In this document: positions 1-43,142 of the stretch, in pieces | Position numbering within the stretch: position 1 is the stretch's first letter | Layout: each line of letters starts with the position of its first letter | From: Escherichia phage vB_EcoP-683R2 | Sequence record: ON470594.1 | Reading direction: 5' to 3' (one strand) | Length of the DNA stretch: 43,142 bases | Program-made: the position numbers and the translations under genes | The notes under the pieces: model-generated | The model's input: the letters and a program-made list of their open reading frames with translations, nothing else | Databases searched by the model: none | Told to the model about the DNA's origin: nothing

Positions 1-388
1 TATTTAAATGTTTCATTGAGCGTAGCGCCGCAATATTGCTTCGCCAGCCAGAAAAGCGAGTCCGTAACGATCGTGCAGCCAATCGCACCTGAACCGATAG
101 CAATCGCAATAATTTCCGGGCTGATGTCGGGATACAGCGGCAGCACAATGATCCATATTTATATTTTCTTCTCCAGATTGGCGATGCCAGTTGGCATGTT
201 TTACCTACTTGCCTACATGGTTACTCGTTGGCGAGAACAGAGGCGGAATTGGGTACAATTGTCCGGGAATTATTGTTATTTTTTATTGTATTGCCGTGTC
301 GGGTGATAGGGCGTCGAGAATATCGTTGGATCTCGCCAGTGACGTCTGTTTCTGCTACAGTGCCCGTTTTACGGCAAACGGCTTGGGT

Positions 389-1384
389 ATGGCTTCATTA
401 AAGGATGTCGCACGCCTGGCGGGAGTGTCGATGATGACAGTCTCCCGGGTGATGCATAATGCAGAATCTGTGCGTCCTGCAACGCGTGATCGCGTATTGC
501 AGGCAATCCAGACCCTGAATTATGTTCCTGATCTTTCCGCCCGTAAGATGCGCGCTCAAGGACGTAAGCCGTCGACTCTCGCCGTGCTGGCGCAGGACAC
601 TGCTACCACTCCTTTCTCTGTTGATATTCTGCTTGCCATTGAGCAAACCGCCAGCGAGTTCGGCTGGAATAGTTTTTTAATCAATATTTTTTCTGAAGAT
701 GACGCTGCCCGCGCGGCACGTCAGCTGCTTGCCCACCGTCCGGATGGCATTATCTATACTACAATGGGGCTGCGACATATCACGCTGCCTGAGTCTCTGT
801 ATGGTGAAAATATTGTATTGGCGAACTGTGTGGCGGATGACCCAGCGTTACCCAGTTATATCCCTGATGATTACACTGCACAATATGAATCAACACAGCA
901 TTTGCTCGCGGCGGGCTATCGTCAACCGTTATGCTTCTGGCTACCGGAAAGTGCGTTGGCAACAGGGTATCGTCGGCAGGGATTTGAGCAGGCCTGGCGT
1001 GATGCTGGACGAGATCTGGCTGAGGTGAAACAATTTCACATGGCAACAGGTGATGATCACTACACCGATCTCGCAAGTTTACTCAATGACCACTTCAAAT
1101 CGGGCAAACCAGATTTTGATGTTCTGATATGTGGTAACGATCGCGCAGCCTTTGTGGCTTATCAGGTTCTTTTGGCGAAGGGGGTACGTATCCCGAAGGA
1201 TGTCGCCGTAATGGGCTTTGATAATCTGGTTGGCGTCGGGCATCTGTTTTTACCGCCGCTGACCACAATTCAGCTTCCACATGACATTATCGGGCGGGAA
1301 GCTGCATTGCATATTATTGAAGGTCGTGAAGGGGGAAGAGTGACGCGGATCCCTTGCCCGCTGTTGATCCGTTGTTCCACCTGA
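389..1384 (+). CDS. cscR: LacI-family transcriptional repressor of the sucrose regulon (CscR)
   Basis: ATG at 389 is in frame with the listed ORF 191..1384, which begins at an upstream TTG. N-terminal HTH (MASLKDVARLAGVSMMTVSRV) and a periplasmic-binding-protein-like C-terminal domain typical of LacI/GalR repressors; 331 aa; sits in the csc cluster. Confidence 0.88.
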   Translation: MASLKDVARLAGVSMMTVSRVMHNAESVRPATRDRVLQAIQTLNYVPDLSARKMRAQGRKPSTLAVLAQDTATTPFSVDILLAIEQTASEFGWNSFLINIFSEDDAARAARQLLAHRPDGIIYTTMGLRHITLPESLYGENIVLANCVADDPALPSYIPDDYTAQYESTQHLLAAGYRQPLCFWLPESALATGYRRQGFEQAWRDAGRDLAEVKQFHMATGDDHYTDLASLLNDHFKSGKPDFDVLICGNDRAAFVAYQVLLAKGVRIPKDVAVMGFDNLVGVGHLFLPPLTTIQLPHDIIGREAALHIIEGREGGRVTRIPCPLLIRCST

Positions 1385-1391
1385 TATTATG

Positions 1392-2825
1392 TTAACCCAG
1401 TTGCCAGAGTGCTCCATGTTGCAGCACAGCCACTCCGTGGGAGGCATAGAGCGACAGTTCCCGTTCTTCTGGCTGCGGATATATTCGGCTACTCATCACC
1501 GCCTCCCCGTCGTTAATAAATACTTCCACGGATGATGTATCGATAAATATCCTTAGGGCGAGCATGTCACCCTGCGGGAGGGGAATACTACGGTAGCCAT
1601 CTAAATTCTCGTGTGGGTAATACCGCCACAAAACAAGTCGCTCAGATTGGTTATCAATATACAGCCGCATTCCAGTGCCGAGCTGTAATCCGTAATGTTC
1701 GGCATCACTGTTCTTCAGCGCCCACTGCAACTGAATCTCAACTGCTTGCGCGTTTTCCTGCAAAACATATTTATTGCTGATTGTGCGGGGAGAGATAGAT
1801 TGATGCTGCTGGCGTAACGACTCAGCTTCGTGTACCGGGCGTTGTAGAAGTTTGCCATTGCTCTCTGATAGCTCGCGCGCCAGCGTCATGCAGCCTGCCC
1901 AGCCTTCACGTTTTGAGGGCATTGGCGATTCCCACATATCCATCCAGCCGATAACAATACGCCGACCATCCTTCGCTACAAAGCTTTGTGGTGCATAAAA
2001 GTCATGCCCGTTATCAAGTTCAGTAAAATGCCCGGATTGTGCAAAAAGTCGTCCTGGCGACCACATTCCGGGTATTACGCCACTTTGAAAGCGATTTCGA
2101 TAACTGTATCCCTCGGCATTCATTCCCTGCGGGGAAAACATCAGATAATGCTGATCGCCAAGGCTGAAAAAGTCCGGACATTCCCACATATAGCTTTCAC
2201 CCGCATCAGCGTGGGCCAGTACGCGATCGAAGGTCCATTCACGCAATGAACTGCCGCGATAAAGCAGGATCTGCCCCGTGTTGCCTGGATCTTTCGCCCC
2301 GACAACCATCCACCATGTGTCGGCTTCACGCCACACTTTAGGATCGCGGAAGTGCATGATGCCTTCTGGTGGAGTGAGGATCACACCCTGTTTCTCGAAA
2401 TGAATACCATCCCGACTGGTAGCCAGACATTGTACTTCGCGAATTGCATCGTCATTACCTGCACCATCGAGCCAGACGTGTCCGGTGTAGATAAGTGAGA
2501 GGACACCATTGTCATCGACAGCACTACCTGAAAAACACCCGTCTTTGTCATTCTCGTCTCCTGGCGCTAGCGCAATAGGCTCATGCTGCCAGTGGATCAT
2601 ATCGTCGCTGGTGGCATGTCCCCAGTGCATTGGCCCCCAGTGTTCGCTCATCGGGTGATGTTGATAAAACGCGTGATAACGATCGTTAAACCAGATCAGG
2701 CCGTTTGGATCGTTCATCCACCCGGCAGGAGGCGCGAGGTGAAAATGGGGATAGAAAGTGTTACCTCGGCGCTCGTGAAGTTTTGCTAGTGCGTTTTGCG
2801 CCGCATGTAATCGAGATTGCGTCAT
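1392..2825 (-). CDS. cscA: Sucrose-6-phosphate hydrolase / invertase (GH32)
   Basis: GH32 motifs WMNDPNG, FRDP and WECPD in the translation. Start chosen at the ATG giving MTQSRLHAAQ (477 aa), 9 nt inside the listed ORF start. Confidence 0.92.
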   Translation of the reverse strand: MTQSRLHAAQNALAKLHERRGNTFYPHFHLAPPAGWMNDPNGLIWFNDRYHAFYQHHPMSEHWGPMHWGHATSDDMIHWQHEPIALAPGDENDKDGCFSGSAVDDNGVLSLIYTGHVWLDGAGNDDAIREVQCLATSRDGIHFEKQGVILTPPEGIMHFRDPKVWREADTWWMVVGAKDPGNTGQILLYRGSSLREWTFDRVLAHADAGESYMWECPDFFSLGDQHYLMFSPQGMNAEGYSYRNRFQSGVIPGMWSPGRLFAQSGHFTELDNGHDFYAPQSFVAKDGRRIVIGWMDMWESPMPSKREGWAGCMTLARELSESNGKLLQRPVHEAESLRQQHQSISPRTISNKYVLQENAQAVEIQLQWALKNSDAEHYGLQLGTGMRLYIDNQSERLVLWRYYPHENLDGYRSIPLPQGDMLALRIFIDTSSVEVFINDGEAVMSSRIYPQPEERELSLYASHGVAVLQHGALWQLG

Positions 2826-2858
2826 TTTTATCATCCTGGTTAAGCAAATTTGGTGAAT

Positions 2859-2871
2859 TGTTAACGTTAAC
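2859..2871. promoter_or_regulatory. Candidate CscR operator palindrome TGTTAACGTTAAC (copy 1) in the cscA-cscK divergent promoter region
   Basis: Exact 13-bp sequence present twice (2859-2871 and 2923-2935) in the 215-bp intergenic region between divergent cscA and cscK; palindromic, as LacI-family operators are. Confidence 0.45.
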
Positions 2872-2922
2872 TTTTATAAAAATAAAGTCCCTTACTTTCA
2901 TAAATGCGATGAATATCACAAA

Positions 2923-2935
2923 TGTTAACGTTAAC
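2923..2935. promoter_or_regulatory. Candidate CscR operator palindrome TGTTAACGTTAAC (copy 2)
   Basis: Second identical copy, 64 bp from the first, upstream of cscK. Confidence 0.45.
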
Positions 2936-3040
2936 TATGACGTTTTGTGATCGAATATGCATGTTTTAGTAAATCCATGACGATTTTGCGAAAAAGAGGT
3001 TTATCACTATGCGTAAGTCAGATGAATTTAAGGGAAAAAA

Positions 3041-3964
3041 ATGTCAGCCAAAGTATGGGTTTTAGGGGATGCGGTCGTAGATCTCTTGCCAGAATCAGAC
3101 GGGCGGCTACTGCCTTGTCCTGGCGGCGCGCCAGCTAACGTTGCGGTGGGAATCGCCAGATTAGGCGGAACAAGTGGGTTTATAGGTCGGGTCGGTGATG
3201 ATCCTTTTGGTGCGTTAATGCAAAGAACGCTGCTAACTGAGGGTGTCGATATCACGTATCTGAAGCAAGATGAATGGCACCGGACATCCACGGTGCTTGT
3301 CGATCTGAACGATCAAGGAGAACGTTCATTTACGTTTATGGTCCGCCCCAGTGCCGATCTTTTTTTAGAGACGACAGACTTGCCCTGCTGGCGACATGCC
3401 GAATGGTTACATCTCTGTTCAATTGCGTTGTCTGCCGAGCCTTCGCGTACCAGCGCATTTACTGCGATGACGGCGATCCGGCATGCCGGAGGTTTTGTCA
3501 GCTTCGATCCCAATATTCGTGAAGATCTATGGCAAGACGAGCATTTGCTCCGCTTGTGTTTGCGGCAGGCGCTACAACTGGCGGATGTCGTCAAGCTCTC
3601 GGAAGAAGAATGGCGACTTATCAGTGGAAAAACACAGAACGATCGGGATATATGCGCCCTGGCAAAAGAGTATGAGATCGCCATGCTGTTGGTGACTAAA
3701 GGTGCAGAAGGGGTGGTGGTCTGTTATCGAGGACAAGTTCACCATTTTGCTGGAATGTCTGTGAATTGTGTCGATAGCACTGGGGCGGGAGATGCGTTCG
3801 TTGCCGGGTTACTCACAGGTCTGTCCTCTACGGGGTTATCTACAGATGAGAGAGAAATGCGACGAATTATCGATCTCGCTCAACGTTGCGGAGCGCTTGC
3901 AGTAACAGCGAAAGGGGCAATGACAGCGCTGCCATGTCGACAAGAACTGGAAAGTGAGAAGTAA
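3041..3964 (+). CDS. cscK: Fructokinase (PfkB / ribokinase family)
   Basis: ATG at 3041 with AAGGGA RBS; PfkB signatures (GDAVVD near the N-terminus, DSTGAGDAF near the C-terminus); 307 aa. Confidence 0.92.
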   Translation: MSAKVWVLGDAVVDLLPESDGRLLPCPGGAPANVAVGIARLGGTSGFIGRVGDDPFGALMQRTLLTEGVDITYLKQDEWHRTSTVLVDLNDQGERSFTFMVRPSADLFLETTDLPCWRHAEWLHLCSIALSAEPSRTSAFTAMTAIRHAGGFVSFDPNIREDLWQDEHLLRLCLRQALQLADVVKLSEEEWRLISGKTQNDRDICALAKEYEIAMLLVTKGAEGVVVCYRGQVHHFAGMSVNCVDSTGAGDAFVAGLLTGLSSTGLSTDEREMRRIIDLAQRCGALAVTAKGAMTALPCRQELESEK

Positions 3965-4025
3965 ACGGCGAGGCCGCTCTTATCTCTAAATAGGACATGA
4001 ATTTTTTAACGACAGGCAGGTAATT

Positions 4026-5273
4026 ATGGCACTGAATATTCCATTCAGAAATGCGTACTATCGTTTTGCATCCAGTTACTCATTTCTCTTTTTTATTTCC
4101 TGGTCGCTGTGGTGGTCGTTATACGCTATTTGGCTGAAAGGACATCTAGGATTAACAGGGACGGAATTAGGTACACTTTATTCGGTCAACCAGTTTACCA
4201 GCATTCTATTTATGATGTTCTACGGCATCGTTCAGGATAAACTCGGTCTGAAGAAACCGCTCATCTGGTGTATGAGTTTCATTCTGGTCTTGACCGGACC
4301 GTTTATGATTTACGTTTATGAACCGTTACTGCAAAGCAATTTTTCTGTAGGTCTAATTCTGGGGGCGCTCTTTTTTGGCCTGGGGTATCTGGCGGGATGC
4401 GGTTTGCTTGACAGCTTCACCGAAAAAATGGCGCGAAATTTTCATTTCGAATATGGAACAGCGCGCGCCTGGGGATCTTTTGGCTATGCTATTGGCGCGT
4501 TCTTTGCCGGTATATTTTTTAGTATCAGTCCCCATATCAACTTCTGGTTGGTCTCGCTATTTGGCGCTGTATTTATGATGATCAACATGCGTTTTAAAGA
4601 TAAGGATCACCAGTGCATAGCGGCGGATGCGGGAGGGGTAAAAAAAGAGGATTTTATCGCAGTTTTCAAGGATCGAAACTTCTGGGTTTTTGTCATATTT
4701 ATTGTGGGGACGTGGTCTTTCTATAACATTTTTGATCAACAACTCTTTCCTGTCTTTTATGCAGGTTTATTCGAATCACACGATGTAGGAACGCGCCTGT
4801 ATGGTTATCTCAACTCATTCCAGGTGGTACTCGAAGCGCTGTGCATGGCGATTATTCCTTTCTTTGTGAATCGGGTAGGGCCAAAAAATGCATTACTTAT
4901 CGGTGTTGTGATTATGGCGTTGCGTATCCTTTCCTGCGCGTTGTTCGTTAACCCCTGGATTATTTCATTAGTGAAGCTGTTACATGCCATTGAGGTTCCA
5001 CTTTGTGTCATATCCGTCTTCAAATACAGCGTGGCAAACTTTGATAAGCGCCTGTCGTCGACGATCTTTCTGATTGGTTTTCAAATTGCCAGTTCGCTTG
5101 GGATTGTGCTGCTTTCAACGCCGACTGGGATACTCTTTGACCACGCAGGCTACCAGACAGTTTTCTTCGCAATTTCGGGTATTGTCTGCCTGATGTTGCT
5201 ATTTGGCATTTTCTTCCTGAGTAAAAAACGCGAGCAAATAGTTATGGAAACGCCTGTACCTTCAGCAATATAG
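4026..5273 (+). CDS. cscB: Sucrose:H+ symporter (MFS oligosaccharide:H+ symporter family)
   Basis: 415-aa polytopic membrane protein with multiple hydrophobic helices; LacY-like family; last gene of the csc cluster. Confidence 0.92.
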   Translation: MALNIPFRNAYYRFASSYSFLFFISWSLWWSLYAIWLKGHLGLTGTELGTLYSVNQFTSILFMMFYGIVQDKLGLKKPLIWCMSFILVLTGPFMIYVYEPLLQSNFSVGLILGALFFGLGYLAGCGLLDSFTEKMARNFHFEYGTARAWGSFGYAIGAFFAGIFFSISPHINFWLVSLFGAVFMMINMRFKDKDHQCIAADAGGVKKEDFIAVFKDRNFWVFVIFIVGTWSFYNIFDQQLFPVFYAGLFESHDVGTRLYGYLNSFQVVLEALCMAIIPFFVNRVGPKNALLIGVVIMALRILSCALFVNPWIISLVKLLHAIEVPLCVISVFKYSVANFDKRLSSTIFLIGFQIASSLGIVLLSTPTGILFDHAGYQTVFFAISGIVCLMLLFGIFFLSKKREQIVMETPVPSAI

Positions 5274-5714
5274 ACGTAAACTTTTTCCGGTTGTTGTCGA
5301 TATCTCCATATCCCTCAACCGGAAAATAATAATACAAAAATGCTTAGCCCAACTAATAATCACCTAATCCAAACGCCTCATTCATGTTCTGGTACAGTCG
5401 CTCAAATGTACTCCGGATACGCGGTTCGCTGATTTCCAGGACATTGTCGTCATTCAGCGACCTGTCCCGAGTATCACGGGCCTGCGAATTCATCAAGGAA
5501 TGCATTGCAGAGTGAAGTATCGAGTCACGCCATATTTCGCTATCAGGATTCTGTATGATGGTTACATCGCCCGGCCCAGGGCTGTTTAGTCATCAGCGCT
5601 TTCTGACAGTGCTGAGATTTCAACCTGTTGCAGTAAAAATGAGTAGATATAGGGCAAGTGTGCTGCCAAACCCATCTTTTACGGGGTGAAGGTAGATATT
5701 GTTAGAAGGGTATC

Positions 5715-5729
5715 TGGTGTCCCCTGCAG
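5715..5729. repeat. attR core: 15-bp copy of the 3' end of tRNA-Arg (argW-type), reverse-complement orientation
   Basis: TGGTGTCCCCTGCAG equals the reverse complement of the 3' terminus (…CTGCAGGGGACACCA) of argW tRNA as I recall it; the sequence diverges from the tRNA immediately after. Marks the chromosome/prophage junction. Confidence 0.55.
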
Positions 5730-5802
5730 ACATCTACTTGAAGCGGCAGGGGATTGATTGGAATGGTGTTTTTTAGATGTGAGAAATATTTTACCCGCTA
5801 TT

Positions 5803-6003
5803 TTACCCATTGGCGCGGCTTAAGAGCTTATTTTTAAATTCACAATGGTCACGATATAACCATCTTGCTCGTCCGTGGATAACTTTGGCTTTAGGAAGGT
5901 CGCCGGACTTAATCCGGTCATAGATGAAGGTTTTACCAAAGCCAGTATCGGCCATGATGAATTTCAAATCAACCAGTGAATCAGGCTGTAGTTCGTGTTG
6001 CAT
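5803..6003 (-). CDS. AlpA-family small DNA-binding protein (putative excisionase / recombination directionality factor)
   Basis: 66 aa, ATG start with GGAG RBS; pattern …TGFGKTFIYDRIKSGDLPKAKVIHGRARWLYRD… resembles AlpA/excisionase winged-helix proteins. In the circularised phage it would lie just upstream of int across attP. Confidence 0.55.
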   Translation of the reverse strand: MQHELQPDSLVDLKFIMADTGFGKTFIYDRIKSGDLPKAKVIHGRARWLYRDHCEFKNKLLSRANG

Positions 6004-6060
6004 GAGTGCTATCTCCGAATAGGGAATCGAACCTGCAAATCAGGCAATAAAAAACCGCCA

Positions 6061-6228
6061 TCAGGCGTCTTGGTGTTCTTTCAGTTCTTCAATTCGAATA
6101 TTGGTTACGTCTGCATGCGCTATCTGCGCCCATATCATCCAGTGGTTATAGCAGTCGTTGATGTCCTCTGCTTCTATAACCCTGTCGAATGGCTCTCCAT
6201 TCCATTCACCAGTGACTCGGAAGTGCAT
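6061..6228 (-). CDS. Hypothetical small early-left protein (55 aa)
   Basis: Unlisted ORF (<60 aa): ATG preceded by GGAG RBS; MHFRVTGEWNGEPFDRVIEAEDINDCYNHWMIWAQIAHADVTNIRIEELKEHQDA; followed by a weak hairpin plus T-run. Confidence 0.4.
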   Translation of the reverse strand: MHFRVTGEWNGEPFDRVIEAEDINDCYNHWMIWAQIAHADVTNIRIEELKEHQDA

Positions 6229-6299
6229 TTATCATCTCCATAAAACAAAACCCGCCGTAGCGAGTTCAGATAAAAGAAATCCCCGCGAGTGCGAGGATG

Positions 6300-6584
6300 T
6301 TATTCATTGCCGATATTCACCTTTATCGCGAACACCTTTACCGGTTTATCACCGAAGTGTGGATGTATGATTGTCTTGATTTCATATCCACCATACGGAA
6401 CATCAATTCTGCGACTGGAATCGTCGCGCTTCGGATATCCCTTTGTGATAATCAGGCGGTCATACTCCCGGAACATAATTCGCTTATTCCAGTAGTCATT
6501 ACACAGGCGATACTCTTCCGTTTTCTCGCCCCGCTTCATCTGGTCGAAGTATTCGCCGTTCACTGCCAGTTGCAGATTAGCCAT
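6300..6584 (-). CDS. ASCH-like (PUA-fold) domain protein, function unknown
   Basis: 94 aa, ATG with GGAGG RBS; its start overlaps the stop of the upstream gene (translational coupling). Family assignment from memory only. Confidence 0.45.
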   Translation of the reverse strand: MANLQLAVNGEYFDQMKRGEKTEEYRLCNDYWNKRIMFREYDRLIITKGYPKRDDSSRRIDVPYGGYEIKTIIHPHFGDKPVKVFAIKVNIGNE

Positions 6585-7368
6585 TGTCAGCCTCCTGCGG
6601 CGGTTCCGGTAGTGGCATCCAGTGGGTTACGTCATCCAAGATATTGCCTGATAAATATGTGAAAGCTCTGTATTTTTTGTAATCAATTGGACTCACTACC
6701 CAGTTCCAATATGCTGCCACTATTTGACCTTGACTAAATGCCAGTAACATTTTGGTGTCTTCCGGCATTCGATCACTACAGCTTATCCAACTATCCGGAG
6801 TCACCGGAGTTGGTCCATCGAATTCGGGCATGTCAGGACCTTTTCTGATAGCTTTAGCCAGCTCCAGCGGGTCATCGTAAAGCCAGTCGCCAGTTTGTGG
6901 GTGATTTGCTTCTGCAAGCTGCGCAGCCCATTCAAGACCATCTTTTTGACCTTGGAGATAATCAAGCGGCAACTCTTCATGATTACTTGCAGGTTCGGCA
7001 CTATGAAGCATGGCAGCGCGGCAGGCGTTCCAGCCTCTCACCTCTGCAATAGCGGCAACAGCATCAACCGCGTACATGCTAAGAGGATTAGGCATTGGTT
7101 TTTCTTCCGGTACTACTGGCGCTGGAGGGGAGGCGTAAATGCCCTCTATCACTAAATGTTTGCGCTCAAAATCATCTGGCTCTCGATGATATACGTAACT
7201 CCAGTCACCAAGGTTATCATTGCGCCTGCAACGGAAACCTATCGGCTCTGCTTCCAGCGATGCCAGTGCAATTTCATAAGCACGGCGCTCAATATTGTCT
7301 CGAACGTCCAAGCTGCCTATGCGCTCTTTGATTTCTTTAATCAGTTCTTTGTCGGTTAAAGTGGTCAT
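6577..7368 (-). CDS. DUF551-domain phage protein
   Basis: 263 aa, ATG with GAGGA RBS; C-terminal motif …THWMPLPEPP typical of DUF551 proteins of lambdoid prophages. Confidence 0.55.
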   Translation of the reverse strand: MTTLTDKELIKEIKERIGSLDVRDNIERRAYEIALASLEAEPIGFRCRRNDNLGDWSYVYHREPDDFERKHLVIEGIYASPPAPVVPEEKPMPNPLSMYAVDAVAAIAEVRGWNACRAAMLHSAEPASNHEELPLDYLQGQKDGLEWAAQLAEANHPQTGDWLYDDPLELAKAIRKGPDMPEFDGPTPVTPDSWISCSDRMPEDTKMLLAFSQGQIVAAYWNWVVSPIDYKKYRAFTYLSGNILDDVTHWMPLPEPPQEADNG

Positions 7369-7574
7369 TTGTTAATCCTCAAAACTTTATGCCCGGGCGC
7401 AAAAGCACGCGTTTTGTCTTTGCTTATTCGCCAGCCATCCTTGCGCGCCTCTTTTGCACAGCCAGCCCATGACGTACCTATATACTCACCGAAGTCTGGC
7501 GACTTATATTTGCCATCTGTACACTGGAGGCAATCACAATAGAGATGCATGGTGTAACTTGCAGCGATAGCCAT
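7365..7574 (-). CDS. Hypothetical Cys-rich small protein (69 aa)
   Basis: Start placed at the internal ATG (MAIAASYT…) with a strong AAGGAG RBS rather than the listed TTG at 7604; contains CDCLQC…C; stop overlaps the next gene's start. Confidence 0.45.
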   Translation of the reverse strand: MAIAASYTMHLYCDCLQCTDGKYKSPDFGEYIGTSWAGCAKEARKDGWRISKDKTRAFAPGHKVLRINK

Positions 7575-7575
7575 A

Positions 7576-8268
7576 TCACTCTCCTTTGATGCGAATGCCA
7601 GCAAGCCAGTTTCTTATGCCGATATATTCAGCGTTCCTGAAACCGCTTTTTACATATATAAATGGCAAGCGAAGATTGTGACCATTGGCTGCCAGGTAGT
7701 CTTTACAACCCTGTTCGGTGAAACAGCAGGTAACGAATTCATCAATATCTTTCACAGCAACGCGCCGCCATTTTTCTTGTGGCTCTCGAAAGTTTTCGTG
7801 AAGTAGTTCGAGACGACGACTTTGGCGTTTATTGGCTTCATTACCATCTTCATCAACCCAGACAATCCGGTCATAGTCATAATCAGCATCAACAACGATT
7901 TCGCGCTTTTGATACACACAAAACATAGGGTCTGACGTTATTCGATTATCCTGTGTTCGAATATTTTCACCGATGATGCCAAACGAATCTGGTGCAGCTT
8001 TTTTCTCCAGCTCTGCAATGCGTTTGCTTTGAGCTTCCAGTTCATCAAGAAGCGCAAGCACGGTAGCCGGATTAGCCTTGGCAACAAAATCCCGGACTGA
8101 CTTACAATCAATCTCCGCAATGGGTTGATACAATGTGTAGCCATGCTGTCTTGTATAACTACCGTGACGAATAACGAAAAAATCACCGTTTATTTTTTTA
8201 GCTTGCCACTTATCTTTACCGGCTTTCACTGCCACATCACGCAGTGCCTGATAGTCAATCTTGCTCAC
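7576..8268 (-). CDS. Ead/Ea22-like early protein (putative)
   Basis: 230 aa, GTG start with GGAG RBS; N-terminal …[12 protein letters not shown]… and a coiled-coil segment (LLDELEAQSKRIAELEKK) resemble Ead/Ea22-family proteins; unverified. Confidence 0.45.
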   Translation of the reverse strand: MSKIDYQALRDVAVKAGKDKWQAKKINGDFFVIRHGSYTRQHGYTLYQPIAEIDCKSVRDFVAKANPATVLALLDELEAQSKRIAELEKKAAPDSFGIIGENIRTQDNRITSDPMFCVYQKREIVVDADYDYDRIVWVDEDGNEANKRQSRRLELLHENFREPQEKWRRVAVKDIDEFVTCCFTEQGCKDYLAANGHNLRLPFIYVKSGFRNAEYIGIRNWLAGIRIKGE

Positions 8269-8509
8269 TGGTTGTCTCCTGCTTCTCTGCCTTCAACACC
8301 ATGCGAGAACCATCATCAAGTTCCCACGCGATCTCACCACCTTCAGCCATGACCAGTCGCCACACCAATTGAGCAGCCTCATTGGTAACATCACGACCTG
8401 GATCATTGCCAACGCGCATACGTCCACCTTCAACATCGCGCATTTTTGCCAGCATGATAGTTTTTGATAGCGGTGAAAAACCAAGCTGTAGTCGTGCGGA
8501 ATTACTCAC
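8255..8509 (-). CDS. Hypothetical early-left protein (84 aa)
   Basis: GTG start 6 nt after an AGGAGG RBS, chosen over the listed upstream GTG at 8530; overlaps its neighbours at both ends. Confidence 0.4.
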
Positions 8510-8673
8510 TGCTTGCCTCCTTTGCGCCACATCGAATTCAGATATTTGTTTTGATTCACTGATGGAAAAGAATTTCTCTTAAGCAATTCCTCTCTCGATG
8601 GCATTGGCTTTACGCGTTGGCGAATAATCATTTCTGCCGGAAGAATGCCGGGATTGTATGCAAGTCCTCTCAT
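8506..8673 (-). CDS. Hypothetical small protein (55 aa)
   Basis: Unlisted ORF; ATG overlaps the stop of the 8670..8951 gene (ATGA) and its TGA overlaps the GTG of the next gene (GTGA); no recognisable domain. Confidence 0.3.
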
Positions 8674-8951
8674 GATTTACTCTCCGCGAACTGGTCAACA
8701 GCCGTGCTAAGTGATACACCTAAAGTCTCGATATGCTGCTGAATATCCTGTAGTGTCTGCGCCTGAGATAACAGGATTTCACGGTTGCATAACTCTTTAA
8801 CCAGATGCTCAAACTTGCTGTAATAACCGATACGACTTAGTGTTTCTTTCCCTGCATTCTCGCCTTCTTTGATAATTCCTCTTTCACTAAGAATCAGGTC
8901 GTGTTTGGTTCCGGTAATAACGTATTTTCCAAGGTCGATGTTTAGCTTCAT
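8670..8951 (-). CDS. Hypothetical early-left protein (93 aa)
   Basis: ATG with GGAG RBS; no recognisable motif. Confidence 0.5.
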
Positions 8952-8967
8952 TGTTAATTACTCCATG

Positions 8968-9282
8968 TTAATTTATTCGTATGCCTGCTCTTTCTTCATC
9001 GAGTTTTTTTAGCTTGTATCGCATAGCTCTTACTGAATAAATTGAGCGGCAGGTTGCAATTGCTATTTCTTCTGCGGAGAACTTACCGAAAAGTGATACT
9101 TCGGCTCTTGTCCATCGTCTTCCACGAAGTCGGCTAACAATGTCAGCGCCAATCCTTGTTGCTTTCGCCATTACTGCTTTTTCAGTCCTTTCCAGTTTTT
9201 CAGCGATAACTTCAACTGGCATTGTCGCCGCTACCTCGCGCAAGAAATCGACTTCCCATTTCTCCCATGGAGTCTTTTTCAT
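8968..9282 (-). CDS. Hypothetical protein with two internal W-x3-EV-x-LF repeats (104 aa)
   Basis: ATG start; segments WEKWEVDFLREVA… and WTRAEVSLFGKFS… look like a tandem duplication of a small helical motif. Confidence 0.45.
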   Translation of the reverse strand: MKKTPWEKWEVDFLREVAATMPVEVIAEKLERTEKAVMAKATRIGADIVSRLRGRRWTRAEVSLFGKFSAEEIAIATCRSIYSVRAMRYKLKKLDEERAGIRIN

Positions 9283-9293
9283 AGTCGATACCG

Positions 9294-9776
9294 TTATTTG
9301 ATAAGAAGTGAAGGTTTCCCAACTTTGAGTTGAGCGCCGGGGATATTTATTCCTGCTTTTAGTTGGTGTTTGATTGCCAGTTTGTCGGCTTTAATTGTCG
9401 TTTCAAACTCAACGTATTCAGGAGGAAGGGCGCTTGAGTCGATGATTTCTACAGTTTCTGACGGTTTGCGGATTGTTACCTGGTGAATACCTGCTCGAAT
9501 CTTTTTCTTGCCAACCATTTCAAGCGATGACGCTATATATGATTTGATGCTCTCAATCTTATTTTGAATTACTGCGGCTCGCTCATTCAGTGACTTTGCC
9601 TCTTCCTTGAGGCGTTCAGCATAACCAGATTCATTTTTAATAATGGCAAGAAGTTGCTCTATTTTATCGGTAAATTCTCCTTCCATGCCTTCTATTGTGT
9701 CAGCAATCATCTCTGGTTCTAAATCTGAATCCATCAATTTTGCGTATTCATTGGCAATTTCATATAGTTTGCTCAC
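9294..9776 (-). CDS. Gp157-family protein (recombination-module accessory protein adjacent to RecT)
   Basis: GTG start 6 nt after GGAGG (gives MSKLYEIANEYAKLM…); about 160 aa, predicted coiled coil; position and N-terminus resemble Siphovirus Gp157-family proteins. Confidence 0.5.
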   Translation of the reverse strand: MSKLYEIANEYAKLMDSDLEPEMIADTIEGMEGEFTDKIEQLLAIIKNESGYAERLKEEAKSLNERAAVIQNKIESIKSYIASSLEMVGKKKIRAGIHQVTIRKPSETVEIIDSSALPPEYVEFETTIKADKLAIKHQLKAGINIPGAQLKVGKPSLLIK

Positions 9777-10671
9777 TGGCAACCTCCAGTTTCGCTTTGC
9801 ATTCTGCGTAAATGGCTTGTACGTTCTGCTGCAATTTCATTCCAGATGTCAGGCGATATGCTTCTGCAAAATATCGCTTCAAATCATCCATGTTTTCAGC
9901 CTGAGCCATTTCATCACAAAGAAGTTGTGCTTTATCCGTTATTTCCTGCTGGCGTTTCCGTTCATCTTCGCGGATATCTTCCTCTGATTTGTGCGGCATA
10001 ACTGGTTCAGTCCACACACCTTCTTCTTCGTTTAGTACGTGAACAGCACTATCAAGACGTGATGCCTTAGGCCAAAACTTGCTTGCACGCTTTACGACCG
10101 TCTTTCGCGCCATCTCATTCCAGTGATTTACCCATGGTCCTTTATCGCTGAATGCCGCCTTGCTTGTTTTCCTTACAGCCTCAATTTCAGCCAGACTCAT
10201 CTCTTCCGTTAGATAATCACCTGCTGGCGTCTTAACTGTGCAGTAAACGCCAACGATATCACCACGATCACCGAAGGCGTTGTATTTATGGGTTGGTGCT
10301 TTATCAAGCCCGTTTGACTCATAGGTATCGTTAGCATGAACAAGTTTTGCCTGACCCCATGAGATAACACCAGACTCCATTGCAATATGGAGCAATCCCA
10401 TATAACTGATATCAAGGCACACCATGCCGTCGCGAGGAACCAGATAAGCCAGTTTGCTGGCCGGGTTTAAGGTGATGCCGATCGCCGCAACATTGATGAT
10501 GGCGTTCTGTGCGCTGGTTGGATTTGCCAGTGCCGTTTTAGCCAGGTAATCATTTTTCTGGAAATACTGAATTGCAAACTGGCTTTCCTTAGCCCATGTC
10601 ACCGTCTGTTCAGTCAATGCTCCGCAGAATAACTGCTCTTGCTGTTTAACGAATTCAACGATATTGCTCAT
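9760..10671 (-). CDS. recT: RecT-family single-strand annealing recombinase
   Basis: 303 aa, ATG with GGAG RBS; conserved C-terminal block GPWVNHWNEMARKTVVKRASKFWP matches the RecT signature (compare Rac RecT …GPWVTHWEEMAKKTAIRR…). Confidence 0.85.
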   Translation of the reverse strand: MSNIVEFVKQQEQLFCGALTEQTVTWAKESQFAIQYFQKNDYLAKTALANPTSAQNAIINVAAIGITLNPASKLAYLVPRDGMVCLDISYMGLLHIAMESGVISWGQAKLVHANDTYESNGLDKAPTHKYNAFGDRGDIVGVYCTVKTPAGDYLTEEMSLAEIEAVRKTSKAAFSDKGPWVNHWNEMARKTVVKRASKFWPKASRLDSAVHVLNEEEGVWTEPVMPHKSEEDIREDERKRQQEITDKAQLLCDEMAQAENMDDLKRYFAEAYRLTSGMKLQQNVQAIYAECKAKLEVASEQTI

Positions 10672-10979
10672 GCAGCTTCTCCATAAATATGTCTGCGTTT
10701 GAATATTGCGAAGGCATATTCAGCCTTAACTCTTTCGGTTATTGCATCCCAGAACCATTCAGCGGCTTTTTCCTGATAGTTACAGTCATCATCTTCCAGC
10801 CAGTCGATAGCGTCCTTAGTGTGTTCATCTGGTTTATATGAGCGAAGCATTTCGCTTATTGGGTCGCAACGTTTGCAGAGGCGATCAACTTCACTGTTGA
10901 TTCGTTCGTAATCTTCATCAGTAAAACTTGCGATTATTTGCGATATTTCACGCTTATCATTCAGAGTCAGAATCATCAT
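10668..10979 (-). CDS. Hypothetical acidic protein at the Gam/Abc position upstream of recT (possible anti-RecBCD function)
   Basis: 103 aa, ATG with GGAG RBS; function inferred only from synteny (lambda gam and P22 abc occupy this slot). Confidence 0.4.
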   Translation of the reverse strand: MMILTLNDKREISQIIASFTDEDYERINSEVDRLCKRCDPISEMLRSYKPDEHTKDAIDWLEDDDCNYQEKAAEWFWDAITERVKAEYAFAIFKRRHIYGEAA

Positions 10980-11060
10980 CTTTCTCCTGTTCTTTGTGCT
11001 GATTGAGCATTTTGTTCATCTGACGAATGAATTCTTCGTCTGACCAGTTATCTGTAAAAC

Positions 11061-11213
11061 TCATTTCCTGCGATACCACGGAAGGTTGATAGCTGATTTC
11101 ATCGCTTTATTTGCTTCAAGCCACATTTTTGAATCACCAATAAATCTGGCTATTACTGCTTTGTTCTGTGCAGCACGAAGCATCTGGTGATTGATGGCTA
11201 TTTCATTGCGCAT
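11061..11213 (-). CDS. kil: Kil-like host cell-division inhibitor
   Basis: Unlisted 50-aa ORF; …ARFIGDSKMWLEA… resembles lambda Kil (…ATFIGDEKMFREA… as recalled); overlaps the 3' end of cIII as in lambda. Confidence 0.55.
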   Translation of the reverse strand: MRNEIAINHQMLRAAQNKAVIARFIGDSKMWLEANKAMKSAINLPWYRRK

Positions 11214-11329
11214 AATAAGACCTCAACTCTTTTCCATCCGTCACGTAACTTACGGGTGATTCGTTCAAGTAAAGATTCATTTAGTTGGAAGGCACCCATG
11301 CGAGCGCCTCCCGCGATTGCGTAAATCAT
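11198..11329 (-). CDS. cIII: CIII-like protein (FtsH inhibitor stabilising CII)
   Basis: Unlisted 43-aa ORF with AGGA RBS; core ESLLERITRKLRDGWKR is identical to the lambda CIII central helix. Confidence 0.7.
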   Translation of the reverse strand: MIYAIAGGARMGAFQLNESLLERITRKLRDGWKRVEVLLCAMK

Positions 11330-11353
11330 GGGTGGTTCCTTATGTTGGTTTTA

Positions 11354-12322
11354 TTAGTAGGTTATTTTTGTTGCGAATACTTCGCCTTTTACGATGGCTG
11401 TTATGATATTGTTAGCAACATCTTCTGATGCACCAACCTTGATAAGGTCAGCAAGTATTTTGTTATTTACTTCTTTCCGGTGAGCTTTATCCTTTGCTCT
11501 ACACTCTTCTTCTTCCTTGATTCTTTTTTCTTCTGCTATTCTGGCTTGCTCTTTTGCTTCAGCCTCGCGCCGGATTCGTTCAGCCTCCTCCTGTGCTTTT
11601 CGGCGTTCTGCTTCAATTGCCGCCTGCTTTTCTCTTTCAGCTCGTTCTGCTGCCTCTTTTGCTTCGCGCTGTGCTCGTTGCTCGGCTTCAATACGTTCAC
11701 GCTCTGCACGTTCCGCTGCGGCCTTAGCTTCTGCTTCTCGCCTTGCTGCTGCTTCAATTTCGGCTTTTGCCTTTGCTTCGGCTTCTGCTCTGGCTTTCTC
11801 TTCAGCTTCTCTTTTTAAGCGTTCTTCATGCTCTCGCTTTTCCTGCTCCGCTTTGAGTCTTGCCTCTTCTCTTTGGCGGTCAAATTCGCGATCCATCAAA
11901 ATCGCTATTTCATGGTCAGACTCAATTTGCTTTGCGAGAGCTTCAGCTGCTGCCTTAGCTTCTTCTTCGGCTTTAATCCGTGCCTGCTCCTCCTCATAAT
12001 CAGTAAGAGGCTGGCGCGCCTTGGCTTTCAGTTCATCAAGGCGATCGCGCACTGTCTTGCGGTTGGCATCAATTAGCTTTGGAATTTCCTTCAGTTCAGC
12101 AACAAGGTCTTTGCCAAGACCATCGAGATATGTTTTCGTCTGCGCAACTTTATACGCCAGAGAAGCGATCTCCTTTCTGCCCTTTGCCGTTGTGATATCA
12201 GGCACAAAGGACATAACTTCACGTTCAACCTTTTGAAGGATTTCTTCAATCTGGTCGGCAGACTGAAATACAGTCATTGCATTTGCTTTTTCAATAACAA
12301 CTAAATCTGTTACTTCACTCAT
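11354..12322 (-). CDS. Protein with a long E/R/K/A-rich helical region (about 180 aa) flanked by small N- and C-terminal domains; function unknown
   Basis: Start at the internal ATG (MSEVTDLVVIEK…) 5 nt after GGAGGA; central region is nearly pure E/A/R/K with EAEAKA / RREAEAK repeats; plus-strand ORFs over the same DNA are low-complexity artefacts. Confidence 0.6.
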   Translation of the reverse strand: MSEVTDLVVIEKANAMTVFQSADQIEEILQKVEREVMSFVPDITTAKGRKEIASLAYKVAQTKTYLDGLGKDLVAELKEIPKLIDANRKTVRDRLDELKAKARQPLTDYEEEQARIKAEEEAKAAAEALAKQIESDHEIAILMDREFDRQREEARLKAEQEKREHEERLKREAEEKARAEAEAKAKAEIEAAARREAEAKAAAERAERERIEAEQRAQREAKEAAERAEREKQAAIEAERRKAQEEAERIRREAEAKEQARIAEEKRIKEEEECRAKDKAHRKEVNNKILADLIKVGASEDVANNIITAIVKGEVFATKITY

Positions 12323-12333
12323 ATATCCTCCAT

Positions 12334-12361
12334 CAAAAAAATCGCCCTCACATCGGAGGGC
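12334..12361 (-). terminator. Intrinsic terminator on the leftward (pL) transcript, tL1-like
   Basis: On the minus strand: GCCCTC-cgatgt-GAGGGC hairpin followed by GATTTTTTTGAT; lies between the 156-aa gene and the ERK-rich gene. Confidence 0.5.
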
Positions 12362-12465
12362 AAAGAAGATTTCCAATAATCAGAACAAGTCGGCTCCTGT
12401 TTAGTTACGAGCGACATTGCTCCGTGTATTCACTCGTTGGAATGAATACACAGTGCTTATTCATA

Positions 12466-12936
12466 CTAATAAAACACCCAATTTTCTGTTTCTTGGTTGT
12501 GTCCAAAGTTATATTCAATATCTGGTGTTGATGTATCAATATTCTTCATCCCATCAACAAGAGTTGATACAACAGCCAAATCTTGTTTGATTCTCATCAA
12601 ATGGTATTTCTTCCGGCGCAATAAACTTTCAATGGCAAGTTTCTTCGTCGGGAACGCAAAAGATCTTTCTGCATTTTTTGCTACTTTCTTAATTGCATAT
12701 CTATTTCTCCTTTGTTTCCATTCCTGTAACCACTGATTTGGTGCTGGTTTAAAATTAACAATCCAATGCGCAGGAACCAACCATGCATAATGCTCTGTCT
12801 GATGAAAAGCTATATATTGAAGTGCGAATATTTTTATCCCATCTTCTTCAACTGTCGCCTGGAATCTCCAGAAAACAGGCATTCCATCATGTTCAGTTTC
12901 TGATTCAGGAAAAGGTACGCTCCATGATTTTGTCAT
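12466..12936 (-). CDS. Hypothetical immediate-early protein (156 aa), immediately downstream of N
   Basis: ATG with GAGGTGA RBS, 9 nt after the N stop; no transmembrane segment and no recognisable domain; followed by a hairpin and then the terminator at 12334-12361. Confidence 0.6.
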   Translation of the reverse strand: MTKSWSVPFPESETEHDGMPVFWRFQATVEEDGIKIFALQYIAFHQTEHYAWLVPAHWIVNFKPAPNQWLQEWKQRRNRYAIKKVAKNAERSFAFPTKKLAIESLLRRKKYHLMRIKQDLAVVSTLVDGMKNIDTSTPDIEYNFGHNQETENWVFY

Positions 12937-12944
12937 ATCTCACC

Positions 12945-13271
12945 TCAAATAAGTGGTTTGCTGCCTAATTTCATTTTCTGGCGACCAACACAAGTCACCC
13001 CCATTTCACTGCGTGGCTTGCTGTACCATGTGCGCTGATTCTTGCGCTCAATACGTTGCAGGTTGCTTTCAATCTGTTCGTGGTATTCAGCCAGCACTGT
13101 AAGGTCTATTGGATTCAGTGCGCTTTCTACTCGTGATTTCGGTTTGCGATTCAGCGAGAGAATAGGGCGGTTAACTGGCTTTGCGCTTACCCCAACCAAC
13201 AGGGGATTTGCTGCTTTCCATTGAGCCTGTTTATCTGCGCGACGTTCGCGGCGGCGTGTTTGTGCATCCAT
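12945..13271 (-). CDS. N: Antitermination protein N
   Basis: Start at the internal ATG giving MDAQTRRRERRADKQAQWKAANPLLVGVSAKPVNRPILSLNRKPKSRVESALNPIDLTVLAEYH…, near-identical to lambda N (arginine-rich motif at the N-terminus). Confidence 0.9.
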   Translation of the reverse strand: MDAQTRRRERRADKQAQWKAANPLLVGVSAKPVNRPILSLNRKPKSRVESALNPIDLTVLAEYHEQIESNLQRIERKNQRTWYSKPRSEMGVTCVGRQKMKLGSKPLI

Positions 13272-13443
13272 CTGGATTCTCCTGTCAGTTAGCTTTGGTG
13301 GTGTGGTAGGTGGGAGACCCATTTCGACCTGCTTCGGCCGACTTCAATTCGGCAATAGTTCCGCAGGCCTCGCCGCTTTACGTGCGACATATTCCCATCC
13401 ATGAACCCTTCACCACACCCCAAAGCCTTCTGCTTTGAATGCT

Positions 13444-13474
13444 GCCCTTCTTCAGGGCTTAATTTTTAAGAGCG
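13444..13474 (-). promoter_or_regulatory. nutL site (boxA CGCTCTTA and boxB GCCCTGAAGAAGGGC)
   Basis: The reverse complement of 13441-13474 reads CGCTCTTAAAAATTAAGCCCTGAAGAAGGGCAGC, matching lambda nutL as recalled. Confidence 0.8.
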
Positions 13475-13513
13475 TCACCTTCATGGTGGTCAGTGCGTCC
13501 TGCTGATGGCTAA

Positions 13514-13542
13514 ATAGTACGATTTGTACTTTATCAAGTCAA
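13514..13542 (-). promoter_or_regulatory. pL-like promoter (-35 TTGACT, -10 TACTAT on the minus strand) overlapping a perfect operator palindrome AGTACGATTTGTACT (13516-13530)
   Basis: Hexamers with 17-nt spacing, read on the minus strand; the palindrome overlaps the spacer and -10. Weaker half-site relatives lie at 13541-13555 and 13574-13588. Confidence 0.45.
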
Positions 13543-13605
13543 TACAAAATGTTCTAACTATAATTAGTTTTTTATAACGCTTTGTATTTAATGGGTTTAT
13601 ATTTT

Positions 13606-13636
13606 GGAAAAAGAAAACCCGACGCTAAGGTCGGGT
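13606..13636 (-). terminator. Putative intrinsic terminator downstream of cI
   Basis: On the minus strand: ACCCGAC-cttagc-GTCGGGT hairpin followed by TTTTCTTTTT. Confidence 0.4.
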
Positions 13637-13667
13637 TATTGTTGTGTGTTTTAGAGTTGTGAGGCTG

Positions 13668-14321
13668 TTAACTAAATGTCTCTTCAGGCCACTGGCTGGC
13701 GATAACTTTCCCTACTACGGAACAGCTATCATTGCATGGAATCATTGGATATTGCGGGTTTAGTGGCTGTAGGAACACCTGACCGCTATCCCTGATCAGT
13801 TTCTTGAAGGTAAACTCGTCACCACCAAGTCTGGCTATGCAGAAATCACCTGGCTCAACAGCCTGCTCAGGGTCAACGAGAATTAACATCCCGTCAGGAA
13901 AGCTTGGCTTGGATCCTGTTGGCGCGGTCATGGAATTACCTTCAACTTCAAGCCAGAACGCACAATCACTGGCTTTTTTGGTTGTGCTGACCCATCTCTC
14001 CGCATCACCTTTGGTAAAGGTTCTAAGCTCAGGCGAGAACATCCCGGCCTGAACATGAGAAAAAACAGGGTACTCATATTGTTTTTTAACGGGGGCAGAT
14101 GAGTATTCGCCAACAGGTGAAAATGTACCGTCGTGGTTGAATGAGACGTTATCAATACCAAGGTATTTAAACACCACACCAATCTCGTCAAGAGATGGAT
14201 GACGAGATCCGCGCAACCAGTGACCAATTCCACCCTGCGTCATACCAAGCTCTTCGGCTAACTTCTCTTGAGTTATGCCGAGCTCTTTCATTCTGGATCT
14301 AGCCAGTTCATACCATTTCAT
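13668..14321 (-). CDS. cI: CI-type prophage repressor: HTH DNA-binding N-terminal domain plus LexA/S24-like autocleavage C-terminal domain
   Basis: C-terminal part from …[38 protein letters not shown]… to the end is essentially lambda CI; the N-terminal about 90 aa differ (HTH …[23 protein letters not shown]…). Start placed at the ATG giving MKWYELARS…, 7 nt after AAGGG. Confidence 0.88.
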
Positions 14322-14336
14322 TTTCATACCCTTATT

Positions 14337-14412
14337 ATTACGCTCTGTACTAAAACCATCCATGCACAAGATGTATTTTTTGTTTGCATTCTAAAAGTAC
14401 ATATCGTATTAT
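14337..14412 (+). promoter_or_regulatory. oR/pR region: operator-like sites ATTACGCTCTGTACT (14337-14351) and AGTACATATCGTATT (14396-14410); candidate pR -35 TTGCAT (14384-14389) and -10 TATTAT (14407-14412)
   Basis: Same AGTAC-N5-GTACT half-site family as the oL palindrome; the second site sits between -35 and -10 of a promoter reading into cro. Confidence 0.4.
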
Positions 14413-14438
14413 TGTTTCATGGTTACTATGGAGGGCAT

Positions 14439-14654
14439 ATGAGCAACCTACGAAAATATCGAGAGTCACTGAATATCTCTCAAACAACACTTGCTAAGGC
14501 AGTTGGATGCACACAGGGAGCTATCGGACATTGGGAATCTGGTCGTCGCTTCCCAGACCTTAAAACATGCCGTGCTCTTGTTGAGTGCCTAAACAAGTTA
14601 GGCGCAAAAGTCAGTCTTGATGACGTGTTCCCGCCGGAACACAAAGCCGCTTAA
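14439..14654 (+). CDS. cro: Cro-like HTH repressor
   Basis: ATG preceded by GGAGGG RBS; 71 aa with HTH ISQTTLAKAVGCTQGAIGHWESG; divergent from cI across the operator region. The listed ORF extends upstream from 14268 and is not used. Confidence 0.8.
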   Translation: MSNLRKYRESLNISQTTLAKAVGCTQGAIGHWESGRRFPDLKTCRALVECLNKLGAKVSLDDVFPPEHKAA

Positions 14655-14662
14655 GACATTCC

Positions 14663-14694
14663 AGCTCTTACACATCCCAGCCCTGAAAAAGGGC
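14663..14694 (+). promoter_or_regulatory. nutR site (boxA-like GCTCTTA, boxB GCCCTGAAAAAGGGC), continuing into a lambda-like tR1/cII leader
   Basis: boxB at 14680-14694 is identical to lambda nutR boxB; the surrounding sequence through the cII start reads like lambda. Confidence 0.75.
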
Positions 14695-14773
14695 ATCAAA
14701 TTAAACCACACCTATGGTGTATGCATTTATTTGCATACCTTCAATCAATTGTTATCTAAGGAAATACTGACAT

Positions 14774-15067
14774 ATGGTTCGTGCAAACAAACGCAACGAG
14801 GCTCTACGAATCGAGAGTGCGTTGCTTAACAAAATCGCAATGCTTGGAACTGAGAAGACAGCGGAAGCTGTGGGCGTTGATAAGTCGCAGATCAGCAGGT
14901 GGAAGAGGGACTGGATTCCAAAGTTCTCAATGCTGCTTGCTGTTCTTGAATGGGGTGTTGTCGACGACGACATGGCTCGATTGGCACGACAAGTTGCTTC
15001 GATTCTCACCAATAAAAAACGCCCGGCGGCAACCGAGCGTTCTGAACAAATCCAGATGGAATTCTGA
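14774..15067 (+). CDS. cII: Transcriptional activator CII
   Basis: 97 aa, MVRANKRNEALRIESALLNKIAMLGTEKTAEAVGVDKSQISRWKRDWIPKFSMLLAVLEWGVVDDDMARLARQVA…, essentially identical to lambda CII as recalled. Confidence 0.93.
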   Translation: MVRANKRNEALRIESALLNKIAMLGTEKTAEAVGVDKSQISRWKRDWIPKFSMLLAVLEWGVVDDDMARLARQVASILTNKKRPAATERSEQIQMEF

Positions 15068-15099
15068 GGTCATTACTGGATCAATCCACAGGAGTAATT

Positions 15100-15261
15100 A
15101 TGACAAAACGTCGTAAGAAATACCAGGAAAAAGAAGAGATTCGACACCCTGATTCACCTGAGGGATTAGTGGTAGCCGCAGCAAATAACAGGGCGTTCGC
15201 AGAGCGCCTTGTTGGTGTTTACAGACTAGCCAAAGCAGGAGTGAAACATGGGCGTCGTTAA
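15100..15261 (+). CDS. Possible small basic protein (53 aa) between cII and the replication gene
   Basis: Unlisted ORF with a GGAG RBS 5 nt before the ATG; MTKRRKKYQEKEEIRHPDSPEG…; overlaps the first start of the O-like gene; could be non-coding. Confidence 0.25.
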   Translation: MTKRRKKYQEKEEIRHPDSPEGLVVAAANNRAFAERLVGVYRLAKAGVKHGRR

Positions 15262-16138
15262 GTTAGCTGATTACAGGCATAACCCTGTACAACATCAGGA
15301 GGCATCCAGTATGGGGTATGTCTCTATACACCGCCAGTTTATGGACAGCAGGCTCTATAAGGACTCTCAGGCAGTACATCTTTGGCTTCACTTAATCCTC
15401 AAGGCTAATCACGAATCTACTGTCGTCAATACGGATATCGGTCCGATAACTGTTGATCGCGGTCAGATGATAACTGGACGCCCGTCGCTGGTCAGAGAAA
15501 CATTCATTCCAGACAACAAAGTTCGGAGCTTATTACGGACTTTTGAGTCGAAAGGGATGCTTAATATTTGCTCGATGGGGAAGAAATTTAGCCTGTTTAC
15601 AATTGTTAAATATGACGATTTTCAGGCAAAAAATTGTCCAACGGTTGTCCAACGGTTGTCCAACGCAAACCCCAGTAATGGCGCGGCTCTCAGCGGAGAT
15701 TGTCCAACGGTTGTCCAACGGTTGTCCATAAACAATAATATAAATAATATCTCTAATACTGACGTATTAGAGAGTGCCACAGCAGACAAAAAGTCTGACA
15801 AGAAAAAACATCCCGTCAGCTGTCAGGATGTTGTCGATGCTTACCACGAAATACTTCCTGAAGCGCCAAGAATCCGCGCACTGAATGACAAGCGTAAAAA
15901 CCAGATCCGAACGTTCTGGCGCAAAGCCGGAGTGATAACCCGCCAGCTTGACGGGCATGGGTTCACGATGCAGGACTGGAGAAATTATTTGAGCTACGTT
16001 GGCGAAAATTGCCGATGGATGTTCGAAGAGCGCCCAAACCATCAGCGCGGAACCGTCTGGCACAAAAAGGGATTTGATTTCCTGCTTAACGACAATACCT
16101 ACCTGAAAGTTCGTGAGGGTGAACACGATGACCGATAA
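15248..16138 (+). CDS. O: Replication initiator, lambda O-like (origin-binding), with the origin iterons embedded in the gene
   Basis: 296 aa ORF; alternative start at 15311 (AGGAGG then 8 nt then ATG). Contains the iteron block and AT-rich stretch; 3' end overlaps the helicase gene. Confidence 0.75.
   Translation: MGVVKLADYRHNPVQHQEASSMGYVSIHRQFMDSRLYKDSQAVHLWLHLILKANHESTVVNTDIGPITVDRGQMITGRPSLVRETFIPDNKVRSLLRTFESKGMLNICSMGKKFSLFTIVKYDDFQAKNCPTVVQRLSNANPSNGAALSGDCPTVVQRLSINNNINNISNTDVLESATADKKSDKKKHPVSCQDVVDAYHEILPEAPRIRALNDKRKNQIRTFWRKAGVITRQLDGHGFTMQDWRNYLSYVGENCRWMFEERPNHQRGTVWHKKGFDFLLNDNTYLKVREGEHDDR
15634..15732. repeat. Replication origin iterons: six 11-bp direct repeats (TTGTCCAACGG) in two groups of three, followed by an AT-rich stretch
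   Basis: Repeats at 15634-15666 and 15700-15732 inside the O-like gene, then AACAATAATATAAATAATATCTCTAATA; same arrangement as ori-lambda. Confidence 0.7.
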
Positions 16139-17564
16139 TTTTTATGCGCCGCCTCATAGCATCGAGGCAGAGCAGGCGGTGATTGGTGGATTGCTTCTGG
16201 ATGATGACAGCAGTGAGCGCGTCCAGAAAGTTCTGGCGATGCTGAAGCCCGATTCATTTTACAGCCGACCACACAAAATCCTTTTCGAAGAAATAACCAG
16301 AATGCACCGGGAGCAAAAGCCAGTAGATGGCCTGACGCTTTTCGATGAACTGGAGCGTAAATCGTTAACGGTGTCTGTTGGCGGTTTTGCTTATATCGCT
16401 GAGATCGCAAAGAACACGCCAAGCGCGGCAAACATCGTTTCCTATGCAATGCAGGTTCGTGAAACCGCAATGGAACGCTACGCCATCAACCGCATGACTG
16501 AAGCGACGGAATTGCTCTATTCCCGCAACGGAATGACTGCAACGCAGAAGTACGAAGCTATTCAGTCGATTTTCACGCAACTGACAGACCATGCAAAAAC
16601 CGGATCGCGTCGCGGCCTTCGTTCATTTGGTGAGGTCATGGAAGACTGGGTTAGCGACCTTGAGAAGCGATTTGACCCGTCAGGAGAACAACGAGGAATG
16701 AGCACAGGGATCCCATCGCTGGACAGGATGCTGTCACCGAAAGGTCTGGTGAAAGGCTCTCTGTTTGTCATTGGCGCTCGCCCTAAGATGGGGAAAACGA
16801 CGCTATACAGCCAGATGGCAATCAACTGCGCAGTGCATGAGAAAAAGCCCGCTCTGATGTTCAGCCTTGAAATGCCAGGTGATCAGATACTGGAAAAACT
16901 GGTAGGGCAGAAGTCTGGTGTTAACCCGAATATTTTTTACCTTCCGGCGACAAATGACGCTGATGACGGCTATCAGGGTGATTACGATGGTGACTTCAAC
17001 AGGGCGATCGAAACAGCCAATCGCTTGAGTGAAATCGACCTGCTTTACATCGACGACACGCCGGGATTATCTCTGGCTCAAATCGTCAGCGAAAGCCGTC
17101 GAATCAAGCGAGAAAAAGGATGTGTTGGCATGATTCTGGTCGATTACCTGACACTAATGACCGCTGAAAAGGCCGATCGCAACGACCTTGCCTACGGCAT
17201 GATCACCAAAGGACTGAAGAACCTTGCCAAAGAGCTTGATTGCGTTGTTGTGCTTCTGACGCAGCTTAACCGCGCACTGGAAAGCAGAACCAATAAACGC
17301 CCATTACCAAGTGACTCACGAGATACAGGGCAGATTGAACAGGATTGCGATTATTGGGTTGGGATCCATCGTGAAGTCGCTTTTGATGACAGTGTTCCAC
17401 CTGGTGAAACTGAACTAATCCTTCGTCTCAATCGTCATGGCAATACCGGCACGGTGTATTGCATTCAGGCAAATGGCGCTATTTATGACACAGACCAACA
17501 GTCTGCTGAAATGCGCCGCCGTGAACGCGAGGAACCGCAATCCAAGAAGAAAGGAGGATTCTGA
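16128..17564 (+). CDS. Replicative DNA helicase, DnaB family (P22 gene 12-like)
   Basis: Start at the ATG giving MTDNFYAPPHSIEAEQAVIGGLL… (DnaB N-terminal signature) rather than the listed GTG at 16113; Walker A GARPKMGKT; 478 aa. Confidence 0.9.
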   Translation: MTDNFYAPPHSIEAEQAVIGGLLLDDDSSERVQKVLAMLKPDSFYSRPHKILFEEITRMHREQKPVDGLTLFDELERKSLTVSVGGFAYIAEIAKNTPSAANIVSYAMQVRETAMERYAINRMTEATELLYSRNGMTATQKYEAIQSIFTQLTDHAKTGSRRGLRSFGEVMEDWVSDLEKRFDPSGEQRGMSTGIPSLDRMLSPKGLVKGSLFVIGARPKMGKTTLYSQMAINCAVHEKKPALMFSLEMPGDQILEKLVGQKSGVNPNIFYLPATNDADDGYQGDYDGDFNRAIETANRLSEIDLLYIDDTPGLSLAQIVSESRRIKREKGCVGMILVDYLTLMTAEKADRNDLAYGMITKGLKNLAKELDCVVVLLTQLNRALESRTNKRPLPSDSRDTGQIEQDCDYWVGIHREVAFDDSVPPGETELILRLNRHGNTGTVYCIQANGAIYDTDQQSAEMRRREREEPQSKKKGGF

Positions 17565-17639
17565 TGACCATCTACATCACTGAGCTTGTAACAGGCCTGC
17601 TGGTAATCGCAGGCCTTTTTATTTGGGGGAGAGTAAATC

Positions 17640-17846
17640 GTGGCTGAGTTTATGCTCGTCGCATTCAAATGCGTTGGCGTTGGATGGATTCTTCTGACGT
17701 TTTTTATTGTTCTGCATAGCTACATTCGTCTTGTGAATGACGGTAAAGACCCATGGTATACGTTGTTTGGCGCTGCATTTGTCTGGGTGATTATCGGTGT
17801 TATGCCTGTCGCTGTAGCAAAAATGGCGTGGCGTTTTGTGAGTTAA
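17640..17846 (+). CDS. Small membrane protein (two predicted TM helices)
   Basis: GTG start; 68 aa, strongly hydrophobic (…VGVGWILLTFFIVL… and …AAFVWVIIGVMPVAVA…). An unlisted 26-aa hydrophobic ORF at 17564-17644 (AAGGAGG RBS) may precede it. Confidence 0.45.
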   Translation: MAEFMLVAFKCVGVGWILLTFFIVLHSYIRLVNDGKDPWYTLFGAAFVWVIIGVMPVAVAKMAWRFVS

Positions 17847-17858
17847 TCGGAGGTTAAT

Positions 17859-18293
17859 GTGAGCAAGTGCCAAAAGTGCAATAACACAGGAATGTGTGAT
17901 AGCGGAGGTTCTACTCCTTGGGGAGAGCCGATTTTTATTGAATGTGACTGCCTTATGAAAGATGACGAAAGCAGATGCCAGTTTGAAGAGAGTTGGTTGC
18001 GACGTGGGGGCGAATCTTCAGACCTTATCCGTTACCCTGAAAATCACCATGAAATTGGCAGTGGTGATATTAGTGGTCAATACGTGATGGACGATGTTCA
18101 AGGCCACTGGCAAACGTGGCAGGCATCGCGAGCAGCTATTGAACTGGATATCGACTGGCCCGAATCGAATGACGACTTTTGGAAAGATGGTGAAGAAGGT
18201 GCTTATGCGATGGGGCATGAGGATGGGAAGGACAAAACGGTAATTGCAGTGATGAAAGCCATCCGCGCTGCTGGAGTCAAAGTGAAGGAGTAA
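17859..18293 (+). CDS. Hypothetical nin-region protein with an N-terminal Cys cluster (zinc-ribbon-like) and an acidic C-terminus
   Basis: GTG start with CGGAGG RBS; CQKCNNTGMCDSGG…ECDC motif; 144 aa. Confidence 0.5.
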   Translation: MSKCQKCNNTGMCDSGGSTPWGEPIFIECDCLMKDDESRCQFEESWLRRGGESSDLIRYPENHHEIGSGDISGQYVMDDVQGHWQTWQASRAAIELDIDWPESNDDFWKDGEEGAYAMGHEDGKDKTVIAVMKAIRAAGVKVKE

Positions 18294-18295
18294 CG

Positions 18296-18706
18296 ATGAA
18301 GCAAACAATCTTCCTCCGAAGTAAGCAACAACAGCAAGCCGCAATCAACGCCATCCTCGAAACACCACTCGATAAAGACAAGCCAGTCACCATCCGCATT
18401 ACTGACTACAAGCGCAACCTTGACCAGAACGCAAAATTTCACGCGATGCTGGCGGATATCGCTCGTCAGGTTCAATGGTGCGGCAAATGGTTAAAACCGG
18501 AACAATGGAAGGTTTTGTTGATTAGCGGTCATGCAGTGGCAACAAAACAGGAAGCTGATGTTTTGCCAGGCCTTGAAGGCGAATACGTCAACATTCGCGA
18601 AAGCAGCGCGCAGATGAGCGTGAAGCGTATGGCAAGTCTGATTGAGTACACGACAGCATGGGCTATTGGTCAGGGTGTCAGATTTACCGACAGGAGGTAC
18701 GAATGA
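18296..18706 (+). CDS. ninB: NinB (recombination mediator)
   Basis: 136 aa; N-terminus and length match the lambda/P22 NinB family as recalled. Confidence 0.8.
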
Positions 18707-18879
18707 GACGACAGCGACGAAGTATCACCGACATAATCTGCGAAAACTGCAAATACCTTCCAACGAAGCGCTCCAGAAATAAACGCAAGCCAATCCCAAA
18801 AGAATCTGACGTAAAAACCTTCAACTACACGGCTCACCTGTGGGATATCCGGTGGCTAAGACATCGTGCGAGGAAATGA
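18703..18879 (+). CDS. ninE: NinE
   Basis: Start at the internal ATG (ATGA overlap with the ninB stop); [23 protein letters not shown]…[14 protein letters not shown] is near-identical to lambda NinE as recalled. Confidence 0.8.
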
Positions 18880-18881
18880 CA

Positions 18882-19235
18882 ATGGATTATTCACAGTTAA
18901 GTGATTTTGAAATTAACAAGCGAGTGGCAATTTGCTGTGGATTTGCTCCCGAAGATTGCGAAATCGCAAAGTTGGGAACATCAATCGTTGGTGTTGAGTG
19001 GGATGACGAAACTGGTTATGCAATAAAAACGGTTGATTACTGTAAAAGCCCATCAGACGCAGAGCCGATTATCGTAGAGAACAGAATTGGCATTATTCCA
19101 GCGCCAGAAAATGGATTATGGAAGGCAGCGCATAGAAAAGTTGGCAGTGATAGTACCCCATATCATATGACTCAAGATGAAAACCCACTCCGCGCCGCCA
19201 TGATTGTCTTTCTCATGATGCAGAGAATCCAATAA
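18882..19235 (+). CDS. NinX-like / DUF2591-like nin-region protein
   Basis: Start at the ATG 7 nt after GAGGA (listed ORF begins at an upstream GTG, 18840); 117 aa; family assignment tentative. Confidence 0.5.
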   Translation: MDYSQLSDFEINKRVAICCGFAPEDCEIAKLGTSIVGVEWDDETGYAIKTVDYCKSPSDAEPIIVENRIGIIPAPENGLWKAAHRKVGSDSTPYHMTQDENPLRAAMIVFLMMQRIQ

Positions 19236-19411
19236 TGCTTAGCCCATCCCAATCCATTCAATACCAGAAAGAAAGCGTCGAGCGGGCTTTAACGTGCGCT
19301 AACTGCGGTCAGAAGCTGCATGTGCTGGAAGTTCACGTGTGTGAGCACTGCTGCGCAGAACTGATGAGCGATCCGAATAGCTCAATGTACGAGGAAGAAG
19401 ACGATGAGTGA
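19235..19411 (+). CDS. ninF: NinF
   Basis: Unlisted 58-aa ORF: MLSPSQSIQYQKESVERALTCANCGQKLHVLEVHVCEHCCAELMSDPNSSMYEEEDDE, near-identical to lambda NinF as recalled; TAATG overlap with the upstream stop. Confidence 0.8.
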   Translation: MLSPSQSIQYQKESVERALTCANCGQKLHVLEVHVCEHCCAELMSDPNSSMYEEEDDE

Positions 19412-19616
19412 TTACCTGAAATGGTATCTCTGCCACCGCTGGTTAATTAAGTTTGCTGTAAAAGACTGGATGACAGCGGATGCCAACAAGCTTAAGCAAC
19501 GAAAGGACTATTACTACGCCAGAATGAAGGAAAACTACTGCTCAATTCGCACTCGCATATTTATTAAAAAAGACCTTCAGTCAATTCTTCAATTGCGAGG
19601 GAAGGTAAATGGCTAA
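19404..19616 (+). CDS. Hypothetical nin-region protein (70 aa)
   Basis: ATG start; basic/aromatic-rich; no recognised motif. Confidence 0.45.
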   Translation: MSDYLKWYLCHRWLIKFAVKDWMTADANKLKQRKDYYYARMKENYCSIRTRIFIKKDLQSILQLRGKVNG

Positions 19617-19899
19617 CCTACGCAAAGAAGCATGCGGCAGAGAATGCCAGGTACGTATTTACGGCGTATGCAATGGTAATCCTGAAACCACAGTTCTGGC
19701 ACATTACCGGATGGCTGGAATTTGCGGAACTGGAATGAAGCCTGACGACCTGATCGGCGCATGGGCTTGTAGCGCGTGTCACGATGAAATCGACCGACGC
19801 ACCCATAATCTCGACAACAAAGACGCCAGGCTTTACCACCTCGAAGGCGTGATCAGGACGCAGTCGATACTGCTGAAGGAGGGGAAGATTAAGTCATGA
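19609..19899 (+). CDS. Cys-rich nin-region protein (DUF1364-like, tentative)
   Basis: 96 aa, ATG with GAGGGAAGG RBS; cysteines arranged as a putative zinc-binding site (C…C…C…CSAC). Confidence 0.5.
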   Translation: MANLRKEACGRECQVRIYGVCNGNPETTVLAHYRMAGICGTGMKPDDLIGAWACSACHDEIDRRTHNLDNKDARLYHLEGVIRTQSILLKEGKIKS

Positions 19900-20258
19900 G
19901 CGAATATCAGTTTGTGCTTCCATACCCGCCGTCGGTGAACACCTACTGGCGAAGACGGGGAAGCCAATACTACATCAGCGATAAAGGCCAGAAATACCGA
20001 AAAGACGTTCAGCAAATCATCCGCCAACTTAAGTTAGACATTTTCACCAAATCACGACTCCGCATCAAAGTCATCGCAGACGTTCCAGACTCCCGCCGCC
20101 GCGACCTCGACAACATCCTGAAAGGTTTACTCGACTCCCTTATCCACGCCGGATTTGCGGAAGACGACGAGCAATTCGATGACATTCGCGTAATTCGTGG
20201 TGTGAAAGTACCAGGCGGACGGCTTGGAATAAAAATCACCGAACTGGAGAACGTATGA
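19896..20258 (+). CDS. rusA: RusA-family Holliday-junction resolvase
   Basis: 120 aa; motifs LPYPPSVNTYWRRRG and PDSRRRDLDNILKGLLDSL match RusA. Confidence 0.85.
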   Translation: MSEYQFVLPYPPSVNTYWRRRGSQYYISDKGQKYRKDVQQIIRQLKLDIFTKSRLRIKVIADVPDSRRRDLDNILKGLLDSLIHAGFAEDDEQFDDIRVIRGVKVPGGRLGIKITELENV

Positions 20259-20443
20259 ACGCCACAATTCAAACGATACCAGAGCTTCTTATCCAGACAC
20301 GAGGCAATCAGACCGAAGTGGCAAGGATGCTTTCCTGCGCAAGAGGAACAGTGCTCAAGTACAACCGAGACAGTAAAGGCGAGCGTCACGTAATAGTTAA
20401 CGGCGTCCTGATGGTCAAACAAGGCAAGAGGGGAAGACGATGA
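20255..20443 (+). CDS. ninH: NinH
   Basis: 62 aa; IPELLIQTRGNQTEVARMLSCARGTVLKY… resembles lambda NinH (…GNQTEVARRLKCSRGTVRKY…). Confidence 0.8.
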   Translation: MNATIQTIPELLIQTRGNQTEVARMLSCARGTVLKYNRDSKGERHVIVNGVLMVKQGKRGRR

Positions 20444-20958
20444 GCATAAGAGAACTAAACCTCACCAAAGAGCAGCACGAGTGGCTGAATGGCTGGCTTG
20501 AACTGTGGGGCGCATGGGTTTATTCAGGTCGTCTGGAAAAGCGCATGAGCAGCGTAATAGCGAAGTTCATGGAGAGCGTAGAGCCGGGAAGAGTTATGAC
20601 AAGGCCAATGTGTAATGATGATGATGGAATGTTGATTTCTCAGGTCGTCGATTCCGTCATGTGCATTGACAAGAAAGCATTTGGCATCCTCCTCAGCTAC
20701 TACGCTCATGGTTCATCTAAGCGAGCAATTGCATCCTACTATCACGCGACTGCAAAGCCACGCAAGATGTGTGGACGTGGTGGTGAGGGATGGAGAAAAC
20801 CTTCACTGGCAACCTGTAGAAACGAAATTGACGACATCCTGAAAGCGTCGTTATTTGTTTTGTACCAGCCAATGCAAAATGCTTTCAAAATGCGTAAACG
20901 TGTTGAGAAAGTTAAGCATGTTGCTGTTAAAAGCCTTGACATGCAATTATCCATTTAG
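20440..20958 (+). CDS. Q: Late-gene antiterminator Q (phage-82-type Q family, not lambda-type)
   Basis: 172 aa; …LELWGAWVYSGR…PMCNDDDGMLISQVVDSVMCIDKKAFGILLSYY… resembles the 82/933W-type Q family; sits immediately upstream of the lysis cassette. Confidence 0.7.
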   Translation: MSIRELNLTKEQHEWLNGWLELWGAWVYSGRLEKRMSSVIAKFMESVEPGRVMTRPMCNDDDGMLISQVVDSVMCIDKKAFGILLSYYAHGSSKRAIASYYHATAKPRKMCGRGGEGWRKPSLATCRNEIDDILKASLFVLYQPMQNAFKMRKRVEKVKHVAVKSLDMQLSI

Positions 20959-21149
20959 CCATAATTAGAAGATAAGCTGCCGTTAGTGACTCTTAAGTTG
21001 CAATGGTGGCTTTTTTTGTTTGCACAACAGGTAAGAGCATTGAACCCGCAGACCTCGCGGAATTGGTGAAAGGTGCCGCGCAGTGCTCTTATCGTTGTGG
21101 TGAAGCTCAATGGCGAGCTAGCAGATAGGCGACAGTGAAAATACTAGTC

Positions 21150-21221
21150 ATGTAGCTGACCGCCGCGCGTACTGCAATCGGCAGCGCACCGATGGAAGCC
21201 GGTTCGATTCCGGCCGCCACA
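21150..21221 (+). other. tRNA-like remnant (intact T-arm GCCGG-TTCGATT-CCGGC and a 5-bp stem/7-nt loop, but defective acceptor and D arms)
   Basis: T-arm at 21198-21214 and hairpin ATCGG-CAGCGCA-CCGAT at 21177-21193; anticodon-loop positions 33 and 37 are non-canonical and the acceptor stem pairs at only 5 of 7 positions. Stx-type lambdoid phages carry tRNA genes at this position. Confidence 0.25.
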
Positions 21222-21467
21222 ACCCAAACTGAGCCGTAGCCACTGGCTATCCTGAATTCATCAGTGATAGTTATGCTGCGGCCTTCTACGCATGACCTTC
21301 GTGAAAGCGGGTGGCAGGAGGTCGCGCTAACAACCTCCTGCCGTTTTGCCCGTGCATATCGGTCACGAACAAATCTGATTACTAAACACAGTAGCCTGGA
21401 TTTGTTCTATCAGTAACCGACCTTATTCCTAATTAAATAGAGCAAATCCCCTTATTGGGGGTAAGAC

Positions 21468-21791
21468 ATGAAGATGCCAGAAAAACATGACCTGTTAGCC
21501 GCCATTCTCGCGGCAAAGGAACAAGGCATCGGGGCAATCCTTGCGTTTGCAATGGCGTACCTTCGCGGCAGATACAATGGCGGTGCGTTTACAAAAACAG
21601 TAATCGACGCAACGATGTGCGCCATTATCGCCTGGTTCATTCGTGACCTTCTCGACTTCGCCGGACTAAGTAGCAATCTCGCTTATATAACGAGCGTGTT
21701 CATCGGCTACATCGGTACTGACTCGATTGGTTCGCTTATCAAACGCTTCGCTGCTAAAAAAGCCGGAGTAGAAGATGGTGGAAATCAATAA
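21468..21791 (+). CDS. S: Holin S (class I, dual-start motif Met1-Lys2-Met3)
   Basis: 107 aa, near-identical to lambda S as recalled ([43 protein letters not shown]…). Confidence 0.93.
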
Positions 21792-22251
21792 TCAACGTAA
21801 GGCGTTCCTCGATATGCTGGCGTGGTCAGAGGGAACTGATAACGGACGGCAGAAAACCAGAAATCATGGTTATGACGTCATTGTAGGCGGAGAGCTATTT
21901 ACTGATTACTCCGATCACCCTCGCAAACTTGTCACGCTAAACCCCAAACTCAAATCAACAGCCGCCGGGCGCTACCAGCTTCTTTCCCGTTGGTGGGATG
22001 CCTACCGCAAGCAGCTTGGCCTGAAAGACTTCTCTCCGAAAAGCCAGGACGCTGTGGCACTGCAGCAGATTAAGGAGCGTGGCGCTTTACCGATGATTGA
22101 CCGCGGTGATATTCGTCAGGCAATTGACCGTTGCAGCAATATCTGGGCTTCACTGCCGGGCGCTGGTTATGGTCAGTTCGAGCATAAGGCTGACAGCCTA
22201 ATTGCAAAATTCAAAGAAGCAGGCGGAACGGTCAGAGAGATTGATGTATGA
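21775..22251 (+). CDS. R: Endolysin R (lytic transglycosylase)
   Basis: 158 aa, near-identical to lambda R as recalled ([39 protein letters not shown]…). Confidence 0.93.
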
Positions 22252-22715
22252 GCAGAGTCACCGCGATTATCTCCGCTCTGGTTATCTGCATCATCGTCTG
22301 CCTGTCATGGGCGGTTAATCATTACCGTGATAACGCCATGACCTACAAAGAGCAGCGAGATAAAAAAGTCAGTGAGCTGAAGCAGGCGACCGCCACCATT
22401 ACTCACATGCAGCAGCGCCAGCGTTCTGCTGATGCACTCGATGCTAAATACACGAAGGAGTTAGCTGATGCGAAAGCTGAAAATGATGCTCTTCGGCGCA
22501 AGCTTGATAATGGTGGTCGGGTGTTCGTCAAAGGAAAATGCCATATGCCATCCTCAGCCGAAACCTCCAGCGCCTCCGGCATGGGCAATGATGCCACCGT
22601 CGAACTCTCTCCAGTTGCTGGACGAAACGTTCTCGGTGTCCGGGGCGGAATTATCCGCGACCAAACAGCACTGAGAACGCTTCAGGAATACATCAGGACG
22701 CAATGCCTTCGATGA
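22248..22715 (+). CDS. Rz: Spanin inner-membrane subunit Rz
   Basis: 155 aa; N-terminal TM helix and coiled coil; N-terminal half matches lambda Rz. Confidence 0.9.
22468..22674 (+). CDS. Rz1: Spanin outer-membrane lipoprotein subunit Rz1 (embedded in Rz, +1 frame)
   Basis: ATG start; lipobox …VVGC and a proline-rich segment [11 protein letters not shown] as in lambda Rz1; entirely inside Rz. Confidence 0.8.
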
Positions 22716-23094
22716 TAGCGATAATTTTACTCATCATCCTTCACATCTGGCTCTGTAGACAGGGTGGTGATCACTTCTGGAGTGAATCCAGATTAAACAT
22801 CTCATTGCTGATGCTTGATATTGAGCATCTGGCGCGCGGTAAGGGGCTGCGTTGAGATAAGAGCCAGTTCATTACAAAGCCTATCTACGGGTGGGCTTGA
22901 TAATGAAACCGGAATTTGTTCTAGGCAACCAGTTACGGCAGTACCACGAAGCAACCCAAGCCAGTAAGTGGGGGAAATAACACTGGCAGCCACTGAAAGA
23001 TGAACCTCCTGCCTTATGGCAAAAAAGATTCTTTGTGGTGGCGGACTGATGGAAAGACATCTTAATCAAGCAACCACTCTACAGGGTCATAATT

Positions 23095-23433
23095 ATGAAC
23101 GACCAGCAAATCGAAAAAGAAATCGTTGAGAAAGGCAAAACCGCCCAGCGCGTTACGCCAGACCATATCGAAAGCATTATTCTTGCGGAAACGTACTTCA
23201 CTGCTGCTGATGGAGCTATTGCAACTGGCGATGACTATCACGACAGTTTGGCTCTGCTGACATTTTGTGTATTGACTCTACAAAATGGCTTCACCGTCAC
23301 CGGTGAAAGCGCCTGTGCAAGCCCGGAAAACTTTGATGCAGAAATTGGTCGGAAGATTGCCCGGCAAAATGCTGTAAACAAAATCTGGATGCTCGAAGGT
23401 TACTTGCTGAAGCAGAAGCTAAGCGAACAGTAG
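23095..23433 (+). CDS. Hypothetical protein (112 aa) between the lysis and packaging modules
   Basis: ATG start; no recognised motif. Confidence 0.5.
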   Translation: MNDQQIEKEIVEKGKTAQRVTPDHIESIILAETYFTAADGAIATGDDYHDSLALLTFCVLTLQNGFTVTGESACASPENFDAEIGRKIARQNAVNKIWMLEGYLLKQKLSEQ

Positions 23434-23536
23434 TTATTACAAAAGCCATTCCCTACAGAGTGGCTTTGATAATGGCTTATACCCTACACGGGATAACTTA
23501 ACTGATATCCCTTTTAACGGATAAACGGAGCCAACA

Positions 23537-23779
23537 ATGGCAGAGATTATTCCCATGACTGAAGAACAGAAATTCCAGTTAGAGATTTACAAACTGGTCA
23601 TGAACCAGAACGCAGCCGCAGAAGAAGCATTTCAATTCATTGGCACTGACGAGCTGAAGCTTGAGCTATTCAAAATTCACTTCCAGTCAGGCGGCGCTAA
23701 TTCAGATATCACGACCCGCACTATCGAAGCGGTGCGTAAATCGAAGGAAGCGTTAGACCTGTTCACTACCGGAGCATAA
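23537..23779 (+). CDS. Hypothetical protein (80 aa) upstream of terS
   Basis: ATG with ACGGAG RBS. Confidence 0.5.
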   Translation: MAEIIPMTEEQKFQLEIYKLVMNQNAAAEEAFQFIGTDELKLELFKIHFQSGGANSDITTRTIEAVRKSKEALDLFTTGA

Positions 23780-23781
23780 AC

Positions 23782-24222
23782 ATGGCGCGCCCAACGAAGT
23801 ATCAAGAGGCGTATGCCGAACAGGCACGCAAACTGTGCTTGCTGGGCTATACAGACGCCGAACTCGCGGACTTCTTTGAAGTTAGCGAGGCAACAATCAA
23901 CAATTGGAAATTGGAATATCCGGAGTTTTTAGAGTCCATAAAAAAGGGTAAGGCCGTCGCTGATGCAGAAGTTAGTGATCGTCTTTATCAACGCGCTATG
24001 GGCTTCGTGGCTCCAGACATCGATATTCGTGTTATTGAAAACAGAATTGTCGAAACTCCGCTTGAGAAGTATTACCCGCCTGATACAACCGCCGCCATCT
24101 TCTGGCTTAAGAACCGACAGAAGGATAAATGGCGCGATAAGGTTGATCACGAGCTAACAGGCAAAGACGGCGGCGCAATCCAGATTGAAACATCACCGAT
24201 GAGCACTCTATTCGGAAAATGA
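23782..24222 (+). CDS. Terminase small subunit (Sf6 gp1-like)
   Basis: 146 aa; C-terminal …ELTGKDGGAIQIETSPMSTLFGK matches the Sf6-type small terminase C-terminus as recalled; the pac site is expected inside this gene. Confidence 0.85.
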   Translation: MARPTKYQEAYAEQARKLCLLGYTDAELADFFEVSEATINNWKLEYPEFLESIKKGKAVADAEVSDRLYQRAMGFVAPDIDIRVIENRIVETPLEKYYPPDTTAAIFWLKNRQKDKWRDKVDHELTGKDGGAIQIETSPMSTLFGK

Positions 24223-25631
24223 CCTCGATTAATCCTATCTTTGAACCGTTCATTGAGGCGCATCGCTACAAAGTCGCCAAAGGCGGTCGAGGTAGCGGTA
24301 AGTCATGGGCAATTGCGAGGCTGCTTGTTGAAGCGGCGCGTCGGCAGCCTGTGCGTATTCTCTGCGCTCGTGAACTGCAAAACAGTATCAGCGATTCGGT
24401 AATCCGGTTGCTTGAAGATACCATCGAGCGTGAAGGGTATTCGGCTGAGTTTGAAATTCAGCGTTCAATGATTCGTCATTTCGGAACGAATGCTGAATTC
24501 ATGTTCTACGGCATAAAAAACAACCCGACGAAGATTAAATCGCTCGAAGGCATTGATATCTGCTGGGTGGAAGAAGCGGAAGCGGTAACGAAGGAATCAT
24601 GGGATATCCTGATTCCAACCATCCGTAAGCCGTTCTCTGAAATATGGGTGAGCTTTAACCCGAAGAACATCCTCGACGATACCTATCAGCGATTCGTCGT
24701 AAATCCTCCTGATGATATTTGTCTGCTGACGGTGAACTACACCGACAACCCGCACTTTCCTGAAGTTCTCCGTCTGGAGATGGAAGAGTGTAAACGCAGA
24801 AACCCGACACTGTATCGTCACATCTGGCTGGGTGAGCCAGTAAGCGCAAGTGATATGGCAATCATCAAACGTGAATGGCTTGAAGCCGCAACCGATGCGC
24901 ACAAGAAACTCGGATGGAAAGCGAAAGGCGCTGTTGTCTCTGCGCATGACCCGTCAGATACAGGGCCAGATGCTAAAGGTTATGCATCGCGTCACGGTTC
25001 TGTAGTTAAGCGCATTGCCGAAGGTCTGCTGATGGACATCAACGAGGGTGCTGACTGGGCTACTTCGCTGGCGATTGAAGACGGCGCTGACCACTACCTG
25101 TGGGATGGTGATGGTGTTGGTGCTGGGCTACGCAGACAGACAACGGAAGCGTTCTCCGGCAAGAAAATCACCGCCACGATGTTCAAGGGCAGCGAATCGC
25201 CATTCGATGAAGATGCTCCGTATCAGGCCGGAGCATGGGCTGATGAAGTCGTACAGGGCGACAACGTTCGCACTATTGGCGATGTGTTCCGCAATAAGCG
25301 AGCGCAATTCTATTACGCGCTGGCTGACAGGCTGTATCTGACATATCGGGCGGTTGTCCATGGTGAGTATGCAGACCCCGACGACATGCTGAGTTTCGAC
25401 AAAGAAGCGATAGGCGAGAAGATGCTGGAGAAGCTGTTTGCAGAACTTACGCAGATTCAGCGCAAATTCAATAACAACGGGAAGCTGGAGCTTATGACTA
25501 AGGTCGAAATGAAGCAGAAGCTCGGTATCCCATCTCCTAACCTGGCTGATGCGCTGATGATGTGTATGCATTGCCCGGCATTGGTCCGCGAAGAAACAGA
25601 AATATACGTTCCCTCATCCTCCGGTTGGTAA
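24219..25631 (+). CDS. Terminase large subunit (ATPase/nuclease)
   Basis: 470 aa, ATGA overlap with terS; Walker A KGGRGSGKSW; same length as Sf6 gp2. Confidence 0.92.
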   Translation: MTSINPIFEPFIEAHRYKVAKGGRGSGKSWAIARLLVEAARRQPVRILCARELQNSISDSVIRLLEDTIEREGYSAEFEIQRSMIRHFGTNAEFMFYGIKNNPTKIKSLEGIDICWVEEAEAVTKESWDILIPTIRKPFSEIWVSFNPKNILDDTYQRFVVNPPDDICLLTVNYTDNPHFPEVLRLEMEECKRRNPTLYRHIWLGEPVSASDMAIIKREWLEAATDAHKKLGWKAKGAVVSAHDPSDTGPDAKGYASRHGSVVKRIAEGLLMDINEGADWATSLAIEDGADHYLWDGDGVGAGLRRQTTEAFSGKKITATMFKGSESPFDEDAPYQAGAWADEVVQGDNVRTIGDVFRNKRAQFYYALADRLYLTYRAVVHGEYADPDDMLSFDKEAIGEKMLEKLFAELTQIQRKFNNNGKLELMTKVEMKQKLGIPSPNLADALMMCMHCPALVREETEIYVPSSSGW

Positions 25632-25633
25632 AC

Positions 25634-27760
25634 ATGGCAGAGACATTAGAGAAAAAACATGAGCGGATCATGCTCAGGTTTGACCGCGCCTATTCTCCAC
25701 AGCAGGAAGTGCGCGAAAAGTGCATTGAAGCTACGAGGTTTGCTCGTGTCCCCGGAGGTCAATGGGAAGGAGCAACGGCGGCTGGGACTAAGCTTGATGA
25801 GCAGTTCGAGAAGTATCCTAAGTTTGAAATCAATAAGGTAGCAACTGAACTTAACCGCATCATTGCAGAATACCGCAATAACAGAATCACCGTTAAGTTT
25901 CGTCCTGGTGACAGAGAGGCAAGCGAAGAGTTAGCCAATAAATTAAATGGTCTGTTCCGTGCTGACTACGAAGAAACTGATGGCGGTGAGGCTTGCGATA
26001 ATGCATTTGACGACGCTGCTACTGGTGGTTTCGGTTGCTTCCGTTTGACGTCGATGCTGGTCAATGAATACGACCCCATGGACGATCGTCAGCGCATTGC
26101 TATTGAACCAATATACGACCCGTCGCGCTCTGTGTGGTTTGACCCTGACGCTAAGAAGTACGACAAATCTGACGCGTTGTGGGCGTTCTGCATGTATTCG
26201 TTGTCACCTGAAAAATATGAGGCTGAATACGGAAAGAAACCTCCTGCTTCTCTGGATGTAACGTCTATGACCAGTTGGGAATATGACTGGTTTGATGCAG
26301 ATGTTATTTACATAGCGAAATATTACGAAGTTCGTAAAGAGTCTGTTGACGTCATCAGTTATCGACATCCAATCACTGGAGAGATTGCAACATACGACAG
26401 TGATCAGGTTGAAGATATTGAAGATGAACTGGCAATAGCTGGATTTCATGAAGTGGCAAGGCGCTCAGTGAAGCGCCGTCGTGTGTATGTATCCGTAGTG
26501 GATGGTGATGGTTTCCTTGAGAAACCTCGACGTATTCCTGGTGAGCATATCCCCCTCATCCCGGTTTATGGAAAACGCTGGTTCATTGATGACATTGAGC
26601 GTGTCGAAGGACATATTGCAAAAGCAATGGATCCACAGCGTTTGTATAACCTTCAGGTATCAATGCTGGCTGATACTGCAGCGCAAGACCCCGGTCAGAT
26701 CCCTATAGTTGGCATGGAGCAAATTCGTGGACTTGAGAAGCACTGGGAGGCTCGTAACAAGAAACGCCCAGCGTTCTTGCCGTTGCGCGAAGTGAGAGAT
26801 AAATCTGGCAACATTATCGCTGGAGCTACCCCGGCAGGATATACACAGCCTGCGGTTATGAATCAGGCATTGGCTGCATTACTACAGCAAACCAGTGCTG
26901 ATATTCAGGAGGTTACAGGCGGCAGTCAGGCCATGCAGCAGATGCCAAGTAATATTGCTCAGGAAACGGTTAACAACTTGATGAACAGAGCAGATATGGC
27001 TTCGTTTATCTATCTGGACAATATGGCGAAAAGTCTTAAACGCGCTGGTGAAGTATGGCTGTCAATGGCGCGTGAAGTGTACGGTTCAGAGCGTGAAGTG
27101 CGCATAGTTAACGAAGATGGAAGTGATGATATCGCTGTCCTGAGCGCACAGGTTGTTGACAGGCAAACAGGGGCTGTTGTTGCGTTAAATGACCTTTCTG
27201 TCGGTCGATACGATGTGACGGTTGATGTTGGACCAAGCTACACAGCACGACGTGATGCAACGGTTTCTGTACTGACAAATGTCCTTAGCTCTATGCTTCC
27301 AACAGACCCAATGCGCCCGGCAATTCAGGGTATTATTCTGGACAATATCGATGGCGAAGGCCTTGATGACTTCAAAGAGTACAACCGAAACCAACTGCTG
27401 ATATCTGGTATTGCAAAACCACGCAATGAGAAAGAGCAGCAGATTGTTCAACAGGCGCAAATGGCAGCACAAAGCCAGCCAAATCCTGAAATGGTTCTCG
27501 CTCAGGCGCAAATGGTAGCAGCGCAGGCAGAAGCGCAAAAAGCAACTAACGAAACCGCTCAAACTCAAATCAAAGCATTTACTGCCCAGCAGGATGCGAT
27601 GGAGAGTCAGGCAAACACTGTCTATAAACTGGCTCAAGCCAGAAACATCGATGACAAAGCAGTGATGGAGGCAATACGCCTTCTGAAAGATGTCGCCGAG
27701 TCACAACAACAGCAATTCCAGTCACCACCACAGTCACCGGCAGACTTAATGCCGAGTTAA
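25634..27760 (+). CDS. Portal protein (P22 gp1 / Sf6 gp3-like)
   Basis: Start placed at the ATG 3 nt after the terL stop (708 aa) instead of the listed GTG at 25562; …IAKYYEVRKESVDVISYRHPITGE… and …VKRRRVYVSVVDGDG…GEHIPLIPVYG… parallel the P22 portal. Confidence 0.9.
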   Translation: MAETLEKKHERIMLRFDRAYSPQQEVREKCIEATRFARVPGGQWEGATAAGTKLDEQFEKYPKFEINKVATELNRIIAEYRNNRITVKFRPGDREASEELANKLNGLFRADYEETDGGEACDNAFDDAATGGFGCFRLTSMLVNEYDPMDDRQRIAIEPIYDPSRSVWFDPDAKKYDKSDALWAFCMYSLSPEKYEAEYGKKPPASLDVTSMTSWEYDWFDADVIYIAKYYEVRKESVDVISYRHPITGEIATYDSDQVEDIEDELAIAGFHEVARRSVKRRRVYVSVVDGDGFLEKPRRIPGEHIPLIPVYGKRWFIDDIERVEGHIAKAMDPQRLYNLQVSMLADTAAQDPGQIPIVGMEQIRGLEKHWEARNKKRPAFLPLREVRDKSGNIIAGATPAGYTQPAVMNQALAALLQQTSADIQEVTGGSQAMQQMPSNIAQETVNNLMNRADMASFIYLDNMAKSLKRAGEVWLSMAREVYGSEREVRIVNEDGSDDIAVLSAQVVDRQTGAVVALNDLSVGRYDVTVDVGPSYTARRDATVSVLTNVLSSMLPTDPMRPAIQGIILDNIDGEGLDDFKEYNRNQLLISGIAKPRNEKEQQIVQQAQMAAQSQPNPEMVLAQAQMVAAQAEAQKATNETAQTQIKAFTAQQDAMESQANTVYKLAQARNIDDKAVMEAIRLLKDVAESQQQQFQSPPQSPADLMPS

Positions 27761-27773
27761 CCAGGAGTAATCA

Positions 27774-28658
27774 ATGGAAAACGAACTGATCATCGACGGT
27801 CAGGTTATTGACCTGTCTGAAACACAGGAAAATGCAGAAGAAACCATCATCCAAACAGAGTCACAGCCTGAGAATGAAAGCCAGGATGACAACGGTAAAG
27901 AGGTGGCAACTGATCCTGAAAAAACCGAAGAGACACCAGAAGATTACGCCTTGCGTATTGGTGATGAAGAAATTCAGCTTAACGCTGACGATGATGATCA
28001 CATTGACGGGCAACCTGCACCGCAATGGGTGAAAGATCTTCGCAAAGGCTTCAAAGAAACACAGAAAGAAAATCGTGAGTTGCGCCGCCAGCTTGAGGAA
28101 GCATTAGCCAAGCCTGCGGAACATCAGCAACCACAACCAGACGCTATTCCACCAAAACCGACTCTTGAGTCGTGTGATTATGACGAACAGGCGTTTGAAC
28201 AGGCATTGACTGATTGGCATGAGAAAAAAGGCCGTGTCGAACAGCAGCAGCAACAAAAACTACGTCAGCAACAGGAATACCAACAGCGTTTCCAGCAAAG
28301 GGTAGAAGCGCATAAACAACGGGCAGCCAAACTTCCTGTGAAAGATTATCAGGAAATGGAGGCCATTGTTCTTAGTGAGCTACCACCAATTCAGCAGGAA
28401 ATCATCATTCACTGTGCAGACGAAGGCTCTGAACTACTCGCCTATGGCTTAGGTAAGAGCCAGCAATTACGCCAGCGTGTAGCCGCTGAGACAGATCCAA
28501 TTCGCGCAGCATTCCTCTTGGGGCAGATTAGCAAACAGGTAAGCCTTGCTCCAAAACCAAAGAAAGCCATCAAGCCAGAGCCGGAAGTACGTGGTGGCGG
28601 TGCTGATGCGAAACAAGACGAATTCAACAAATTATGCCCCGGCGCAAAAATCGAATAA
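27774..28658 (+). CDS. Scaffolding protein
   Basis: 294 aa, acidic N-terminus, Q-rich helical middle, basic C-terminus; between portal and coat as in P22/Sf6. Confidence 0.8.
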   Translation: MENELIIDGQVIDLSETQENAEETIIQTESQPENESQDDNGKEVATDPEKTEETPEDYALRIGDEEIQLNADDDDHIDGQPAPQWVKDLRKGFKETQKENRELRRQLEEALAKPAEHQQPQPDAIPPKPTLESCDYDEQAFEQALTDWHEKKGRVEQQQQQKLRQQQEYQQRFQQRVEAHKQRAAKLPVKDYQEMEAIVLSELPPIQQEIIIHCADEGSELLAYGLGKSQQLRQRVAAETDPIRAAFLLGQISKQVSLAPKPKKAIKPEPEVRGGGADAKQDEFNKLCPGAKIE

Positions 28659-28669
28659 GGAAAAGATAA

Positions 28670-29941
28670 ATGCCTAACAATCTCGACAGTAACGTCAGTC
28701 AAATCGTTCTGAAAAAATTCCTTCCTGGTTTTATGTCAGATTTAGTTCTGGCGAAAACCGTAGACCGTCAGTTGCTGGCAGGTGAAATCAACTCCAGCAC
28801 TGGCGATAGCGTTAGCTTTAAACGTCCGCATCAATTCTCATCCCTCCGTACTCCCACTGGTGATATTTCAGGGCAAAATAAAAACAACCTGATCTCAGGT
28901 AAAGCTACGGGGCGTGTAGGTAACTACATCACTGTTGCTGTTGAATATCAGCAACTGGAGGAAGCGATCAAGCTTAACCAACTGGAAGAAATTCTCGCGC
29001 CGGTTCGCCAGCGAATCGTTACCGACCTTGAAACAGAGCTTGCTCACTTCATGATGAATAACGGTGCGTTGTCACTTGGTAGCCCCAATACTCCAATCAC
29101 CAAATGGTCTGATGTTGCGCAGACGGCATCTTTCCTGAAAGACCTCGGCGTTAATGTAGGTGAAAACTATGCTGTAATGGATCCATGGTCTGCACAGCGA
29201 CTTGCTGATGCGCAGACTGGTTTGCACGCTTCAGATCAATTGGTTCGTACTGCATGGGAGAATGCGCAGATTCCAACCAATTTTGGCGGCATTCGCGCAC
29301 TGATGTCTAATGGGCTTGCCTCTCGTACGCAGGGGGCATTTGGCGGAACACTGACAGTCAAAACACAGCCAACTGTTACCTATAACGCAGTTAAAGACTC
29401 ATACCAGTTCACTGTAACATTGACCGGAGCGACAGCCAGCGTTACAGGTTTTCTGAAAGCTGGTGATCAGGTTAAATTCACCAATACCTACTGGCTGCAA
29501 CAGCAGACCAAACAGGCGTTGTATAACGGAGCCACACCAATTAGCTTCACTGCAACGGTTACTGCTGATGCTAATTCAGACAGCAGTGGCGATGTGACGG
29601 TTACGCTTTCTGGTGTTCCGATTTATGACACTACAAACCCGCAGTACAACTCTGTAAGTCGTCAGGTAGCGGCAGGTGATGCCGTATCTGTAGTAGGCAC
29701 TGCTAGCCAGACAATGAAGCCAAACCTGTTCTATAACAAGTTCTTCTGTGGACTTGGCTCTATCCCACTGCCGAAACTGCACAGTATTGATTCTGCTGTT
29801 GCAACATATGAAGGTTTCTCCATCCGCGTACATAAATACGCAGATGGCGATGCCAACGTGCAAAAAATGCGCTTTGACTTACTGCCTGCATATGTGTGCT
29901 TTAACCCTCACATGGGCGGTCAGTTCTTCGGTAATCCGTAA
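28670..29941 (+). CDS. Major capsid (coat) protein
   Basis: 423 aa (same length as Sf6 gp5), AAGGA RBS, followed by a strong intrinsic terminator. Confidence 0.85.
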   Translation: MPNNLDSNVSQIVLKKFLPGFMSDLVLAKTVDRQLLAGEINSSTGDSVSFKRPHQFSSLRTPTGDISGQNKNNLISGKATGRVGNYITVAVEYQQLEEAIKLNQLEEILAPVRQRIVTDLETELAHFMMNNGALSLGSPNTPITKWSDVAQTASFLKDLGVNVGENYAVMDPWSAQRLADAQTGLHASDQLVRTAWENAQIPTNFGGIRALMSNGLASRTQGAFGGTLTVKTQPTVTYNAVKDSYQFTVTLTGATASVTGFLKAGDQVKFTNTYWLQQQTKQALYNGATPISFTATVTADANSDSSGDVTVTLSGVPIYDTTNPQYNSVSRQVAAGDAVSVVGTASQTMKPNLFYNKFFCGLGSIPLPKLHSIDSAVATYEGFSIRVHKYADGDANVQKMRFDLLPAYVCFNPHMGGQFFGNP

Positions 29942-29947
29942 TAACAA

Positions 29948-29970
29948 GGGGCTTCCGCCCCTTTTATGTT
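29948..29970 (+). terminator. Intrinsic terminator after the coat gene
   Basis: GGGGC-ttcc-GCCCC hairpin followed by TTTTATGTTTT. Confidence 0.6.
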
Positions 29971-29983
29971 TTAAGGAAACAAT

Positions 29984-30169
29984 ATGGATCGCATGAGTGT
30001 ATTCCTTGCCGCAGATAACGAATCCGGACATGTACAGGCCGTTATCGCAGAAAAAGACTTCCAGTTTTTCGAAAAGTTGGGCTTTGTTGCCTCAGTTGAT
30101 GAATTGAAACCGACCCGTAAGCGAGGTCGTAAGGCGGCAGACAATGGCAACAGTACTGACAAAGGGTGA
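29984..30169 (+). CDS. Hypothetical small protein (61 aa) between coat and gp4
   Basis: ATG 6 nt after AAGGA; overlaps the gp4 start by 26 nt. Confidence 0.4.
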   Translation: MDRMSVFLAADNESGHVQAVIAEKDFQFFEKLGFVASVDELKPTRKRGRKAADNGNSTDKG

Positions 30170-30626
30170 GATCGTCCTTTTTGCGCTTCGTAAGTTTGCT
30201 ATTGCTTCTAATGCATCGCTGACTGATGTTGAGCCGCAATCAATTGAAGATGGTGTAAATGATCTGGAAGATATGATGTCCGAGTGGATGATTAACCCCG
30301 GCGACATTGGTTACGCTTTCGCAACTGGAGATGAGCAGCCATTACCAGATGATGAGTCAGGTCTTCCAAGAAAATACAAACACGCAGTAGGCTATCAGTT
30401 ATTGCTGAGAATGCTATCTGATTACAGCCTTGAACCAACTCCGCAAGTTCTCAGTAACGCCCAACGCTCATATGATGCCTTGATGACCGACACTCTGGTT
30501 GTTCCTTCAATGCGACGACGTGGAGATTTTCCTGTAGGACAGGGTAATAAATATGACGTGTTTACATCTGACCGATATTATCCAGGCGATCTCCCTCTGA
30601 TTGATGGCGATATCCCAAACGCATAG
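30144..30626 (+). CDS. Head-to-tail adaptor / tail accessory factor (P22 gp4-like)
   Basis: 160 aa; …[28 protein letters not shown]… parallels P22 gp4 (…[28 protein letters not shown]…). Confidence 0.8.
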   Translation: [160 protein letters not shown]

Positions 30627-30634
30627 GTGAATAA

Positions 30635-32053
30635 ATGACGATTCAGCAACTTCCGCTTATGAAAGGTGTCGGCAAAGACTTCCGAAACGCCGACTATATC
30701 GACTATCTGCCAGTGAATATGTTGGCTACACCAAAAGAAATCCTTAACAGCAGCGGATATCTTCGCTCATTCCCGGGCATTGCCAAACGTTCTGATGTGA
30801 ACGGCGTATCGCGTGGCGTCGAGTACAACATGGCGCAGAATGCTGTTTATCGCGTGTGTGGTGGCAAGCTGTACAAAGGCGAAAGCGAGGTCGGTGATGT
30901 TGCCGGAAGTGGTCGCGTATCAATGGCGCATGGTAGGACATCACAGGCAGTAGGCGTTAATGGTCAACTGGTCGAGTATCGCTATGATGGCACGGTTAAA
31001 ACCGTCTCAAACTGGCCTACAGACAGCGGATTCACGCAGTATGAGTTAGGCTCAGTCCGCGACATTACTCGCTTACGTGGGCGTTATGCGTGGTCAAAAG
31101 ATGGTACTGATTCATGGTTCATCACTGACCTTGAAGACGAATCGCATCCTGACCGTTACAGCGCACAATATCGTGCCGAGTCTCAGCCGGACGGCATCAT
31201 CGGTATCGGGACATGGCGAGACTTCATCGTCTGCTTTGGTTCATCGACTATTGAATATTTCTCCCTGACTGGCGCAACCACCGTTGGTGCTGCTTTGTAT
31301 GTCGCACAGCCATCACTGATGGTGCAAAAAGGCATCGCCGGGACTTACTGCAAAACGCCGTTTGCTGATTCGTATGCGTTCATCAGCAATCCGGCAACGG
31401 GTGCGCCGTCTGTGTATATCATCGGCTCCGGTCAGGTGTCACCAATTGCCAGCGCGAGCATTGAGAAAATCCTCCGCTCCTACACTGCTGATGAACTGGC
31501 TGATGGTGTGATGGAATCTCTGCGGTTTGATGCTCATGAGTTGCTGATTATCCACCTTCCTCGCCATGTTCTCGTGTACGACGCATCTTCAAGCGCCAAT
31601 GGTCCGCAATGGTGTGTACTGAAAACAGGCTTGTATGACGATGTGTACCGCGCTATCGACTTCATTTACGAAGGAAATCAGATAACGTGCGGCGATAAGC
31701 TGGAATCGGTGACCGGGAAATTGCAGTTCGATATCAGCAGTCAGTATGGGCTTCAACAGGAACACCTGCTGTTTACTCCACTGTTCAAAGCGGATAACGC
31801 CAGATGCTTCGATCTGGAGGTGGAATCATCCACTGGCGTAGCTCAGTACGCCGACCGCCTGTTCCTCTCTGCAACCACTGACGGCATCAATTACGGGCGT
31901 GAGCAGATGATTGAGCAGAATGAACCGTTCGTTTATGACAAACGTGTTTTGTGGAAGCGAGTCGGGCACATCAGGAAAAATGTCGGCTTCAAATTGCGCG
32001 TTATCACTAAATCACCTGTCACTCTCTCAGGCTGCTCTATTAGGCTGGAGTAA
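30635..32053 (+). CDS. Tail accessory factor / packaged-DNA stabilisation protein (P22 gp10-like)
   Basis: 472 aa, same length and position as P22 gp10. Confidence 0.8.
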   Translation: MTIQQLPLMKGVGKDFRNADYIDYLPVNMLATPKEILNSSGYLRSFPGIAKRSDVNGVSRGVEYNMAQNAVYRVCGGKLYKGESEVGDVAGSGRVSMAHGRTSQAVGVNGQLVEYRYDGTVKTVSNWPTDSGFTQYELGSVRDITRLRGRYAWSKDGTDSWFITDLEDESHPDRYSAQYRAESQPDGIIGIGTWRDFIVCFGSSTIEYFSLTGATTVGAALYVAQPSLMVQKGIAGTYCKTPFADSYAFISNPATGAPSVYIIGSGQVSPIASASIEKILRSYTADELADGVMESLRFDAHELLIIHLPRHVLVYDASSSANGPQWCVLKTGLYDDVYRAIDFIYEGNQITCGDKLESVTGKLQFDISSQYGLQQEHLLFTPLFKADNARCFDLEVESSTGVAQYADRLFLSATTDGINYGREQMIEQNEPFVYDKRVLWKRVGHIRKNVGFKLRVITKSPVTLSGCSIRLE

Positions 32054-32055
32054 TA

Positions 32056-32550
32056 ATGATTTCACATGAAGAGTTGAAGCGTCATTTATCATATGACCCA
32101 GAAACCGGGGTTTTTACCCGAAAAATATCAAATACAGCGAGCGTCACCGTTGGTGATGAAGCGGGAACCATGTGCACTGGTTATTTAAGGATAATGGTCT
32201 GTGGTAAGAGATACTTAGCGCATAGGCTTGCTTGGTTTTATATGACAGGAAAACCTGCAAATTGCTTAATAGATCATATTAACGGAGACAGAACGGATAA
32301 CAGATTTTCAAATTTAAGATTGGCAAATAGATCCCAGAATGGGATGAACAGGAATATTCAAAGAAATAATAAGTCAGGATATCCTGGTGTCTGTTGGCAC
32401 AAAAATCTCTGCAAGTGGACTGTTTCTTTCAAGAAAAATAAAAAACAGGTTCACGTTGGATGCTTCGATGACCTGGACGAAGCTATCTCAGCATCAATGA
32501 TGGCAAGAGCAGAAAATTTTGGAGAGTTTGCAAGGCAGAGGATTGAGTAA
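32056..32550 (+). CDS. Freestanding HNH homing endonuclease with AP2-type DNA-binding domain
   Basis: 164 aa; HNH motif …[28 protein letters not shown]… and AP2-like segment [18 protein letters not shown]…[12 protein letters not shown]; inserted between the gp10 and needle genes. Confidence 0.8.
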
Positions 32551-33251
32551 TGGCTGATTCGAATCTCAACACCCCTGTTATTGTGCAGGCGACGCGGCTC
32601 GATACATCAATCCTTCCACGCAATATATTCAGCCAGTCTTACCTGCTGTATGTCATAAATCAGGGTGCTGATGTTGGCGCAATTGCCGGGAAGGCAAATC
32701 AGGCTGGTCAGGGCGCTTACGATGCTCAGGTAAAAAACGATGAACAGGACGTCGAACTGGCTGATCACGACGCAAGAATCACCGCAAACACAAAAGCGAT
32801 AAATCTACTTGAGGTCAGGTTAACAACTGCCGAAGGGAAGATAGTCGTACTGCGTAGCGATGTTGATTACTTGCTGGATGAGGTTATCGATATTCAGGCG
32901 CATCTGGTCACTGTTGACCAAAGACTGGATGACGTAGAAAACGATGTCTCTGGCATTAAGAGTGATTACGTATCGAAAACCGTAACAGAATCGCAGTCTC
33001 TTGCGTCACCGCTGGATGTAAAAACATCATATTCAGTTGATGGAATTCAGGTCGTTGGAGCAAGGCAGACCGGATGGACGGCGGCCACAGGCACACCACT
33101 TCTTGGCTCATTCAACGCTAACCAGTCATACACGGTCGGCACTACGTACACACAATCCGAAGTCGCAGCTATCGCTACAGGTTTGGAGCAGGCGCGGCAG
33201 CGTATTCTGGCGCTTGAAACAGCACTTAGATTACATGGGCTGATTGACTGA
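32550..33251 (+). CDS. Tail needle (P22 gp26-like)
   Basis: 233 aa; N-terminus [73 protein letters not shown] and C-terminus …[13 protein letters not shown] match P22 gp26 as recalled. Confidence 0.9.
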
Positions 33252-33706
33252 TGATTACATTCAAACCAACGCGAAACATCGACCTGATAGAAGCAGTAGG
33301 AAATCACCCTGACATTATCGCCGGGAGCAACAACGGTGATGGATACGACTACAAACCTGATTGCCGTTACTTTGAGGTGAACGTGCACGGGCAGTTCGGC
33401 GGCATTGTTTACTATCAGGAGATTCAGCCGCTTACATTCGATTGCCACGCCATGTACCTGCCAGAGATTCGAGGCTTCAGCAAGGAAATCGGGCTGGCGT
33501 TCTGGCGATACATTCTGACTAACACCACCGTTCAGTGCGTCACATCGTTCGCTGCACGCAAATTCCGCCACGGTCAGATGTACTGCGCAATGATTGGCCT
33601 TAATCGTGTAGGAACCATCAAGAAATACTTCAAAGGCGTGGATGACGTGACGTTTTACAGCGCAACACGCGAAGAACTAATCGACTTCCTGAATCACGGG
33701 AGATAG
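33251..33706 (+). CDS. Ejection / internal virion protein (P22 gp14 position)
   Basis: 151 aa; assigned by synteny (needle, 14, 7, 20, 16 in P22). Confidence 0.55.
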   Translation: MITFKPTRNIDLIEAVGNHPDIIAGSNNGDGYDYKPDCRYFEVNVHGQFGGIVYYQEIQPLTFDCHAMYLPEIRGFSKEIGLAFWRYILTNTTVQCVTSFAARKFRHGQMYCAMIGLNRVGTIKKYFKGVDDVTFYSATREELIDFLNHGR

Positions 33707-33708
33707 CC

Positions 33709-34401
33709 ATGTTATATGCATTTAAGCTGGGCAGAAAACTGCGCGGCGAGGAACCTTGGTGCCCTGAAAAAGGCGGGAAAGGTGGTAGCTCTGATAAAAG
33801 CGCAAAGTATGCAGCAGAAGCTCAGAAGTATGCCGCAGACCTGCAAAATCAACAGTGGCAGACGATCATGAAAAACCTTGCTCCGTTCACTCCGCTTGCG
33901 GAGCAGTATGTTAACCAGCTTCAGAATCTTTCCAGTTTAGAAGGACAGGGGCAGGCACTTAATCAGTATTACAACTCTCAGCAGTATAAAGACCTTGCAG
34001 GTCAGGCGCGTTACCAGAGTCTTGCTGCTGCGGAGGCGACGGGGGGACTTGGCTCGACAGCCACAAGCAATCAACTGGCCACGATTGCCCCGACTCTCGG
34101 TCAGTCGTGGTTGTCGAACCAGATGAGCAACTACAACAATCTGGCAAACATTGGCCTTGGTGCGCTGCAAGGTCAGGCGAACGCCGGGCAGACATACGCC
34201 AACAACATGAGCAGCATTGCACAGCAAAGCGCAGCTCTTGCCGCTGCTAATGCCAACAAACCATCAAGTCTTCAGACAGCAATTAGTGGCGGAACGTCTG
34301 GTGCGATTGCCGGTGCAGGTCTTGCCAGCCTTTTGGGAACATCAACGCCTTGGGGCGCTGGCATTGGTGCTGGTATCGGATTGCTTGGCTCGTTGTTTTA
34401 A
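33709..34401 (+). CDS. Ejection protein (P22 gp7-like)
   Basis: 230 aa; N-terminus MLYAFKLGRKLRGEEP… as in P22 gp7 as recalled; Gly/Ala-rich C-terminus. Confidence 0.65.
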   Translation: MLYAFKLGRKLRGEEPWCPEKGGKGGSSDKSAKYAAEAQKYAADLQNQQWQTIMKNLAPFTPLAEQYVNQLQNLSSLEGQGQALNQYYNSQQYKDLAGQARYQSLAAAEATGGLGSTATSNQLATIAPTLGQSWLSNQMSNYNNLANIGLGALQGQANAGQTYANNMSSIAQQSAALAAANANKPSSLQTAISGGTSGAIAGAGLASLLGTSTPWGAGIGAGIGLLGSLF

Positions 34402-34410
34402 GGGGTAATC

Positions 34411-35799
34411 ATGGCTACTTGGCAAGGAACAAACGGCGGATTGTTGGCTGGTATCGGCGGCGTCAACTCAAACGCTCCGAGCGTAAATGACATCGGCAAT
34501 ACGCTTCAGCTTATCAGGCAGAACAATGATATTGAGCGTTCAGGCGCTAACAATGTTGGGCTGACTGCTTTGCAAGGCCTTTCAGGTATTGCGGGGGTGT
34601 TTCAGCAGGAAAAGCAGGCTCAGCGGCAGAAAGAATTTCAGCAGGCATACGCTAATGCTTATGCGTCTGGTGATCGCGGTGCTTTGCGTCAGTTGGCTAC
34701 TCAATATCCAGACCAGATTGAATCCGTTCGTAAAGGCATGGGATTCATTGATGAAGAGCAGCGTAATTCTATCGGCACCTTAGCGGCTGGCGCACGCCTT
34801 GCGTCATCGTCTCCAGAAGCAATGCAATCATGGCTGCAAAACAACGCCAAGGAACTGACTCGCGTCGGTGTTGACCCTAACAGCGTTGCTCAGATGTATC
34901 AGCAGAATCCTTCAGGATTTGGTGAGTTTGTTGATCACCTTGGGATGGCTGCTCTCGGTCCGATTGACTACTTCAATGTTCAGGACAAGATGGCTGGTCG
35001 TGAAATTGACCGAGGCAGACTGGCAGAGACAATCCGCAGCAATCAGGCTGGAGAGGCGCTAACAGCACGAGGTCAGAACATCACGATGCGCGGTCAGGAC
35101 TTATCTGCTTCTACTGCGCGACGAGGTCAGGATTTGGCAATGCAGCGAGCGTCAACAAGAGGAATCGCTGGGAATGATGAGCGTACAGTTCAGTTATCAG
35201 ATGGCAGAACTGTAACGGTAGGTGGGAAGCTTCACGGCGCTGGGGCTAATGCGTTCTACGAAGGCATCGACAACGAGGGGAATATGGTTCGCGTTCCTGC
35301 CAGTTCAATCGCAGCGCCTGCAACATCGTCTGCATCAGCACAAAACTATGCCATGAAGAAGGATATCGACGCTATCGCAAATGCAGACGCTTCTGCTCTC
35401 GATTTCATGACAGGAATGACCGGCGGCGCAGGTAACCCGGCAATTGGTGCTGATGTTCGCAGCAGATTAACAGGAAAAGAGCAGCGCCAGTTATATAACT
35501 CAGCACAACGTATTCAGGGCAGAATGCAGAATCAGGGTGTGGCGGCAGCAAGGGACATGGGGGCCAGTGGTATTAACACCGTTGCAGAAGCGAAGATGTA
35601 TTTTCAGGGGATGCCGCAGGTTGACTATTCAAGCCCGGAGGCTATGCAGCAGTCGATTCGTGAGATTCAGGAATACACCAACAATTACAACCAACAATAT
35701 AACGTTAATGTTGGTAAATCTCAGCGGCAGCAATCTCAACCTGCACAGGTATCACAGCCAGCAGCCAGCAGTAACTTTTCTTCACTATGGGGTGATTAA
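34411..35799 (+). CDS. Ejection protein (P22 gp20-like)
   Basis: 462 aa; assigned by synteny and size. Confidence 0.6.
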
Positions 35800-37796
35800 T
35801 GGCTAAAGCATGGAAAGATGTTATCGCCTCTCCACAGTATCAGGCGTTAGCACCAGAACAAAAAGCGCAGGCTCAGGAGCAATACTTCAATGAAGTCGTG
35901 GCCCCGCAAGCCGGAGAAAATGCAGAGCAGGCTAAGCAAGCTTTCTATGCTGCCTATCCATTGCCATCTGTGTCGCCAGTGGAGACGCCGCAACCAGTAG
36001 CACAGCAACAACCACAGCAAAGTGGATTTATGTCTGATCTTGGCGAAGCAGTAAAAGAGACTGGTCGCGGACTGGTGCAGGCTGGCGTGAATGTGGCAAA
36101 CATACCTGCATCAGTTGCCGATGCTGTAACAAGCGCGGCGGCTTGGGCTGGCGGTAAACTCGGCATTGGCGATGGTACATATCAACCAGCACCACGAGTA
36201 ACAACGCAGGGATTAGAGCAGGACTTTGGCCTTCAGCAAGGCGCGCTGACTCCACAAACGACAGAGGGAAGGGTATTTGCTGAAGCATTGCCTTACCTCA
36301 CTCCTGCTGGCGTTGAGAGAGCGGCAACACAGGCACCAACACTTGCTGGTCGAATTGCTCAGGGGGCAACTCGCCTTCTAGCAGAAAACGCAGTTGGATC
36401 ACTTGCTGCAAACAGTGCGAAAGATGATGCGGAAGCACTCGCCACCGATTTAGGCGTTGGTGTGCTGGCTGGCGGTGCTATTAACGCTGCCGGACGTGGA
36501 TTAGGTGCTGCTTATCGTGGTGTTCGTGGTTCGATAGCACCAGAAGCTCAACAGGCTATCAGGTTTGCAGAGCGTGAAGGAGTTCCTCTGCACACCACAG
36601 ACCTGTTACAGCCTACTTCCCGCGTCGGGAAAATGGCGCAGACTACAGCAGAAAATATCCCCCTGGCTGGCACAAGCGGAATGAGAGCAACGCAACAGGA
36701 AGCGAGAAGCCAGTTGGTGCAGAGATTTGCCGATAAATTCGGTGAGTATGATCCAGCGGTTGTTATTGACAGCCTTAAAGCGAAAACATCAGGAATTCGT
36801 CGTGCCGCCGGTAATCGACTGGAGCAGGTTCAGAATGCTATGGCTGGAGTAAACATTCAGCCTGCACGAGCAATTCAGCAGATTGATACTGAGATATCTA
36901 ATCTGCAGAAGCTTGGTAAGGTGGCTGATAACGAGACAATTTCAAAACTTCAGTCCTATCGTGATGAGCTTGTTCGCAATGCTGGTCCTGATGGTCCGGT
37001 AAATCTGGATTTGAAGCAATTAAGCGATCTGCGCAGCCAGTTCAGAATGGACGTGAAGGGTGAGCGACCAGTGTTACCAAACCGTTCCGATGCTGCCATT
37101 CAGCGCGTTTACAATGCAATGACCGACGATATCAATGGTGCCATTGGTCAGAATCTTGGCAACGATACTCTCCGTAAATATCAGCAGGCCAATGCCGTCT
37201 ACGCTGACGAAGCGGCTAAACTAAAGAATACCAGGCTGAAGAATGTTCTCATGAAAGGCGATCTGACGCCGGAAGTTGTCAACAACATGCTATTCAGCAA
37301 GAACAAATCGGAAATTAAGACTCTGTATAACTCAGTTGGTCGTGTTGGCAGGGCGCAAATGCGCAATGGCATCATTGGAAAGGCGATGGAGAAATCTGGC
37401 GGATCCCCTGACCAGTTCCTTCGGCAGCTTAACATCCTGCAAAACCAGACTGGCATCACATTTAAGGGGCAGGATGCTGCTTATCTGAAAGGATTGAAAA
37501 ATTACCTTCAGTCCACTCAGCAGGCAGCAAAAGCGGCAGTAACAACACCCACAGGGCAGCAAACCATCCCGTTCATTATCGGGTATGGGACGGCAATGAA
37601 CCCGGCGACAACTGGCGCAGCAGTAAGCTACGGACTTCTTACTCGCGCCTATGAGAGCGAACCATTCAGAAATGCAATGCTCAGAATGGCAAACACCCCA
37701 CGCGGATCAACAGCCTTTGAGAAAGCAATGCAGCAGGCACAAAAGGCAATTAACGCTCTGACGCAGGGGGCTAAGTCTGATTCGTTGTCAGAATAG
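35799..37796 (+). CDS. Ejection protein (P22 gp16-like)
   Basis: 665 aa; assigned by synteny and size; last gene before the tailspike. Confidence 0.6.
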   Translation: MAKAWKDVIASPQYQALAPEQKAQAQEQYFNEVVAPQAGENAEQAKQAFYAAYPLPSVSPVETPQPVAQQQPQQSGFMSDLGEAVKETGRGLVQAGVNVANIPASVADAVTSAAAWAGGKLGIGDGTYQPAPRVTTQGLEQDFGLQQGALTPQTTEGRVFAEALPYLTPAGVERAATQAPTLAGRIAQGATRLLAENAVGSLAANSAKDDAEALATDLGVGVLAGGAINAAGRGLGAAYRGVRGSIAPEAQQAIRFAEREGVPLHTTDLLQPTSRVGKMAQTTAENIPLAGTSGMRATQQEARSQLVQRFADKFGEYDPAVVIDSLKAKTSGIRRAAGNRLEQVQNAMAGVNIQPARAIQQIDTEISNLQKLGKVADNETISKLQSYRDELVRNAGPDGPVNLDLKQLSDLRSQFRMDVKGERPVLPNRSDAAIQRVYNAMTDDINGAIGQNLGNDTLRKYQQANAVYADEAAKLKNTRLKNVLMKGDLTPEVVNNMLFSKNKSEIKTLYNSVGRVGRAQMRNGIIGKAMEKSGGSPDQFLRQLNILQNQTGITFKGQDAAYLKGLKNYLQSTQQAAKAAVTTPTGQQTIPFIIGYGTAMNPATTGAAVSYGLLTRAYESEPFRNAMLRMANTPRGSTAFEKAMQQAQKAINALTQGAKSDSLSE

Positions 37797-37960
37797 CTTT
37801 GCAAACACCAGAAATGTGCAAAAACCAAATATATAGAACGCAATATTCAACAGATCTTTTTGCATAGACTCATCTCATAGTTAACAAATCATAACTTACA
37901 TTAATGCAATGCCGGGCAAGTTGCATCTTGTTCCGCATTGCTACGTCTGGAGAAAATTAA

Positions 37961-40360
37961 ATGACAGACATTACAGCCAATGTTGTAGTGAGTATGCCTT
38001 CGCAACTCTTCACTATGGCGCGTTCTTTTAAAGCAGTAGCCAACGGCAAAATTTATATCGGAAAAATTGACACTGACCCGGTAAGTCCAGAAAACCAGAT
38101 TCAGGTTTATGTAGAGAACGAAGACGGCTCTCATGTTCCTGTTTCGCAGCCAATCATCATTAACGCTGCTGGATATCCGGTATATAACGGGCAGATTGCC
38201 AAATTCGTAACTGTTCAAGGCCATTCTATGGCTGTATATGATGCATATGGCACTCAGCAGTTCTATTTCCCTAATGTGCTGAAGTATGACCCGGATCAGC
38301 TACGGCAGCAGTTAGAAGACCCGGATGGTGCTAAAAAATATCCCGAATTGCAGATTGCACGATGGCGTGATGACAAAGATGTTCGCGGTTGGGGGGCTAT
38401 CAGTGATGGAATAACTGACGCTACTGAGGCATTCTCTAACGCAGGCTATAGAATGTTTGTTCCTGATGGCGATTTTGCAGTAAATACTCTCGAAGTTGAT
38501 GTATCTTCTGCTCGAGGTATTGGGAGGATTGTTGCAGATAATGGCTCTCTTATTTCCGTTTCTCGTCTACTTGAAACTGACAAACTTGCGCAGAGAAAAA
38601 TGATGGAACCTTTTTTTGGTTTTCAGGGAGAAACAAACACAGAAATTTATCCTAATGCCAGAAATGCGTTACAGGGGATCGCATATTGCCGTGTTAATGG
38701 CATTGAAAAACTATTTGTCACACAACGGCCTGTTGGGCCAACCTGGTCGGATAAAGAAAGAGTTCGTATTGTTGAGTTTAATCTTTATGATGATGGAAGG
38801 GTAGTAAACCATGTTGCGTATTCTCCAGAATTAAACCTTGGGCACGGATTTGATCTTTCTGCCATGGTGGAGAATGGTCAAGTATATTTATATACATCAA
38901 GTGTAACCAATTCAGGTGAAGATGGGGAGTCTGCAGGCAAAGGGTTTAGTAAAATAACTTGGCGAGGGGCAGGAACAACTCAGTCTGACGTAAAAAGTTA
39001 TAATGTATGGGGGATTACTGGTAGCGGTCACCCATTTCAAGATTACAATCGTGCAGGAATTGCCATTTCTTCTGACGGTCGTCTTTTAATAATGGTTAAT
39101 ACACCAAAGAGTGATGCCGCTAAACGAACTGTATTTATATACGATAAAATATCAATTGATAAACTTGAAGATAAAACATTAGCAAACCCCATGTTTGTTT
39201 GGGAAATGAGCGACTCACCTTCTGAAGGCGCTTACTCTGTACAAGGTATTGCGTCTGATGGAAGATATATACATATACTTAAGGGAGGCACTAATGCTTT
39301 TGGAAAGCATCATATCTTTACATATGATTTAACAGGTAATTTACTAAGAAAATTAGATATCGATGATGCAAGGTCGCAATATGGGCGCGATGGGTTGCTT
39401 AACCATCCAACTCTTGGGAATCCAGCCAGATTCGAGCCGGAAGGTTTAACTATTCGTGGCGAAGAAATAATTATAAGCTGCATAGAAACATGGAGGGCAG
39501 GAGCTAATATTGTAAACTGGCGTGGAAGAAGATGGGCTGCATCATCTATTGAGACTTCTGGAATAATTGGTGTTCCTCCATCAAATGGCTCTTATTGGGT
39601 GGAAACAACCAAGGATGCAAATTCTGGAGACTGGAGTCCTGATACAGATTATGGATGGGGAAGTAGCTATTCTCTTGAGAAAAAGACAATTTACTCTATA
39701 CGACCAGCGACTGGTAACAACGATGAGCAGAACCTTAATTCTGGCATAACCAATGCTTCAAGTAATGCAGGTGTAGATGCCGGAGAAAGCGGGCGAAATA
39801 TATCATTTAGATGGCGCAATGCTTTTAATATTGTTGCATTTAGCGAACGTCTTGGTGAGTACTTCAACGCTATTATGTATGATAATAGCTCAAGACTAAG
39901 AATATACGATCAGCAAAACGGTAGTGATAACACTGTTTATGGCTCAATCCAGGCACTATTTACGTCATCATTTAAGGGATTGATTTTAAGGGGTAGGGGG
40001 GTATCAGCATCAAATAGTTCCTATATTAGGTTACATTCATCTGATGATCCAAACTACCCAAATTCGATCATTGAAGGAACAAGAACAGATGGAAGTTTTT
40101 CCAGGGAAACAGATTCAAACGGCACCACTACATTTGCATCGGACTCAGAGCACGAACCGTTGCGTATCAGAAGGGCTTCAGATGGTTTGTTGTTTGCATA
40201 CGAGAAAGTAAGAGGTACAACTCTCTTTGGAATTTATAGAGGCTCCGGTTCACCTGAGGGTGTTGTGACCGCACCTCAGGGGTCAATGTACATTGATTAT
40301 AATGGTGATTGGTATCAAAAAAAAACAGGAACAGGAAATACCGGATGGATACTAAAATAA
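37961..40360 (+). CDS. Tailspike: P22-type N-terminal head-binding domain fused to a receptor-binding domain of unrecognised family
   Basis: First about 110 aa ([40 protein letters not shown]…VLKYDPDQ) nearly identical to the P22/Sf6/HK620 tailspike head-binding domain; the remaining about 690 aa match none of those and the DNA becomes more AT-rich. Confidence 0.9.
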
Positions 40361-40447
40361 ATATAGTTTTTTCAATTAAAGTACTAGTGCATTAAGCCAT
40401 GATAAACAAATAAAATAAACCTCTATTGCTTTATTCTATATAAAAAA

Positions 40448-40472
40448 CCACCTCATAATGAGATGGTTTTTT
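40448..40472. terminator. Hairpin plus T-tract terminator between the convergent tailspike and SGNH hydrolase genes
   Basis: CCACCTCAT-a-ATGAGATGG stem (one mismatch) followed by TTTTTT. Confidence 0.45.
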
Positions 40473-40479
40473 ACTATTC

Positions 40480-41094
40480 TTATTTTTTAATTAAAGGGTA
40501 TATGATTGACGCCCACATTAAATACCCATTACCATTTAGATGGACTCCATCATCGCTATACTTAGCTAGTATTTTTCTATCTTTTGCCATGTGCACGTTA
40601 AGATCTACGAAACGACAATAATTAGATACAGAGCAATAGTTATTTATTGCATTGTTTAATTTTAATATTTTTATGTTGTCATTTAACCTGCTTTCTCTTG
40701 ACACGTAAAGGGTGGACTGAATGAATACATTAATTCTGTGTTTGTGTAGTTTTTTTATTATATGCTTATAGTCACGAACCACATCATCAACACTTCTTTT
40801 TCTTCTGAAATCATTTGTTCCGCCCATAATGAATACATATTTGGGCTTTAATAAAAATATAGAATCAATCCTTCTTTTCATAAATTTAACTTCATCTCCC
40901 CCAATGCCCCTATTTGCTACAGATAAACTAGGAAGAAGCTCATTCCACTCTCCTCGCGCGGTTATGCTATCGCCAAGCATAACAATATCCCTTTGCTCCT
41001 TTAATAACTCAAACATCGACTCCCTCATGCGATATGGTGGCGTTTTGTTTGTATCAGAAGCAAATGAAAAAAATGGTATAGATAACAAAAACAT
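40480..41094 (-). CDS. Exported SGNH/GDSL-family hydrolase (putative esterase/deacylase), prophage cargo
   Basis: SGNH blocks in order: GDSIT, NRGIGGD, GGTND, DGVHLN. Start set at the ATG giving MFLLSIPFFSFASD… (hydrophobic signal-like segment); the listed TTG at 41280 would overlap the divergent neighbour. Start codon uncertain; very AT-rich DNA. Confidence 0.65.
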   Translation of the reverse strand: MFLLSIPFFSFASDTNKTPPYRMRESMFELLKEQRDIVMLGDSITARGEWNELLPSLSVANRGIGGDEVKFMKRRIDSIFLLKPKYVFIMGGTNDFRRKRSVDDVVRDYKHIIKKLHKHRINVFIQSTLYVSRESRLNDNIKILKLNNAINNYCSVSNYCRFVDLNVHMAKDRKILAKYSDDGVHLNGNGYLMWASIIYPLIKK

Positions 41095-41211
41095 AAAAAT
41101 AAACAAATTATCAACAATGTGCTTACTTGTTTGTTTGCATTTGTTAACTGTTTGACTGATTAATAAGGCAATGTTATGATTTTTGTCGTCATAAAATGTA
41201 AGGAAAATCAT

Positions 41212-41868
41212 ATGAATAAAGGCCTTTTTCTTCCTTGTGGAGAGTATGATTTTATAGCAAGCCTTGGTAAAAAATGTCAACCAGCAGGAAGGTTAAAGCG
41301 ATTTGGGTTGAGGACATTTAGTGGACCATTTGATTGGTTTGCCTCTCAAAAACTACCTCAAGTTACAAAAATAATTAATAAGGGGTGCGACCACCTTTTC
41401 TTGCCTGAAAATATAAAAATTAATGGCAGATTTAAAAATTGTATTGATATCACAGATACAGCGACTGGATTTCGAAGTATTCACGATATTCTTATTGATG
41501 ACTATGAAAAACAAGGTATTGAAGTCTGCTTGTTTAATATGATGAAAAAAATAAAGGCGAGAAGAAAAAGATTTATAGAGAAAATCAATGAGTCGGAACG
41601 TGTTTTACTCGTTAGATTGAATGCAGAACGAGATGCTGTGTATAAACTGAGAAGTGTTTTGGATAAAAAATTCCCAACAACAAAAATAGATCTTCTTATT
41701 TTTAAGGAGCGCAAAGGAGAAGACCTTTGCAATATAGACTTTGATATGCCAGATACTTATGTAGTATCTGGTGATAATGAACCAACCAACGATGAGTGGT
41801 TGGGTAGCGATCAAGCTTGGAAGATTATGCTTTCATCTGTAAAGATTAGGACTTATTATAGTTCATAA
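41212..41868 (+). CDS. DUF1796-like protein (putative papain-like cysteine peptidase family), prophage cargo
   Basis: ATG 6 nt after AAGGA; N-terminal motif FIASLGKKCQPAGRLKRFGL…SGPFDWF fits the SLGxxCxxAxxLxxxGL…PFDW pattern I associate with DUF1796; divergent from the SGNH gene across about 117 bp of AT-rich DNA. Confidence 0.5.
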   Translation: MNKGLFLPCGEYDFIASLGKKCQPAGRLKRFGLRTFSGPFDWFASQKLPQVTKIINKGCDHLFLPENIKINGRFKNCIDITDTATGFRSIHDILIDDYEKQGIEVCLFNMMKKIKARRKRFIEKINESERVLLVRLNAERDAVYKLRSVLDKKFPTTKIDLLIFKERKGEDLCNIDFDMPDTYVVSGDNEPTNDEWLGSDQAWKIMLSSVKIRTYYSS

Positions 41869-41984
41869 TATTTAAATGTTAGATAGCACTGGCAGTATAT
41901 AATTTATATAGCCATAAAAAATAACACACAAAGCTTTGCACTTGATTGCAAGGTTTTGTGCTCTTCGATAGTGGTTAAGGTGGT

Positions 41985-43142
41985 TCACTCCACCTTTTCA
42001 TCAAGCCAGTCCGCCCACCACTGCATCATTTCTCTGCGCTTATCGAGATACTGAGCATGGTTGTAAATACCGCGCACAGATCCGCCGTTGGCATGTGCCA
42101 GCTGCACTTCAATAGCGTCAGCAGGCCATTCGTGCTCGTTCATAATTGTGCTGAATTCATGCCTGAATCCGTGACCGCTTTCCAGACCTTCATAGCCGAT
42201 TTGTTTGATCACAAGCAATACCGCGTTCTCGCAGATTGGCTTCTTCTTATCGTTGCGCCCGGCAAAAACAAACTCTGAGACTGGTTTGGTGATTGAGCTT
42301 AGCGTAGTGAGAAGTTCAACCACCTGGTCTGACATCGGGACCACATGAATTTTGCGTCCCTTCATCACATTGGCGTCGATGGTGATAATCCTGTTTTCAA
42401 AATCGACGTTCTTCCATTGCATGGAACGAAGCTCTTTCGTTCTTAGGGCTGTGTAGCGTAAAACTTTGGTCGCAATGAGCGATACGATACTTCCTGAAAA
42501 TGTTGCAAGTGCTTTGTTGAATGCCGGGATCTGGTCTGCTGGAAGAAACGGGAAGTTCTTCTTGCGGTATCCCTTCATGGCGTCAGCAAGGTCAGGTGCC
42601 GGGTTATATTTAGCCCTGCCGGTGACAATAGCGTAACGGAAAACCTCGCCGCACCTTCTGCGTGCTTTGTTGGCTCGCTCCATTGCACCGCGATCTTCAA
42701 ACCTGCGGATTACTTCCAGCAGTTGCATAGGCTCAATATCCTGAATTTCAAGGCCGCCGATGATAGGTAAAATGTCGTCATCAAACATTTTTGCAAGTTC
42801 AGTTGCATAGCCTACTGACCAGACTTGCTTCTTGTGCTCATACCATTCCTTGTAAATCACACTAAAGGAATTGTTGTTAGACGAAGCCTTTTTCGCTTTT
42901 ACCGGATCGATGCCAACCGAGATGTCTTTCCTCGCAGTCCATGCCTTATCCCTTGCCTCCTGCAAAGTCATAAGCGGATATTTTCCGACAGTCAGGATTT
43001 TCTCCTTACCGTCAATCTTGTAGCGAAGCTGCCATACCTTTTTCCCTGACACAGGGACATAAAGGTACAGGCCATTACCATCGAGTAGGCGGTATGGTTT
43101 TTCTTTCGGCTTTGCTGCTTCAATCTGCTTAACGGTGAGCAT
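41985..43142 (-). CDS. intS: Tyrosine integrase (P4/CP4-57-type, IntS-like, argW-targeting)
   Basis: 385 aa; N-terminal arm-binding region (MLTVKQIEAAKPKEKPYRLLDGNGLYLYV…) and C-terminal catalytic region (…HGFRHEF…RGIYNH…); matches the K-12 CPS-53 integrase IntS as recalled. Start codon is the last 3 bases of the window; the tRNA target would lie just beyond. Confidence 0.9.
   Translation of the reverse strand: MLTVKQIEAAKPKEKPYRLLDGNGLYLYVPVSGKKVWQLRYKIDGKEKILTVGKYPLMTLQEARDKAWTARKDISVGIDPVKAKKASSNNNSFSVIYKEWYEHKKQVWSVGYATELAKMFDDDILPIIGGLEIQDIEPMQLLEVIRRFEDRGAMERANKARRRCGEVFRYAIVTGRAKYNPAPDLADAMKGYRKKNFPFLPADQIPAFNKALATFSGSIVSLIATKVLRYTALRTKELRSMQWKNVDFENRIITIDANVMKGRKIHVVPMSDQVVELLTTLSSITKPVSEFVFAGRNDKKKPICENAVLLVIKQIGYEGLESGHGFRHEFSTIMNEHEWPADAIEVQLAHANGGSVRGIYNHAQYLDKRREMMQWWADWLDEKVE

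Follow-up and report, generated by a model that had tools for sequence, protein, structure and literature searches.

The prophage in the 43,142-nt stretch of DNA analyzed here (the window) is P22-like, belongs to the HK620/Sf6/CUS-3 group, and was inserted in argW through a KplE1-type recombination module; its left end is the attR region. This region holds two blocks of argW sequence, the attR core (block 1) and a T-arm copy upstream of the excisionase gene torI (block 2). Block 2 is real, derived from the tRNA, and under selection, and it is not a crossover site. The joint reading that we favor, and regard as probable though well short of certain, is that this attR of a KplE1-type prophage in argW has retained in block 2 an orphan tRNA-side half-site, an ancient scar kept in the torI leader.

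The prophage end at argW

Positions 1 to 5273 of the window carry cscR-cscA-cscK-cscB, and the prophage, whose genes run on the minus strand, lies beyond them. Between positions 5200 and 6300, identity to the Escherichia coli chromosome NZ_CP032145 was 100% across the 1,101 bases compared. The prophage is P22-like and ∼37.6 kb in size, with P22-type coat, portal, and tailspike genes as well as N, a cI-like repressor gene, cII, cIII, kil, and recT; torI is the final gene of its N-antiterminated leftward early operon. In a comparison with empty argW sites, the boundary between prophage and host could be placed exactly, because the reconstructed empty site (argW followed by base 5714) occurs in 1,472 E. 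coli genomes. In these attB sites argW is fused directly to the segment running from 5714 to 5640 in one 100% identical piece. At the far prophage end, the last codon of the window is the intS ATG, its last base being the A of that start codon. On the matching chromosome, attL, five TorI sites, the intS promoter, and argW all follow just past this point. The attL sites there read GTTCG, GTCCG, GTTCG, GTTCG, and GATCG, plus TTGACA and GGGTAAAA-type arm sites, and argW, ∼160 bp past the window end, reads GTCCTCTTAGTTAAATGGATATAACGAGCCCCTCCTAAGGGCTAATTGCAGGTTCGATTCCTGCAGGGGACACCA. Within the window itself, ARAGORN detected no tRNA gene; in 5274 to 6400, where the two blocks are 15- and 16-nt fragments only, Rfam returned nothing significant and no tRNA match.

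Both blocks aligned with the actual argW gene of the host, and a copy of the core was present at attL. At 5715 to 5729, TGGTGTCCCCTGCAG is the reverse complement of argW nucleotides 61 to 75, the last 15 of the gene; at 6023 to 6038, GGAATCGAACCTGCAA is the reverse complement of nucleotides 46 to 61, which cover the 5′ T-stem and the T-loop, with 2 nt of the variable loop before and 2 nt of the 3′ T-stem after them. The sequence-only reading had taken the first block for an attR core formed by the last 15 nt of an argW-type tRNA and the second for the 16 nt preceding it. It was right about both: the matches are exact and each is unique in the window, that of block 1 corresponds to the published core, and the blocks share one C (a 1-nt overlap in the tRNA) and jointly cover the last 30 nt of argW. 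Also as described in that reading, the blocks are separated by 293 bp (5730 to 6022), in which the only credible gene is a 66-aa open reading frame (5803 to 6003). Because GGTTCGAxTCC is common to many tRNAs and short matches to it are frequent, block 2 might be taken for a chance similarity to this conserved T-loop motif. However, the match is 16/16 and includes the argW-specific TTGCAG, whereas by our own arithmetic an exact 16-mer is expected ∼2e-5 times in the window (2 × 43,000/4^16); even with up to two mismatches, ∼0.04 to 0.05 chance matches are expected. The element moreover occurs at a fixed position in many independent lineages. Chance similarity thus has next to no probability and, for practical purposes, is ruled out.

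The gene between the blocks encodes an excisionase. Its 66-aa product matched PDB entry 1Z4H ("Tor inhibition protein") over all 66 residues (E = 6.6e-43) and is 100% identical to the excisionases of HK620 (HkaC), Sf6 (gp18), and Kapi1, among others. The earlier designation of this gene as AlpA-like stands insofar as the protein is an excisionase, but the protein is no Pfam-level AlpA member: Phage_AlpA (PF05930) scored 12.7 bits, below its gathering cutoff of 21, HTH_17 scored 16.9 bits against a cutoff of 27, and no NCBIfam model matched the 66-aa protein.

RefSeq annotation, 100% chromosome identity, the full-length TorI match, the published core, and the gene layout agree in identifying the recombination module. 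The core, CTGCAGGGGACACCA(T), is found at both prophage ends, the left copy forming the 3′ end of an intact argW. The excisionase gene lies beside attR, oriented like the tRNA, and intS lies beside attL. In KplE1, torI adjoins attR and intS adjoins attL, and five TorI sites (GTTCG/GATCG/GTCCG), together with IntS arm sites, overlap the intS promoter (PMC2951348); the attL sites given above fit this published description. Placement of int and xis at opposite prophage ends, together only in the circle, is the defining feature of the module (PMC2951348, PMC8787464), so the inference from sequence that the two genes would be adjacent only after excision was correct and already in print. TorI- and IntS-dependent excision at the core has been demonstrated experimentally for KplE1 and HK620 substrates.

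Comparison with other elements supports this assignment. KplE1 (CPS-53) of E. coli K-12, organized as attL-intS ... torI-attR at argW, has the same core, TorI protein, and IntS; the layout is alike in that int is next to the tRNA, opposite the end with the excisionase gene, and the arm-type GGGTAAAA and TorI GTTCG motifs are shared. KplE1, however, is a 10-kb remnant, whereas the module here resides in a complete P22-like prophage. The host flank is the csc sucrose island here and dsdC in KplE1, and because of this difference the duplicated core measures 15 nt here versus the 16 nt (CTGCAGGGGACACCAT) published for KplE1 at argW (PMC2951348). The P22-like phages HK620, Sf6, and Kapi1 have attP between xis and int in their free genomes and share 97 to 98% identity with the prophage here from block 2 to the core, an interval in which their records annotate an attP or an integration site; of this end, the CUS-3 record includes only block 2 and what lies upstream of it. 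The module resembles lambda in its heterobivalent tyrosine integrase, arm sites, arm-binding excisionase, and position of xis late in an N-dependent leftward operon, as well as in the imperfect inverted core half-sites around a 7-bp overlap that we predict here. Unlike in lambda, the order is xis-attP-int, and integration therefore separates the two genes; in addition, the excisionase sites lie on the int-proximal arm, and the putative orphan B-type half-site 293 bp from the core has no lambda counterpart. The junction and core, TorI, and the separation of int from xis are thus already known for this phage group, and most of what was read from the letters of the sequence was a correct rediscovery. 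Coordinates are collected in Table 1.

Table 1. Features of the attR region and the far prophage end (window coordinates)
Feature	Position	Strand	Basis
Host DNA downstream of argW, between cscB and prophage	5274-5714		Empty-site genomes; RefSeq annotation agrees
DUF4942 gene fragment, 60 aa	5353-5535	minus	35.6 bits vs cutoff of 25
Block 1, attR core, CTGCAGGGGACACCA in tRNA sense	5715-5729	minus	Exact, unique in window; equals argW 3′ end and attL copy
Predicted right half-site GACACC	5721-5716	minus	Reverse complement GGTGTC, imperfect inverted repeat of GATGTC
Predicted 7-bp overlap TGCAGGG	5728-5722	minus	Inverted repeat GATGTC / GGTGTC around it
Inner P arm	5729-5753	minus	Window sequence; consensus from 25 lineages
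Putative left core-type half-site GATGTC, within degenerate T-loop copy	5734-5729	minus	Inferred
TCCCCTGC	5753-5746	minus	Inverted repeat of GCAGGGGA in core
Two direct GGGTAAAA repeats overlapping torI stop codon, probable IntS arm-type (P) sites	5808-5801, 5796-5789 (5789-5808)	minus	Sequence; TAAA motif
torI, recombination directionality factor (excisionase), 66 aa	5803-6003	minus	PDB 1Z4H match; RefSeq name torI
torI leader	6004-6022	minus	Shine-Dalgarno GGAG at 6016-6013; alignment of 15 lineages
Block 2, TTGCAGGTTCGATTCC in tRNA sense	6023-6038	minus	Exact, unique; equals argW nt 46-61
Conserved box CAGGTTCGATTCC(C)	6035-6022	minus	Lineage alignment
Weak terminator-like hairpin (CGCC-TGAT-GGCG plus T-run), end of upstream 55-aa gene	6049-6067	minus	Sequence
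intS, integrase, far prophage end	41985-43142	minus	RefSeq annotation of matching chromosome; 99% identical to CUS-3 and HK633 integrases

Strand exchange by IntS uses block 1 only

In K-12, block 1 is annotated as the pseudogene pawZ, one of the tRNA-fragment pseudogenes at prophage ends, and it is exactly such a duplicated tRNA 3′ end. Block 2, in contrast to pawZ-type fragments, lies off the junction, embedded in phage DNA and passed on with it. The core is predicted to consist of a C half-site (GATGTC), a 7-bp overlap (TGCAGGG), and a C′ half-site (GACACC). When the 20 nt left of the core were compared across 25 lineages, the consensus was ATTCGATGT(C/A)/TGCAGGGGACACCA, as opposed to GGTTCGATTCC/TGCAGGGGACACCA in the tRNA; over the core boundary, the same 25 lineages give ATTCGATGT(C/A)/TGCAGGGG. 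In Klebsiella phage Chronis, the sequence at this place is still CAGGTTAGATGTA/TGCAGG. A degenerate T-loop copy (GTAGATGTC here, TTCGATGTC in the consensus) thus adjoins the core, and because this stretch is itself a T-loop in the 25 lineages, block 2 must be a second, additional T-arm copy. The left half-site of argW would be GATTCC, at the end of the T-loop, and GATTCC also makes up the last 6 nt of block 2, where it would represent the tRNA-side (B) integrase half-site. The two blocks join seamlessly on paper because the tRNA identity of both ends at the same predicted strand-exchange point. In most lineages the identity of block 2 runs as far as ...GATTCC, whereas in Serratia fonticola and one Pantoea it extends by another 2 nt (...CCTG); these end-points would fall at or just inside the putative overlap.

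Several lines of evidence place recombination at block 1. In the genomes packaged in HK620 and Sf6 virions, block 2 is followed without a break by torI, the core, and int, and for this reason the 293-bp segment, whose fate the sequence-only reading had left to be determined from excised circles, leaves with the phage, with exchange taking place at block 1. Circular 39-kb E. coli "plasmid" records carry the same attP junction (xis-attP-int). In vitro, a 135-bp attR amplified with a left primer at the torI 3′ end, and thus devoid of block 2, is a working substrate for excision; inside this sufficient attR fall the GGGTAAAA repeats, in a stretch that the HK620 record marks as an attP repeat, and IntS arm sites share their TAAA motif. 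Exchange at block 2 would leave two reciprocal junctions. The circle type (terminator followed by contiguous block 2 and block 1, without torI) had no exact match in IMG/VR and was absent from 5,426 complete E. coli genomes, in which all full-coverage matches were two-piece attP forms with torI between the blocks. The deletion type (5′ part of argW, block 2, torI) was likewise not found in the 5,426 E. coli genomes. No recombinant junctions were found at block 2 in these collections, and empty sites are joined at block 1. Together, these data show that IntS-mediated exchange uses block 1 only and that torI leaves with the phage.

The GenBank record of CUS-3 gives a different picture, in that TTGCAGGTTCGATTCC is annotated as both "attL core" and "attR core" and the record stops there. 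Read in this way, block 2 would serve integration and excision as a second att core, and argW and the right end of the prophage do share it as a perfect 16-bp direct repeat. However, S88, a K1 strain that is an exact match to the right end of CUS-3, continues past the point where the record stops directly into torI and then dsdC, and the left end of CUS-3 runs on into a normal core and intS arm. We conclude from these two observations that the prophage ends are misplaced in the CUS-3 record. Given in addition that torI is inside virion genomes, that neither reciprocal product of recombination at block 2 occurs in the collections searched, and that the Kapi1 authors named the block 1 sequence, a 17-bp duplication flanking their prophage, as the putative att site, a second att core is very improbable. 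The presence of block 2 explains why the CUS-3 record misplaces the prophage ends and omits torI.

Conservation of block 2 upstream of torI-family genes

Block 2, which here sits 19 nt before the torI ATG, is also present in K-12 KplE1, HK620, Sf6, and CUS-3. More broadly, a box, (C)AGGTTCGATTCC(C), lies 15 to 18 nt before the start codon of torI-family genes in many lineages, including Erwinia phage Midgardsormr38 (two tandem copies), Salmonella phage g341c, Erwinia phage phiEt88, and prophages of Serratia, Citrobacter, Pantoea, Edwardsiella, Enterobacter, and Phytobacter. The excisionases of these box-bearing modules range from 36 to 100% identity to TorI. The center of the box, GTTCGATT-C, is the most conserved noncoding sequence upstream of torI-family genes in Enterobacterales and holds even at 36 to 47% excisionase identity. 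Across an alignment of 15 lineages, noncoding columns were invariant only at G-T-T-C-A-T-T-C in the box and at a single G in the ribosome-binding site, with the other G and C of the box conserved at 93% and 87%, respectively. CGGAGAT is conserved in the leader in this alignment, and the C at 6022 is a conserved non-tRNA base that follows the box. phiEt88 departs from E. coli in its excisionase-type repeats (GATGTAAC/GCGTTAC) and in its arm repeats (GGGCATAA), yet all 13 of 13 box positions are kept. One and the same terminator-box-leader unit was found joined to TorI-like (85% identical) and g341c-like (36 to 41% identical) genes. In IMG/VR, a pattern of box plus ribosome-binding site occurred only before torI-like genes (71 hits) or within true tRNA genes (49 hits).

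Conservation is not universal. The box is missing in about half of the lineages, among them Chronis, EhrS49, Yersinia, and Morganella, and is therefore dispensable; its loss in Dryocola and Enterobacter R1 resembles a clean deletion of ∼24 nt, and a few single-base variants occur in E. coli prophages. On the upstream side, similarity to lambda (just upstream of xis) ends 2 nt short of block 2 at a mosaic boundary: matches to lambda and lambdoid phages covered query positions 1 to 80 only, with block 2 at positions 83 to 98. The hairpin at 6049 to 6067 was not called by a stricter terminator scan. A BLAST search of phage records with argW for longer fragments yielded nothing on block 2. The matches to argW were mostly prophage records that include the host tRNA, plus Stx2a phages that use the argW 5′ end.

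These patterns bear on whether the blocks are functionless relics of an ancestral attP, in which at least 30 nt of contiguous tRNA identity were split by a one-gene torI cassette. Both blocks abut the same tRNA position and rebuild 30 nt, long tRNA identities are known in the attP of other P22-like phages (e.g., 43 bp in epsilon34), and many lineages do without the box, as such a neutral fossil would predict. However, the T-loop occurs twice, so nothing is missing beside the core; no torI-less contiguous intermediate was detected in IMG/VR or in the 5,426 E. coli genomes; and the box is invariant where excisionases share 36 to 47% identity and adjacent noncoding bases are randomized. We therefore consider a neutral origin by splitting unlikely. 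The first two of these observations also count against the suggestion, made in the sequence-only reading, that a one-gene module was inserted into a longer att repeat. Its other suggestion, a remnant of a tandem or earlier integration, remains acceptable as an ancient origin but not as a neutral remnant, block 2 being too conserved across distant lineages. The conservation of the box reads instead as the signature of purifying selection and not as that of a neutral relic.

Putative function and origin of block 2

Existing annotations of block 2 disagree, with the HK620 and Sf6 records giving a putative pI promoter or boundary sequence and CUS-3 an att core; none describes a T-arm copy. Could selection act on a regulatory element for other factors, such as a CII-dependent pI-type promoter, an excisionase operator, or a Rho or translation signal in the leader? 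A putative "pI / phage integration" promoter and its cII site are annotated here in the HK620 and Sf6 records, the prophage has a CII homologue, and torI ends an N-antiterminated leftward operon. In lambda, CII sites have N6 spacing. The TTGC-N5-TTGC found here deviates from it, its first repeat is polymorphic in E. coli (TTGC/TTAC), and the motif is missing in Midgardsormr38, g341c, phiEt88, and Edwardsiella, all of which keep the box; in addition, a scan for sigma-70-like promoters found none. In the KplE1 work, the torI promoter was described as uncharacterized and excision control as resting on torI expression (PMC2951348), which leaves room for an element of this kind. TorI sites read GTTCG, GATCG, or GTCCG, and since GTTCG occurs within the box, a TorI operator is possible in E. 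coli; it would be hard to square with phiEt88, whose box is identical despite different excisionase sites. For a signal in the RNA, no consensus fold of the leader was conserved across the 15 lineages, a T-arm hairpin being predicted only in Edwardsiella and Pantoea stewartii. Altogether, we judge a regulatory element for factors other than the integrase to be rather unlikely.

The reading that we favor takes block 2 to be an extra, orphan copy of the tRNA-side (B) half-site together with the rest of the 5′ half of the T-arm. An orphan B-type half-site is preferred because the core-binding domain of the integrase is the one trans factor whose DNA specificity is necessarily constant, given that all modules target the same tRNA end. 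The sequences would be in keeping with a B-like half-site, with GATTCC adjoining the predicted overlap in the tRNA and the related GATGTC taking the same position in attP. As a putative function, we prefer a site for the integrase core-binding domain that would couple integrase occupancy to excisionase expression. Alternatively, block 2 may add to the architecture of attP during integration, excision in vitro doing without it. A more far-reaching version, to which we give a rather low probability, is that the box acts as a tRNA-mimicking operator, an orphan attB left half-site for IntS-family integrases upstream of the excisionase gene. A search for integrase relatives that use other tRNAs, in which covariation of the box might be followed, gave no suitable set: identity falls from 61% to 37% with none between.

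With respect to origin, block 2 most likely began as the scar of an ancient integrase-mediated joining. It could have arisen by a nested or tandem integration, through which torI, along with its own half-site, came to lie between the overlap and the B half-site, or else by the capture of tRNA DNA. To the right of block 2, no overlap-like TGCAGGG is present, except for TG in two lineages, and for this reason an integrase-made scar is not directly visible. Nested or tandem insertion by an integrase, with a half-site carried in, could still be the ancient origin. The DNA upstream of the box differs among genomes. In K-12, g341c, and many E. coli prophages it is the 5′ stump of an xis gene of the P22/SfV/ST64T/epsilon34 type (the truncated P22-type remnant ypdJ in K-12), whereas a lambda-like 55-aa gene takes this place in HK620 and in the window. 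Because of this difference, the box marks the left edge of a mobile torI-attP-intS cassette that replaced older xis-int modules. Block 2 would later have been retained by purifying selection as a cis element of the torI leader.

The box is the single most conserved noncoding element of the module, and it is located in the leader of the excisionase gene. If it does act as a tRNA-mimicking operator, integrase bound at the box could set the excisionase level or loop the long P arm during integration, and integrase occupancy would be tied to the excision decision in all argW phages of this type. The box offers a concrete, mutable candidate for the control of torI expression, a modest new lead in an otherwise known module.

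Repeats at the T-arm box and in the att region

In the Erwinia phage Midgardsormr38, the T-arm box (the copy of the tRNA T arm that stands just upstream of torI in the window) is present in tandem duplicate, as CAGGTTCGATTCCCGT followed by CAGGTTCGATTCCCAC. These copies have a 16-nt period and lie upstream of the excisionase gene. A second repeat relates the P arm, the att sequence on the torI side of the core, to the core itself: an 8-bp inverted repeat, TCCCCTGC in the arm and GCAGGGGA in the core, which is kept in HK620, Midgardsormr38, Chronis, g341c, and phiEt88.

Coordinates of features in the window and in the compared sequence stretches (L numbers)
Feature	Stretch	Position	Strand
Inverted repeat, P arm	window	5746-5753	
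Inverted repeat, core	window	5720-5727	
DUF4942 gene fragment	window	5353-5535	-
55-aa gene	window	6061-6228	-
Tandem box, Midgardsormr38	L007	about 2485-2515	
CUS-3 annotated core	L003	1583-1598	
CUS-3 annotated core	L004	1-16	
S88 stretch compared with CUS-3	L006	3100-3500	
Stx2a phage VT2phi_272	L091	1320-1395	
Stx2a phage VT2phi_272	L092	2425-2449	
Stx2a phage Stx2_EC3283	L093/L094		
K-12 ypdJ stump	L099	495-640	
g341c gene 19 N-terminus	L009	2473-2530	

The argW site and annotated prophage ends

Stx2a phages, which have a different integrase, use the opposite (5') end of argW and duplicate 24 to 25 bp there, so both ends of this tRNA gene serve as targets. A 60-aa DUF4942 gene fragment, possibly left over from an older island at the hotspot, lies in the host DNA that separates cscB from the att core. 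In the CUS-3 record (CP000711.1), the attL/attR "core" was placed at the T-arm box repeat, where the record stops, omitting torI. The E. coli S88 chromosome matches the CUS-3 right end exactly and continues directly into torI, with dsdC after it.

attP-form junctions and torI modules in other records

The attP-form junction (torI-core-intS arm) was present in several E. coli "plasmid" records (matches H177 to H180 and H185), two of which are 39,448 bp each (e.g., NZ_CP081786.1); these records may be excised circular phage genomes. Such junctions also occur internally within some chromosomes (e.g., NZ_CP082824.1, H181), where tandem prophages might account for them. Enterobacterial-type torI modules, 85 to 92% identical, were found in two MAGs labelled as Actinomycetes (L104) and Parachlamydiaceae (L118), and may reflect contamination or mis-binning.

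Sequence upstream of the T-arm box

The 55-aa gene upstream of torI matches the small open reading frame found just before xis in lambda. This likeness to lambda and many lambdoid phages ends 2 nt short of the box, a sharp mosaic boundary. K-12 and g341c, like many prophages of E. coli, carry the 5' stump of a P22/SfV/ST64T/epsilon34-type excisionase gene (SLTLDEAC.FLKIS) just upstream of the box, which indicates that an older xis-int module was replaced by the torI-attP-intS cassette.

What the first reader, a model, noticed from the sequence alone, without database searches (positions are those of the whole stretch)
12334..12936. Immediate-early gene of unknown function between N and a tL1-like terminator
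A 156-aa ORF with a good RBS begins 9 nt after the N stop and is followed first by a perfect 9-bp hairpin (12424-12451) and then by a canonical intrinsic terminator (12334-12361). It would therefore be expressed from pL with N even before antitermination takes effect. It has no transmembrane segments and no recognisable domain. Immediate-early slots in lambdoid phages typically hold host-takeover or anti-restriction functions (lambda ral lies in the equivalent region), so this is a candidate anti-defence or host-modulating protein.
Basis: partly seen in the sequence, partly recalled or inferred. Interest (0 to 1): 0.55.

Follow-up and report, generated by a model that had tools for sequence, protein, structure and literature searches.

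The report
Uncharacterised early gene beside PreS sRNA
A real, strongly conserved phage gene of unknown function (identical to HK97 gp45 and 933W p19) sits right after the N antiterminator, but the hairpin and terminator behind it belong to the already described PreS small RNA and tL2a terminator of lambda-like phages, not to the gene.

Summary
A 156-aa ORF (12466-12936, minus strand) starts 8 nt after the N stop with a GAGGTGA Shine-Dalgarno. A hairpin (12424-12451) and an intrinsic terminator (12335-12363) follow it.

The gene is real: dN/dS is about 0.05-0.09. It is not new. It is identical to HK97 gp45, 933W p19 and phi24B 11c. It lies in 598 of 5426 complete E. coli genomes and 82 phage records, always annotated hypothetical (PHROG 1636).

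It has no Pfam, NCBIfam or PADLOC match. A confident model (pLDDT 95) has no relative among solved structures.

The "tL1-like terminator" label is wrong. The hairpin and terminator are 96% identical to lambda 33911-34045, between ral and ea10. That stretch is tL2a and the Hfq-dependent PreS/LPR1 sRNA, which raises dnaN translation.

The ORF is low-GC cargo that replaces lambda's sieB-orf28-ral block in a variable slot. It follows five N types, and Nmad5 or other cassettes are sometimes inserted beside it.

Immediate-early expression is plausible. An anti-defence or host-modulating role fits the position but is untested. The conserved basic surface and the lack of conserved catalytic residues suggest a binding protein rather than an enzyme.

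The parts
13514..13542 (-). pL-like sigma-70 promoter (TTGACT, 17 nt spacer, TACTAT)
   Evidence: Consensus scan, 9 of 12 matches. It lies just downstream of the cI gene (13668-14369) and its terminator, as pL does in lambda. Function is inferred from position only.
13444..13474 (-). nutL: boxA CGCTCTTA (13474-13467) and boxB GCCCTGAAGAAGGGC (13458-13444)
   Evidence: Read directly from the sequence. The region aligns with the lambda nutL/N region at 85% identity. That the boxB matches lambda nutL exactly is from my own knowledge.
12945..13271 (-). Antiterminator N, lambda type, 108 aa, with a variant C-terminus
   Evidence: Pfam N36 E = 8.4e-26 and PHROG 271. RefSeq annotates identical copies as antitermination protein N.
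12940..12946 (-). Shine-Dalgarno GAGGTGA for the 156-aa ORF, overlapping the N stop codon
   Evidence: Read from the sequence. The junction GCAGCAAACCACTTATTTGAGGTGAGAT is kept even where the upstream gene differs.
12466..12936 (-). 156-aa ORF = HK97 gp45 / 933W p19 / phi24B 11c (PHROG 1636). 18.6 kDa, pI 9.1, function unknown
   Evidence: Purifying selection. GC 36.7% against 46.7% for the window. AlphaFold model pLDDT 95.3. No relative among solved structures.
12422..12453 (-). Conserved RNA hairpin (9 Watson-Crick pairs at 12424-12451; 14 pairs with G.U as RNA; CAAC loop) abutting the 5' end of the PreS homolog
   Evidence: fold. Identical to lambda 34014-34045 in the alignment. It is conserved together with PreS in 2234 E. 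coli genomes. Its role as a processing site or 3'-end stabiliser is inferred.
12335..12423 (-). Homolog of the lambda PreS/LPR1 Hfq-dependent sRNA (about 88 nt in lambda). The 5' end is approximate
   Evidence: 129/135 identity to lambda 33911-34045; the differences lie only in the terminator loop and beyond the T-run. LPR1 is placed between ral and ea10 and ends at tL2a in bioRxiv 10.1101/2024.10.31.621285. There is no Rfam family for it.
12335..12363 (-). Intrinsic terminator homologous to lambda tL2a (stem 12363-12342, T7 at 12341-12335). It is the first predicted terminator downstream of pL in this phage
   Evidence: scan; homology; the T-run aligns with lambda 33930. tL2a is named.
11354..12322 (-). 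Next pL-operon gene: 322 aa, PHROG 1376, unknown function, with a Glu/Ala/Lys-rich middle (RefSeq calls it 'TolA'). It sits in the position of lambda ea10

Best explanation
The 603-bp interval holds two separate things.

(1) A mobile cargo gene, the 156-aa ORF (HK97 gp45 family). It has replaced the sieB-orf28-ral block of lambda between N and a conserved backbone. It is transcribed from pL with N and has its own strong ribosome-binding site. No predicted terminator lies upstream of it, so it should be made from the first minutes of lytic growth, before and after N acts.

(2) The backbone itself: a conserved hairpin, then the PreS/LPR1 small RNA, ending in the tL2a intrinsic terminator. In lambda this RNA binds Hfq, raises dnaN translation and helps phage DNA replication.

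For the protein, the mechanism I think most likely is this. It is a soluble, non-enzymatic binding protein. It uses a conserved basic surface (strand 83-86, the following loop, and the long helix 98-130) to bind a nucleic acid or an acidic host or defence protein. It acts early in infection as a dispensable counter-defence or host-modulating factor.

Shown: the gene is real, under purifying selection, horizontally mobile, in a variable slot, and of a fold with no solved relative; the RNA module is homologous to lambda PreS/tL2a.

Inferred: immediate-early expression, binder rather than enzyme, and the counter-defence or host-modulation role.
For: Gene reality and selection:
- Full-length PHROG 1636 match.
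- dN/dS 0.09 (11 synonymous, 4 non-synonymous changes) and 0.05 (9 and 2) against L097 and L098. 23 of 31 polymorphic sites are in codon position 3.

Cargo character:
- GC is 36.7% against 46.7% for the window.
- The identical protein follows five different N types (lambda type; a 99-aa MTVVITYLADD type; the H-19B/HK97 type; a type carrying the P22 gp24 arginine-rich motif; an MSRKTEFKG type), or follows other inserted cassettes.
- It lies between N and cIII in a Cronobacter prophage, but is the last gene before xis-int in Pectobacterium and Brenneria prophages.
- 834 copies in 598 of 5426 E. coli genomes, against 3193 copies of the hairpin/PreS module in 2234 genomes. About a quarter of such loci therefore carry it.

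Slot:
- Lambda and P22 hold sieB, ral and gene 17 here.
- None of about 90 loci carrying the ORF has ral or sieB within 4 kb.
- The window aligns with lambda only at nutL-N and at PreS.

Early expression:
- No terminator is predicted between 13514 and 12466 on the minus strand.
- In lambda, LPR1 is detected 10 min after induction.
- Relatives in other phages sit first or second in early operons, or among early genes next to ParB-like, Rha-like, PmgT/ASCH-like and methyltransferase genes.

Binder rather than enzyme:
- Across 74 family members only G33, T47, K87 and A101 are at least 90% conserved.
- Residues 57-130 hold 17 Lys/Arg and are flanked by acidic ends.
- Conserved basic positions in the close family are K84, K87, R91, R107, K109, H112 and R115.

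RNA module.
Against: - The slot argument is guilt by position. That slot also holds genes of other kinds (sieB, ea10/ssb-like genes).
- The protein is basic, unlike the acidic DNA-mimic anti-restriction proteins (Ocr, ArdA; from my own knowledge).
- Its neighbours in distant phages (ParB-like, Rha-like, beta-clamp, MarR) fit a DNA-transaction or regulatory role equally well.
- Rho-dependent termination upstream of or within the ORF cannot be excluded by computation.
- The ORF's sequence does not occur in the held supplementary files of the one published accessory-gene screen I could check, so that screen gives no result for or against a function.
- PreS function has been shown only in lambda, and in a preprint.
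Confidence: 0.4

Rival explanations
1. The protein serves the phage's own development. It would be a DNA- or RNA-binding accessory factor for early transcription, replication, recombination or the lysis-lysogeny decision, not a factor aimed at host defences.
For: - Conserved basic beta-strand/helix surface.
- Relatives lie next to ParB-like, Rha-like, MarR and beta-clamp genes and next to PmgT/ASCH-like genes.
- Casjens and co-workers note that sporadic DNA-interaction genes of lambdoid early-left operons cluster at the int end or the cI end (PMC12315714). Those are the two positions where this family is found.
- The gene sits beside PreS, which boosts the replication clamp.
Against: - It is dispensable: lambda and P22 have no homolog in their pL regions.
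- It is carried by about a quarter of PreS-bearing E. coli prophage loci, with patchy, cassette-like distribution and low GC.
- No DNA-binding fold was recognised.
Confidence: 0.25
2. It is a host-takeover factor that inhibits an essential host process, in the way Kil blocks septation. It would be toxic when expressed alone.
For: - Immediate-early position in the same operon as kil (11061-11213).
- Also present in virulent phages.
- It looks like a small binding protein.
Against: No homology to any known host inhibitor, and no toxicity data found. This reading overlaps with the host-modulation half of the main explanation.
Confidence: 0.15
3. It is a superinfection-exclusion or defence gene that works for the lysogen, like sieB in the same slot, and is expressed from the prophage.
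For: - Lambda and P22 keep sieB in this slot.
- Neighbouring cassettes in related loci include a predicted membrane protein, PHROG 3054.
Against: - It is on the pL strand, 8 nt behind N, with no promoter-like site of its own. It should therefore be repressed in the lysogen.
- It has no membrane segment and no PADLOC match.
- Relatives occur in early regions of phages that look virulent.
Confidence: 0.07
4. The ORF is not translated, and the region matters only as RNA or as a spacer upstream of PreS.
For: None beyond the absence of any known function.
Against: - Third-position bias of polymorphism and dN/dS below 0.1.
- Protein-level conservation down to 55% identity across Enterobacterales, and about 20-25% identity in other phages.
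- A confident fold prediction and a strong Shine-Dalgarno.
Confidence: 0.01

Closest known systems
HK97 gp45 / 933W ST933Wp19 (NP_049479) / phi24B vb_24B_11c / RefSeq WP_000167595 (PHROG 1636)
   Same: Identical or nearly identical 156-aa protein, also directly downstream of N and upstream of the same hairpin and terminator. HK97 differs by one residue.
   Different: Nothing of substance. The partner N type and the gene downstream of the terminator differ (H-19B-type N with cIII or ea10 there; lambda-type N with a 322-aa gene here). All copies are annotated hypothetical.
Lambda PreS (LPR1) sRNA with the tL2a terminator (Silverman et al., bioRxiv 10.1101/2024.10.31.621285)
   Same: Window 12322-12456 is 96% identical to lambda 33911-34045, with the same GC-rich stem and poly-U tail and the same place in the pL operon. 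The body of the RNA is identical; the only changes within the RNA are in the terminator loop.
   Different: The gene upstream is the 156-aa ORF instead of ral, and the gene downstream is a 322-aa gene instead of ea10. Hfq binding and dnaN regulation have not been tested for this phage.
Lambda Ral (restriction alleviation) and the sieB-orf28-ral block
   Same: Same slot between N and the hairpin/PreS module. The two look mutually exclusive: no ral or sieB in about 90 loci that carry the ORF. Ral is likewise a dispensable early gene.
   Different: No sequence similarity. Ral is 66 aa. sieB is on the opposite strand with its own promoter, and I recall it as a membrane protein (not checked here). 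The ORF's activity is unknown.
Lambda tL1 terminator
   Same: Only position: it is the first predicted terminator after N in this phage.
   Different: By homology the terminator here is tL2a, an intrinsic terminator downstream of ral. As I recall, lambda tL1 is Rho-dependent and lies just beyond N, in a region absent from the window; that region does not align.
P22 gene 17 (allows growth on a Fels lysogen)
   Same: An accessory gene of the N-to-cIII interval with a counter-exclusion role, showing what this interval can hold. Gene 17 homologs lie just downstream of PreS in 9 loci that carry the ORF.
   Different: Unrelated in sequence.

Membership tests
HK97 gp45 family (PHROG 1636) | Full-length sequence match to the family profile | tested here: met
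   E = 2.7e-112 over residues 1-156 of a 156-position profile. 100% identity to the copies in phi24B and 933W, and one substitution against HK97.
HK97 gp45 family (PHROG 1636) | Location in the early-left (pL) operon of lambdoid phages | tested here: met
   After N in the window, HK97, 933W and phi24B. Relatives in Cronobacter, Pectobacterium and Brenneria are also in the pL operon.
PreS/LPR1 sRNA module | At least 92% nucleotide identity to lambda LPR1 (the criterion used in the preprint) | tested here: met
   129/135 (96%) to lambda 33911-34045, which includes the hairpin and the terminator. The criterion is quoted.
PreS/LPR1 sRNA module | GC-rich terminator stem plus poly-U tail (tL2a) at the 3' end | tested here: met
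   8-bp stem with 5 G-C pairs followed by T7, and folded as such.
PreS/LPR1 sRNA module | Intact seed that pairs with dnaN | tested here: inconclusive
   Everything between the hairpin and the terminator stem is identical to lambda, so the seed should be intact. The exact seed coordinates are shown only in a figure that I could not read.
PreS/LPR1 sRNA module | Hfq binding, accumulation of an RNA of about 88 or 68 nt in the lytic cycle, and up-regulation of dnaN | not testable with these tools
   Shown for lambda only.
Lambda tL1 | Homology to the lambda region just beyond N; Rho-dependent | tested here: not met
   The window aligns with lambda only at nutL-N and at 33911-34045. The terminator is intrinsic and corresponds to tL2a. 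Rho dependence of tL1 is from my own knowledge.
Ral restriction-alleviation proteins | Sequence similarity to lambda or P22 Ral | tested here: not met
   The family profile finds nothing in the lambda or P22 pL regions. tblastn with both Ral proteins finds nothing in the window or in related loci.
SieB superinfection exclusion | Own promoter, orientation opposite to pL, and sequence similarity to SieB (I also recall SieB as a membrane protein; not checked here) | tested here: not met
   No hydrophobic segment, same strand as pL with no promoter-like site, and no similarity.
2H phosphoesterases (Acb1-like), considered because of the H45-x-T47 motif | Two HxT/S motifs on beta-strands and the 2H fold | tested here: not met
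Moron (an added gene with its own promoter and terminator, in the sense used for HK97) | Base composition unlike its neighbours; own promoter and terminator | tested here: inconclusive
   GC is 10 points below the window, and presence is cassette-like. No promoter of its own was found, and the terminator behind it belongs to PreS.
Known anti-phage defence proteins (PADLOC) | Significant match to any model | tested here: not met
   Best hit is Cas1_II at E = 0.018 and 12 bits.

The most novel reading that the evidence does not exclude
The HK97 gp45 family is about 150 residues long, has a fold with no solved relative, and occurs in the early regions of both temperate and virulent phages of several bacterial phyla. 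It could be a new class of immediate-early counter-defence or host-takeover protein. It would neutralise a nucleic-acid-targeting host system, or an acidic host protein, by direct binding through its conserved basic face. In Stx phages it would then influence which E. coli strains support lytic growth and toxin release.
Probability: 0.25. Interest if true: 0.6.

Novelty: already known. Interest (0 to 1): 0.35.

Why it matters
- The gene is one of the commonest passengers of lambdoid prophages. It lies in 11% of complete E. coli genomes, with up to four copies, and in most sequenced Stx1 and Stx2 phages as well as the model phage HK97.
- It should be among the first phage proteins made after induction.
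- It has been annotated as an ORF in the 933W and HK97 genome records for a long time, yet I found no publication on its function. Its predicted fold has no solved relative.
- Assigning it a role would fill a gap in the early programme of Shiga-toxin phages.
- The practical correction is just as useful. The hairpin and terminator that looked like features of the gene are the PreS sRNA/tL2a module. That module is present but unannotated in 41% of complete E. coli genomes. Any deletion of the ORF must therefore be designed to leave that RNA intact.

Tried and rejected
- Pfam, NCBIfam and PADLOC scans of the ORF gave only sub-threshold noise.
- A Pfam scan of 74 family members gave no shared family.
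- Sequence searches of the PDB with the protein and with the family profile gave best E-values of 0.13 and 0.29.
- The first AlphaFold run, on 22 close homologs, was poor (pLDDT 61). The second, on 74 diverse members, was confident (pLDDT 95.3).
- Foldseek against the PDB gave nothing at E of 0.001 or better.
- Foldseek against BFVD found only uncharacterised phage proteins.
- The afdb50 library was not available.
- I considered a 2H-phosphoesterase reading of the HxT motif and rejected it (see the membership test).
- Multi-domain hits P0059 and P0081 are repetitive sequences and spurious. P0051 only has a Cys-rich N-terminal extension. There are no informative domain fusions.
- Neighbour analysis in distant relatives gave a weak recurrence of a PmgT/ASCH-like gene: adjacent in 2 loci and in the same operon in 1. 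This is too thin to build on.
- The search for related loci failed with the diverse alignments because no conserved block was long enough.
- Literature searches for vb_24B_11c, WP_000167595 and HK97 gp45 returned nothing relevant.
- The ORF's sequence is absent from the held supplementary files of the accessory-gene screen in PMC12373910.
- The searches for 'tL2a' and for 'tL1, tL2' were unproductive, and the Casjens and Hendrix lambda review is not held.
- Rfam has no family for the intergenic RNA.

Full report
**What is in the sequence.**
On the minus strand the window carries a lambda-type early-left control region.
- cI lies at 13668-14369, followed by a terminator-like hairpin at 13637-13616.
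- A pL-like promoter lies at 13542-13514.
- boxA CGCTCTTA is at 13474-13467 and boxB GCCCTGAAGAAGGGC at 13458-13444.
- N is at 12945-13271 (Pfam N36, E = 8e-26).

The 156-aa ORF runs from 12936 to 12466. Its ATG is separated from the N stop codon by 8 nt, and a GAGGTGA Shine-Dalgarno overlaps that stop.

Then comes an intrinsic terminator, with its stem at 12363-12342 and a T7 run at 12341-12335. The intergenic RNA is far more structured than shuffled controls (z = -5.2). The next gene starts at 12322.

**The ORF is a real gene and a known one.**
- It matches PHROG 1636 end to end (E = 2.7e-112).
- It is 100% identical at the protein level to genes in 73 of 82 matching phage records. These are mostly Stx1 and Stx2 converting phages, and include 933W (ST933Wp19), phi24B (vb_24B_11c) and BP-4795. 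The model phage HK97 carries it too (gp45, one substitution).
- In complete E. coli genomes it occurs 834 times in 598 of 5426 genomes, at 95% nucleotide identity or better, and is always called hypothetical.
- Two E. coli copies picked on nucleotide identity alone differ from the window by 11 synonymous and 4 non-synonymous changes, and by 9 and 2. This gives dN/dS of about 0.09 and 0.05. Across 32 haplotypes, 23 of 31 variable sites are third codon positions.
- Full-length homologs at 55-85% identity occur in prophages of Pectobacterium, Brenneria, Cronobacter, Rosenbergiella and a Symbiopectobacterium.
- An exhaustive profile search found 87 cluster representatives. Most are proteins of 130-155 aa at about 20-25% identity that align over residues 20-140.
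- All 74 aligned members hit only PHROGs of unknown function (1636, 13631, 25384, 28215) and no Pfam family.

**Structure.**
With 22 close homologs AlphaFold gave a poor model (pLDDT 61). With the 74-member alignment it gave a confident one (pLDDT 95.3, pTM 0.83). The model has:
- three long antiparallel strands (19-30, 33-46, 50-55);
- two short helices and a short strand (83-86);
- a 33-residue helix (98-130);
- an ordered C-terminal tail.

The protein is 18.6 kDa with pI 9.1 and has no hydrophobic segment. It is charge-polarised: residues 57-130 hold 17 Lys/Arg, while both ends are acidic. Across the whole family only G33, T47, K87 and A101 are at least 90% conserved. Within the close family the conserved polar residues are mostly basic: K84, K87, R91, R107, K109, H112 and R115. 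That pattern suggests a binding surface rather than a catalytic centre. This is an inference.

**The hairpin and terminator are a separate, described RNA module.**
BLAST against lambda shows that the window matches only at nutL-N and again at 12322-12456. The second match is 129/135 identical to lambda 33911-34045, the interval between ral and ea10. The only differences within the RNA lie in the terminator loop; the rest are beyond the T-run.

Silverman et al. (bioRxiv 10.1101/2024.10.31.621285) report the following for that lambda interval:
- It encodes LPR1, renamed PreS, an Hfq-bound sRNA of about 88 nt that is processed to about 68 nt.
- Its 3' end is the tL2a terminator of the early-left operon.
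- It is made only in the lytic cycle, from 10 min after induction.
- It raises dnaN translation and supports phage DNA replication.
- It is conserved at 92% identity or better in 2,537 genomes.

In the window, the 89 nt from just after the hairpin (12423) to the end of the T-run (12335) correspond to it. The hairpin therefore abuts the sRNA's 5' end. It is conserved with the sRNA in 3193 places in 2234 of 5426 E. coli genomes, none of them annotated. Rfam 15 has no model for it.

The lambda stretch that contains sieB, orf28 and ral (and, as I recall, the Rho-dependent tL1) has no counterpart in the window. The 0.48-kb ORF replaces it.

**A variable cargo slot.**
Eighty IMG/VR loci and several RefSeq and GenBank loci encode the same, or in a few loci nearly the same, protein. 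They show that it follows at least five different N types, sometimes with an additional cassette between N and the ORF:
- lambda type;
- a 99-aa MTVVITYLADD type;
- the H-19B/HK97 type;
- a type carrying the P22 gp24 arginine-rich motif;
- an MSRKTEFKG type.

The junction GCAGCAAACCACTTATTTGAGGTGAGAT includes the last codons of lambda-type N. It persists upstream of the ORF even behind unrelated genes. That marks the ORF as a cassette which moved with a scrap of its old neighbour.

Other variations of the slot:
- Some prophages have an Nmad5-family gene between N and the ORF (L002, L097, L098).
- Others have two small genes (PHROGs 1273 and 10407) between the ORF and the hairpin (L003).
- Further cassettes are a predicted membrane protein (PHROG 3054) and proteins of 62, 74 and 89 aa; those scanned (PHROGs 3054, 19863 and 5305) have no known function and the 89-aa one was not scanned.
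- None of about 90 ORF-bearing loci carries ral or sieB within 4 kb. By contrast, 34 carry ea10 and 9 carry a P22 gene 17 homolog downstream of PreS.

The ORF's GC content is 36.7% against 46.7% for the window. In Pectobacterium and Brenneria prophages the homolog is the last gene before xis-int. In a Cronobacter prophage it lies between N and cIII. About a quarter of hairpin/PreS loci in E. coli carry the ORF (834 of 3193).

**How it most likely works.**
Shown:
- The gene is real, selected and mobile, sits in the sieB-ral slot, and is co-oriented with pL.
- It has its own strong ribosome-binding site.
- No predicted terminator lies between pL and its stop codon.

Inferred:
- It is transcribed with N from the first moments of lytic growth, and transcripts not modified by N end at tL2a.
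- The product acts by binding through the basic face.

Its target is unknown. The slot's known occupants deal with restriction, exclusion and counter-exclusion (ral, sieB/esc, gene 17). Relatives in other phages sit at or near the start of early operons, or among early accessory genes near methyltransferases. That makes a counter-defence or host-modulating role the best single guess (confidence about 0.4). The same relatives also sit next to ParB-like, Rha-like, MarR and beta-clamp genes. A role in the phage's own DNA or RNA transactions is therefore a serious rival (about 0.25). A sieB-like role for the lysogen is unlikely, because the gene has no promoter of its own and no membrane segment.

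**Comparison with what is known, and verdict.**
As an entity the ORF is already catalogued (HK97 gp45, 933W p19). The two RNA features next to it are already explained (PreS, tL2a). What remains open is the protein's function and its apparently unsolved fold.

I found no paper that addresses it, and its sequence is not among the accessory genes listed in the held supplementary files of one published screen. The finding is a sound but ordinary 'conserved hypothetical in an accessory slot'. Its value comes from its prevalence in Stx phages and from the correction about PreS. Interest 0.35. The most novel reading still open, a new class of immediate-early counter-defence protein, has probability about 0.25.

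Noticed in passing
window 12335-12453 (minus strand): Homolog of the lambda PreS/LPR1 Hfq-dependent sRNA with its tL2a terminator, preceded by a conserved 14-bp hairpin. The module is present in 2234 of 5426 complete E. coli genomes and annotated in none of the 30 records listed. Rfam has no model for it.
   Followed up: yes
L022, L031, L016, L040, L003 (just downstream of the ORF); also upstream of the ORF in about 8 IMG/VR loci: A recurring linker, GGCCGCATAGTCGGCC TTTATTTTTGGCATAAACAACAGA, separates successive cassettes in the slot downstream of N. It is a small terminator-like hairpin and may serve as the recombination joint for cassette exchange.
   Followed up: partly
upstream of the ORF in L010-L089: The last roughly 20 nt of lambda-type N (GCAGCAAACCACTTATTTGA) travel with the ORF even when the upstream gene is unrelated. 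This marks the cassette boundary inside the old N 3' end.
   Followed up: partly
L002 3368-3991; L097 1814-2437; L098 1583-2206: An Nmad5-family 'putative nucleotide modification' gene is inserted between N and the 156-aa ORF in some E. coli prophages. L098 has one further 83-aa gene there.
   Followed up: partly
window 11354-12322 (minus strand): A 322-aa protein in the position of lambda ea10, PHROG 1376, function unknown. Its Glu/Ala/Lys/Arg-rich central region makes RefSeq label it 'cell envelope biogenesis protein TolA', which is probably a low-complexity artefact.
   Followed up: partly
L027, L056, L064, L078, L079, L086 and others (about 145 nt downstream of the ORF): Homologs of P22 gene 17 (88% identity), the gene that allows growth on a Fels lysogen. 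They sit immediately downstream of the PreS terminator in 9 loci. In P22 itself gene 17 lies upstream of a terminator.
   Followed up: no
L094 3938-4645; L009 1059-1691; L006 2376-2981: A PmgT-like protein (PHROG 874; weak ASCH-domain hit in one member) lies directly after the family member in a Pseudomonas phage and in a metagenomic contig. It is in the same operon in a Pectobacterium prophage.
   Followed up: partly
window 13616-13637 (both strands): A hairpin scored as terminator-like on both strands, between cI and pL. The minus-strand reading (stem AACCCGAC...GTCGGGTT, then TTCTTTTT) probably ends the cI transcript.
   Followed up: no
L099 2374-2442 (E. coli O157:H7 JEONG-1266): In this Stx prophage the gene upstream of the ORF is annotated only as a 69-bp 'regulator, incomplete' pseudogene. 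The stk kinase and the other neighbours match 933W, so N may be disrupted or missed by the annotation.
   Followed up: no
window 9294-11329 (minus strand): The rest of the pL operon has a cIII-like 43-aa ORF (11198-11329), Kil (11061-11213), a RecT-like annealing protein (9760-10671) and a Mu Gam-like end-protection protein (9294-9782), in place of the lambda exo-bet-gam set.
   Followed up: partly
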